From Pristiophorus japonicus (lineage: Eukaryota), in the NCBI RefSeq assembly GCF_044704955.1, contig NC_091986.1, forward strand, positions 187,922,001-187,986,000: DNA of 64,000 nt. Reading direction: 5' to 3'. The notes below the pieces were generated by a model. The model was given only the letters and a program-made list of their open reading frames with translations. It was not told where the DNA came from and did not search any database. Below, piece after piece: positions 1 to 64,000 of this stretch. The stretch's first letter is position 1, and each line of letters begins with the position of its first letter. Made by a program: the position numbers and the translations under genes.

Positions 1-655
1 AGAGATAGAGAGAGAGAGGGAGGGAGAGAGAGAGGGGGGGGCGTCGGGTCGGGGAACAGGAGCGCGGGTCGGGTCAGTCGGGGGGGGGGAGCGGGTCTCG
101 GGTCGGGGCGGGGGGGGAGCGGGTGTCGGGTCTCGGGGCGGGGAGGGGGGGGAGTGGGTGTCGGGTCTCGGGGCGGGGCGGGGGGGGAGCGGGTGTCGGG
201 TCGGGGCGGGGGTGGGGAGCGGGTGTCGGGTCGGGGGGGGGGAGCGGGTGTCGGGTCGGAGCGGGTGTCGGGTCGGGTCTGGTCGGCGGGCGGGGGTGGG
301 GGGGTGGGTGGAGCGAGTGTCGGATCTGGTCAGGCGGGGAGCAGGAGCTGGCCGTGGGAGGAGCCCCAGTGAGGCCATTGGGCCAGGGCTAGGGGCTGCG
401 TGCTTCGGGCCCCTCCCACACAGTTCGGCGCCTGGAGCTACTGCACTTGCGTGCCGACTGTAGCGCATGTGCAGAGGTCCCGGCACTGTTTTCAGCGCCG
501 GGACCTGGCTCCGCCCCCCCACAGCTCGTGCTGACTGCGCCGAGGGCCAGAGGACCTGTTAGTAGGTGCAGAATATCGAGGATTTTTTTAGGCGCGAAAA
601 ATGGGCGCCCAGCTCAGAGGGGCGCCCGTTTGTTTTCTTGTGGAAACTTGGGCCC
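1..655 (-). mobile_element. GC-rich non-autonomous TIR element (Harbinger-like), runs off the window start
   Basis: Ends in GGAAACTTGGGCCC (642-655). Its reverse complement matches the left arm of the complete element at 48028 (gggcccaagtttc...ggcggagccaggtccc...gctgaaaacagtgccgggacctctgcacatgcg). Internal (gggtc)n and (ag)n low-complexity tracts explain the Gly/Arg-rich ORFs. Confidence 0.75.
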
Positions 656-1499
656 ATTGTCTGGACCAACACATGATGAAAGAACACTTCAGCGTGGTAA
701 CTGAAGTTCTCATATCTCCATGGAACCATGCTCCAACAGTCTTGTCCTCTTCCCCCAAAATGAATGGGCTATAGTGAAAGCTTTTCTTGCAATGTTGAGA
801 TCCTGTATGATATTGAATGGCAATATGAATGAATATGTATACAACACTGAGGATCGAACGAGAACCATGCCCAACAAAGGGTCCTGCTGATGTCCTCTTC
901 ACTCAACTGTTATCTCGTGTTCACGTAGAGTACTGCTTTCCTCCAGTTACGATGCATTTAGTCCATTAAGAGAGAAAAAAGTACCATCTTTTCTTTCATT
1001 GAGCATGCAAAGTATTTGATTATCTTCTGTCGAGATATCCTTACTCATTGTCTGTCACAGCTGCTTGTATGGGGCCCATTTAGCTACTTTCCCTTCGCTT
1101 GAGTGCCTATTCTGCAAGTACAACAACCTTTTATGTGCGTAGGTAGCATGCAAATTAGCCCCTAATTAGAACATCCTGTTTGAGTTCTAATTGTGTGCAT
1201 ACCATTGGAGGGGGGTGGGGAAACATTATCATCTGATTATAATTTACTTTGTTCTCGTAAGTACTTATAAAAGGACGTTGTACATAATATAAAATTATAA
1301 CTATGCGAATTATAACATATAACAAATGAGATGAACATGATTAAGTATATAAGCAAGAGTTGTACTTTGTCATGCAAAGATGTACAGGCACACATAATCT
1401 AGAAACAACCGCATATCCCTGAAGTAAGGAAGGCATGCTCGTGACTTTATCATCACAAGTAAAGTTGCAGAAGTCTTACTCAGGAGTTGTGCATGTATT

Positions 1500-3882
1500 A
1501 TTCAGAATATCTGGGACAAAATTAGTGTGAAGGAAATAGAGGGTGCGGAATTCCTAAAATGCATTCTAGAGAACTTTTTTAGCCAGTATGTAGCAAGTTC
1601 AACATGAGAGGGAGCGGTTCTGGATTTAGTTTTAGGGAATTAAGCTGGGCAGGTGAAGGGGTATCAGTGGGACAGCATAAGTGCTAGTGACCATAATTCA
1701 GTCAGATTTAAGGTAGTTATGCAAAAGACAAGGATAGACCAGGAATAAAAGTTTTAAATTGGGGAAAAGCCAACTTTGCTAGTCTGCGAAGTGATTTGAC
1801 TATAGTGGACTGGAAACAGCTACTTGAAGATAAATCAGTGTCAGAGCAGTGGGAGGCATTTAAGGAGAAGGTCCATAGGATTCAGGCTAAATATGTGCTC
1901 TTAAAGAAAAAGGATAGGACTGACAAATCTAGAGCCCCTGGATGTCGAGGGACATACAGGATAAGATAAAGAAAAAAAGTTAAACTTATGACAGATACGG
2001 AGGGCTAAATATTGCAGAATCTCTAGATAGAAAGTCCAGCAGCAAAATTAAAAAGGATATTAGGAAAGCAAAGAGAGAGCATGAAAAATTATTGGTAAGT
2101 AAAATCAAGGAAAACCCAAAGATGTTCTATAAATATATTAAGAGTAAGAAGATAGCTAAAGAAAGGGTAGGGCTTATTAGAGACTATGAGGGTAATCTGT
2201 GTGGACGCAGAAGATGTGGGTATGGTTCTAAATGAATACTTTGCAATTGTTTTCACAAAAGAGAGGGGTGATGCAGACACTACTATTGAGGAGAAGAAGT
2301 GTGAAATATTAGATGAAATAAATATAATGAGAGAGGAGGTATTAAATCACCAGGCCCGGATGAAATGTTTCCCAGGCTGCTAAGTGAAGCAAAAGAGGAA
2401 ATAGCAGAGGCTTTGACGATCATTTTCCAATCCTCTCTGGCTACAGGTGTGGTGCCAGAGGACTGGAGCGCTGCTAATGTGGTACCTTTGTTTAAGAAGG
2501 GAGAAAGGTATAGACCGAGTAATTACAGGCCAGTCAGCCTAACCTCAGTGGTGGGAAAATTATTGGAAAAACTCCTGAGGGACAGGATAAATCTTCACTT
2601 AGAAAGACACTGGTTAATCAAGGACCGTCAGCACGGATTTGTTAAGGGAAAATTGTGTCTGACTAACTTGATTGAATTTTTCGAGGAGGTAACCAGGAGG
2701 GTCGATGAGGGCAGTGTGTATGATGTTGTGTATATGGATTTTAGCAAAGCTTTTGATAAGGTCCCAAAAAGGTAAAAGCCCATGGAATCCAGGGCAAAGT
2801 GGCAAGTTGGATCCAGAATTGGCTCGGAGGCAGGAAGCAAAGGGGAATGGTTGATGGATGTTTTTGCGACTGGAAGGATGTTTCCAGCGGGGTTCCGCAG
2901 GACTCAGTATTGGTCCCTGCTTTTTGTGATTTACATCAATGATCTAGATTTGAATATAGGGGGTATGATTAAGAAGTTTGCAGATGATACTAAAATCGGC
3001 TGCGTGGTTGATAATGAAGAAGAAAGCTGTGGACTGCAGGAAGATATCAATCAATTGGTCAGGTGGATGGCAAATGGAATTTAATCCAGAGAAGTGTGAG
3101 GTAATGCATTTTGGGAGGGCTAACAAGGAAAGGGAATACACATTAAATGGTAGGACACTGAGAAGTGTAGAGGAACAAAGGGACCTTGAAGTGCATGTCC
3201 ACAGATCCCTGAAGGTAGCAGGACAGGTAGATAAGGTGGTTAAGAAGGCATACGGAATGCTTGCCTTTATTAGCCAAGGCATAGAATGCAAGAAGCAGGG
3301 GGGTTATGCTTGAACTGTATAAAACACTAGTTAGGCCACAGCTGGAGTACTGCGTGCAGTTCTGGTCACCGCATCCACAAGGAAGGATGTGATTGCACTG
3401 GAGAGGGTACAGCGGAGATTAGCAAGGATGTTGCCGGGAGTGAAGAATCTAAGCTATGAGGACAGATTAGATAGGCTGGGTTTGTTTTCATTGGAACAGA
3501 GGAGGCTGAGGGGAGACCTCATTGAGGTGTATAAAATGATGAGGGACTTAGATATAGTGGATAGAAAGGGCATATTTCCCTTAGCAGAGGAGTCAACAAC
3601 CAGGGGGCATAAATTTAATGTAATTGGTAGAAGGTTTAGAGGGAATTTGCGGGGAAATTTCTTCACGCAGAGAGTGGGTTGTGCCTGAAAGGGTGGTAGA
3701 GGCAGAAACCCTCACTACATTAAAAAAGTACTTGGATGTGCACCTGAAGTGCCATAACCTGCAGGGTTACAGACCAAGAGCTGGAAAGTGGGATTATGCT
3801 GGATAGCCTCTTGTTGGCAGGCATGGATACGATGGGCCGAAATAGCCTCCTTCTGTGCTGTAAACTTCTGTGATACTATGAT
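1500..3882 (+). mobile_element. CR1 LINE, 5'-truncated, frameshifted ORF2 (EN remnant plus RT)
   Basis: ORF fragments NYRPVSLTSVVGK, YMDFSKAFDKV, KFADDTK, QMEFNPEKCEVMHFG, RRLRGDLIEVYK; CR1 3' tail ttctgtgatactatgat. Confidence 0.92.
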
Positions 3883-3984
3883 CTGAGAGTTCTCCATTCT
3901 CCACACTGTCTTTATACTCTACCTGTGCCAATCTGCCAATAAAAGCTTCCATTTGACCATTTGGTTGTAATTAATTTAATGAAG

Positions 3985-4402
3985 AACATGCACCTTATAT
4001 AGCATCTTATCTCATCCTCAGGACATCCCAAAGCACTTCACATCCAATTAATTACCTTTGAAGTGTAAGTGCGGCAGCCAATTTGTTCATAACAAGCTCC
4101 TACACACTCAATGTCTGAGATAAATTATCACGTTTTGGTGTTGTTGGTTGAAATGTGGCCAGGATACTGGAAGAACTCCCCTGCTCTTCTTCAAATAGTA
4201 CCATGGCATCTTTTACATCCAACTGTAGGCAGACAGGGCCTCGATATAATATCTCATCTGAAAGACAGCATCTCTGACAATGCAGCTCTCCCGCAATACT
4301 GCACTGAGGTGTCAGCTTAGACTATGTGCTTAAGTCCTGAAGTGGAGCTTGAACCCACGACCTTCTGATTCAGAGAGTGCTACCAATGAGCTCAGCTGAC
4401 AC
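3985..4402 (-). mobile_element. Deu-domain tRNA-derived SINE (SacSINE1-like), diverged
   Basis: Reverse complement of the copy at 10607-11050 (ccatggcatcttttacatcc, gtgtcagc, cttgaacccacgaccttctga). Confidence 0.8.
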
Positions 4403-5060
4403 TTTCTTCCAATTAATTCTACATTAATGGTGTCGTAATGAGAGCCCTGATGATCTGAAGACACTTAGACACTTTGCAGGTTGTGTTTGGCTAGGTAGGC
4501 CTTGTGTTGGAGTGGTATCTCCACGATTAAAGTTTACTTAAGGATCCAAATGTGGATCACTTTTATTTTCCAGCCATTATTCATCATTTATTTTCCACCC
4601 CGCTCCCCTGAATTTTCTCTCCTCCTGAAGCCACTGACTGGTGGACAATGCCGCACATAATTGGTCATTCTTCATGTGAATCCTAGACAGTGAGTGTCAG
4701 CGGATTGTCGCCTCCTGCCCTAATCCGACAGTCACAAGCACACACCTTCCGAAAGGGGTCATAGGGTAATGATGTTGAACCTGCTCATTTTTTTCCTTCC
4801 TTAACTGAGGGGCAAAAAGGCCAATTCTGATGGCGTACTGCCACCCCGAATGAGCTCAAGTAACTTGGCACTTTCAGATCAGTTCCATACTCCTTTTTTA
4901 CATATAAATAGAATATGTAGCGGGGAACTGTGTGACAGCTGCTGATATTTCATTGCTAAGATTGCTTCGTAAATCGGTTCAGAGTTTTAGGAGTTAGCCT
5001 CATCAGTGAGGTATAACTAAATGTCATGAGCTGGATTTTCAGTTCTGCTCATTTTGGGGC

Positions 5061-5356
5061 TCTTATGTCTTTAGATGCTCTGATAATGACTCCATGAGGC
5101 AAAGTATTGTACTTGACCTTAGTCCATTTAATATAACTCCAAAGTGAGGATACCACATAGTGGACTCCCTTTTATACCTGGGTACCTGTGGTGTACAGGT
5201 GACCCCTGGGCCTCCACCAGTTGCACCCTCTGGTGGTGCCAGCATAGTGTATACAGTGTGAACCTTGTTGATGGTACCTCCGGTAAACAAGTCTCCATCT
5301 TATGCAACTATACAGTGACTACACAGAGAGTACATCTACAGTATGCATATATAACA
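5061..5356 (-). mobile_element. Solo LTR (probably Gypsy-type), 296 bp
   Basis: Termini t(c)ttat...ataaca (a TG...CA end with one substitution). Perfect 5-bp TSD GGGGC at 5056-5060 and 5357-5361. TATA-like (ttttata) and polyA-like (tttaat) signals read on the minus strand. Confidence 0.75.
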
Positions 5357-5906
5357 GGGGCGGTAATGGCGACAGGGCGGTAAGTTTGCGCCCGGGAACA
5401 GTTTGCGTCTCAGTCAGCAAAATTCAACAGCTGAGTCCTGAGTGTGCGACGGAGCGCACCTCTTTTAGGCTGGCTGAGCAACTGAAAATCCGTTGCGAAA
5501 CAGCCTTAAGAGAGGATTCTGTGGCAAAAAGAATCGCTCCTAAAAACACAACAAACATTCCCAATACCTTAAACACCCCGTAAAAAGCTAGATTGCAAAA
5601 ATAAAACTAAACAAAACAATCAAACTTAGCTCATTCACCAATTTCATCACTCACCGCTGCTGGGACAGTTCTGACCACCTGGTTTTCCAGGCGGTTCCAC
5701 CACGACGTGCTATGGACGCTACAGGTTCAGAGCACAATAAATTTCAAAGCACAGTTGAAACTGGCGGTGTTGCACACCAGCTTGACGCTCCCGGGCAGTG
5801 CTGCTCTGTTCCCCCACAAAACCGGCATCTCCTTTCCCGGCAGGACGCTGGGAGCTGGTCAGCTGCCCGGAAACCATCGCCGCCTCCATTACTGCCCCTC
5901 CAGGAC

Positions 5907-7233
5907 ACGAACAGAACATAGAACATAAGAAATAGGTTCAGGAGTAGGCCTCTTGGCCCCTCGAGCCTGCTCCGCCATTCAATAAGATCATGGCTGATCT
6001 GATCACGGACTCAGCTCCACTTACCTGCTCATTTCCCATAACCCTTTACTCCCTTATCTCTCAAAAATCTGTCTAACTCCGCCTTAAATATATTCAATGA
6101 CCCAGCCTCCACAGCTATCTGGGGCAGAGAATTCCACAGATTTAAAACCCTCTGAGAAAAGAAATTCCTCCTCATCTCAGTTTTAAATGGGTGGCCCCTT
6201 ATTCTGAGACTATGCCCCCTAGTTTTAGTTTCCCCTATGAGTGGAAATATCCTCTCTGCATCCACCTTGTCGAGCCCCCTCATTATCTTATATGTTTTGA
6301 TAAGGTCACCTCTCATTTTTCTGAACTCCAATGAGTATAGGCCCTACCTACTCAACCTATCTTCTTAAGTCAACCCCCTCATCTCCGGAATCAACCTAGT
6401 GAACCTTCTCTGAACAGCCTCCAATGTATATCCTTCCTTAAATACGGAGACCAAAACTGTATGCAGTACTCTAGGTGTGGCCTTACCAACATCCTGTACA
6501 GTTGTAGCAGGACTTCTCTGCATTTTTACTCTATCCCCCTTGCAATAAAGGCCAACATTCCATTTGCCTTCCTGATTACTTGCTGTACCTACATACTAAC
6601 TTTTTGTGTTTCATGCACAAGGACCCCCAGGTCCCGCTGTATTGCAGCACTTTGCACTTTTTCTCCATTTAAATTATAATTTGCTTTTCTATTTTTTCTG
6701 CCAATGTGGATAACCTCACATTTTCCCACATTATACTCCATCTGCCAATTTTTTGCCAATTCACTTAGCCTGTCTGTATCTCTTTGCAGATTTGTTGTGT
6801 CCTCCTCACAATTTGCTTTCCCACCCATCTTTGTATCATCAGCAAACTTGACTACATTACACTCGATCCCTTCATCCAAGTCACTAATATCGATTGTAAA
6901 TAGTTGAGGCCCCAGCACCGATCCCTGCGGCACCCCACTAGTTACCGTTTGCCAACCGGAAAATGACCCATTTATCCCGACTTTCTGTCTTTTGTTAGAT
7001 CGCCAATCCTCTATCCATGCAAATATATTACCCCCAACCCCGTGAACTTTTATCTTGTGCAGTAACCTTTTATGTGGCGCCTTCTGAAAATCCAAATACA
7101 CCACATCCACTGGCTCCCCCTTATCCACCCTGCTCATTACATCCTCAAAGAACTCCAGCAAATTTGTCAAACATGATTGCCCTTTCATAAAACCATGCTG
7201 GCTCTGCTTGATTGAATTATGCTTTTCCAAGTG
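5907..7233 (-). mobile_element. CR1 LINE 3' part (RT domain)
   Basis: ORF 6589-7269(-): SQHGFMKGQSCLTNLLEFF...[10 protein letters not shown]...KFADDTK; tail agaacataagaa at about 5910-5930. Confidence 0.93.
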
Positions 7234-7727
7234 TCGAGAGGCAGCAACATTGTGAAAATCCAGCCTCATACCTTTCCCCTTGTATGTCCTCTACATGCTC
7301 TTCACTTTGAATAGTCTGCAGTGAAATTAACTGTTCTTTAGAATTTCATAAAAGCCTCACTGACAGTAAATCTGTTCACTCTCTTTAGTGATTAAAGGAA
7401 ATCCTGTATTAATCTAAATCACCATGTAATCCAAAATGTGAAACCTGACTGATTCTTTTTCTTGCTCGAAGGGTGCTGAGACCTGTTGTAGCACCCCAGC
7501 CATTGCTGAAATCCGTTCATCCAGCACAGACTGGAGATTGAAGAGGTAGCTAGGCTGGGCTGTGTGTCAAACACCGAGACATTAGTATTGTATATCCTGA
7601 GGGTTGCTTTGCTATGAAAATTGAACAACCTCCCCTGGTGAAGTCACCAGCCCAGTGATTTCACAGCGATAATCTCAGCCTGGGGTCAGATGACAGCTAT
7701 AAATAATGCAGATATTGGGCTCATGGT

Positions 7728-8048
7728 TTAAGATGACATTCGGAATCCCTTCGTTACCACATCTGGAATAAAAAGCTTGTATCATAATGGTGACCATGAA
7801 ACTACTGGATTATTGTAAAAACCCATCTGGTTCATGAATGCTTTTTAGGGAAGGAAATCTGCTGTCCTTACCTGGTCTGGCCTACTTGTGACTCCAGACT
7901 AACAACCACGTGGTTAATTCTTAACTGCCCCCTGATGTGGCCTAGCAAGCCACTCAGTTGTTCAAGGGCAAATAGGAATGGGCAGTAATTGCCGGTCTTG
8001 CCAACAATGCCCACATACCAAGAACTAATAAATAAAAAATAATAAAAA
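7728..8048 (+). mobile_element. SINE combining the 5' region and 3' tail of the LINE family at 25765
   Basis: atggtgaccatgaaactactggatt...aaaaacccatctggttca...ccactcagttg matches 25915-26086; it then jumps to gggcaaataggaatgggcagtaattgccggtcttgcc and an A-rich end. Confidence 0.8.
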
Positions 8049-9703
8049 CACCACAATCAATCCTAAATATCCATTTTGTATAATACTATATTCAATAATC
8101 TTGTATCAAACGAGGCATTTCATATAATATTACTTTAATGGAAATGGCTGTTAGCTCAAATGAAGTGATTCTAGGTGTTATTTGTTAAAATATCAAATTA
8201 TTGATCCTCTGAATATATCTATCAATATAGAATATACTAAAAGTCTCTTAAACACTGTATCTGGCAGGGTCTTGCTTCCATAGGAGAGGAAGAAGGGGAA
8301 GGGGAATGGGAGGAGAAGACAGGAACAAGTAAGGAGAAAGAGTATGCAAGAGATCAGGGGCGAGAGGATCACTGACCAAGCATGAGCAGCAGAAGTGGCA
8401 AAGAAGCAACAGATCGTGCAGTGCAGAGTGACTGGACGTGATGAGGCAGTAGTACTTGACAGCAGTGACATAATGCAGAGAATAGAGATAGCAGCTTATG
8501 TGGTAAGGAGGAGGTGGGTGTATGGGGTGATGGGGCTAAAGCAGAGGGTGTGGGACAAAATGTGCAACTGTAGAGGCAGACATAAGGTGGTCAGAGCAAC
8601 TCTCCCTTCACACCGCCGTCACACATCCTGGCCAGTTCAATCACCCCACCCACAATTTGACAGCTCTTGGCAGCCCAATCCAAATTTATGCGCAAATGCT
8701 GCAGCAGGCGAGGAGCAGATGCGTGGTTAAATGCGGAAATCCAACAGTTGATGTCCGAAATGCACCGCTCCACAGTTAGCTTTGTGAACACAGCATCTCG
8801 CTGTCTGCCTCACCACTGACATGCATTGAATGGTGTGAAGTTGCTGTATTTGCACGATAGATACGAACTAAATTTGCCAGAGTTAATTCTTGCCCATTCC
8901 AGTCTAAGTACCCTTGAACTTCCCTGGCACAGAAAATTAACTATTTCAAGTGTGAAGTCTCATTCCTTCAGGTTTTTATTGTTGTTGGAGATTTTAAAAA
9001 GATATAGAATTGAAAATTATAAATTTTTAAAAACTTTTTCTTTCTGTCTTTTTTTTCGCTCCCTCTTAATCCAATCTTTCTTTCTCTCTTTTCTCTTTCT
9101 GCACCTGATGTGACAGTGAATTCACCCACTCTAATTTACTTCCTTCTCAGTCCTTCCGCTGTTAATTTCACAATCTGATTGGTTAAGAATATACACAGTC
9201 GCTTGCCTTGTTCACTCGGGTCCTTGATGCCCGGTTTCCCTCGCTCGCACTTTCAGCAACTTGCCACGCAAAACAAATTTTAAAACCTAAACGTGCAAGA
9301 GAAGTCTGCTTAACAGCAGATACCGTTAGATTCAGTCCTACCGCAAACGATGGCCTTTTGTGTCTAGCATATACTTCCTGTAAGTGTTACACTTTTCTTG
9401 TCATACTTTGTTGGTAACAGCCCAAATGTTATAAAAAAGCATATCCTTTGACTCGCTGTGATGAACACCACAGGTAATCAGCTAGTTTAAAAAAATATAT
9501 ACTAAATAGCTGTTGGAGAAATTCAGCCATTGACTGCAAACATCTCCAGTTTTGCTTCCAGTGGATAACATGATCTGGAGCCCTTGATAGGATTATTGCC
9601 TGGTAACTCGCTCACAGCTAGTGAGCATCTCCAGTGTATTTAAAGAGTTTATCATTGTATTTATGTTACCAAATGGCATACCCTATATATTATAATAGAC
9701 TAT

Positions 9704-10202
9704 AGGGTTGAAATTCGGAGGATTAGTGCCACCAATTAGCGCCCGAGCACCGGTGATGTCATCGAGTGTGCAACGTCCCTGGAGAGCCGCGGTCACAAAC
9801 TTGATTCCTTTCGCCTGCCGCTACTTCCGACAGGGAGAGCAGTCGGTCCATCGATAATCCCAGGGCGGTATCGTCTGGAGAGCAAGGTCTGACTTCTAAT
9901 TATCTGTGGCAGCAGTGGGGAAGGATGAGTGTAGGTCATTGAAATTTTCCACAAGATTTCTTCTCCTGCTTCAGGCGCGAGGATGCCGACATCCCAGCGC
10001 CAAAAAACTTGAGTAGGCCTCCTGCGCTATCGCTCTTTAACGTCCGAAGAGGAGTGTGGAACGCTTCACTTAGCACTTCACTCCCCTCGTGGGGCGAAAC
10101 AATTGAATATCATACTTTGAGGCGGTAGACATCGCCCGGCGCTACAGTTAGCGAGCAGCAGGTGCCACCACCTCAGGGCGGGCAGCACCGAATTTCGGCC
10201 CC
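9704..10202. mobile_element. Harbinger-like MITE
   Basis: TIRs agggttgaaattcgg / ccgaatttcggcccc; flanks TAT/TGT; CpG-rich interior. Confidence 0.7.
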
Positions 10203-10606
10203 TGTACACTTTAAATCAGTGGTTTCAAACTTTTCTGTGTGCAAATACCGGAAAATTGCAAGGGACCCTCTGAAACTATTGGCACATTCCTGGGGGACCC
10301 CTGCAAAGATTAATACACTCCTTCGTTCCAGCGTGCAAAAGGCAATACCAGCTACAAAAATTAAAACAGTGCTATCACGGCAAAAGCTTTTTTTATTAGC
10401 ATGCAGCAATATAAACAAAAGGCTAGCTAAGTTTAAAAAAAACAGAGAACTGTAGCATACAGAGTGCCAAGCCAGAGAGTTAGAAATCTGATGACCTCAT
10501 GGACATCCTGGACTGTCTTCTCCTCACCGAACCCCCACCCCCACCCCCCAAATATTTGTTGTTATTCTCATTTTTGTTTTGCTCTTGTTTCTTTCATTCT
10601 CTCGTT

Positions 10607-11050
10607 CTCTAGCCTCTGAGTCAGAAGGTTGTGAGTTCAAGTCCCACGCCGGGGACTTGAGCACATAATTCGAGGCTGACACTCCGGTGCAGTACTGAGG
10701 GAGTGCTGCACTGTCAGAGGTGCCATTTTTCGGATGAGATGTTAAACCGAGGCTCCGTCTGCCCTCTCAGGTGGATGTAAAAGATCCCATGGCACTATTT
10801 TGAAGAAGAGCAAGGGGAGTTATCCCCGGTGTCCTGCCCAATATTTATCCCTCAATCAACATCACAAAAACAGATTATCTGGTCATTATCACATTGCTGT
10901 TTGTGGGAGCTTGCTGTGAGCAAATTGGCTGCCACGTTTCCTGCATTACAACAGTGACTACTCTCCAAAAAAAAAAGTACTTCATTGTTTGTAAAGCGCT
11001 TTGAGACAGCCGGTGGTCGTGAAAGGTGCTGTATAACTACAGGTCTTTTT
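10607..11050 (+). mobile_element. Deu-domain tRNA-derived SINE (SacSINE1-like), near full length
   Basis: B-box gagttcaagtccc; central ggatgtaaaagatcccatggcactatttgaagaagagc...attgctgtttgtgggagcttgctgtg; L2-type tail aaaggtgctgtataa. Confidence 0.85.
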
Positions 11051-11101
11051 TTCTTTTTCTTTTGCTTGTTTCTTATCTTTATTTTTGTCTCTTGCGGCCT
11101 G

Positions 11102-12101
11102 AGGGGATCATTTTAGCTTTGGGTGATAGTGTAAAATGGGCGATATTAACTCAGCCGCTCGTTATAGGTCTCTTCCGGTTTTCATTTCCATTTGGAGTCA
11201 AATTAGGATTAATAATCGGGAGAGATGCATAACGGGCGGCTGAATCGATATCGCCGTCTCATACTATTGCCTAAAGTCAAAATTCCTCCCCGGTTCTTTT
11301 CTCATGGGGTTGGATACTGACATGACATTTGTAATATGGGCGATAGCCAATCGGCAGCTCGCTTTGCATCTCTCCCGATTTTGAGAAATAAAATCCGGGA
11401 GAGATGTAAAACGGGCGGCTGATTCGCGATTATCCATCAGCAGGCCGGGGCCATTGGTGAGAGCAGCGTGCGGTGGCCCAGCCCGGAAATCGGCGCGGTC
11501 CCAGCCTGCAAGACCATCAGCAGGCCGGGGCCGTTGGAGGGAGCAGCGTGCGGCGGCATACCACTGCAGGGAGCAGCGCGTGCTGCTGCAGGAGGGAGAC
11601 GGCTGCGAAGCCAGGTCGCTGACTGCAGTGCGGGCAGGCACAGCAGGAGGGGCGAAGGAGCGGCAAGAGTCCATAGAGGGAAGTGACCGGGGCCCAGGAG
11701 AGGTGTGAGTTCGGGGCCCAGTAGAGGCGAGGACCTAGGGGCAGCGCGGACCAGCCCACACTGCGATATGTGTGCGCACTAGGTCCGTGCAGCGGAGCTG
11801 GTCTCCAGTCATCTTGGGTAATCCTTGCCACTGGACCAAGACCTAGCTCTGTCAAGCCCGTGTGGTGGCTGGTGTGCAACGGCCACCACAAGTTTAAAAA
11901 AAATCCACACACAGGCATCTTCCACCCTTCAATATGTAGTTCGGGATCTGGAATATTAGTTCAGGATCTGGAACATTGAAACACCTGTGAATTCATCACT
12001 TTTTGGCATGGGAGCAAGTCATCCTCGCTTCGAGAGACTGCCTATGATGATGATGATGATGACCCATTTTACACTATCGCACTAAGTCAAAATTTACCCC
12101 G
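11102..12101. mobile_element. Harbinger-like MITE interrupted by an RTE-derived SINE
   Basis: Inverted termini including gatagtgtaaaatggg / cccattttacactatc; CTG duplicated at 11099-11101 and 12102-12104. Confidence 0.7.
11438..12062 (+). mobile_element. Bipartite non-autonomous RTE element (RTE 5'UTR joined to RTE 3' tail)
   Basis: 11790-11955 matches the 5'UTR and ORF start of the RTE at 57315-57480; the 3' end gcaagtcatcctcgcttcgagagactgcctat(gat)n matches the RTE tail at 58139-58190(-). Confidence 0.85.
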
Positions 12102-13024
12102 CTGTCTTTAACTCGCACTTTTTTCCTTGCTATCCTTTTTTTTCATACTGTCTCCCTCTTTTATTTCTATTTTCCTCTGTCTCTCCGATTCGATCCTGCC
12201 TTACTTTCTCCTTCCTCACTTCTTCCCTCGTTCAGGCCCTGTGACAGCAGAGGTACTCTTAGACTGCTGAGAACTAAGAAGTGTCTCTGGGTTGGGCATT
12301 TTTAGTCAGCTTCTTTGGGCCGCACATGACGGGATCTTTGGACCCATGATTCAGTCATCCATATTAACTCTGTCCCCCACTCTTCCTCTGCTGCAGGCCG
12401 AACAAGGGCTCAGGCTGCCAAGGCAGCTGGCTGCTGAAATTTTAAGCAGGACAGGCTGAGGATTCCCTTAATCCTGAGCCAAGAAAGGAATACTGTGGAC
12501 TGCGAAACACGTCTTTCGCGGTTGGCAGTTCTGCTCTCTGGGATCGACACTTTTTAAACTTTGCTGGTAACTTTTTTGGGGCCTAGCATATCCCTTCTGG
12601 GAAGAAATCTGTTGGCCTGTCAGACTCCTTGGGATTCCATCACAAACGCAAGTTTGAAAACCTCTGAATGATTACACATTATACTTTATATTATATAATA
12701 TATACAGTGTCTCATAATAATCTTGTGAAGCACCTTGGAACGTTTCACTACGTTAAAGGTGCTATATAAATACAAGTTGTTGTTTAATGCCACACACCAA
12801 TACATTGCATTATATGTTATATCACACAGCATACCAGTACATTATATATTATGTAATATATTCTATAATATATATCATATTGTGCATTATGCCTTACAAT
12901 ATAAATGATGCTATCTGCCACGAACTATGCAATTCACTACACGTAATATTACATAATGCATATTACACTATAGATACTTGGTTGAATCAGTGATCTTGCA
13001 CTCCCAGCACAGGTGTGCAAGTTG

Positions 13025-14711
13025 GAACCTTCCGGATATAAAAGGGGTCAGAGGGTCTAGTAAGGTGGAGGAACTGAGGGAAATCTTTATTAGTCGGGAA
13101 ATTGTGTTGCGGAAATTGATGGGATTGAAGGCCGATAAATCCCCAGGGCCTGATGGATTGCATCCCAGAGTACTTAAGGAGGTGGCCTTGGAAATAGCGG
13201 ATGCATTGACAGTCATTTTCCAACATTCCATAGACTCTGGATCAGTTCCTATCGAGTGGAGGGTAGCCAATGTAACCCCACTTTTTAAAAAAGGAGAGAG
13301 AGAGAAAACAGGGAATTATAGACCGGTCAGCCTGACCTCAGTAGTGGATAAAATGATGGAATCAATTATTAAGGATGTCAAAGCAGCGCATTTGGAAAAT
13401 GGTGACATGATAGGTCCAAGGGAATTGTGAAAGGGAAATCATGCTTGACAAATCTTCTGGAATTTTTTGAGGATGTTTCCAGTAAAGTGGACAAAGGAGA
13501 ACCAGTTGATGTGGTATATTTGGACTTTCAGAAGGCTTTCGACAAGGTCCCACACAAGAGATTAATGTGCAAAGTTAAAGCACATGGGATTGGGGGTAGT
13601 GTGCTGACGTGGATTGAGAACTGGTTGTCAGACAGGAAGCAAAGAGTAGGAGTAAATCGGTACTTTTCAGAATGGCAGGCAGTGACTAGTGGGGTACCGC
13701 AAGGTTCTGTGCTGGGGCCCCAGCTGTTTACATTGTACATTAATGATTTAGACGAGGGGATTAAATGTAGTATCTCCAAATTTGCGGATGACACTAAGTT
13801 GGGTGGCAGTGTGAGCTGCGAGGAGGATGCTATGAGGCTGCAGAGTGACTTGGATAGGTTAGGTGAGTGGGCAAATGAATGGCAGATGAAGTATAATGTG
13901 GATAAATGTGAAGTTATCCACTTTGGTGGTAAAAACAGAGAGACAGACTATTATCTGAATGGTGACAGATTAGGAAAAGGGAAGGTGCAACGAGACCTGG
14001 GTGTCATGGTACATCAGTCATTGAAGGTTGGCATGCAGGTACAGCAGGCGGTTAAGAAAGCAAATGGCATGTTGGCCTTCATAGCGAGGGGATTTGAGTA
14101 CAGGGGCAGGGAGGTGTTGCCACAGTTGTACAGGGCCTTGGTGAGGCCACACCTGGAGTATTGTGTACAGTTTTGGTCTCCTAACTTGAGGAAGGACATT
14201 CTTGCTATTGAGGGAGTGCAGCGAAGATTCACCAGACTGATTCCCGGGATGGTGGGACTGACCTATCAAGAAAGACTGGATCAACTGGGCTTGTATTCAC
14301 TGGAGTTCAGAAGAATGAGAGGGGACCTCATAGAAACGTTTAAAATTCTGACGGGTTTAGACAGGTTAGATGCAGGAAGAATGTTCCCAATGTTGGGAAG
14401 TCCAGAACCAGGGGTCACAGTCTAAGGATAAGGGGTAAGCCATTTAGGACCGAGATGAGGAGAAACTTCTTCACCCAGAGAGTGGTGAACCTGTGGAATT
14501 CTCTACCACAGAAAGTAGTTGAGGCCAATTCACTAAATATATTCAAAAGGGAGTTAGATGAAGTCCTTACTACTCGGGGGATCAAGGGGTATGGCGAGAA
14601 AGCAGGAAGGGGGTACTGAAGTTTCATGTTCAGCCATGAACTCATTGAATGGCGGTGCAGGCTAGAAGGGCTGAATGGCCTGCTCCTGCACCTATTTTCT
14701 ATGTTTCTATG
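13025..14711 (+). mobile_element. CR1 LINE, young, 5'-truncated; RT ORF largely open (13427-14425)
   Basis: [45 protein letters not shown]; tail ttctatgtttctatg. Confidence 0.95.
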
Positions 14712-15212
14712 TAAACTTCCATAAACTTGAACTCATCCAAAACTTGGCTGCCTGTATGCTAACTCGCACCAAGTCCCGTTCACCCATCACCCCTGTGCTC
14801 GCTGACCTACATTGGCTCCCGGTCCGGCAACATCTCAATTTTAAAATTCTCATCCTTGTTTTCAAAGCCTTCCACCTCCTCCAGCCCCAAAACCCTCCGA
14901 GATCTCTGCGCTCCTCCAATCCTGGCATCTTGCGCATCCCTGATTTTAATCGCTCCACCATTGGTGGCCGCGCCTTCAGTTGCCTAGGCCCCAAGCTCTG
15001 GAATTCCACCACTAAAGCACTCCGCCTCTCTACCTCTCTTTCCTCCTTTAAGATGCTCCTTAAAACCTACCTCTTTGACTAAGCTTTTGGTCACCTGCCC
15101 TCATACGTCATTATGTGACTCAGTGTCAAAAATGTTTGTTAACGCTTCTGTGAAGGACCTTGGGACGTTTTACTATATTAATAACCATAAATAAATGCAA
15201 GTTGTTGGTTAT
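14712..15212 (+). mobile_element. L2-clade LINE 3' end
   Basis: KLELIQNLAACMLTRTK...ITPVLADLHWLPV...AFSCLGPKLWNS...FKMLLKTYLF; tail aaatgcaagttgttg. Confidence 0.85.
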
Positions 15213-15842
15213 AACACATGTGCCGAATCTCCACCTGGTGCTACCACTAAGGTTCCAGGACATATGAAAATCAATAAAATCTGTTTTACTTGTTAAATTC
15301 AAGATCAACTTCCAAGATGAATAATTCTGATTGTCCCTATTTCTTCAGGTTGTATTCCTTAACACTCCCAACATATTTCCATCATTTTGCCACGTAGACA
15401 GACTTATTACCTCATTTCGCTGCCCAGTTCAAACAATGGAGAGTGGTTTAATCTCTATTGGTCGTGACAGAAAATGTCCTCTCTATTGTATTTGGAGCAA
15501 ATAAAGTCAAATATAAAGAACATTTTCATAGTTTCCATGCAAATAGCAAACATTTATTTACAAATTTCTCAAAGTTAGTTAATAAGAAAGTGGTTCTGAA
15601 TTTGTCAACAAAAAATGTCTACGGTTCTAAGCTTGATTCGCAGTCTGCACTGGGTTCGCTGGTCTCGGGCATTGCAGAGTTGGGATGCAATGATTGACAT
15701 CAGCTTCCCAGGTATCTCCAGGAGTTGACCATCTCATTGTTTTCCTGTCGTAGCTTCAGATTGTTTGAGACACTGCACTTGTGCCAAGAAACATTAAAAC
15801 TGCGCAATAACTATAACCAGGCAGCACACGAGGATCAGAATT

Positions 15843-16950
15843 TAGAAAGAAAGATTTGCATTTATATAGCACCTTTCTATAGCACAACATGCAAATGGCA
15901 TGTTGGCCTTCATAGCGAGTTGATTTGAATACAGGGGCAGGGAGGTGTTGCTACAGTTGTACAGGGCCTTGGTGAGGCCACACCTGGAGTATTGTGTACA
16001 GTTTTGGTCTCCTAACTTGAGGAAGGACATTCTTGCTATTGAGGGAGTGCAGCGAAGATTCACCAGACTGATTCCCGGGATGGCGGGACTGACCTATCAA
16101 GAAAGACTGGATCAACTGGGCTTGTATTCACTGGAGTTCAGAAGAATGAGAGGGGACCTCATAGAAACGTTTAAAATTCTGACGGGTTTAGACAGGTTAG
16201 ATGCAGGAAGAATGTTCCCAATGTTGGGGAAGTCCAGAACCAGGAGTCACAGTCTGAGGATAAGGGGTAAGCCATTTAGGACCGAGATGAGGAGAAACTT
16301 CTTCACCCAGAGAGTGGTGAACCTGTGGAATTCTCTACCACAGAAAGTAGTTGAGGCCAATTCACTAAATATATTCAAAAGGGAGTTAGATGAAGTCCTT
16401 ACTACTCGGGGGATCAAGGGTTATGGCGAGAAAGCAGGAAGGGGGTACTGAAGTTTCATGTTCAGCCATGAACTCATTGAATGGCGGTGCAGGCTAGAAG
16501 GGCTGAATGGCCTGCTCCTGCACCTATTTTCTATGTTTCTATGTTCGCAACCACTGGACATCTCAAAGTGCTTTACAGCCAATTAGGTACTTTTTGCAGT
16601 GTAGTCACTGTTGTAATGTGGGAAATGCGGCAGCCAGTTTGCACACAGCAAGCTCCCACAAACAGCAACGTGATCATGACCAGATAATCTGTTTTTGTGA
16701 CGTTGGTTGAGGGATAAATATTGGCCCGGACACCGGAGATAACTCCCCTATTCTTCTTCAAAATAGTTCCATGGGATCTTTTACGTCCACTGGGGAGAGT
16801 AGACAGGTCCTTGATTTAATGTCTCATCCGAAAGATGGTACCTCCGACGGTGCAGCCCTCCCTCAGTACTACACCGGAGTGTCAGCCTAGATTTATGTGC
16901 TCAAGTCCCTGGAGTGGGATTCGAACCCACAACCTCCCGACTCAGAAGTG
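15843..16950 (-). mobile_element. SacSINE1-like SINE split by a CR1 insertion
   Basis: Tail gatttgcatttatatagcacc at about 15853; the body resumes at about 16547 and runs to the B-box gggattcgaaccc at about 16916. Confidence 0.8.
15891..16544 (+). mobile_element. CR1 3' fragment, same young subfamily as 13025-14711
   Basis: ORF 15945-16451 [19 protein letters not shown]...; nearly identical to about 14060-14711. Confidence 0.93.
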
Positions 16951-17043
16951 ATTGCAATCGGCGTCAGTCAAGCATGTTTCACGGGTTTGCTGAGTGCTGC
17001 AACAACATTATAAATGCTGAAAACTGTCGACCATCAGCTGCTT

Positions 17044-17422
17044 TGATCTTATCGAAACATATAAGATAATGAGGGGGCTCGACAAGGTGGATGCAGAGAG
17101 AATATTTCCACTCATCGGGAAACTAAAACTAGAGGACATAGTCTCAGAATAAGGGGCCGCCCATTTAAAACTGAGATGAGGAGGAATTTCTTCTCTCAGA
17201 GGGTTGTAAATCTGTGGAATTCTCTGCCCCAGAGAGATGTGGAGTCTGGGTCATTGAATATATTTAAGGCGGAGATAGACAGATTTTTGAGCGATAAGGG
17301 AATAAAGGGTTATGGGGAACGGGCAGAGTCCATGATCAGATCAGCCATAATCTCATTAAATGACAGAACAGGCTTGAGGGGCCAAATGGCCTACTCCTGC
17401 TCCTAATTCTTATGTTCTCGTG
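17044..17422 (+). mobile_element. CR1 3' fragment
   Basis: MRRNFFSQRVVNLWNSLP; tail ttcttatgttc. Confidence 0.88.
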
Positions 17423-17551
17423 TTTTTACTTCTCAAAGAGGTAGAAAAACAGACTCTGATTCTAGGCAATTCCAGTGTATAATGTTAACTGATTTACTGA
17501 TCATGTTTACTGCTGCTGATTAATAACTGGTTTAATATTTCTCTCTGACAG

Positions 17552-17734
17552 GGATACATGAGGCCTCTGAAGCAGCCGGAAAATTCATGTATCTGTGACC
17601 TGGCCCTTGTGGATGATATGTTTTTCCAGATTCCGGAAATCCTGGAGCATCATGAGAAGTTTCTAGAACAAGCTCACCAGTGTGTCCAAAACTGGCATGA
17701 GAAACAGAAAGTGGGCGACCTGATGATTGAAACA
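17552..17734 (+). CDS. ARHGEF17: Internal coding exon of an ARHGEF17-like Rho guanine nucleotide exchange factor (DH domain segment)
   Basis: Acceptor tttctctctgacAG|, donor |GTGAGT, 183 nt, phase 0/0, no stops. It encodes GYMRPLKQPENSCICDLALVDDMFFQIPEILEHHEKFLEQAHQCVQNWHEKQKVGDLMIET, closely resembling the human ARHGEF17 DH segment as I recall it (GYMQPLKQPENS..CDPSLVDEIFDQIPELLEHHEQFLEQV..C...WH..QKVG). Ortholog versus paralog is not resolved. Confidence 0.88.
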
Positions 17735-18355
17735 GTGAGTACCGCACAAACGTACACCCCTTCCAAATAAAGGCCAAGTTTGCACTGAGCTGGAGTGGGG
17801 TTGGAAGGAGCTGAGTTTTGGCTGGCTGAAACGCAGTTCGCTTTATGTATTCCTGCAGCTGTTTCTCCTTCACAAAGCAAATCTCCAACAACCTCCAGCT
17901 GATTTCAGGGCAGTCTTGGAGAGCAGTGCATGTTACATGTGCAGTTCATTTAATCAAAGTACGTTGCTCTTCGTATGACACCACTGAGAATATTTCAACA
18001 ATGAGGGTCAACCAGTACTGGTTACAATATTGGCGCCAGCACAGGAGTACATCAATATTATTGTTGTCGGTCACATTGAGCTTGTTTGTCCAATTCAACT
18101 GTGATGGTTTCGCTGGCCGAGACATGCTCCTGTGTCTAAACTGCACTCTTCACAGTGTAGGTCCTGGAAGCTGAACGTTTACTGCATAGTACAGTGAGGC
18201 AGCGTGCCGTAAGCATTTCAAAACACAGTGGACCAAGAATCAACAAGTTTCAGAAAAAGGTGGCCTTGATTACATTTTAGACCGAATGCAAGATTCAAAG
18301 TAGTGGTACAACAACAACAACTTGCATTGATATAGCGCCTTAAATGCAGTAAAAC

Positions 18356-18640
18356 GTTCTGGTCGCCATACTACAACAGGGATGTGGAGGCACTGGAGAG
18401 GGTGCAGAGAAGATTCACAAGGATGATACCAGAAATATGAGGGTATACATATCAGGAAAGGATGAACAGGCTAGGTCTCTTTTCTCTTGAAAAAAGAAGA
18501 CTGAGGGGTGACCCAACAGAGGTCTTTAGGATTATGAAATATTTTGATAGAGTAGATACAGAGAGAATGTTTCCACTTGTGGGGAAGAGCATAACTAGAG
18601 GCCATCAATATAAGATAGTCACCAAGAAATCCAATAGGGA
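18356..18640 (+). mobile_element. CR1 internal RT fragment
   Basis: LGLFSLEKRRLRGD; preceded by a short L2-type tail fragment (acaacaacttgcatt) on the minus strand. Confidence 0.8.
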
Positions 18641-19903
18641 ATTATCAGTGCCCCCATTGTGGAATCAGGCTACCCCATCATGCAGTTAGTGAAATGCGGC
18701 ATATATTTTACAACTTACAAAATTGTTGCTGTTGAAAAACATTAAAAAGCAGCATGTGAGTAATTGGTAGTGTGTTACAGGCTACAACATCACCTCAGGG
18801 TTTACATGACTGTATAAATCACCCCAGTTTTGTTCAGGTTTATGTCATTATTTGAACACCTCGATCATGTTAACAATCTTTGTATAACACTCTAGACTGT
18901 ACGTATTATTTTGTATTACAAGAAGCCCGATGCCTAGAGTGGCTGTACCTCTCCTGTCCCTGTCCTTACAGCAGGTCAGGGAGAGTAAATGTGTTTCCAT
19001 GTGTTGTCTTGGAAAAATAGCTAAGATAGTGGCCTTCGTTGGAAGTAAAATCTGAATCAGATACTGGTTTCCTTTGTTCCTTTTCGTCCTCTAGTGAATA
19101 CCGATCGGAGTCTGTTCCTGGAGACAGAGTATTCCTTTAATAATTCAAAAAAAGATCGATGTCCCTTGAATTTATGTTTCTGAAGGAGGTACATGGCTTG
19201 GATCACTGATATTCTTTTCAGGTGTTGGTCTTGTGAAGAAAAATCCTTCAGAATCCCCTCTGCTATTGCCGTGGAAGAGTCTCCTGTGGAAATCCTTTGA
19301 CTGCCAAAGGCAGAGTTGTCAACCATGGCCACAGACACAGTGGAGTTACAGCTATCCTCGGTGAAAATGAGGTTAATTATTGCCACTTACTAGTATTACT
19401 AGTCAATCTCCTGGGCAGATAAGACATAGTGCAGTCTTCAGGTGAAGCAGTGTTAGAAGGCAGGGGACATTTGGACCAGCGCACACAGATGTCGTTCCGT
19501 ACCCATTTTAAAGTCACACATTCTATTCTATCATATTTTTTCCCCCCCTATATAAATCCCCATGTCCATATTTATAATGGGAAATGCCTATGTAAACTTG
19601 TCATGCTGTAATTACACTCTCCCGCCAGGGTTGGTGCTCCAGCATGCCAGGTTCACATAGGCAGTTTACATTGCAAATGTGATGACAGGAATTTATAATG
19701 GAAAAAGGGGACAGGATGTGCATGCAGCTGCACGATTTTTAATACACTATATAGATATATTTGTGAAAGCATTGCTCTGCTTCTCGTTAGTTCCCTCAAA
19801 GAGTGGTTCTATATTACTGTAAGCAGGGAGAAGAGACAGACTGTGGAGGACTCAGTTGCACATTCTGGATCAACATTTCTTTGATTTGCAGTCGTCTTCT
19901 CTT

Positions 19904-20222
19904 CTTAGACAGTCCCCTGGAGTCGAGGATGACTTGCTCCCACACTAAATTGAGCTCTAAGGTGACTGATGAGACCAATGCGGGTTCTAGTCTGTGTCAC
20001 AGGTGGGGCAGACGGTGGTTGGAGGGACGGGTGGGTGACGTGCTCGGCTTGTCGTGCGCTCCTTCCGCTGTTTGTGCTTGGCTTCCACGTGCTCCCGACG
20101 AAGAACTCGAGGTGTGTGGCACCTTCTGGAATGGTTCTCCTCCGCTTTGAGCGGTCTTGGGCCAGGGATTCCCAAGAGTCGGTGTGGATGTTACATTTTT
20201 TCAAGGAGGCTTTGAGGGTGTC
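19904..20222 (-). mobile_element. RTE LINE 3' fragment
   Basis: DTLKASLKKCNIHTDSWESLAQDRSK...; homologous to 58149-58480. Confidence 0.85.
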
Positions 20223-20821
20223 AAATCCAATTTGCATCGTTGTTCCTTGCTGCTGCATTACCCCAATGGTTGTGGAAGAACTGCAGATTTGTGACTGCAA
20301 AACTACATTGCTGATCTGAACAGGTAGCAGCCTCTGCCTTAAGAGGGAGTATTTATATATACCCACTGCCACAGGACTGCCTCTGGAGATACTGGTGAAA
20401 AACGCCTCTTTTAAGTGAGTATTAGTATTTCTAGTGGCAGCGCTTCTGCAGAATTCCCTTTAGAACCCTGCCTCCAGGTTTGAGATTGCAATTGTTGCCA
20501 ACGCCATCAAATAAAATGGCTGGAAGCTGTGTGGGAGCAGACCCAAGTCGACACACTCTGATTTTTCTTTCCTTTTCTGATGTGCCAGAATATGTGGAAT
20601 TCGTCATTTGCATATTCAAGGGCCTAGAGCCATATCTGGCTCTGTGACATTTATTGTTGATTAAATTAGATTTATATGTTTTGGGTCCTCCCTGCTATGG
20701 CTTCTGCATGTTTAACCACTCAATGATTGGTGTGTTGGGTAGGGTATGCTGCTGCAGCATTGATTCTGCCAGGTGTTTTTTTTTTAACACCCCTTCAAGC
20801 TAAGATTAACTGTTCTAATAC

Positions 20822-21328
20822 TACTGTTTGTGGGACTTTGCTATGCACAAATTGGCTGTCGTGTGTCCCACATTACAACAGTGACTACACTTTTAAAGTA
20901 CAGGTTGAACCTCCCTTATCTGGAACCCTCGGGACCTGGCCTGTTCTGGATAAGGGATTTTTCCGGACGAGGGGTGGTCACGTTAAATTGGATGGTACAA
21001 GTACTGAGCAAGGGGATATCGGCGCTAGCTGGCTTGGGGCTGGGAGTGCAGCAGAGAGATCATGGGAGGTGGTGGGGGGGGGTTGGGTGCAGTGGATCGC
21101 GAGGTCAGGCCAACGATTGCGGGAGTTGGCAGCAAGGAAGGACTTCAATTTGTTCATGTCAGAGTTCTGCACATGTGCCACCCGGTGGCCGGGAATGGTT
21201 CTGGACGAGGGGTGGTTCTGGATAAGGGAGTTCTGGATAAGGAAGGTTCAACCTGTACTTAGTTGGATGTAAAGTGCTTTTGGACATCCTGAGGTTATGA
21301 AAGGCGCTTTATAATTGCCAGTTCTTTC
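20822..21328 (+). mobile_element. SacSINE1-like 3' fragment interrupted by a Tigger-like MITE
   Basis: ctgtttgtggga...attacaacagtgactacac before the MITE; cttagttggatgtaaagtgctttt...aaaggcgct after it. Confidence 0.7.
20901..21255. mobile_element. Tc1/mariner (Tigger/pogo-like) MITE
   Basis: TA|caggttgaacct...aggttcaacctg|TA: perfect 12-bp TIR, TA TSD, subterminal ttctggataagg repeats. Confidence 0.88.
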
Positions 21329-21639
21329 TACCCTTCAAATGGAGGGATGCTAGACAGGTGCTCTGTACCCACCTGTCAGTATCCGCACATCTGTGTCTGC
21401 AAACGGAGGTGAGCATACCTCACTTTGGCAAACAGTTAGTCCATGCAGGTCCCCCTCTTGCCAAAAGAAACTGGAACAACGGATCCGGTGCCCCGCTCGG
21501 ATATATATAACAGAGCAGGTGGTGTGTTGAAGCATCAATGCATGGCACTACAGTATAATGGGGTCTAAATTGGTGGCCACAGCCCTCTACGCTGCTGATT
21601 ACATAATCTCAGTTCTGTCACTGTGGAGAAATGATTCGT

Positions 21640-22048
21640 AGACTTGCATTTATATAGCGCTTTTCATGACCACCGGACATCTCAAAGTGCTTTACAGCCA
21701 GTGACATAATTTTGAAGTGTAGTCATTGTTGTAATGTGGGAAACGCGACAGCCAATTTGCGCACAGCAAACTTCCACAAACATCAATGTGATAATGAGCA
21801 GATAATCTATTTTTGTCAATTTGATTGAGGGATAAATATTGGCCAGGCCACCGGGGATAACTCCCCTGCTCGTCTTCGAAATAGTGCCATGGGATCTTTT
21901 ATGTCCACCTGAGAGAGCAGACGGGGGCCTCGGTTTAACGTCTCATCCGAAAGACGGCACCTCCAACAGTGCAGCGCTCCCTCAGTACTGCACTGGAGTG
22001 TCAGCCTAGATTTTTTTTTATGTGCTCAAGTTCCTGGAGTGGGGCTGA
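21640..22048 (-). mobile_element. SacSINE1-like SINE
   Basis: gacttgcatttatatagcgc...aatagtgccatgggatctttt...gtgtcagcctaga. Confidence 0.85.
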
Positions 22049-23135
22049 ATGGAGCAGAATATCAGACGCTGTGTATAACGGGCGGCCATTCCGCTACTGC
22101 CAAGGACTAATTTCTAGGTCTAGATACTTGTCATATGGCTGTTCACAGCACAGTTTGAGGATCAATTCCTCCAAAATGTCAAGGAGGATTGGTCAAACAG
22201 GGTTCTCCCCTTCAGAATTCATGTTGACTGCTGTTTACTAGGTATCCTGTCAGAATAATTTCTCCAACCTGCTGGCACTGCAACATTGCTGAGCCAGTAA
22301 CACATCTCAGGTGGTAATCTTGTGCAAACACTTTTGTAAGTCCCTTCCCTTATAATGCTGTTACCCCTTCTCTACCAGTTAACTCTTTGCCAGGCCAGAT
22401 TATGCAGCATCCATCGTCAGCCTCCCACATCACGAAAGAGACTTTGAAGAAATATCGAACAAAAATAATTGTCTTTTAATGATCTTAACCTTGAGTATCG
22501 ATCGTACAAATACTCAGGACCGATCTATTTTGATAAATTCAGCCCGCGGCACAGAGTCTGATTATCAGGGCTGCATTTTTCACTTTGTTTCTGAGATTGG
22601 AATCTTTGTTTTGGGCGGAGGAGCAGGAGATTCAGGAGCACAGACGAGATGAAGCTATGCCCTGCCTTCTCAGCCAATCCTCAAACACCGAGGACCCGGC
22701 TTGGAATTCAGCCACCTTGTGGTGAGTTCATCAAAAAGAATTTAAACAATAACACTAAACCAGCACGAATTTTTAAAGTGCATGTTCCAGGACAAGCTAC
22801 AAGATGTTCCCATTCCAGTTAAAGTCGTGAGGTTATGAGGAAAATGTAGAGATTGTAAGATTGATCAAAATAGCTTTAATGGTATCTTGCTTATCTATCT
22901 GAGATGTGAAATTTGACAGCTTTGTGCAATTGATATGGAATCACATGTGGTCTGGTGCCCCACAGAACAACTGTAGAAGCTTATAGGACCACATGAGGCT
23001 CTTCATGGAGTGCTGGTGCGTGCTCCACATCAGACCTATCTATTCTAATCGTATTTCCCTGCTCCTTCCCATTATCTTTTAATAATCTAATTCCCTCTTG
23101 CATGTTGTCTTCACTAGCCACATATATAGATGGCA

Positions 23136-23615
23136 CTGGGCTGGGGGTGCTGGGCCAGGTCACCATGCTGCTAACCTTCCGCTCCCCGGCCTGCTCCGAT
23201 GATGCTGGCAGGCTGGCCCAGCGCCCCTGGCTGGGATCCACGCAGACTGCTGGGCCAGGCTGCCACACTGCTCCTTCTGCTCCCAGTTCAGGCCCCAGAA
23301 GAGGCGTGGGCCCAGGGACAGCATGGGCCAGCCCACACTACGATACGTATGCGCACTAGCTTCGTGCAGCAGAGCTGGTCTCCAGTCGTCTTGGGTAACC
23401 CTTGCCACTGGACCTAGCTCTGTCAAGCCCGTGTGGTGGCTGGTGTGCAACGGCCACCACACGTTAAAAAAATCCACGCACAGGCATCTTCCACCCTTCA
23501 AAATTTAGTTCGGGACCTGGAACATTAGGTCCTTCATTGAAACACCTGTGAACTTTTTGGCGTGGAAGCAAGTCAACCTCGATTCGAGGGACTGCCTATG
23601 ATGATGTTGGTGATG
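23136..23615 (+). mobile_element. Bipartite RTE-derived SINE with an inverted 5' segment
   Basis: 14-bp TSD atatatagatg(g/a)ca at 23122-23135 and 23616-23629; about 23290-23615 is colinear with 11710-12060. Confidence 0.82.
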
Positions 23616-24238
23616 ATATATAGATGACAACACTCAGTTACCTCTCTCAACCCCTCCCCTGCCTCTGATTTGTCACTCTGCGTTTAAACATCCAGTGCCG
23701 GATGAGCAGATTTTTCCTCGAATTAAATATTAGGAGGCCATTGTCTTTGGCCCCCGTCACAAACGTCGTTCTCTAGCCATCGACTCCATCGCTCTCCGTG
23801 GCCACTGTCTGAGGCTGAACCAGACTTTTCGCAACCTTGGTGATGTATCTGACCCTGAGCTTCTGACCCCATATCCTCTCCATCACCAAGACCACTTACT
23901 TCAACCTACGTAAAAATCCGCTTCTACCTCAGTTCATCTGCTGCTGAAACCCTCATCCTCGCCTTTGTTACCTCTAGACTTGACTATTCCAATGTGTGCC
24001 TGGCTGTCCTCCTAACCAAGTCCCGTTCACCCATCACCCCTGTGTTTACTGACCTACATTGGCTCCTGGTCCAGCAACACCTCGAATTAAAAAATCTCAT
24101 CCTTGTTTTCAAATCTCTCCATGGCCTTGTCCCTCCCTATCTCTGTAACCTCCTTTAGCCCCACAACTCTTCGAGATCTCTGTGCTGCTCCACTTCTAGC
24201 CTCTTGCGTGTCCACAATTTTAATCGGTTCACCATTGG

Positions 24239-24981
24239 CAGGAGGCAATGGTCGCAAAATGCGGCCCGCCAATGAGTTCTGTCCGGGCTAGCCGAGGCCT
24301 AGCTTTGAGGCCGAACATTCGCCACACCTGACCCCTACCCTGACCCCGCCCCACGTAATGTCAGGGGGTGGGTCATTGTCTCCGAGGCAACAGGGGAGTC
24401 TGGCAGTGGGCCTTCGAGACGGGAGGGGAAGATACGGAAACGGATGGCTGGTGGACAGAAGGTGGCCGGGAATTACGGATCAGGCCAGGGCCCCCCGGGT
24501 GAGGGCCTTTTACTGACGGCAGCGCAGCCCCTAAATGGGAGGAAAGTGGTGAGTGCAGCAGTGGGGAGGGTGCAGGCCTGTTGCCCCCACCCCCGCCCAG
24601 ACCCGACTACCAGTGATGGGGTGACTGATGGATGATACCTGTTAACCAGTAATTAACTAACACCTAACTAATTAATGCAAAAATGATTTGTGTTGACTAA
24701 TTAGCATTTTAATTACCTCAGTTTAACACTGATTATTTATAACGAACTGCTAATTGGTCAATGAGTTAACAGATTTATTCACAAAACTTAATACCCTCTG
24801 CTCGTTAGGCAATTGATGAGCAATTTAATTGTGCCCATTACTGTACTAATTACACAGCTATTAATTTAAAAGCTGCTGAACGGGCTGTGCGGGACCTCCA
24901 GACCACTGCAATTGGTGTACGGCCCTCAGCTGCTCACCAAAGTTTAAGTGGCCCTCCAGCCCAAATAATTGCCCATTCCTG
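24239..24981. mobile_element. hAT-type non-autonomous DNA transposon inserted in L2
   Basis: Starts cagg...aaaatgcggcccg and ends gtggccc...aattgcccattcctg (CAGG...CCTG termini, GGCCC subterminal motifs). L2 sequence resumes at ccctaagcgctggaattcc. Confidence 0.6.
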
Positions 24982-25764
24982 CCCTAAGCGCTGGAATTCC
25001 CTCTCTGCCTCTCTGGCCTCCTTAAAACCTACATTTTTGACCCAAGCTTTTGGTCACCTGCCCTGATATCTCCTTGTGTGGTTTGGAGTCATATTTTGTT
25101 TGATAATCGCTCCTGTGAAGCGCTGTGGGACGTTTTACGATGTTAAAGGCGCTATATAATTACAAGTTGTTGGTGGTAAGGCTTTCATAATTTAATAACC
25201 CCTTGAGTGAGAATAAAAGTCATCTCATCCTCCCCCTTTATGTTTCTAGTGCTAATCCTAAATATATTTGGTAAATACAGGGAAAAAGCTGCCATGCTTT
25301 AGTACACCGCTGACCAGTTTGCATCTGTAAATAGCAAAAACAGATTAATGTTTTGAGTGTATCCCTACATCTGAAAGTTGTTCCTAAATATATGCCCTTT
25401 GTTACTGATTCTTTGTCCAGTGGAACACTTTTGACAAATGAAAAAGGATTATCCTGAAAAACATCGATCGTGAAACAAAATCTAATCAGTGAACCATACT
25501 GACAATATTAGCAAGTGCCCTGCTAATGACTAGTTCAAGTGAGAGTAGGATGGGTCAAATCAAATTTCTAAGAGGACTTGCCAGTTCCCTAATTTTAAGC
25601 AAAAACAGGGCAGTGCTCCATGCCCAGCATTGCAATACATCACTGTTCCAAAATAGTAACTTAGCTTTTCTGTTTCAAGATGCTGATAGATGAAGTATAT
25701 TTATACTTATTCTGTTTTTGCTTTAAACCAGAATTGGACACAAGAAGTTTATATGAGACTGTGG

Positions 25765-28700
25765 GGATGGTAGCAAAGTGGTTATGTTGTTGGACTAGTA
25801 ATGCAGAGGCCTGGACTAATGATCCGGAGACATGAGTTCATTCCCCACGGCAGCTGGGGAATTTAAATTCAGTTAATTAAATAAATCTGGAATAAAAAGC
25901 TAGTATCGGTAAAGGTGACCATGAAACTACTGGATTGTCGTAAAAACCCATCTGGTTCACTAATGTCCTTTAGGGAAAAAAAATCTGCTGTCCTTACCCG
26001 ATCTGGCCGATATGTGACTCCAGACCCACAGCAATGTGGTTGACTCATAACCACCCTCTGGAATGGCCTAGCAAGTCACTCAGTTGTAACAAACTGCGAC
26101 AAGAAACAATAATAAGAATAAAACTGGACGGACCACCTGGCATCGACCTTGGCACCGGCTTCGGACACGGCAACGGACCAGCCCAGTCAACCCTGCAAAG
26201 TCCTCCTCACTAATATCTGGGAACTTGTCAAAGCAACCACCTGATGTGGTCACACTCACAGAATCATACCTTTCCACCAACTCCTCCATCACCATCCCTG
26301 GGTATGTCCTGTCTTACCGGCAGGGCCGACCCACCCAAGGTGATGGCACAGTGGTATAGAGTCAGGAGGGAGTGGCCCTGGGAGTCTCATGGCTCCAGGT
26401 CAAGCATGGGCAAGGAAACCTCCTGCTGATTACCACCTACTGCCCTCAGAAGATGAATCAGTACTCCTCCATGTTGAACACCACTTGGAAGAAACACGGA
26501 GGGTAGCAAGGGCACAGAATGTACTCTGGGTGGGGGACTTCAGCGTCCATCATCAAGAGCGGCTCGGTAGCACCACTACTGACCAAGCTGGCCTGAAGTA
26601 CATAGCTGCCAGACTGGACCTACGTCAGGTGGTGAGAGAACCAACACGAGGGGAAAAACCCACTTGATTTCGTCCTTACCAATCTACCTGTCGCAAATAC
26701 ACCTTTCCATGACATTATTGGGAGGCGTGACCGCCACACAGTCCTTATAGAGACAAAATCCTGTTCACACTGAGGACACCCTCCATCGTGTTGTGTGGCA
26801 CTGCCACCGTGCTAAATGGGATAGATTTAGAACAGATCTAGCAGCTCAAAACTGGGCATCTGTCATCACCATCATAGGCAGCCCCTCGAAACGAGGATAA
26901 CTTGCTTCCACGCCAAAAAAGGATGAGTTCACAGGTGTTTCAATGAAGGACCCGAACTACATCCTCAAGGATGGAACATGCCTGTGCGTGGATTTTTTTA
27001 ACGTGTGGTGGCCGTTGCACACCACACTGTGGGCCATCAGCAGCAGCAGCAGAATTGTATTCCACCACAATCTATAACGTCATGGCCCACCATATCCCGC
27101 ACTCTACCATTACTATCGAGCCAGAGGACCAATCTTGGTTCAATGAGGAGTGCAGAAGAGCATGCCAGGAGCAGCACTAGGCGTATCTAAAATTGAGGTG
27201 CCATCACAGGGCTACATGCATGCTAAAAAGCGGAAGCAGCATACTATAGACAGGGCTAAGCGATCCCACAATCAATGGATCAGATCAAAGCTCTGCAGTC
27301 CTACCACATCCAGTCGTGAATGATGGTGGACAATTAAACAACTAACAGAAGGAGGAGGCTCCATGAAAACCCCCATCCTCAATGGTGACGGAGCCCAGCA
27401 CGTGAGTGCACAAGACAAGGCTGAAGCGTTTGCAACCATCTTCAGCCAGAAGTGCGGAGTGGATGATCCATCTCAGCCTCCTCCTGTGGTCCCCACCATC
27501 ACAGAAGTCAGTCTTCAGCCAATTCGATTCACTCCACGTGATATCAAGAAACGGCTGAGCGGACTGGATACAGCAAAGGCTATAGGCCCTGTCAACATCC
27601 CGGCTGTCATGCTGAAGACTTGTACTCCAGAATTAGCCGTGCCTCTAGCCAAGCTGTTCCAGTACAGCTACAACACTGGAATCTACCCGACACTGTGGAA
27701 AACTGCCCAGGTAGGTCCTGTCCACAAAAAGCAGGACAAATCCAATCCGGTCAATTACCGCCCCATCAGTCTACTCTCCATCATCAGCAAAGTGATGGAA
27801 GGTGTCATCGACAGTGCTATCAAGCAGTACTTACCCACAAATAACCTACTCACCGATGCTCAGTTTGAGTTCCACCAGGACCACTCGGCTCCAGACTTCA
27901 TTACAGCCTTGTTTCCAAACATGAGCAAAAGAGCTGAATTCCAGAGCTGAGGTGAGAGTGACTGCCCTTGACATCAAGGCAGCATTTGACCGAGTGTGGC
28001 ATCAAGGAGCCCTAGTAAAACTGAAGTCAATGGGAATCAGGTAGAAAACTCTCCACTGGCCGGAGTCATACCTAGCACAAAGAAAGATGGTTGTGGTGGT
28101 TGGAGGCCTATTATTCCAACCCTAGGACATCGCTGCCGGAATTCCTCAGGTCAGTGTCCTAGGCCCAACCATCTTCAGATGCTTTATTAATGACCTTCCC
28201 TCCATCATAAGGTCAGAAATGGGGATGTTCGCTGATGGCTGCACAGTGTTCAGTTCCATTCACAATTCCTCAGATAAAGGAATGCATGCAGCAAGACCTG
28301 GATGACATTCAGACTTGGGCTGATAAGTGGCAAGTAACATTCACGCCACACAAGTGCCAGGCAATGACTATCTCCAACAAGCAAAAATCCAGCCACCGCC
28401 CCTTGACATTCAACGACATTACTATCGTCAAATCTCCCACCATCAACATCCTGGGGAATCACCATTGACCAGAAACTTAACTGGGCCAGCCACATAAACA
28501 CTGTGGCAACAAGAGCAGGACAGAGGCTGGGTATTCTGAGGCGAGTGTCTCACCTCCTGACTCCCCAAAGCCTTTCTACCATCCACAAGACACAAGTCAG
28601 GAGTGTGATGGAATACTCTCCACTTACCTGGATGAGTGCAGCTCCCAACCACACTCAAGAAGCTCGACACTATCGAGGACAAAGCAAACCACTTGATTGG

Positions 28701-28945
28701 CACCCCATCCACCATCTTAAAACATTCACTCCCTCCACCACCGACGCTCCGTGGCTGCAGTGTGTACCATCTACAAGATGCATTGCAGCAACTTGCCAAG
28801 ACTTCTTTGACAGCACATTCCAAACCTGCGACCTCTACCACCTAGAAGGACAGGACAGCAGGAGCATGGGAACACCATCACCTCCAAGTTCCCCTCCAAG
28901 TCACGCATCATACTGACTTAGAAATATATCGCCGTTCCTTCATCA
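25765..28945 (+). mobile_element. CR1/L2-group LINE with a tRNA-like 5' head, disrupted EN-RT ORF, 3' end missing
   Basis: A-box tagcaaagtgg at 25771; EN motif VLWVGDFSVHH; RT-region KAIGPVNIP...NYRPISLLSIISKVME; dikaafd and FAD equivalents in shifted frames; QTWADKWQVTF. Confidence 0.85.
26863..27024 (-). mobile_element. 3' fragment of the bipartite RTE SINE inserted in the LINE
   Basis: tcatcaccatcataggcagcccctcgaa...gtggtggccgttgcacacc is the reverse complement of 11870-12060. Confidence 0.85.
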
Positions 28946-28949
28946 TCAT

Positions 28950-29190
28950 TCACTCCACTCGCCGATTCCCTCCGCCGCTCGTCGATCCATGCCGCTCCTC
29001 TGCTCGCCGATTCCCGCCGCTCCTCACCACCTGCCGTTTCGCGCCACCCATGGCCCCGCTCCCGACGCTGCGTTTTTTACCGGTTTCCTCGCCCCTCGTT
29101 GCCCGATGTCGCCACCTTGGCCGCCTCAAAAATGTCCAGTTTTCGGACAATACCAGTTTTCGGAATTCCGGATACGAGACGTTGTACCTG
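28950..29190. mobile_element. Right half of a Tigger-like MITE
   Basis: Ends ccggatacgagacgttgtacctg|TA with ccagttttcgga subterminal repeats; the left TIR is absent. Confidence 0.55.
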
Positions 29191-29526
29191 TATTGGTGTG
29201 AAGTGGTTTTGCATCATACCAATGCTAAAGTTATACTGTAACTCCCATCTGGAAGAGGAAGTTACACTCCGCTTCCCTCTGGAGTCAGATAGGGCACTGC
29301 AAATGTTTGGTGCTGGTGACACTTCAAAGCAACACTATAGCTGGGAATGCAGCCTGAGTGGAGGCTGGAGTGAAACCCTTCCCTGAGGTGGGTCTGCTTG
29401 ACACCAGCTTCAGACTACTGTCTGTAGCTTGGCTTCTGTTGTATTGTGGGCTATTTAAACAGATCTAACCTCTGATGTATAGTATCACCAGGTTAGCCGA
29501 TATTGTGCAATTCTGTCAAAGAGAAA

Positions 29527-29635
29527 GGGGTAGAATTTACAAATTAGCGCTTCAGTTGCAAGGCGTATTGGTCATTGGGTCATGGAGGTTAGCATGCTCT
29601 GCAATGTTTTGTGCCAATTCCTGAAAATCTAACCC
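29527..29635. mobile_element. Very short Harbinger-like MITE
   Basis: ggggtagaattt...aaaatctaaccc; flanks AAA/AAT. Confidence 0.45.
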
Positions 29636-29764
29636 AATAAATCGAGCTAGATCTCAAACCTTGCACGTAATCAGCAATAGAAGCAGAACATTGTATAAAA
29701 GCACAGCAGGTCAGTCATCATTGGCCAGTTATGATTAAGGGATCCACAGTATTCATTAATCTAT

Positions 29765-29988
29765 TGCAATGTATTTGCTGCATGGGTTTTTAACTTAAGA
29801 ATTCATAGCAACACATTGCTATTAAGAATTGTTGGTTTATTAATAAAGGTTTAACAATCACATTACACATTACCAGTTCACCCAATAGGCTCACAACTAC
29901 ATACCTCAATGTGGAAGGCCTAGACCCAACTGACTGGGGTTTTATTGAGTCTTGTGAACATCGCATACTCACAGGTGCATACATTACA
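29765..29988 (-). mobile_element. Solo LTR, internally deleted, same family as 46014-46563
   Basis: tgcaatg...cattaca termini; flanks tctat/cctat; long shared blocks with the 46014 copy (caacacattgctattaagaa, ctagacccaactgactgggg). Confidence 0.8.
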
Positions 29989-30039
29989 CCTATCTTTCTC
30001 TTTCGGATGCACGAGTTGTTTTTCTTTTCATCTGTGCAG

Positions 30040-31362
30040 GGACCCCAGTGCGAGCTGATCATCATTAATTCCGTTTTGCTCAGGCACCATTCTGCTCCCC
30101 TTCTTAAAACAAAGCTCTTTTGACCTATCCATCCTCTCCAACTGCTAGCTCTTCCACAACCTTCCTTTCCTCTTAAAGGTCCTTGAACATGTTGCTCCCC
30201 ACCCCTGCGCCCTTCTTTCCCGAAATTCCCAGGTTCCAATCTGCACAATCTGGCCCCTGCCTTTCTCGTAACAAAAATACGGCCCTAGCCAAATTCACAA
30301 CCAACATCTTCTGTGACTGTGATTGTGGTGGCCTATCTCTCCTTGTCACCCTTGCCCTTCCTGTGGTGTTCACTATGGTTAACTGCAGCATCCACCTGCA
30401 ACGCCTCTCCTCAGTGATCCACCTATCTAACGGCAGCCATTGCATCTCCAGCAATGGCTTTTCTTCTTTCCACCTATAATGTCACTATAAGATGGAGTTA
30501 TTTTTGGCCCCCTCCTCTTTAACTAGAAAGTACCTCTTAGTGGCATCATCTGCAGGAACTGTTAACTTTCACACGTATGCTGATCATGTCTAGCTCCATA
30601 TCTCCACCATTTGTTTCGACAGCTTGAGTGTCTCCATGTTTTCAGAATGCTTATCCAACATTATTTCCTGGATACGTCACAACTTTCTCTGGCTCAACAT
30701 CCTAAAGACCAAGATGATCGACTTATTCCCTGCTTGACTCTGTTCCCTTACAACTGACTCCGTCTCTCTTTTTTGCCACTCTCTTAGGCTGAACCAGACC
30801 ATTTGTAATCTTGCCGTTCTATTTGACCTGACTTGCTTGCTGCCAATTCTGCAACACTGTCTGCCTCTGTTCCAACTTTAACCCCCCCACCTCATCAGGG
30901 TTTGGTTACCTCCAGCCTCAACGACTCTAATGCTCTAATTTATGGCTTTGTATCCTCCGCCCTCCATAAACTGCAAATTGTCCAGAACTCTGCTGCGTGT
31001 ATCGTGTTCACCTCCCTCATCACCCTATCCTCGCAAATTCCTTGTCCTCCAACACGCTAAATTTAAAATGCTTGTCCATGGTTTGCAAATCTCTCCGTGG
31101 CCAAACCCTACCCTATCTCCTCAATTTCCTCCAGCTCTAGATTCCCCCCTGTTCATTCGGCTTCACCTTCTCCTCTGAGATTTCAGGCACATTGGCCCTA
31201 CTCTTTGAAGCTCCCTCCTTCAGCCTTTCTGTCTCCCCACCTCTTGTCACCACGTTTCGGTCACCTTTTCTAATCTCTCCTTTCAGCATCCATTTTCCTT
31301 ATGCCTATTTGTGAAACTCCTTGGGATATTTCTGTATGTTAAGGATGCTGTTTAAATGCAAG
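30040..31362 (+). mobile_element. Highly degenerate L2 LINE
   Basis: cacacgtatgctgat (YAD motif remnant), ctccataaactgcaaattgtccagaactctgctgc, tail tttaaatgcaag. Confidence 0.65.
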
Positions 31363-31744
31363 CCGTAGTCCCAGGAGTTCTTCTCTTCCCCCATTGGAGC
31401 TATGGCTGGTCCCTGAGGATTTACTGAGCTCTGCTGGGTGCGAAGAAACCCAGATTGTGGAGGAGAGCAGGAGCACAGGGCTAATTCTTAGCTTGTGTGG
31501 CAATAGGTGGTTGATCCAATGGCAGATTCAGAGCGCCACAGTTTTGTGGGTGTGCAATGCAGTCAGTTGCAGGCATTCACAGCAGTGCATTACAGAGAGC
31601 AAGAGAATTACACAACTGTTGCAACCTGCACTCCTGGAATGTCAAAGCATCTTTCTGCCTCAGAGACCTCCATTGTGATGGAATTAGGACACTGTAAATT
31701 TAAAACTGCTTACACAGATATAAAAGACCTCCGAGTACTTTACA

Positions 31745-32842
31745 AAGGGGGGAGTAGATGCCGAGCATGAAGTAAAGGACTTTTTGTGGTGTAGGGGGAG
31801 GCTGAGGGGAGTTTTTTTGCTGGAAGGCTGTTTCCAGTGGGGTTCCACAGGGCTCAGTACTCGGTCCCTTGCTTTGTGTGGTATATATTAATGATTTAGA
31901 CTTAAATGCAGGGGCCATGATAAAGAAATTTGCAGATAATACAAAAATTGGCCGTGTGGTTGATCGTGAGGAGGAAAGCTCCAGACTGCAGGAAGATATC
32001 GATGGACTGGTCAGTTGGGCAGAAAAGTGGCAAATGGAATTCAATCCGGAAAAGTGTGAGGTAATGCGTTTGAGGAGGCAAGGGTATACTCAATAAATGG
32101 GAGGATACTGAGAGGTGTGGAGGAACAGAGGGACCTTGGAGTGTATGTCCACAGATCCTTAAAGGTAGCGGGACAGGTCGATAAAATAGTTAAAAAAGCA
32201 TAAACAATGCTTTCCTTTATTAGCTGAGGCACAAAATACGAAAGCAGTGAAGTTATGCTGGAACTGGATACAACACTAGTTAGGCCACAGCTGGAGTACT
32301 ACGTACAGGTCTGGTCACCACATTACAGGAAGGATGTGATTGCACTAGAAAGGGTACAGAGGAGATTTAGGAGGATGTTGCCAGGATTGGAAAACTTCAG
32401 CTATGAGGAAAGATTGGATAGGTGGGGGTTGCTTTCATTGGAACAGAGAAGACGGAGGGGGGAATTTAATTGAGGTGTAGAAAATTATGAGGGGCCTAGA
32501 TAAAGTGGATAGGAAGGACCTATTTCTCTTAGCAGAGGGGGTCAATAACCAGGGGGCATAGATTTAAAGTAGTTGGTAGAAGGATTAGAGGGGAGATGAG
32601 GAAACCTTTCTTCACCCGGAGGGTGGTGGGAGTCTGGAACTCACGGCCTGAAAGGGTGGTAGAGGCAGAAACCCTCATCGCATTTAAAAGGTACTTGGAT
32701 GTGCACTTAAAGAGCCGTAACCTACAGGGCTATGGACCTAGTGCTGGAAGGTGGGATTAGGCTGAGTAACTCTTACGATCAGCATGGACACGATGGGTTG
32801 AATGGCCTCCTTCTGTGTTGTAATTTTCTATGATTATATGAT
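31745..32842 (+). mobile_element. CR1 LINE 3' part
   Basis: YINDLD...KFADNTK...WQMEFNPEKCEV; tail ttctatgattatatgat. Confidence 0.9.
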
Positions 32843-33675
32843 ATAGCAGGGCAAGGTGGTTTTGACAGATAATTCCAGAGGAAAGGATTGTAATGTGTGA
32901 AAGACTGCCACCATGGAGCAGAGTAGGGGAGGGACAAGCAGCATGACGGTTGGGAGGCTTGACACACATTGGCATGATGTCAGCCCAACCAACCTTTCCA
33001 TTCTATTGAAATATATATTGCCCCTTGACCTCCAATGGCTTTCCTCATGGGTAGTCTGCCATCTGCAGCATTGTGTTATCTGCTAGCCTGGCCTGTCCCT
33101 TTAAGACCACAGCCTCAGATAGGCTCCGTCGGAAAGTGTCTAAAATAAGTCATCAGGTCAATTGTAGGCTAATTAAAGATGTTGTAAGTCTCTCTAGGTT
33201 GGCAGCTTGGTCTTTCTCTTTGGTGAATGGTCAACCTGTCCTGGTTATGTACTGGTCAGAAATATCAGAAGGAAATAACTTGCTTTCTTTCTCTTTATGC
33301 TTGTCAGATTTAAAGGTTGTTCAGTTACGGTTTGTTGGCGTGATACTGGAAAATGATCTCAAAACTTTTATATAAATAGATAAAGGACAGATACAAAACA
33401 TATCAGGCTCTTAAATAGCTCAGCCTTCATAAAAATTGCTAAGTAAATCTCTTCTTTGTTAGCAAACACACGGCAGAATGATGTAAACCACACCCAAAAT
33501 GCATTACTTGCTCAGGGTGTCATCGTGCTGAGAATGAAGCACAACCTTCTTTTCTGTCTCCAAGGGCAAAAAATAGGTTTGTCAAACATTTTGATCTACA
33601 GTGGGGTGCCCCTTTAAATTACTTACAATTCTGCAATGGGTCGGTAAACTAAATCTGACAGTTGGCCCTTTTGTT

Positions 33676-33900
33676 GGGTACGGTGGCCATATTATGAGGT
33701 ACGGTGGCCATATTATGAGATACGGGGGCCATTGTGAGGTATGGGGCCCTTATTGTGAGGTACGAGGGCCATATTGTGAGGTACGGGGGCCATTGTGAGG
33801 TATGGGGCCCATATTGTGAGGTACGAGGGCCATATTGTGAGGTACGGGGGCCATATTGTGAGGTACGAGGGCCATATTATGAGGTACGGGGGCTATATTG
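33676..33900 (+). repeat. Minisatellite, about 21-bp unit gaggtacgggggccatattgt, about 11 copies
   Basis: Direct tandem repeats with 19-bp and 21-bp variants. Confidence 0.92.
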
Positions 33901-34356
33901 CTCACTAGCATCTCTCGCCCCTCAGTGCTATTTCAACGTCAGTTTCAACTCTGTTTATCGCAGGTTTCATCTCACTGAGACTATTATATGTGCATTATAC
34001 AATATTGTGGCTGGCTGACAGTTAGTAACAAGCTGTAATTTACTCGAAGGGCTCAGATGACATCCAGAAACCATTGAGCTTGAGTCTCAAGAATTGTGAC
34101 ATTATCTAAAGCGCTCGAGCAAACTGTAGCCATATTACTCAGTCATCCATTCATAATTCTGAATGTTAGCGGAGTGTATTAAACTACATCGGTGAATTAA
34201 TTTGTTATAGTATCGTTTATGTTTTTATATTACAAATAAGTACAATACATACTTTGAACTGGAAAACAGGCTCATGCAAAACAGTCTAACTTGTTCATAA
34301 GCATTCAAGGTATGATGTGTCATAGTTCACTATACCTTTTGTACCCGGAGTGTTTA

Positions 34357-34676
34357 TAAGAAAGACTTGCATTTATATATATACATCCACCAGATGTCCC
34401 AAAGCGCTTTGTAGCCAATGAGGTATTTTTGGAACTGTACACGCTGTTGCAATGTGGGAAACGCGACAGCTAATTTGCGCACAGCAAGCTCCCACAAACA
34501 GCAATGTGATAATGAACAGATAATCTTTTTTAGTGATGTTGGTTGAGGGATAAATATTGGCCAGGACACTGGGGATAACTGCCCTGCTCTTCTTCGAAAT
34601 AATGCCCTGGGAGCTTTTACGTCCACCCGAGAGAGCAGGCGGGGCCTCGGTTTAACGTCTCACCCAAAAGACGGCA
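34357..34676 (-). mobile_element. SacSINE1-like SINE, 5'-truncated
   Basis: aagacttgcatttata...gcacagcaagctcccacaaacagcaatgtgataatg...ggcctcggtttaacgtctca. Confidence 0.85.
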
Positions 34677-34764
34677 GGAAGCATTCGGTCAGGTGACAAA
34701 ACATTGCGAGCAAATGTGCAATTGTGGAACTGACCCAGGCACGTCAGGACGCTTCAACTCTGAT

Positions 34765-34995
34765 GGGACTGAGCTAACTGATTTCAGCCAGCGTGGAACT
34801 TGGGCCATTACAATTGGTGCATTTTGTCCAGAGAAGAGAATGTAATCAGCCAAGGTTCCCGCTCCTGATTGCTATCTTGCAATCCCTACTGTAAATTGTG
34901 TATGGTCAGATAGCCTGCTGACTCTCACACATGAAGAATAGACACTTGTGTGAGGTACTGTAGGGCAGTCAGTGTCAATGGAACCATAATCCAGG
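34765..34995 (+). mobile_element. Old SINE-like interspersed repeat, unclassified
   Basis: ctgagctaactgatttcagcc...gctgactctcacacatgaagaat. Weakly similar blocks at about 4600-4880(-), 15630-15710(+) and 43860-44075(-). Confidence 0.4.
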
Positions 34996-35125
34996 AGTCC
35001 ATATTTAGTCGGCTTAGGCACGATGGGCTGACTGACCTCCTCCTGTGCTGTATTGGTCTGTCTTTAGAAGAAGAGAAAATTGAGGAACAAAGAAACAGAT
35101 ATAAATATATTTTTTCAGACCCTGT

Positions 35126-35645
35126 GGGTTAGAAATTTGATTAGAGGGTTCCTACGGTGCTAACGCGGGTGGTCGCTAAATTTAGAACCGGAACATTTCT
35201 AGCGACGGGAACAGCAAAATTCAGTGGTTGCACCCTGAGAGTGGAGTGGAGCACCGTGGGAAGCATTCCACACCTCCCTTAGGGTGCTAGGCCGGGTGAG
35301 CAACTGAATATCCCGTGCTAAAGAGCCAGCTTCGTAGCGGCCTAAGAGAAGCCTCCAAGCAAAAAACATTCCCTATACATTACTCACCCCAACTTACCTC
35401 ATGCAGTCATTCCTTCCCTTTGCGCCCCGGGACAGCTCTGCACACCAGCTTTCTCTGGCGGGGTCACTACGGGGCACTACGGGTGCCGTGCAAACCAAAG
35501 TGTCGATATCGGGGGCGTTGCACACCAGCACGGTGCTCCCGGACGGTACCGGCACACTGAATTTGCCGAGCGGCGCGAATGTCGGCGCTCGCTGCTGTAA
35601 GCCCTTTCGCGCCCCTCGGGCAATATCCGACCAAGTTTCTCCCCC
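35126..35645. mobile_element. Harbinger-like MITE
   Basis: TIRs gggttagaaattt / aagtttctccccc; TGT duplicated at 35123-35125 and 35646-35648. Confidence 0.75.
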
Positions 35646-36524
35646 TGTGACTTTTCAGACTTTATTTTTCTATTTCAGGCTGTCCAGTGTCATTGAGCTG
35701 TGACAGGTATCTGTCACGTTGCAGTTATAACCCATGGAATGTTGATCCTGTTATCTGCTGCTGGTATCAGTGGGATTAGCGAGCGCGAGGAGTCCCTCTC
35801 AGTGCTGGAATTCAGCTCCCTTCACCTCACAGCAGCAGCAGCAGCACACAGGGTCCAAACATTCGCACAACGTTAAGATTAAACTGAAGGGGAGATGCTG
35901 CATTCGGAGACATTGTGTCTCTTCCTGGCGAGAGGGAGCATCATTATTTAATAACAGCAGGTCCAGGGATCACAGCTGCTCGAGCACAGAAACCCAGACA
36001 GGTAATCTCTCCAGCTTTGCTTTGACTGATGCAGCAGAAAATCAAAGATGACTCGTTTCTTAATATCTTCATAAAAATCCAGTGCGATTACATCGCTAAT
36101 GACATGGACTCGCGCAGATCAAAAGATTGGGGCTTTGGCAGGTCCCTTGATGGGGGGAATTCACTATCTTGGGAAATAAGTCTGCGTTTTCTGTCGGCCG
36201 CAGCAGAACTATTCGCGAGATGAGTTGATCGGTGAATTAGCTCTACTTCTATTGGCAACTGAATTTTAAAAAAATAGAGTTCTCTGCGTGTGGAACATCT
36301 TCAGGTGTGGTTTGGGCCACAGGGGAGTAAGGTGCATGCACCGGCTCCTCGGGTTTACAGTGTTAAAGTCGGGTTTCCCCCATCTTTGTGACAGAATTGT
36401 GCTGTTGGGATAAGTTTTGCCAAGGGACGGGCCCACAGAGCTCGCTGTCCCACCACCCGAACTACAGAAGTGCCAAATACAGAAGTCATTGGTGGTATGG
36501 TTCAGCGCAGTTGCAGTCCTGAAA

Positions 36525-36782
36525 GAGGGGATTTGAGGGGAAATTTCTTCACCCAGAGGGTGGTGGGGTCTGGAACTCACTGCCTGAAAGGGTGGTAGAG
36601 GCAGAAACCTTCACCACATTTAAAAAGTACTTGGGTGTGCACTTGAAGTGCAGTAACCTACAAGGATGCGGACCGAGAGTTGGAGTGTGGGATTAGGCTG
36701 GATAGCTGTTTGTCGGCTGACACGGACACGATGGGCTCAAATGGCCTCATTCCATGCTGTAAATTTCTATGATTTGTATGAT
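36525..36782 (+). mobile_element. CR1 3' end fragment
   Basis: aaatttcttcacccagagggtggtgggggtctggaactcactgcctgaaagg...ttctatgatt. Confidence 0.85.
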
Positions 36783-37085
36783 AGAGCGACGCTGAGAACT
36801 CCTCCCTGCCTTGCTCTCCTGCTTTTACATCACAAACTCTGCTGCTGGTGTGCTGCAAACCTGTCGGAGGTTCATCTGCCCGTGCTTGGATTGTCCCAGC
36901 CATTCATGCCTTGAGTGCCTGAAATAATTACATTTTACAACTACCTTCACAGTGAGCCTGCCACAAATGCCTAAGTGTTAACCTTTAACTTCTTGACAGG
37001 CTTTCAATCAACAATTACCGATTTCTGTACTGAGCAGGCCCCTGTGCATCAGTGTGCGCATATTATGATGCTATTTTGCACCATG

Positions 37086-38115
37086 GAAAGAAAGACTTGC
37101 ATTTATATAGCGTTTGTCATGACCTCTGGATGCTTTACAGGCAATGAAGTACATTTGAAGTGTAGTCGTTGTTGTAATGTAGGGAAACGTGGCAGCCAAT
37201 TTGCACACCACCACCTCCCACAAACAGCAAAGAAATGATAATGGGGCCGAAATTCACCCCCGCCTGAACCGGGTCGCACGTACCGTTTTTGTCGTGTTTT
37301 ACCCACTGCAATGGATGCAGCTCTGTGTCGTTTTTTTTCGAGCGGGGTGGAAGTTGGTCATAATGGGGACGGAAGTGAAGGCGGGACGGATTCTCCATCG
37401 CTGTCAGTCACCAGTTGGGCTGATGATGTCATTGCGCTGGCGCGTCACAGCGTCCCCCCCTCTTCCGTTAAAGGGGAGGGCCGCTGCGAGCTCTGCAACT
37501 TTTTAAGTTCCGTCCACTGGGCCACCAGGGAGGATGTCGGCCGGGACAATGGCCTGGCACCCAAGAGGGATGTCAGGCTGCCTGTTGGCCGCCTGGCCGA
37601 ACCCGGAGGCGTAATTGTCGGCCGGACCTGTCTTTCGGCCGACATAAAAAAAATAAAAGGCAGCAGTGCGCCCTCCCCTTTAATGGTGACACACCGCCAT
37701 TTCAAACACAGTGCTTCGACAGAAAAAGCTGTCTGGGGCACCGGCCAGCAGCCGGAAGACTTTTCCCGCTGAATTTCGCTTCCCGGGCGGGACATCAGCA
37801 ATGTGTGCTCTGATGACGCACTTAGGAGGCTTCGGCAGCAGAAGGCCGGAAGTGGGGGGAGCAGAGTGGAGTGGGTCACCGGTGGAAAAACCCCCGAGGA
37901 GAATTTTGCCAGCGGTGGCCATTCACCGAAAAATCGGCGGCCATGCGTCACCGCCGCATGGCCACTGCTTTCTGGTGGCCAGAGGCCTCATCAGGAGGCT
38001 GAATTTCGGCCCCAATCTGTTTTAATGATGTTGGTTCAGGGACAAATATTGGCCATAACACCAGGGAGATCACCCGCGCTCTTCCTCGAAATAGTGCCAT
38101 GGGATCTTTTACAGC
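37086..38115 (-). mobile_element. SacSINE1-like SINE split by a MITE
   Basis: aagacttgcatttatatagcg...ctcccacaaacagcaa before the MITE; aatctgtttt...aatagtgccatgggatctttt after it. Confidence 0.78.
37243..38013. mobile_element. Harbinger-like MITE with perfect TIRs
   Basis: AAT|ggggccgaaattca...tgaatttcggcccc|AAT: 14-bp perfect TIR and exact 3-bp TSD. Confidence 0.88.
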
Positions 38116-39594
38116 CATCTGATGCAAACATGCTAATGAACTGAACCAGCGTCTATGGGTGATGGGATGACCATGCTCAGTGGGTCCCTGGTGCTGCTTG
38201 GACAACTAGGCCAAGTCCTTTGCATTTGAGAGTGCAGGTGACGACTGAAGACCTGTGCATTGCCAGTTGAAGCCACTCTTTCCTCTGCTGCTCACAGTGC
38301 TGGCATCACTCAACCCTGGGCCAGATACAGGTTAACTTTGATGTGACCTAGATCTCCCATTTTGTACTGCTCAAATACTCAACTTCATTAGACCCGAGGG
38401 AACCCTCGATTGAACGGGCAGGACAGTTCCATTTCCTGCTTTATCAGTGCCCTGTAGACTCCTCATTAATAACCAATTGATGGTACAGTGTGGGCAGTAT
38501 TATGGTGTGATCTCGTGCCAGCTGAGACTGCCCAAGGTCATTGAGTCAGAGCCCTTACCTCCATCTGTCATGGACAGGACACTTCCATGAAGAGGAATGG
38601 AGCAGACATCAAATCCAGGCTCCAGGGCTGAATTGACTGTATTCCAACTTGAATGTCTCACGCACTGTCCCAAAGGAAGTTCAGCCCCAAACAGATGAGG
38701 CTCTTTCGAGTGGAAGGTTTTTTTGCGGGGGTACTTGCTCCGTCAGTGAGTGCTGGTTTGCTTATTACAAGCCCAGATGGTTGTTTACTGCAAAACTGTT
38801 TTCCATTGAGCCATTCATATCAGCTTAAGGATGAAGCATTCTGTATGAAACATGGTTTGATACTTACCGATTTTTAAATATATTTAATATGTTAAACAAA
38901 TAAGTTTCTTTTGTTCTAAATTTGTTTTTGTCAAATGCTTGCGCTAATCAAGGTGAGGGGCTGACGGTGCGGGGGATGGGAGCATTTACACCAGCTTTTA
39001 TATCTATTGCCAGCACCAGGCCTCTCCAGGCCCGATATTCCATGGCCAGATGCTCTCTCTCTGCTGTATTTCAACAATATTCCTCAGCCCCACGAGAACA
39101 CCCTGATACTGCAACAGTTTGAATGTAATCTCTGCCCGCACGGCCATCCCTGAGACCTCGGCGAAGTCTGCACTGTGGAAGCCCCACTTTTTCATGGGTC
39201 TATGTTTCTGCTGCCAGGTTAAAAGAGACGCTTTTTAACAGCAAGGAGTCGACACACAGATGACACCCTCCCATGATCCGAACTAAATAAATGCTGATGT
39301 AAAAGTGTCTTGAGTGAGGTTGCCACTTTACTGGGTTGTGGTGCATTTTGTTCTATTCACCTACACTGACTAAAAATGGGGTTAAGACCATCCAAGGTTA
39401 TTTCACATTAACATCCCTATACTTTCATCCCAGTGTTCTAGGACTGGTCTTGAGTCCAAGCCCCAGAGGTGAAGGTGGAGTATGTTCATCCACCGATTGG
39501 GGGAGAAGGAGGAGGGGGAGCATTTTTTTAAATTAGACCCGGCAGTCACAATTAAGTTGTAGCTGTGTAATGCCGCTAGCTCTCACCATTGCAT

Positions 39595-40682
39595 CATTAG
39601 CATGGATAGAGGATTGGCTAACTAACAGAAAACAGAGAGTCGGGATAAATGGGGCATTTTCCGGTTGGCAAACAGTGACTAGTGGGGTGTCGCAGGGATC
39701 AGTGTTGGGGCCTCAACTATTTACAATCTATAATAATGACTTGGATGAAGGGACCGAGTGTAATGTAGCCAAGTTTGCTGATGATACAAAAATGGGTGGG
39801 AAAGCAAATTGTGAGGAGGATGCAAAAAATCTGCTAAATGAGTGAGCAAAAATCTGGCAGATGAAGTATAATGTGGGAAAATGTGAGGTTATCCACTTAG
39901 GGCAAAAAAATAGGAAAAGAAAATTATAATTTGAATGGAGAAAAATTGCAAAGTGCTTCATTACAGAGAGACCTGGGGGTCCTTTTGCATGAAACACAAA
40001 AAGTTAATATGCAGGTACAGCAAGTAATCAGGAGGCAAATGGAATGTTGGCCTTTATTGCAAGGGGGATAGAGTATAAAAGCAGAGAAGTCCTGCTACAA
40101 CTGTACAGGGTATTGGTGAGGTCACACCTGGAATACTGCGTACAGTTTTGGTCTCCGCATTTAAGGAAGGATATACTTGCATTGGAGGCAGTTCAGAGAA
40201 GGTTCACTATGTTGATTCCGGAGATGAGGGGGTTGACTTATGAAGAAAGGTTGAGTAGGTTGGGCCTATACTCATTGGAGTTCAGAAAAGTGAGAGGTGA
40301 TCTTATCGAAACATATAAGATAATGAGGGGGCTCGACAAGGTGGATGCAGAGAGGATATTTCCACTCAGAGGGTAAACTAAAACTAGGGGACATAATCTC
40401 AGAATAAGGGACAACCCATTTAAAACTGAGATGAGAAGGAATTTCTTCTCTCAGAGGGTTGTAAATCTGTGGAATTCTCTGCCCCAGAGAGCTGTGGAGG
40501 CTGGGTCATTGAATATATTTAAGGTGGAGGATTTTTGACTGATAAGGGAGTAAAGGGTTATGGGGAGCGGGCAGGGAAGTGGAGCTGAGTCCATGATCAA
40601 ATCAGCCATGATCTTATTAAATGGCGGAGCAGGTGCGAGGGGTCAGGTGGCCTACTCCTGCTCCTATTTCTTATGTTCTTAT
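39595..40682 (+). mobile_element. CR1 LINE 3' part
   Basis: [27 protein letters not shown]; tail ttcttatgttcttat. Confidence 0.92.
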
Positions 40683-40859
40683 CACGAGGCATTTTATTTG
40701 GCATATTTTGGGGGGCAAATCACAATATCGAAGTAGTTCCTGAAAATCTCATGAGTGCAGTTTGCCCTCTTTGTGCTACCTGTTTGATATGAGCTATTGT
40801 GGTACGGCACCACTCCGCTCCGTGCCATGACCAGATTCTGCTCTTCTCCCCGCCCTCTT

Positions 40860-41272
40860 AACTTAAGAATTGGGAGCAGGAGTAGGCCGCATGGTCCCTC
40901 GAGCCTGCTCCACCATTCAATAAGATCATGGCTGATCTTCGAACTCCACTTTCCCGCCCAATTTCCATATCCCTTGATTTCCCCTAGTGTCCAAAAAGCT
41001 TTCTTTCTCAGTCTTGAATATACTCAATGACTCAGCATCCACAGCTTTTTGGAGTAGAGAATTCCAACCCTCTGAGTGAAGAAATTCCTCCTCATCCCAG
41101 TCTTAAATGACCAACCCCTTATCTTGAGACTGTGCCTCCTAGTTGTAGACTCTCCAGCCAGGAGAAATAACCTCTCAGCATCTATCCTGTCAATTCCCCT
41201 CCAGAATCTTATATATTTCAATGAGATCACCTCTCATTCTTCTAAACTCCAGCGAGTACAGGCCCAATGTAC
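40860..41272 (-). mobile_element. CR1 3' fragment
   Basis: aacttaagaattgggagcaggagtaggcc...gagatcacctctcattcttctaaactcca. Confidence 0.88.
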
Positions 41273-41274
41273 TC

Positions 41275-41835
41275 TACTTCCTGGTTTGCTCCACCCTCCC
41301 CAACCTAGCACTGCTCCCTGTTCTGTCTTTGCTGTTGCTTGTCAGCCATATTCCCCAGCCAGTCTCTATGCTCTCTTGCCTGGCACTGCTCCTCCCTTGC
41401 TGCTTTCCAGATTGTGCACACTCTTTTCCCCCACCCAAGGTTGCTCCCCGGCCTGTTTCTGCTCTCCCCACCATACAGCGTTGCTCCCCAGTCTGTCTTC
41501 ACTCTTCCCCTAGTGCCGTTCCACTGCTTATCCTGGCTCCCCTTCCCGTCTCTTCTCTTGCCAGCTGGGTGCTGATCCCTACTTTCTCCCTGCTCAGCAC
41601 TGCTCCCCATTCTGCTTCCACTCATTGCAGGCTGCCTGCTCTGTCTCCATTTCCCCCCCACCAGTACTCTGCAGCCTGACCCCTGCAAACCCCCATTCAG
41701 CATTGCTCTTCAGCCTTCCCCACTCTGATGCTCAGCACAGCTCCTCAGTAGTTTTCCACTCTCCCCTCACACATTGCTGCTCCCCAGTCTGTCTCCACTC
41801 TCGCATGCTCATCACCGCTCTGTCTATCTCTGCTC
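41275..41835. repeat. Degenerate pyrimidine-rich tandem-like region (tgctcccc motif)
   Basis: Recurrent ctgctcccc/tgctccccagtctgtct units at irregular spacing. Confidence 0.5.
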
Positions 41836-41852
41836 AGTGCTGCGTTAACAGC

Positions 41853-42644
41853 TAGCATTGCCAACTCTGGTTAGATGTAGTCCTGGAGGTTTCATCACAT
41901 GGCCTCCTGTCTACAATCTACCCATCCACTCGCTCTTGCCATTGGTCAACCCTGTGGTGCCCCGCCTTCCCATGCCAGGAAAACAAACAGACTGTTACCT
42001 TTTCTTAAATTCATTGACAGGATATGGGCATCGCTGGCATTTATTGCCATCCCTAATTGCCACTGAAAAGGTGGTGGTGAGCCGCCGCCTTGAAACACTG
42101 CAGTCCTTGTGATGAAGCTACTCCCACAGTGCTTTTAGGGAGGGAGTTCCAGGATTTTGACCCAGCGACGATGAAGGAACAGCGATATACTTCCAAGTCA
42201 GGATGGTGTGTAACTTGGAGGGGAATGTGGAGGTGATGGTGTTCCCATGTGCCTGCTATCTAGGTGGTAGAGGCCGCGGGTTTGGGAGGTGCTGCCGAAG
42301 AAGCCTTGGCAGGTTGCTGCAGTGCATGGCACACTCTGCAGCCACGGTGCGCCAGTGGTAGAGGGAGCGAATGTTGAAGGTGGCAGATGAGGTGCCAATC
42401 AAGCGGGCTGCTTTGTCCCGGATGATACCTGATTTGGATGATTCCTAAATGACCGTCAAACAACCATTTTTCCCAATGAATGAATGCATTTTTATAAAGA
42501 ATAATTGAAAGTGTTCAAAAAATAAATCAACTTTTTTTTAACGCTCTTATCATTTTTCTCCTGGGTTGCTTGCAGCAGTGTCCGGGATGATTAATCTTGA
42601 ATTCCTGAAGCCTGCGGGATAATCCTGGAGGGTTGGCCACCCTG
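41853..42644. mobile_element. hAT (Blackjack-like termini) non-autonomous element containing a LINE 3' fragment
   Basis: tagcattgccaactct ... agggttggccaccctg (degenerate TAGGGTTGCCAAC-type TIR); tcctggag subterminal repeats; flanks ttaacagc/gttacagt. Confidence 0.55.
42001..42425 (-). mobile_element. 3' end of the LINE family seen at 25765-28945
   Basis: Reverse complement overlaps 28680-28945 and continues to the tail ggcaattagggatggcaataaatgccagcgatgccc. Confidence 0.85.
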
Positions 42645-43237
42645 GTTACAGTCTGCTGTCTTCCTTTCAGTACCACTCTCAGCTGCGCTCTCCGGCATTA
42701 TTCATGAGTGAGTCGAGCTGCATTCCACAACAGTCACGCTTCACAAATGAGCTGCAAGCCTGCTACCTAATCCAGTTTTGCCTTAGCTTTGCAACAACAA
42801 CAAAAAATAGACTAGCGATTCCTTTTAAACATTTATCGGAGCTTATTTGCAAAGTGAAGGTGGGATCAGGACAAAAGCCGCTGCGGCTTGATTTTTTTGG
42901 ACGGAGTTGTGGAATGCAATCCCCCAAACCACCATTAAAAATCCTGGAATCCAAGTAATAAAAATGGAATTTCACTTATTTGCTCACAGTAAAGCAATGG
43001 TCCCGATAAGGACTGAAGCTTCATCTCAAAGAACGGGTGAGGGAGGTGGAAGAAAGAGGGGCACAGAGAGAAAGACAAGCTGATGGAAACAAGCAGGCAG
43101 TGTCACGATCGGGATCAGTTTTAGCCAAGTTAATATAGCTGCCGGATCTTTTTTTCCAGAGAATTTCACTGAAACTTCAGTCATTCTTAACTCCAAACGC
43201 AGCAAAGCTGAAATCCGTCAGTTTTAAATTAGAACAA

Positions 43238-43258
43238 ACACACACACACACACACACA
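43238..43258. repeat. (AC)n microsatellite
   Basis: About 10 AC units. Confidence 0.9.
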
Positions 43259-44611
43259 GACAGTGTGTTATTCTATAACTGTGCTAAAATCTGACAAGAC
43301 ATGATGGAAGGAAGATATTAATGCCAGATGAGGGATTTGAACATACATCTTGGGGCCCCGTACGCTCTGTCTTCGAGTCCCTTACCTGTCACCAGTGATT
43401 TATTTCCGGTTTCTCCAATTGTTTTGCCTTACTCTACAGAAGGCACTGACTCTTGTTGGGATACAGTTCCATGGGCAGCAGCTTCTTCTCTGTTGCCTAA
43501 CTCGAATGCCCATTTTTCGTGTTGGAGCTGCCATCTTTTGGACGAGACTAAACATCATCAAAACAGATCGACTAGTCATTTATCTCTTTTACCTTTTGTG
43601 GGATCTTGATGGGCATAAATTGGCTTCCACATTTTTTTTATTCATTCATTGTAATGGGGGCATCGCTGGCAAGGCCAGCATTTATTGCTCATCCTCAATA
43701 TGTTTGCCCACTTAACAACAATGGGTATGCCTCAGCTTGCAGGCACAAGGACCGTTCCCTGCGTCCCCCACCTGCCCAAAAATGTGCACACCCAAATTGT
43801 TAGGCCCATCATTTGCTGGGGTAAAGCTGTGCGGGGGTTAACCCCTTCAGTATCTCACTCAAGTGTCTGCTCTGTAGGCGTGAATCTAAACATGGTGTCA
43901 GCAGACTCATCAGCGCTAATGCATTTCATAACCTAGCTCGATCACACACTCACCCGATGTCCACATATACACTCGCAAGTGATTTCCCCAAATTATTGCA
44001 CCTTCAACATTGCCTCAATCACAATCAGCTAGCTTAGCACAGAACAAGGATGCAACTTGGGCCTTTCCTCATCTGCAATAACCGACCGAACTGTTAGGCC
44101 GTGGTTGCTCTTTTTTTTTAATACTCTTTGCTTCTTTATCTAATTCCTTTCTCCTAATGCTTGTAATGTATACCCCAGCCGTTAATGCCTTTCCAAATGT
44201 TATCTATCAGGTGGTAACATTTAAATGAATGAGTTAAATTGTAAACCAGTAAGGACTACAGCCCAGTGATATGGCAGCAAGAAGACTGTTGATGTGATGA
44301 AATGTTTTCGTAGGATAGTTGTTAAGATTTAAGGTTGATTTTGCAAAATGGCTCTAAAAATACAACAGCTTCTCAATTCTTGACATTGTGTGAAATCCAT
44401 GGCAATCAGACTGTCACTTTTCATCTCCTGCATATATTCTAAATCATGGTTGTCATGGTGATACTGAGTGAGCAATAGGAAATAGTTGAAAACCATAAAT
44501 GTAGACAGAAAAGGTCACATTTGCACCAAGTTGACAGGACCTTAGAATTCAGCAGTGAGGTAATTATTAATGTAGTGTGTACGACTATAGTGGGTGAAAT
44601 TTAAGCGTCAT

Positions 44612-45337
44612 GGGGAGGTGCAATGAGACCTGGGTGTCATGATACATCAGCCATTGAAAGTAGGCATGCAGGTACAGCAGGCAGTAAAGAAAGCAAATGG
44701 CATGTTGGCCTTCATAGCGAGAGGATTTGAGTATAGGAGCAGGGAGGTCTTGCTGCAGTTGTACAGGGCCTTGGTGAGACCACACCTTGAGTATTGTGTG
44801 CACTTTTGGTCTTCTAATCTGAGGAAGGACATTCTTACTATTGAGGAAGTGCAGCGAAGGTTCAGGACTGCAGGACTGACATATGAAAGATGGCAGGACT
44901 GACATATGAAGAAAGACTGGATCGACTAGGCTTATATTCACTGGTGTTTAGAAGAATGAGAGGGGATCTCATACAAGCATATAAAATTCTGACGGGATTA
45001 GACAAGTTAGATGCAGGAAGAATGTTCCCGATGTTGGGGAAGTCCAGAACCAGGGGTCACAGTCTAAGGATAAGGGGTAAGCTATCTAGGACCGAGATGA
45101 AGAGACTATTTTTTACGCAGAGAATTGTGAACCTGTGGAATTCTCTACCACAGAAAGTTGTTGAGTCCAGTTTGTTGGATATATCCAAAAGGCAGTTAGA
45201 TGTGGCCCTTACGGCTAAAGGGATCAGGGGGTATGGAGAGCAGGCAGGAGTGGGGTACTGAAGTTGCATGATCAGTCATGATCATATTGAATGGTGGTGC
45301 AGGCTCGAAGGGCCGAATGGCCTGCTCCTGCACCTAT
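44612..45337 (+). mobile_element. CR1 3' fragment
   Basis: QVQQAVKKANGMLAFI...RRMRGDLI...VNLWNSLP; small internal duplication of gcaggactgacatatgaa. Confidence 0.9.
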
Positions 45338-46013
45338 TACCCACTGCTGTATTATTCAGAATTTCTTGTCTACAAGACGAGGCCCAGGATGGTAGTGGGT
45401 AAAGATCTTGCTGGGGACAAGGGCATCCACGGTGGAAGTGAGCAAGTGATTGAGGAAATTAGCAGCTGTGGATTATATCAGGGAATAGAGGGCCAAAGGC
45501 TAGGCGGTTAGGATTTGGTAAGTGACTTTGTTTTCAGGCGCACTTGCAGAAGAAAGTGGGGTTTTAAGAGGGTGAGGTTTATGAGGAAATAGCTGGAGAT
45601 CGCCTTGTCTGTAGCAGAGACTGTGGGAATAGAGAAGACACAGGATATGGCCAGGTATATGGATAGGAGAGTTTATATAGAGAGGGGGGTGGGGCAGGAT
45701 AGGAGGGCAATGATTTCAGAGGATAGGCCAATGGGTGCTGAGATGGATTGCAATCACCGAGGATGGAGTCGCTCAGTGCAGAGACTGAGGGAGGGAGGAT
45801 ATCTTGATGAGAAACTTGTTTCAGATTTGTGGAGAGTTGGTAGACAATGAAGATTTTAAAGATAAGAGGTGGGACAAGGTGGGATTCTCAAAGGAAGAGT
45901 ATGTACCAGAGAAATAGGGACAGAGATCAGGGTGTGATTTGGTGATAATGGTATTATACCACGGCAACAGTTTGGGTGAGGCAAGTAGTGCAACCAGCAC
46001 TCCCCTTCATCTT

Positions 46014-46563
46014 TGTAATGTTTGGTTTCATGGGTTCTTGCTTAAGAATTCATTGCAACACATTGCTATTAAGAACTAGTTGGTTTATTCTCAAAGGTTT
46101 AACAATCACACTGCACATTACCAGTTCATCCACTAGGCTCACAACTGCATACCTCATCGTGGATGACCTAGACCCAACTGACTGGGGGTTTTATTGAGTC
46201 TTGTGAACATCATGTGACTGGCTAAGCCACTCACAATGCAACAGCCCTACAACTATTTTGTTGTGAACAATAATATCATTAAATCCAGTGCCCTCTGATT
46301 TGGGGGGACACTCCAAACACTTCCAAACAAGTGTCCCCTTGTTTTTTGTTTTTTTTTTAATGTTTTTTTTGAGGGCACTAAAATCACAAATTATACAAGT
46401 GCCCCCTGGCTAAAAGGGGCGGGGGGCACTAAAAACGACACAATAAACAAATTAAATTTTGGACATGAAATCAAATTAAAATTTGGTTGCTGGGGGTGAT
46501 GATGCACTCCAGTGCAACAGCCCTACAAAACCTGTGAGCATACTCACAGGTGCATACATTACA
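46014..46563 (-). mobile_element. Solo LTR with a Tx1-type insertion
   Basis: tgtaatg...cattaca inverted termini; homologous to 29765-29988. Confidence 0.8.
46253..46512 (-). mobile_element. 5'-truncated Tx1/L1-group LINE (last codons plus 3'UTR)
   Basis: 16-bp TSD tgcaacagccctacaa (46237-46252 and 46513-46528). The minus strand reads LECIITPSNQILI*, which I recognise as a Tx1-type ORF2 C-terminus. Hairpins such as gtgcccc...ggggcac lie in the 3'UTR. Confidence 0.7.
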
Positions 46564-47794
46564 ATTGTGCTTAATTGGCATATGTGAATCAGGACTCTGC
46601 CGGTTTTGGGTGGGCAGCTTAGCCACCCACTCAGATCTATCCATTAAAACTTGAAACAACAAGATTTAGGCGGCTTTCTCACAGTTAATTAACCCAGGAC
46701 ACTTTTAGTGCCCACTATCTGGTTTCTGTAGTTCTGGTAGCGTTAAGATCCCCCGAACTATTGTCTTCGCTGGATGTAGCGCCTATACATTTTTGAGCTA
46801 TTACCTGTTTTGAAGGTGCTGTTTAATTTTTGCGAATTTTCCAGGTTAATATGTATGTGGGTTCAGGGTTCTCGAGGACGAATTTAGGACAGACACGTAT
46901 TCCTTTGCACACAGAAAATGCTCAATAGCTGGAAAGGATTGCCAGGAAGAGTGACTGAGGCCTGGAGACAGGACTCATTTAAAGAACAGCTGCACGCTGT
47001 AATGGGAAAGGGTCAGTAACTGGAAGGATGGGGTGAAGGGCCTTCTTAAACTGAACTTTGCTCATGATTAGCCAGTTGCATCTTCCAGGACAGTATGCTT
47101 TTACAACATTGTGAGTGGTATCGGCAAATAGAGATTCACATGGATAAAGTCAGGTAAAAGCACTGTGAAATAACCTCCTGCAAACACCTAGCGATTGTGC
47201 CAAATCCTAAAAGCAGCTAAAGGGTATGAAGGTCCTATGAAATGGGTAATGCAACCTGCTGGAAATTCTACCCCCAAGCTGTGAGGAGGTCTTCACAGGC
47301 CACTGAGGCTTGGCGCTCGCCTGGGATGACTTCATAATCAAGTTAAGTATTAAGATTGAAGTGTACTATAGAAAGAAATCTTTAAATGGATTTGGCACAA
47401 ATCTATGCAATGTGTTTGCTCAAGATGTAGATACTTAATAAATAAACTATGTGAATTAAAAACAAATTTTTTACAGGACATATTAACCCTCTTTGACTGA
47501 AAGCAGCCAGAACAGTCTTGATGGTATGCGCATATGGATCTCCAGCAGTGCTGATCTTTGAAAAATTTCACTTCTTGCTTTCTTTTTCTCCTTGAGATGA
47601 AAGATGTCAGTGATCAGGAATGAGAGACTCTTTTCATTTTGGTCATACATTGTGTGTCTGTGTCAGGCTATGAGAGGGCAGCTATAGCACGCCTTCCTCT
47701 GCTTGCCCTCAATAAGGTGCCAAGACCTCAGCCAAGCCATAGCCTTTCCTGAAGCAGCAGTCAGACTAATTCCACTCTCCATAACCACGCATCA

Positions 47795-49992
47795 CAACAA
47801 CAACAACAACTTGTATTTATAAAGTGCCTTTAAAGTAGTAAAGTGTCCCAAGGCGCTTCGCAGCAATGTTATAAGACAAAACAAATAAATTAGACACCGA
47901 GCCACATAAGAAGAAATTAGGGCAGCTCACCAAAAGCTTGGTCAAAGAGGTAAGTTTTAAGGAGCATCTTAAAGGAGGAAAGAGAGGCGGAGAGGTTTAG
48001 GAAGAAACATAGAAACATAGAAACATCGGGCCCAAGTTTCAAGCCGCGCTTAGAACAGCGCAGTCCCGATCTGGACGCCCGTTTTTCGCGCCACAAAGTG
48101 CGCCTAAAAAAAACTTCCAGATTCTCCAGCTCCCTGCAGGTCGTTTACAGCTAGGCGCAGCGCAGCAGGAGCTGTAGGGGGCGGAGCCAGGTCCCTGCGC
48201 TGAAAACAGTGCCGGGACCTCTGCACATGCGCGCTACAGTGGGCGCGCATGTGCAGTAGCTCCAGGCGCCCAACACTGTGTTGGAGGGGCCGCAGCACGC
48301 AGCCCCTAGCCCTGGCCGAATGACCTCACTGGGGCTGTGTGAATAAGGCTCCTCCCACGCCCAGCTCCTCTGCTTCCTCCCGACCCGACTCCCGCTCCCC
48401 CCGCCCCCCGCCCCCCCCCCCCACCCCCCGGACCTACCCCGACCCCGACCCGACTTCCACTTTCCCCCCACCGCCCCCAGCTGGACCCGACCCGACTCCC
48501 GCTTCCCCCCCCTGCCCCTGGACCGGACCCGACACCAACCCGACCCGACTCCGGCTTCCCCCTCCCCACCGCCCCCGGACCCGACCGGACCCGACTCCCA
48601 CTTCCCCCCCCCCCCCCCCACCCCCAGACTGGATCTGACCTGACCTCCCTCCCCCTGATCTGACCTCCCTCTCCCTCCCTCCCCCCGACCCGAACCGAAC
48701 CAACTTCCCTCCCACCACCCCCCCAACCCGCGCTCCCCCCGACCCGACCCAACGCCACCTACCTGTAAATCTGGTGCTGGGGACGGGCCCTGCCCGAAGT
48801 CTCGGGCCCGGCCCGTTCAGCCTCCCTCCCCCTTCTCCTTCCCCCCCCCCCCACACATCTCCTTCCCCCCCCATCTCCTTTCCCCCCCATCTCCTTCCCC
48901 CCCATCTCCTTCCCCCCATCTCCTTTCCCCCCCATCTCCTTTCCCCCCCATCTCCTCCTCCCCCTCCTCCTCCTCCCCCCTCCCCCCTCCTCCTTCTCCC
49001 CCCCTCCCCCTTCTCCCCTTCTCCCCCTTCTCCCCCCCTCCCCCTCCTCCCCTCACTGTCAAAAACACAGACACTGACAGACAGAGAATGAGAGACACAC
49101 ACAGACAGACAGAGAGATAGAGACACTGACAGAGACACACTGGGGGAGGGAGGGGGGGGGGGGGAGGGGGGGGTTGGAGGGCTCCCGGTGCTGCAGTCGG
49201 TAAGTAGAAAATGTTTTATTTAATTGATTTTAAAAAAAAAAATTATTTCCTATTAATTTTTTTTGATTGATTTATTGGTTGATTTATTGATGTATTTATC
49301 ATTTATTATTGATGATGGCCCTTTATTTGTAAAACTGAAGTGTTTAATGTTTGTAAACTTCCCTTTAAACACCCCCCCCCCCCCATTCTCTACGCCTGAC
49401 TTGTAACCTACGCCTGATTTTCTAAAGTGTAGACAAGGTTTTTTCGAGCGTACAAAATTCTTCTCTTACTCCATTCTAAGTTAGTTTGGAGTAAGTTTTC
49501 ACTGACGAAACTTTGAAAACAGGCGTAAGTGGCCGGACACGCCCTCTTTTGAAAAAAAAATTCTGTTCCTAAGTGAAACTGTTCTAACTGACTAGAACTG
49601 GAGCAAACTAAATGGCAAGAATTCCGATTACTAAGATACTCCGTTCTACACCAGTTGCTCCTAAAAATCAGGAGCAAATCATGTCGAAGCTTGGGGCCAT
49701 CGAAACATAGAAAATAGGTGCAGGAGTAGGCCATTCGGACCTTCGAGCCTGCACCGCCATTCAATAAGTTCATGGCTGAACATGCAACCTCAATACCCCA
49801 TCCCTGCTTTCTCGCCATACCCCTTGATTCCCCTAGTAGTAAGGAGGGAGTTCCAGAGCTTAGGGCCCAGGCAGCTGAAGTCATAGCCACCGATGGTTGA
49901 GCATATTATAATCAGGGATGCTCAAGAGGGCAGAATTTGAGGAGCACTGACATCTTGTGGGGTTGTGAGACTGGAGGAGATTACAGAGATAG
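47795..49992 (-). mobile_element. L2 3' end interrupted by a CR1 3' tail fragment (48003-49841), itself interrupted by a TIR element
   Basis: acaacaacttgtatttat...ggagaggtttag, then (acatagaa)n CR1 tail, then ggagggagttccagagcttagggcccagg resumes L2. Confidence 0.8.
48028..49698 (+). mobile_element. Complete 1.67-kb GC-rich non-autonomous Harbinger-like element
   Basis: ATC|gggcccaagtttc...gaagcttggggcc|ATC. No transposase-like ORF. Interior has (cccga)n, (cccccatctcctt)n, (ag)n and AT-rich tracts. Confidence 0.82.
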
Positions 49993-50344
49993 CACAGAGC
50001 TTATCACGTTGGCCTCTGCTACTTTATGCTGAATTGAGTGGACAGTTTTGTGCCGTGGGCGGCGTCCACTAAGAGCTGAGTTGAGACTGCCACAGCTGAT
50101 CTCGCTTAGGATCCAGGCACGTAGTGGAGAAACTTTCGCACATAAAGTTCAGCACAGCAAGAAAAGGCCATTCAGTCTGGTTCAGATTGGAACTGAGTCC
50201 TAGAGAACTCCTCATTTATAAAGGAAATAGAATCATGGCCGAAGATCCAACAGCTGTGGCAATGGAGTAGACTGAAGAGCCCACTTCAAATCCTGGTGAC
50301 AAGGTCAGGAACATGGTCATGTTGGGCCACCTGTGGATGCCGAT

Positions 50345-51410
50345 GTAGCTGCAGAGATAATGGATGCATTGGTTGTGATCTTCCAAAATTCCCGAGATTC
50401 TAGAACGGTCCCAGTGGATTGGAAGGTAGCAAATGTAACCCTGCTATTCAAAAAAGGAGGGAAAGAGAAAACAGGGAATTACAGGCCAGTTAGCCTGACA
50501 TCACTCGTCGGGAAAATACTGGAATCCATTGTTAAGGAAATGGTAACACGGCACTTAGAATATCATAATATGATTAGGCAGAGTCAACATGGTTTTATGA
50601 AAGGGAAATTGTGTTTAACAAATTTATTTTGAGTTTTTTGAGGGTGTAACTAGCAGGGTAGATAAAGGGGAACTAGCGGATGTAGCATATTTGGATTTCC
50701 AAAAGGCATTCGATAACGTGCCACATAAAAGGTTGCTACACAAGATTAGAGCTCATGAGGTTGGGGTAATATATTAGTATGGATAGAGGATTGGTTAAGG
50801 AACAGAAAACAGAGAGTAGGGATAAATAGGTCATATTCTGGTTGGCAGGCTGTAATATAAGAACATAAGAATTAGGAACAGGAGTAGGCCATTCGGTCCC
50901 TCGAGCCTGCTCCGCCAATGAGATCATGGCTGATCTTCTACCTCAACTCCACCATCTTGCATTATCTCCATATCCCTTGATTTCCTTAATATCCATGTCT
51001 CCAGATTAGTAACTAGTGGGGTGCCACAAGGATCAGTGCTTGAGCCTCAGCTACTTACAATCTATATTAATGATTAGATGAAGGAACCGACTGCAATGTA
51101 TCCAAGTTTGCTGACAATACAAAGCTAGGTGGGAAAGTAAGCTGTGAGGAGGACACAAACCCTGCAAAGGGATATAGACAGGTTAAGCGAGTGGGCAATA
51201 AGGTGGCAGATGGAGTATAATGTGGAGAAATGTGAGGTTATTCTCTTTAGTAGGAAGAATAGAAAAATAGAATATTTTTAAAAGGTGAGAAACTATTAAA
51301 TGTTGGTGTTCAGAGAGATTTAGGTGACCTCGTACAGGAAACACAAAGTTAACATGCAGGTACAGCAAGCAATTCGGAAGGCAAATGGCATTTATTGCAA
51401 GGGTGTTGGG
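50345..51410 (+). mobile_element. CR1 RT fragment with an antisense CR1 tail inserted (about 50857-50995)
   Basis: NYRPVSLTSLVGK...QSQHGFMKGK; inserted ataagaacataagaattaggaacaggagtaggcc. Confidence 0.88.
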
Positions 51411-51411
51411 G

Positions 51412-51786
51412 ATTTTCTTCATTCATTCACAGGATGTGAGGGTTGCTAGCAAGGCCATCATCCCTAATTGCCATGAGAAGCTGGTGGTGCCGTCTTCTTA
51501 AATACTGAATGGCTTTCAGAAGGCAGTTAAGAGTCAACATATAGGCCAGACTGGGTAAGGGCAGCAGATTTTCTTTCCTAAAGGATGTTAGTGAACCAGA
51601 TGGTTTTTTTATGGCTATCCGGTAATTACACGGGCACCATTACTGATACTAGCTTTTTATTCCAGATTTATTTAATTGAATTTAAATTACACAGTTGCTA
51701 TGGTGGGATTTGAACTCATGTCTCCAGATCATTAGTCCAATCCTCTGGATTACTAGTCCAGTAACATAATCACTATGCTACCATAC
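51412..51786 (-). mobile_element. tRNA-headed SINE related to the 25765 LINE, with intact head
   Basis: Minus strand atggtagcatagtgattatgttactggactagtaatccagaggattggactaatgatctggagacatgagttcaaatcccacc...; tail ggcaattagggatgatggccttgctagc. Confidence 0.82.
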
Positions 51787-51794
51787 AGATCACA

Positions 51795-54147
51795 TGGATG
51801 AACTACAACAATTGTACATGCCTGTCTGGCGTAAAAATAAAACGTGGCTCAACCATGGCTAACAAGGAAAATTAGGGATAGTGTTAAATCCAAGGAAGAG
51901 GCATATAAATTGGCCAGAAAAAGCAGAAAACCTGAGGACTGGGAGAAATTTAGAATTCAGCAGAGGAGGACTAGGGGTTTAATTCGGAGGGGGAAAATAG
52001 AATATGAGAGTAAGCTTGCAGGGAACATAAAAACTGACTGCAAAAGTTTCTATAGATATGTGAAGAGAAAAAGATTAGTGAAGACTAACGTAGGGAATTA
52101 TAGACCGGTTAGCCTGACATCGGCAGTGGGGAAAATGCTGGAATCAATTATTACAGATGTAGTAGCAGCACATTTGGAAAGCAGTGACAGAATCAGTCCA
52201 AGTCAGCATGGATTACGAAAGGGAAATCATGCTTGACAAATCTTCTAGAATTTTTTGAGGATGTAACCATCAGAGTGGATAAGGGAGAACCAGTGGATGT
52301 GGTGGATTTGGACTTTCAAAAGGCTTTTGACAAGGTCCCACACAAGAAATTAGTGTGCAAAATTAAGGCGATGAATCAGGTGAATTCATCATGGAGAACA
52401 AGGAAATGGCAGACCAATTGAACAAATACTTTGGTTCTGTCTTCACTAAAGAAGACACAAATAACCTCCCGAAAATACTAGGGGACCAAGGGTCTAGCGA
52501 GAAGGAGGAACTGAGGGAACTGAGGGAAATCCTTATTAGTCAGAAAATGGTGTTAGGGAAATTGATGGGATTGAAGGCCGATAAATCCCCAGGGCCTGAT
52601 AGTCTGCATCCCAGAGTACTTAACGAAGTGGCCTGAGAAATAGTAGATGCATTGGTGATCATTTTCCAACATTCCATGGACTCTGGATCAGTTCCTATGG
52701 ATTGGAGGGTAGCTAATGTAACCCCACTTTTTAAAAAAGGAGAGAGAGAGAAAACAGGGAATTATAGACCGGTTAGCCTGACATCGGAAGTGGGGAAAAT
52801 GCTGGAATCAATTATTAAAGATGTAATAGCAACGCATTTGGAAAGCAGTGACAGGATCGGTCCAAGTCAGCATGGATTATGAAAGGGAAATCATGCTTGA
52901 CAAATCTTCTAGAATTTTTTGAGGATGTAACTAGCAGAGTGGATAAGGGAGAACCAGTGGATGTGGTGTATTTGGACTTTCAAAAGGCTTTTGACAAGGT
53001 CCCACACAAGAAATTGGTGTGCAAAATTAAGGCACGTGGTATTGGCGGTAATGTATTGACGTGAATAGAGAACTGATTGGCAGACAGAAAGTAAATAGTG
53101 GGAATAAACGGGTCCTTTTCAGAATGGCAGGCAGTGACTTGTGGGGTACCGCAAGGTTCAGTGCTGGGACCCCAGCTATTTACAATATAGATTAATGATT
53201 TAGATGAAGGAATTGAATATAATATCTCCAAGTTTGCAGATGACACTAAGCTGCGTGGCAGTGTGAGCTGTGAGGAGGATGCTAAGAGGCTGCAGGGTGA
53301 CTTGCACAGGTTAAGTGAGTGGGCAAATGCATGGCAGATGCAGTATAATGTGGATAAATGTGAGGTTATCCACTTTGGTGGCAAAAACAAGAAGGCAGAT
53401 TATTATCTGAATGGTGACAGATTAGTACAAGGGAAGGTGCAACGAGACCTGGGTGTCATGGTACATCAGTTATTGAAGGTAGGCATGCAGGTACAGCAGG
53501 CAGTAAAGAAAGCAAATGGCACGTTGGCCTTCATAGTGAGAGGATTTGAGTATAGGAGCAGGGAGGTCTTACTGTAGTTGTACAGGGCCTTGAGTATTGT
53601 GTGCAGTTTTGGTCTCCCAATCTGAGGAAGGACATTCTTGCTATTGAGGGAGTGCAGCGAAGGTTCATCAAGCTGATTCCCGGGATGACAGGACTGACAT
53701 ATTAATAAAAACTGGATCGACTAGGCTTATATTCACTGGAATTTAGAAGAATGAGAGGGGATCTCATAGAAACATATACAATTCTGACGGGATTGGACAG
53801 ATTAGATGCAGGAAGAATGTTGCCGTTGTTGGGGAAGTCCAGAACCAGGGGTCACAGTCTTAAGGATAAGGGGTAAGCCATCTAGGACCGAGATGCGAAG
53901 AAACTTTTTCACCCAGAGAATTGTGAACCTGTGGAATTCTCTACCATAGAAAGTTGTTGAGTCCAGTTCGTTGGATATATTCAAATGAGAGTTAGATGTG
54001 GTGCTTACGGCTAAAGGGATCAAGGGATATGGGGAGAAAGCAGGAAAGGGGTACTGAGGTGAATGATCAGCCATGATCTTATTGAATGGTGGTGCAGGCT
54101 CGAAGGGCCGAATGGCCTGCTCCTGCACCTATTTTCTATGTTTCTAT
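51795..54147 (+). mobile_element. CR1 LINE, 5'-truncated, with an internal displaced duplication
   Basis: QPWLTRKIR...; KSPGPD; YLDFQKAFDKV occurs twice; tail ttctatgtttctat. Confidence 0.92.
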
Positions 54148-54159
54148 ACCGGATAAGTG

Positions 54160-55281
54160 TAAGAGTAAGGAAGTACCCGATATAGTACAAGAGTAAGGGG
54201 AGCCCGAAATTGCCCCGTCCCTTAAGGCCTGTTACCGGCAGAATTTAGTGGCCACACTGCGGAGTGCAATGGCCACCACTTTGAAAATTCCACTCCGGTG
54301 GTATCCCGATGGTGACCTGCACCGTCGCCTCCCCCCCCCCAACCCCCCCACCCCACTATTGCTCCACTGCTGCCGATCCGTCCTAAGTGCGTCATCACAG
54401 CGTGCACCGCCAATGGGCCTCCCCGATGGTAAAATTCCATTGAAAGAATCATGCTCCCGCCGCGCGGTGCAGAGGGCAGTTTTCTCTGCCGGTGCACTGA
54501 GCTTTGAGTCTGCAAACTTCCGCTTACCGCCACACTTCCGTCCCCGTAATGGCCGACTCCCGGTCCGCTGAAAAAAAGCCAAAGAGCAGAATTTCGCTCA
54601 AGAGGCCACCACATCAACCGCGCCAGTAAAAAAACAGAAACGGGAGGTGTGCCCCGTTTCCAGTGATGGGCAATTTCGGCCCCTGGAAGTCATACAACAA
54701 TTGTACAGGGCTTTGGTGAAACCACATCTGGAGTACTGTGCACAGTTTTGGTCTCCTTATCTGAGGAAGGACAGACATGCCTTAGAGGCGGTGCAACAAA
54801 GGATCATTAGATTGATCCCTGGGATGAGAGGATGGTCCTATGAGGAGAGATTGAGTAGATTTGGCCTATATTCTGGAATTTAGAAGAACAAGAGGTGATC
54901 TCATTGAAACATCTAAGATTCTGACGGGGATTGACAGGGTAGATGCGGAGAGGTTGTTTCCCCTGGCTGGAGAGTCGAGAGCTAGCGGGCATAGTCTCAG
55001 GATAAAGAGTCGGCCATTTAAAACTGAGATGAGGAGGAATTTCTTTACTCAGAGGGTTGTGAATCTTTGGAATTCTCTATCCCAAAAGACTATGGACGCT
55101 GAGTCATTAAGTATATTCAAGGCTGAGACAGATAGCTTTTTGGACTCTAGGGGAATCAAGCAAATTGAGATCGCGTGGGAAGGTGGAGTTGAGATCGATG
55201 ATCAGTCATGATCTTATTGAATGGTAGAGTAGGCTCGAAGGGCCATATGGCTAACTCCTGCTCCTACTTCTTCTGTTCTTA
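54160..55281 (+). mobile_element. CR1 3' fragment split by a MITE
   Basis: LYRALVKPHLEYCAQFWSP; RRTRGDLIET; tail ttcttctgttcttat. Confidence 0.88.
54200..54683. mobile_element. Harbinger-like MITE
   Basis: TIRs gagcccgaaattgccc / gggcaatttcggcccc; flanks GGG/TGG inside the CR1 gagtaaggaagtc site. Confidence 0.78.
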
Positions 55282-55529
55282 TTGCGTACCCAATCACATC
55301 ACTAGGTGGAACCAGTGGCTCATTCAGGGCCCGAAGAAAAATGACATTTTCAACTCTTAAGGGAGCAAAAATTGATTTTTATTAATATAATTGACCCACT
55401 CCCAGCATGGCCAGGCACTTTTATAAAAGCTTCACAGAACTCATGCCATATTTCAGCTGGTGAGTGATCCGTAGCCTTATAAGGACGCACTTGGCAAAAT
55501 TCTGCGGGATCCCAGTAACTGCACCAAAC

Positions 55530-57074
55530 CATGGGGAATAAGGAAATGGCAGAAATGTTCAACAAATATTTTGTATCTGTTTTCACAGTAGAAGACGCAA
55601 AAAGCACCCCTAAAATGATGGGGAACCAAGAGTCTAATGAGGTTGAGGAACTTAATGTAATTAATATAAGTAGAGAAACAGTACTGGAGAAACTAATGGG
55701 ACTAAAAGCCGACAACTCCCCTGGACCCGAAAGCCTACATTCTAGGGTTCTAAAAGAGATGGCTGCAGAGATAGTGGATGCATTGGTTTTGATCTTTCAA
55801 AATTCCCGAGATTATCGAATAGTCCCAGCGGATTCGAAGTTAGGAAATGTAACACCACTATTCAAGAAAGGAGGGAAAGAGAAAATAAAGAACTACAGGC
55901 CAGTTAGCCTGATATCAGTCTTTGGGAAAATGCTGGAATCCATTGTTAAGGAAGTGATATCAGGCCACTTAGATTAGGCAGAGTCAACATAGTTTTATGA
56001 AAGAGAAAACATGTTTGACAAATTTATCAGAACTTTTTGATGATGTAACTAGTAGTATCGAATAAAAGGGAACCAGTGGATGTAGTATATTTGGGTTTCC
56101 AAAAGGCATTTGATAAGGTGCCTTATTACACAAGATAAGAGCTCATGGGATTGGAGGTAATGTATTAGCATGGATAGAGGATTGATTAATGGACAGAAAA
56201 CAGAGAGTAGGGATAAACGGGTCTTTTTCAGGTTGGCAAGCTGTAACTAGTGGAGTGCCGCAAGGATCAGTGCTGGGGCCTCAGCTATTTATAATCTATA
56301 TTAATGACCGAGATGAAGGGACCGAGTGTAATGTACCCAGTAAGCTGTGAGGAGAACACAAAGCGTCTGCAAAGGGATATAGATAGACCAAGTGAGTGGG
56401 CAGTAAAGTGGCAGATGGAGTATAATGTAGGGAAATGTGAAGTTATTCACTTTGGTAGGAAGAATAGAAAAACTGAATATTTTTTAAATGATGAGAAACT
56501 TTTAAATGTTGGTGTCCAGAGAGATTTGGGTGTCCTTGTACAATAAACACAGAAAGCGAGCATGCAGGTAAGCGAACAATAAGGAAGGCAAATGGTATGT
56601 TGTCCTTTATTGCAAGGGGGTTGGAGTATAAGAGTAAGGAAGTCTTGCTACAATTGTACCAGGCCTTGGTGAGACCACACCTGAAGTACTGTGCACAGTT
56701 TTGGTCTCCTTATCGAAGGAAAAATATACTTGTCTTGGAGGCGGTGCAACGGAGGGTCACTAGATTGATTCCTGGGATGAGAGGACGGTCTTATGAGGAG
56801 AGATTGTGTAGAATGGGCCTATACTCTCTGGAGTTTGGAAGAATGAGAGGTGGTCTCACTGAAACATACAAGATTCTAAAGGGGATTGACAGGGTAGATC
56901 CTGAGAGGTTGTTTCCCCTGGCTGGAAAGTCTAGAATTAGGGGGCATAGTCTCGGGATAAGGAGTAGGTCATTTAAGACTGAGGTGAGCAGGAATTTCTT
57001 CACTCAGAGGGTTGTGAATCTTTGGAATTCTCGGCCCCGGAGGGCTATGGATGCTGAGTCTCGAAATATATTCA
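55530..57074 (+). mobile_element. CR1 LINE fragment, 3' end cut off by the RTE
   Basis: NKEMAEMFNKYF...NSPGPE...NYRPVSL; LYQALVRPHLKYCAQFWSP. Confidence 0.9.
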
Positions 57075-58138
57075 CTCGACTACGGAGGCGAAGACAACTC
57101 GAGGGATCGCGGCGGACACGTGGTGCGTGTAATGGTGGTGGACACTGGCTCTCCTCCTGAGACCCATCGAGAAACAAAGATGGAGCTAAAAAACATGAAC
57201 GGGGCCCCAGTGTTTGCCCTCAGCCGGGGATTAGTCCCTGGGAGAGTGAAGCATTGCCTCAAGTCCCTCATCCTCACCCTCCACACCTCGGACTTCCCAC
57301 CATCTAGGCTCATACAGCAGAGCCTGACCTCCAGTCATCTTGGACCCCCTTGCCACTGGGCCAAGACCTCGCTCTGCTAAGCCCGTGTGGTAGCCAGTGT
57401 GCAATGGCCACCCCACGTTAAAATAATTCACGCGCAGGCATCTTCCACCCTTCAAAATCAAGTTCGGGACCTGGAACCTCAGGACCCTCATGGACAACGT
57501 CAACAGCGACAGCCCGGAACGCCGCACCGCCATAGTTGCCCGGGAACACAGACGCTTCGACGTCGACATTGCCACCCTAAGTGAGACCCGGCGGGTAGGG
57601 GAAGGCCAGCTCAAGGTGGTTACACCTTCTTCTGGAAAGGAAAACCAGAGGAAGAACGTCACCTCCTCCGGAGTTGGTTTCACCATTAAGAATGAGCTGG
57701 TGGGTCGTCTCAGAGACTCCTCCTGCGGGATTAGCGAACGTCTCATGACTCTCCGGCTCACCCTAACCTGGAACCAGTGCGCCACAGTCGTCAGCGTGTA
57801 TGCCTCAAAACTCGACGCTACAGATGAGACAAAAGAGGAATTCTACTCCAGCCTCGAACAGTCCCCACGGACAACAAGCTGATCCTCTTTGGCGATGTCA
57901 ACGCTAGTGTCGGTAAGGACACAGACATCTGGGGAGACGTGATGAGCAGTGGGTTGGGAAAACCAACTCCAGAGGTATCCTGCTCCTGACAAAATGCCTA
58001 GAACATGACCTTGTCATCACCAACACCTTGTTCCGTCAGAGGGACAAGTACAAGGCATCGTGGCAACACCCTCACTCCCAGCACTGGCATCTGCTCAACT
58101 ATGTCATCGTCCGAGCGAGGGACCGCAAGGACATGTGC

Positions 58139-61100
58139 ATCATCATCATCATAAGCAGTCCCTCGGAATCGAGGAAGACTTGCTTCCACTATTAAAGTGA
58201 GTCCTTAGGTGGCTGAACGGTCCAATACGAGAACCACAATCCCTGTCACAGGTGGGACAGACAGTCGTTGAGGGAAAGGGTGGGTGAGGCTGGTTTGCCG
58301 CACGCTCTTTCCGCTGCCTACACTTGATTTCTGCATGCTCTCGGCGATGAGACTCGAGGTGCTCAGCGCCCTCACCGATGCACTTCCTCCACTTAGGGCG
58401 GTCTTTGGCCAGGGACTCCCAGGTGTCAGTGGAGATGTTGCACTTTATCAAGGAGGCTTTGAGGGTGTCCTTGTAACGTTTCCTCTGCCTGCCTTTGGCT
58501 CGTTTGCCATGAAGGAGTTCCGAGTGGAGTGCTTGTTTTGGGAGTCTCGTGTCTGGCATGCGGACAGTGTGGCCTGCCCAGCGGAGCTGATCAAGTGTGG
58601 TCAGTGCTTCAATGCTGGGGATGTTGGCCTGGTTAAGGACGCTAATGTTGGTGTGTCTGTCCTCCCAGAGGATTTTGCGGAGACATTGTTGGTGGTATGT
58701 CTCCAGCGACTTGAGATGTCGACTGTACATGGTCCATGTCTCTGCGCCATAGAGGAGGGCAGGTATTACTACAGCCCTGTAGACCATGAGCTTGGTGGCA
58801 GATTTGAACATAAGAACATAAGAATTAGGAACAGGAGTAGGCCATCTAGCCCCTCGAGGCTGCTCCGCCATTCAACAAGATCATGGCTGATCTGGCCGTG
58901 GACTCAGCTCCACTTATCCGCCCGCTCCCCATAACCCTTAATTCCCTTATTGGTTAAAAATCTATCTATCTGTGATTTGAATACATTCAATGAGCTAGCC
59001 TCAACTGCTTCCTTGGGCAGAGAATTCCACAGATTCACAACCCTCTGGGTGAAGAAATTCCTTCTCAACTCGGTTTTAAATTGGCTCCCCCGTATTTTGA
59101 GGCTGTGCCCCCTAGTTCTAGTCTCCCCGACCAGTGGAACCAACCTCTCTGCCTCTATCTTGTCTATCCCTTTCATTATTTTAAATGTTTCTATAAGATC
59201 ACCCCTCATCTTTTTGAACTCCAATGAGTAAAGACCCAGTCTACTCAATCTATCATCATAAGGTAACCCCCTCATCTCCGGAATCAACCCCCTCCAAAGC
59301 TAGTATATCCTTCCTTAAGTAAGGTGACCAAAACTGCACGCAGTACTCCAGGTGCGGCCTCACCAATACCCTGTACAGTTGCAGGAGGACCTCCCTGCTT
59401 TTGTACTCCATCCCTCTCGCAATGAAGGCCAACATTCCATTCGCCTTCCTGATTACCTGCTGCACCTGCAAACTAACTTTTTGGGATTCATGCACAAGGA
59501 CCCCCAGGTCCCTCTGCACCGCAGCATGTTGTAATTTCTCCCCATTCAAATAATATTCCCTTCTACTATTTTTTTTCCAAGGTGGATGACATCACATTTT
59601 CCGACATTGTATTCCATCTGCCAAACCTTAGCCCATTCGCTTAACCTATCTAAATCTCTTTGCAGCCTCTCTGTATCCTCTACACAACCCGCTTTCCCAC
59701 TAATCTTTGTGTCATCTGCAAATTTTGTTACACTACACTCTGCCCCCTCTTCCAGGTCATCTATGTATATTGTAAACAGTTGTGGTCCCAGCATCAATCC
59801 CTGTGGCACACCACTAACCACCGATTTCCAACCCAAAAAGGACCCATTTATCCTGACTCTCTGCTTTCTGTTAGCCAGCCAATTCTCGATCCATGCTAAT
59901 ACATTTCCTCTGACTCCGCGTACCTTTATCTTCTGCAGTAACCTTTTGTGTGGCACCTTATCGAATGCCTTTTGGAAATCTAAATACACCACATCCATCG
60001 GTACACCTCTATCCACCATGCTCGTTATATCCTGAAAGAATTCCAGTAAATTAGTTAAACATGATTTCCCTTTCATGAATCCATGTTGCGTCTGCTTGAT
60101 TGCACTATTCCTATCTAGAAGTCCCGCTATTTCTTCCTTAATGATAGCTTCAAGCATTTTCCCCACAACAGATGTTAAACTAACCGGCCTATAGTTACCT
60201 GCCTTTTGTCTGCCCCCCTTTTTAAACAGAGGTGCTACATTAGCTGCTTTCCAATCCGCTGGTACCTCCCCAGAGTCCAGAGAGTTTTGGTAGATTATAA
60301 CGAATGCATCTGCTATAACTTCCGCCATCTCTTTTAATACCCTGGGATACATTTCATCAGGACCAGGGGACTTGTCTACCTTGAGTCCCATTAGTCTGTC
60401 CAGCACTACCCCACTAGTGATAGTGATTATCTCAAGGTCCTCCCTTCCCACATTCCCATGACCAGCAATTTTTTGCATGGTTTTTGTGTCTTCCACTGTG
60501 AAGACCGAAGCAAAATAATTGTTTAAGGTCTCAGCCATTTCCACATTTCACATTACTAAATCCCCCTTCTTATCTTCTAAACGACCAACATTTACTTGAG
60601 TCACTCTTTTCCGTTTTATATATAAGTAAAAGCTTTTACTATCTGTTTTTATCTTTTGCGCAAGTTTACTTTCGTAAGCTATCTTTCCTTTCTTTATTGC
60701 TTTCTTAGTCATTTTTTGGTGTCGTTTAAAATGTTGTCAATCTTCTAGTTTCCCACTAACCTTGACCACCTTATACGCATTGGTTTTTAATTTGATACTC
60801 TCCTTTATTTCCTCGGTTATCCACGGCTGGTTATCCCTTCTCTTAACGCCCTTCTTTTTCACTGAAATATATTTTTCTTGAGCACTATGAAAGAGCTCCT
60901 TAAAAGTCCTCCACTGTTCCTCAATTGTGCCACCGTTTAGTCTGTGTTCCCAGTCTACTTTAGCCAACTCTGCCCTCATCCCACTGTAGTCCCCTTTGTT
61001 TAAGCATAGTACGCTCGTTTGAGACACTACTTCCTCACCCTCAATCGGTATTACAAATTCAACCATACTGTGATCACTCATTCCGAGAGGATCTTTTACT

Positions 61101-61566
61101 AGGAGATCGTTTACTATTCCTGTCTCATTACACAGGACCAGATCTAAGATAGCTTGCTCCCTTGTAGGTTCTGTAACATACTGTTCTAAGAAACAATCCC
61201 GTATGCATTCTATGCTCAAGGCTACCCCGTGCGATTTGATTTGACCAATCGATATGTAGGTTAAAATCCCCCATGATTACTGCCGTTCCTTTTTCACATG
61301 CCTCCATTATTCCCTTGATTATTGTCCGCCCCACCGTGAAGTTATTATTTGGGGGCCTGGTCTTCGAACACTCTGTTCCTCAGGCGGCCGAAGGCTGCAC
61401 TGGCACACTGGAGGCGGTGTTGAATCTCATCGTCAATGTCTGCTCTTGTTGATAAGAGGTTCCCGAGGTATGGGAAATGGTCCACATTGTCCTGGGCCGC
61501 ACCGTGGATCTTGATGACTGGGGGGGCAGTGCTGTGCGGCGAGGACAGGCTGGTGGAGGACCTTTG
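58139..61566 (-). mobile_element. 5'-truncated RTE inserted antisense into the RTE, split by CR1
   Basis: (cat)n tail at 58139; ORF 58149-58806(-) KLMVYRAVVIPALLYGAETW...; continues at 61356-61566 (DHFPYLGN region). Confidence 0.9.
58807..61358 (-). mobile_element. CR1 LINE (EN plus RT remnant), the longest CR1 here
   Basis: IMGDFN, EPTREQAILDLV, SDHSMV; 332-aa ORF 59546-60544 with RT motifs; tail aacataagaacataagaa. Confidence 0.94.
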
Positions 61567-62699
61567 TCACCCGCGCCATGACAGGAGCTGACGACTGCTG
61601 GACGGACCACTGCCTAATTCACTCCGTCATCAACATCAACATTGCCCCAAAAGAGCGACGGCAACAGAAACAATGCCACAGGAAAATCGACACTAAGGCA
61701 CTCAAAGTCCTAATTAAGAAAGCCCTATACAGCCAGCGCCTCACTGCCAACCAGGCGACCCTTGATGACCCTGAGATGCAGAGTGCCCACAGTGTCTACT
61801 GTGCCCTCCAGGTCTCCATAACCAGTGCCTGGAAAGAGACGCTCGGTCACTCAACCAGGAAACACCAAGACTGGTTTGACAAGAATGACCAGGAGATCCA
61901 GGAGCTAATAAGTCGCAAGCACAAGGCATTTCAGAATCTAAAGCAGCAACCCAATTCGGGAGCAGCAAAGCAGCTCTACAAGCGGCTGAAGGCTGAGGTC
62001 CAACAAAAACCCGCAACCTAAAGAATAGATAGTGGGTGGAGAAAGCACAGGAGATCCAGCAACTGGCCGACAACCATGACGTGCGAGGGTTCTTCAGCAC
62101 AGTCAAGACCACCCATGGCCCAAGCACCCAAGGCCCCACCCCACTGCTGACCAAGAATGGAGAGGCACTCATTAAGGACACCGAGGCAGTCAGTGCCCGC
62201 TGGAAGAAATATTTCAAAGATCTCCTTAACCGAGACTCTGTCTTCGACACGAGTGTCCTCGACTCCATCCCGCAGCAGGCTACTTGCCACCCTCTCAGCA
62301 AAACCCCAGCTCTGCACGAGATAGAAAAGGCCATCCGTCAGCTCAAGAATAACAAGGCAACAGAAGTAGATGGAATCGCACTGAGGCACTAAAATTTGGC
62401 AGTGAATCACTATTGGCATGAATGCATGAGCTCATCTTTCTTATCTGGAAGGAGGAGAGCATACCCGGAGATATCAGAGATGCCGTAATCGTGGCCATCT
62501 TCAAAAAAGGGCACAAGTCCGACTGCAGTAACTACAGAGGAATCTGCCTGCTGTCGGCAATTGGGAAGGTCATCGCAAGAATCCTCTTCAATCGTCTTCT
62601 TCCTGTGGATGAAGAACTTCTCCCAGAGTCGCAATGCGGATTCCGCCAATTAAGGGGTACAATGGACATGATCTTCACCACACAGCAACTACAAGAGAA

Positions 62700-62911
62700 C
62701 TAACCAGAGAGCTGTGGAGACTGGGTCATTGAATATATTTTAAGGTGGAGATAGACAGATTTTTGAGTGGTAAGGGAATAAAGGGTTATGTGGACCATGC
62801 AGGGAAGTGGAGCTGAGTCCATGATCAGATCAACCATGATATTATTAAATGGCGGAACAGGCTCGAGGGGCCAGGTAGACTTCTCCTGTTCCTATTTCTT
62901 ATGTTCTTATG
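62700..62911 (+). mobile_element. CR1 3' tail fragment inside the RTE, replacing part of the RT region
   Basis: ccagagagctgtggag...atttcttatgttcttatgt. Confidence 0.85.
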
Positions 62912-64000
62912 TAGACCCAATCCACGTCTGGACCAGGGTCAAGCAGGGCTGTGTCATCGCACCAACGCTCTTCTCGATCTTCCTTGCTGCAATGCTTATC
63001 TCACTCTCAACAAGCTCCCCGCTGGAGTGGAATTAAACTATAAAACCAATGGGAACCTGTTCAACCTTCGCCACCTCCAGGCTAGATCCAAGGTCGTCCC
63101 ATCCTCTGTCGTCGAACTACAGTATATGGACGACGCTTGGTTCTGCGCACATTAAGAGGCCGAACTCTAAGCGATCAGCAACACCTTCACCGAGGCGTAC
63201 GAAAGCATGGGCCTTACACGAAACATCCGTAAGACAAAGGTCCTCTACCAACCTGACACTGCCACACAGCACTGTCCCCCCCCCCCCGTCATCAAAATCC
63301 ATGGACAACGTGGACCATTTTCCATACCTTGGGAGCCTACTATCAGCAAGGGCAGACATTGATGATGAGGTCCAACACTGCCTCCAGTGTGCCAGCGCAG
63401 CCTTCGGTCGCCTGAGAAAGAGAGTGTTTGAAGACCAGAATCTCAAATCTGGCACCAAGCTTCAGGGCAGTAGTGATACCTGCCCTCCTATCTGGCTCAG
63501 AGACGTGGACTATATACAGCAGTCATCTCAAAGCACTGAAGAAGTACCACCAGCTCTCCCTCCAAAAGATCCTGCAAATCCACTGGAAGTATAGATGCAC
63601 CAACGTCAATGTTCTCGCTCAGGCCAACATCCCCAGCATTGAAGCATTGACCACGCTTGACCAGCTCTGTTGGGCAGGCCACATCGTCCACATGCCCGAC
63701 ATGAGACTCCCTAAGTAGGCGCTATACTCGGAGCTCCAACAAGGCAAGCGAGCCCCAGGTGGGCAGAGGAAACATTTCAAGGACACCCTCAAAGCCTCCT
63801 TGATAAAGTGCATCATCCCCACTGGCACCTGGGAGTCCCTGGCACAAGACCGCCCAAAGTGGAGGAAGAGCATCCGAGAGGGCACTGAGCACCTTGAGTC
63901 TCGTCGTCAAGAGCATGCAGAAATCAAGCGCGGGCAGCAGAAGGAGCGTGTGGCAAACCAGACTCCCCACCCACCCTTTTCTTCAACCACTGTCTGTCCC

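Follow-up and report, generated by a model that had tools for sequence, protein, structure and literature searches.

How should an element be placed that begins like a SINE and continues as a LINE? The divide between the two rests on polymerase and coding, that is, LINEs are Pol II mRNAs and SINEs are non-coding Pol III RNAs. The window analysed here, by which we mean the whole stretch of 64,000 nucleotides of Pristiophorus japonicus DNA, holds a locus that appears to combine these traits: the original prediction described a LINE coding for endonuclease (EN) and reverse transcriptase (RT) that starts with a tRNA-like Pol III head, carries two tandem anticodon arms and has no visible ORF1, and proposed an autonomous family that had captured a SINE/tRNA promoter. 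The locus hence raises the question of whether head and LINE are one element and, if so, which polymerase would transcribe it and where its translation would start. The explanation that we favor as a whole, if only slightly, reads the locus as a dead copy of an elasmobranch Zenon element that was tRNA-headed, likely transcribed end to end by Pol III and likely translated without an AUG.

The copy in the window aligns with the majority sequence of its family (below) over nt 2-1188 at 85% and over nt 1198-3139 at 91%. Its extent, its coding part and the pieces that interrupt or accompany it are:

25763..28947, + strand: decayed copy of the Zenon LINE with intact 5' end, several deletions, one insertion and the final ~180 nt absent, from alignment to the majority sequence
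26090..28947, + strand: remains of the EN-RT frame, broken, with an Arg-rich N-terminal stretch, EN from ~26197 and RT from ~27570
26861..27024, no strand assigned: unrelated short repeat inserted later into the LINE copy, missing from other copies and found elsewhere in the window
42056..42435, - strand: 3' fragment of another LINE copy

The first EN strand starts at ~26197; EN coding had been predicted to begin about 400 bp after the head motifs. Pfam detected an RT piece at 27324-27947 in the window and the EN domain in another copy of the family (L071). The window is rich in repeats, with four of the 25 long frames scanned matching RT and none a host gene family. An unclassified short repeat is inserted in Zenon copies at several loci (window 26861-27024, 11870-12070 and 23441-23609, as well as L104 and L128), and the place of the LINE 3' end is taken by GC-rich sequence with short inverted repeats (28948-29190) that has the look of a DNA-transposon piece.

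The relation of the head to the LINE can be read from the other copies in the 5.9 Gb of genome searched. A query made of head and EN, which selects for the junction, gave 12,863 first-look candidates, and the leader was joined to the EN-RT frame at all 39 other loci scored with it. An EN-only query, which allows the copies that span the junction to be counted, picked 29 other copies, 11 of which reach the same tRNA head (one via an insertion, one with a deletion); 12 of the remaining copies end inside the leader, one in the N-terminal stretch and five inside EN, and the flanks of these 5'-truncated copies are mutually unrelated by eye. Four copies ending at one AT-rich spot were considered as a second head type and rejected, their flanks being unrelated. 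Contigs from four other organisms (four runs) also bridge the leader body and EN, and 51 of 78 head-bearing alignments begin at nt 1-4, just before the A box at nt 11. Alternatively, a SINE might by chance have inserted upstream of a truncated LINE here, or an ORF1 might have been lost locally, and short SINE-like copies that share this head are indeed common (27 of 29 matches, see below). However, the junction is not unique to this locus but recurs at dozens of loci as well as in other species, which refutes the chance insertion; no common ORF1-like sequence is seen upstream of the copies by eye, and Zenon is without ORF1 in every lineage surveyed in the portion of Stuart et al. (PMC13343379) used here, which argues against a deletion confined to this copy. 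We consider the probability of either event negligible. Head and LINE are, with near certainty, one family unit, and the head-body-ORF-tail arrangement across loci bears out the predicted, once-autonomous LINE family with a tRNA-derived 5' head. That this unit arose by "capture" of a SINE head by a LINE is plausible.

Derived from 69 copies at a depth that falls from ~60 at the 5' end to 12-19 at the 3' end, the majority sequence spans 3,311 nt, with the head at nt 3-97, a non-coding body to ~330, the frame at 332-3250 and a short tail with an A-run. It has a single EN-RT frame of 973 codons, and the longest frame upstream has 99 codons. Because the copies are diverged from the majority (median 6.9%, range 3.1-10.6) and none of them proved to have the full frame intact, with no young intact copy found either, the family looks inactive in this genome. 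The source elements, on the other hand, appear to have been under protein selection, since non-CpG variants that copies share within the frame are distributed 23:8:8 over codon positions 3:1:2. No clear case of target-site duplication was found in the 34 copies with both ends. A cluster of exact matches was rejected as a set of young copies: at G000:C9:201-228 Mb (L194-L209, L214-L231; the C9 cluster), at least 34 near-identical multi-kb units spread over ~27 Mb, with pairs up to 100% identical, each contain majority nt 335-992 of Zenon as one and the same dead fragment adjoining CR1-like sequence, that is, one dead fragment was amplified together with its flanks in a recent large segmental or composite-repeat amplification. 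In addition, residues 578-652 of a predicted shark zinc-finger protein model (P0006) are a Zenon EN fragment (77% identical), probably an annotation artefact.

Judged by sequence, the family is the published elasmobranch Zenon (CR1-Zenon) LINE (Stuart et al. 2026, PMC13343379), with the comparison covering the first ~400 nt of each row of that paper's supplement. The supplement's Zenon consensuses contain exact matches to motifs of the family, and SquAca_Zenon-1/2/3 and the CarCar, ScyCan, RhiTyp and HypSab _Zenon-1 consensuses represent the same family; SquAca_Zenon-1 is near-identical to our majority over the first ~400 nt by eye and of similar length (3314 vs. 3311 nt). Both the majority, with its single APE-RT frame (EN and RT by Pfam) and poly(A) tail, and published Zenon, in the part of the paper covered, have one EN-RT frame, no ORF1 and an A-tail. 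The lack of ORF1 noted originally is thus real, but it is no oddity, being normal for the Zenon clade (PMC13343379, same part). The closest full-length proteins to the family's EN-RT are 38-39% identical. Read by eye over the first ~400 nt, each of the seven consensuses from sharks and rays begins with the head; two from hagfish and one from coelacanth lack it and contain TTTT runs within that stretch. A search of the paper's main text gave no matches for "tRNA" or "polymerase III", and the head, the T-run pattern and the missing AUG are undescribed there. In the open literature, Repbase/Dfam entries aside, we found no paper on a tRNA-headed Zenon or on a Pol III-made LINE. The motifs of the leader body had no counterpart among the SINE superfamilies (Meta, Deu, V, CORE) in the supplements of PMC4824008 and PMC7245038, domain-consensus figures aside, and the body matched no named SINE domain in the text, with part of the figures and files, of PMC4824008, PMC7245038, PMC5499810 and PMC11481361. 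What we describe is a known LINE family with undescribed features, namely the tRNA head, the T-run pattern and the missing AUG; new here are the TTTT before the A-tail, the leader hairpin with its anticodon-like loop and the tandem duplication that made arm 2.

The family also has a short form, present twice in the window:

51413..51787, - strand: short bipartite form, head and body joined to the LINE's final ~105 nt, SINE-like
7761..8040, + strand: short bipartite form, 5'-truncated (body and tail)

The first of these had been called a SINE; it is actually the short head-body-tail form of the same LINE family and, used as a query, returned 27 short forms and two LINEs among 29 matches. The short forms have the leader joined to the LINE's last 45-145 nt, frequently at one junction, and differ from the LINE copies at eight sites, and because of this recurrent junction and these differences we think that they spread as a SINE-like lineage of their own. 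Short and non-coding, the ~430-nt form would pass as a SINE, which the 3.3-kb element would not. It may have acted as a non-coding parasite sharing the promoter and tail of the LINE, and it suggests how one internal deletion can turn a LINE into the source of a SINE-like family. Persaeus (PMC6740152) is likewise a 5'+3' derivative of a Zenon LINE, amplified by itself; however, this lepidopteran derivative is without tRNA homology or a Pol III promoter, whereas the short form here is SINE-like in every part.

The head itself comprises four parts:

25771..25781, + strand: Pol III A box, 8 nt past the family's sharp 5' end
25790..25806, + strand: arm 1, an anticodon-arm-like hairpin with a loop like tRNA-Thr(AGT) and a stem like tRNA-Ser
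25811..25827, + strand: arm 2, a 21-nt unit that repeats arm 1 and its spacer in tandem, at the position of a variable arm
25834..25844, + strand: B box, damaged in the window copy and consensus-like across the family

All four were found where they had been predicted. The B box, called degenerate from the window copy, fits GWTCRANNC in 44 of the 69 copies with the whole head, and A and B boxes at the 5' end, together with tRNA homology, characterize a tRNA-derived (type 2) Pol III promoter. Arm 1 has one G.G mismatch in the window copy and is intact in the minus-strand copy (51745-51761), and arm 2 has five pairs, one of them G.U. The proposed duplication is confirmed by the majority, where the arms form a 21-nt tandem pair with 18 of 21 positions identical. 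The reading of the loops as Thr-AGT and Ile-AAT anticodons has to be given up: the loops vary between species, the arm 1 loop being changed in the whale shark and ray consensuses, and the arm 2 loop has 8-9 nt or, in the ray consensus, is absent with its arm. Judging from these comparisons, the arm loops are not working anticodons, and the cloverleaf of a functional tRNA is also lacking (acceptor and T stems are poorly paired). ARAGORN called tRNA-Thr(agt) at 51696-51787, in the 51.7-kb copy, and made no tRNA call in the 25.8-kb head; with Rfam, the window was free of tRNA matches at E<=1, and one other copy of the family had a 13-bit tRNA match (E=9), below the cut-off of 29. Since the head of the window copy folds into a cloverleaf no better than shuffles do (z 0.77), the arms are read from the family and not from this decayed copy. 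By eye, over the available starts of a few lineages, the arm 2 stem of the CarCar and ScyCan consensuses differs with one pair altered on both sides, three altered one-sidedly to a pair and none broken, RhiTyp retains the CarCar/ScyCan-type stem with an 8-nt loop, and the ray has lost the arm; because of these pair-keeping changes and this loss, arm 2 seems to have been retained as a hairpin in sharks and yet to be dispensable.

The parent tRNA of the head may have been either Thr or Ser. In arm 1, a loop like that of tRNA-Thr(AGT) sits on a stem that, like the distance to the A box, matches a tRNA-Ser-like gene in the same genome, and the Ser-like gene scores 61.5 vs. 51 for Thr with both arms and 55 vs. 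56 without arm 2. The genome also contains a tRNA-Ser-type gene with a long variable arm and an AGT anticodon, adjoining a tRNA-Asp gene (L162 1486-1566, G000:C23), likely an anticodon-shifted Ser gene or a pseudogene, and, close to the end of a contig, a long array in which tRNA-Lys(TTT) genes are repeated in tandem about every 1.2 kb (G000:C3:83-510 kb, L132-L157).

With regard to the polymerase, the sequence leads us to consider Pol III transcription of the full-length element probable. TFIIIC would bind the A and B boxes and Pol III would start ~8 nt upstream of the A box, read through a 3.3-kb body free of T-runs and stop at the terminal T-run; the RNA would then be A-tailed as in T+ SINEs and copied from its tail by EN-RT. 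The sense strand of the majority contains no TTTT vs. 15 AAAA in 3311 nt, while 4.0 TTTT are expected by base shuffle (P 0.017) and 5.2 with uniform synonymous codons (P 0.003), and TTT occurs in seven of 89 TT runs (P 0.002). Among CR1-type elements, four majorities built from the same DNA have 7, 3, 4 and 3 TTTT vs. 4.6, 3.0, 4.1 and 2.8 expected, and two T-poor controls have no TTTT and are uninformative. However, dinucleotide and own-codon shuffles lower the expectation for the majority to 1.7 (P 0.16) and 1.9 (P 0.11), respectively, and a low-T RTE control also has 0 (vs. 0.4 expected), so that a C/A-rich coding bias may explain the lack of T-runs. At the tail, T-runs of 1-9 precede the A-run, with T4 or more at nine of 46 distinct loci among the matches listed, and 400 of 2,847 exact tail matches genome-wide run directly into TTTT, a count without another A-tailed element as comparison. 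Among 20 such TTTT tails examined, 16 belong to coding copies, one to a short form and three are one duplicated tail, and 18 continue into at least two A. In T+ SINEs, according to the part of PMC8466645 used here, a T-run or its rudiment likewise precedes the A-tail and T-runs grow by slippage after insertion, in old copies, and for the latter reason the tail T-runs of Zenon are suggestive only.

It is possible instead, though we think it rather unlikely, that the element was a LINE transcribed by Pol II whose 5' UTR came from a SINE; the head would have been joined once and retained as an RNA structure, as a promoter for Pol II or chiefly for the sake of the short form, the RNA being capped. 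LINEs are generally Pol II transcripts (PMC5786205), lepidopteran Zenon has been mobile despite having no Pol III promoter (PMC6740152), AATAAA motifs and an A-tail are compatible with Pol II, and the lack of T-runs is not significant under the dinucleotide- and codon-aware shuffles. Such a reading sits less well with boxes that sharks and a ray retain at the very 5' end, and that are more perfect in three of the shark consensuses (supplement rows, first ~400 nt), with 5' ends that fall just upstream of the A box and with T-runs that occur at the tail and not inside; moreover, scanning from a cap would meet nine leader AUGs before the frame opens.

For Pol III transcription, which we prefer, the nearest parallels are partial. 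B2, Dip and Ves, which are T+ SINEs (PMC8466645, same part), share with Zenon a tRNA head, AATAAA near the 3' end and a T-run or rudiment before the A-tail, but they are non-coding, ~200 nt long and mammalian, and their Pol III polyadenylation was established by experiment, whereas the case for Zenon comes from sequence. RTE-1_DAn and the elements related to it (Kojima 2018, PMC5786205) are LINEs with tRNA-like sequence matching SINE2 heads; unlike Zenon, they belong to the RTE clade and another host, with the place and function of the tRNA-like part unstated in that paper, and no further paper naming RTE-1_DAn was found in the literature searched.

Translation poses a larger oddity, which the original prediction had missed: the EN-RT frame has no AUG where one would be needed. 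The features concerned are:

25855..26089, + strand: conserved non-coding leader body, common to the short form and the shark and ray consensuses
26058..26083, + strand: terminal leader hairpin (predicted) with an anticodon-like 7-nt loop at 26068-26074, a candidate mimic of IRES pseudoknot I
26096..26098, + strand: site of the EN-RT-frame GCT codon complementary to the hairpin loop, GCG in the window copy
26118..26120, + strand: ATA in the window copy and ATG in other species, in a short overlapping frame outside the EN-RT frame

The first Met of the majority frame is codon 287, beyond the endonuclease, and the frame is likely to be without a usable AUG and to have been translated without one, as read from sequence. 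The start of translation is limited to codons 1-38 by an in-frame stop just upstream of the frame, present in 51 of 64 copies, and by the first EN strand, at codon 38. A Met-free EN is weak evidence when taken alone, because six homologues carry just 1-3 Met there. The nearby ATG of other species sits in the overlapping frame; here the site is ATA in 56 of the 63 covering copies and ATG in two, and the G allele makes up 7-86% of contig depth in four other runs. In a larger set, whose gap ranges are not identical, the ratio of ATA to ATG is 154:1, which is inflated since the C9 cluster is one dead fragment amplified with its flanks.

We tentatively propose, with considerable doubt, an IRES-like start at GCU. 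Under this model, the uncapped RNA would recruit ribosomes via the conserved leader and the EN-RT frame would be entered somewhere in codons 1-38, the GCU codon able to pair with the anticodon-like hairpin being the likeliest point. The last element of the leader is predicted to form a two-stem hairpin whose 7-nt loop has the anticodon form CU-AGC-AA, and GCTA, complementary to the loop, follows 12 nt past the hairpin, with GCT in the EN-RT frame of the majority. Pair probabilities of the hairpin are 0.75-0.95 in four of five contexts and 0.5-0.8 in the fifth. In the 3.3 kb, only arm 1 and this hairpin are anticodon-like, and in 0.6% of body shuffles such a hairpin arises together with a 4-nt partner no more than 30 nt away, a motif that was defined post hoc. 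Hairpin and GCTA occur in six of the seven published Zenon consensuses, and GCT is kept in the EN frame in four other species across a diverged A-rich stretch and not in the three Squalus consensuses (by eye, within the ~400 nt compared). A subfamily (11 of 66 copies) has two loop bases changed and one stem pair broken, with AGC and GCT retained; within the genome, the loop-codon pairs, which amount to 4 bp, show no covariation. The model is the intergenic (type 6) IRES of dicistroviruses, where an AUG-less frame starts at a GCU or ACA codon, both common as first codons, behind a hairpin with an anticodon-like loop that pairs downstream (pseudoknot I; PMC12221177, in the part consulted), and a commentary raised type 6-like IRESs as a possibility for non-LTR elements (PMC3894237, likewise in part). 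The AUG-less frame of Zenon would, similarly, open at a GCU/ACA codon pair behind its predicted hairpin. Unlike the type 6 IRES, however, the Zenon leader has a loop pairing of only 4 bp and a 12-nt linker, no PKII/PKIII or SLIV/SLV was identified in it, one copy's leader gave no Rfam IRES match (E<=10), and Zenon is a cellular retroelement whereas the dicistrovirus IRES is viral.

About as likely as the IRES-like start is a -1 frameshift, in which ribosomes, on RNA of either polymerase, would start at an AUG of the short frame (majority nt 276 or 360) and change to the EN-RT frame ahead of the first EN strand; we would call this possible but not probable. The short frame overlaps EN-RT codons 1-57 and is opened by one of the two AUGs in each lineage read, although neither AUG is retained in all lineages (by eye, same consensus starts). 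Length changes at nt 363-445 are multiples of three in 17 of 39 cases vs. 6 of 62 in the leader; however, period-6 repeats can explain 3n deletions, and those suit either frame. Since the C9 cluster shows 3-nt slippage in the A-rich tract of dead DNA, we no longer count in-frame indels there as evidence of frame selection. There is no X XXY YYZ slippery site by eye, and the predicted hairpin contains the candidate site instead of following it.

Combining the two proposals gives a self-mobilising, Pol III-made coding RNA of 3.3 kb with a T+ SINE-like ending, started by an initiator-tRNA-free IRES whose hairpin mimics tRNA-Ala(AGC) on GCU, a combination that we regard as improbable. If true, an abundant and long-lived element of sharks and rays, coding for EN-RT, would count both as a naturally occurring Pol III mRNA and as an autonomous element with a SINE head, and a single 450-nt leader would bear both on Pol III RNA as mRNA in vivo and on factor-less, AUG-free initiation outside viruses. 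Pol III-made mRNA, AUG-independent L1 ORF2 and HDV-like ribozymes are said to offer precedents, to which we gave no weight.

Finally, two further features of the window deserve mention. A long hairpin at 19563-19683 has a weak Rfam match to mir-214 (36 bits, cut-off 66.7) and is more likely the remnant of a palindromic repeat than a microRNA. The 3' part of a CR1 element is present as a 654-nt direct duplicate, at 14060-14712 and 15891-16544, with 98.6% identity and 1.8 kb apart.
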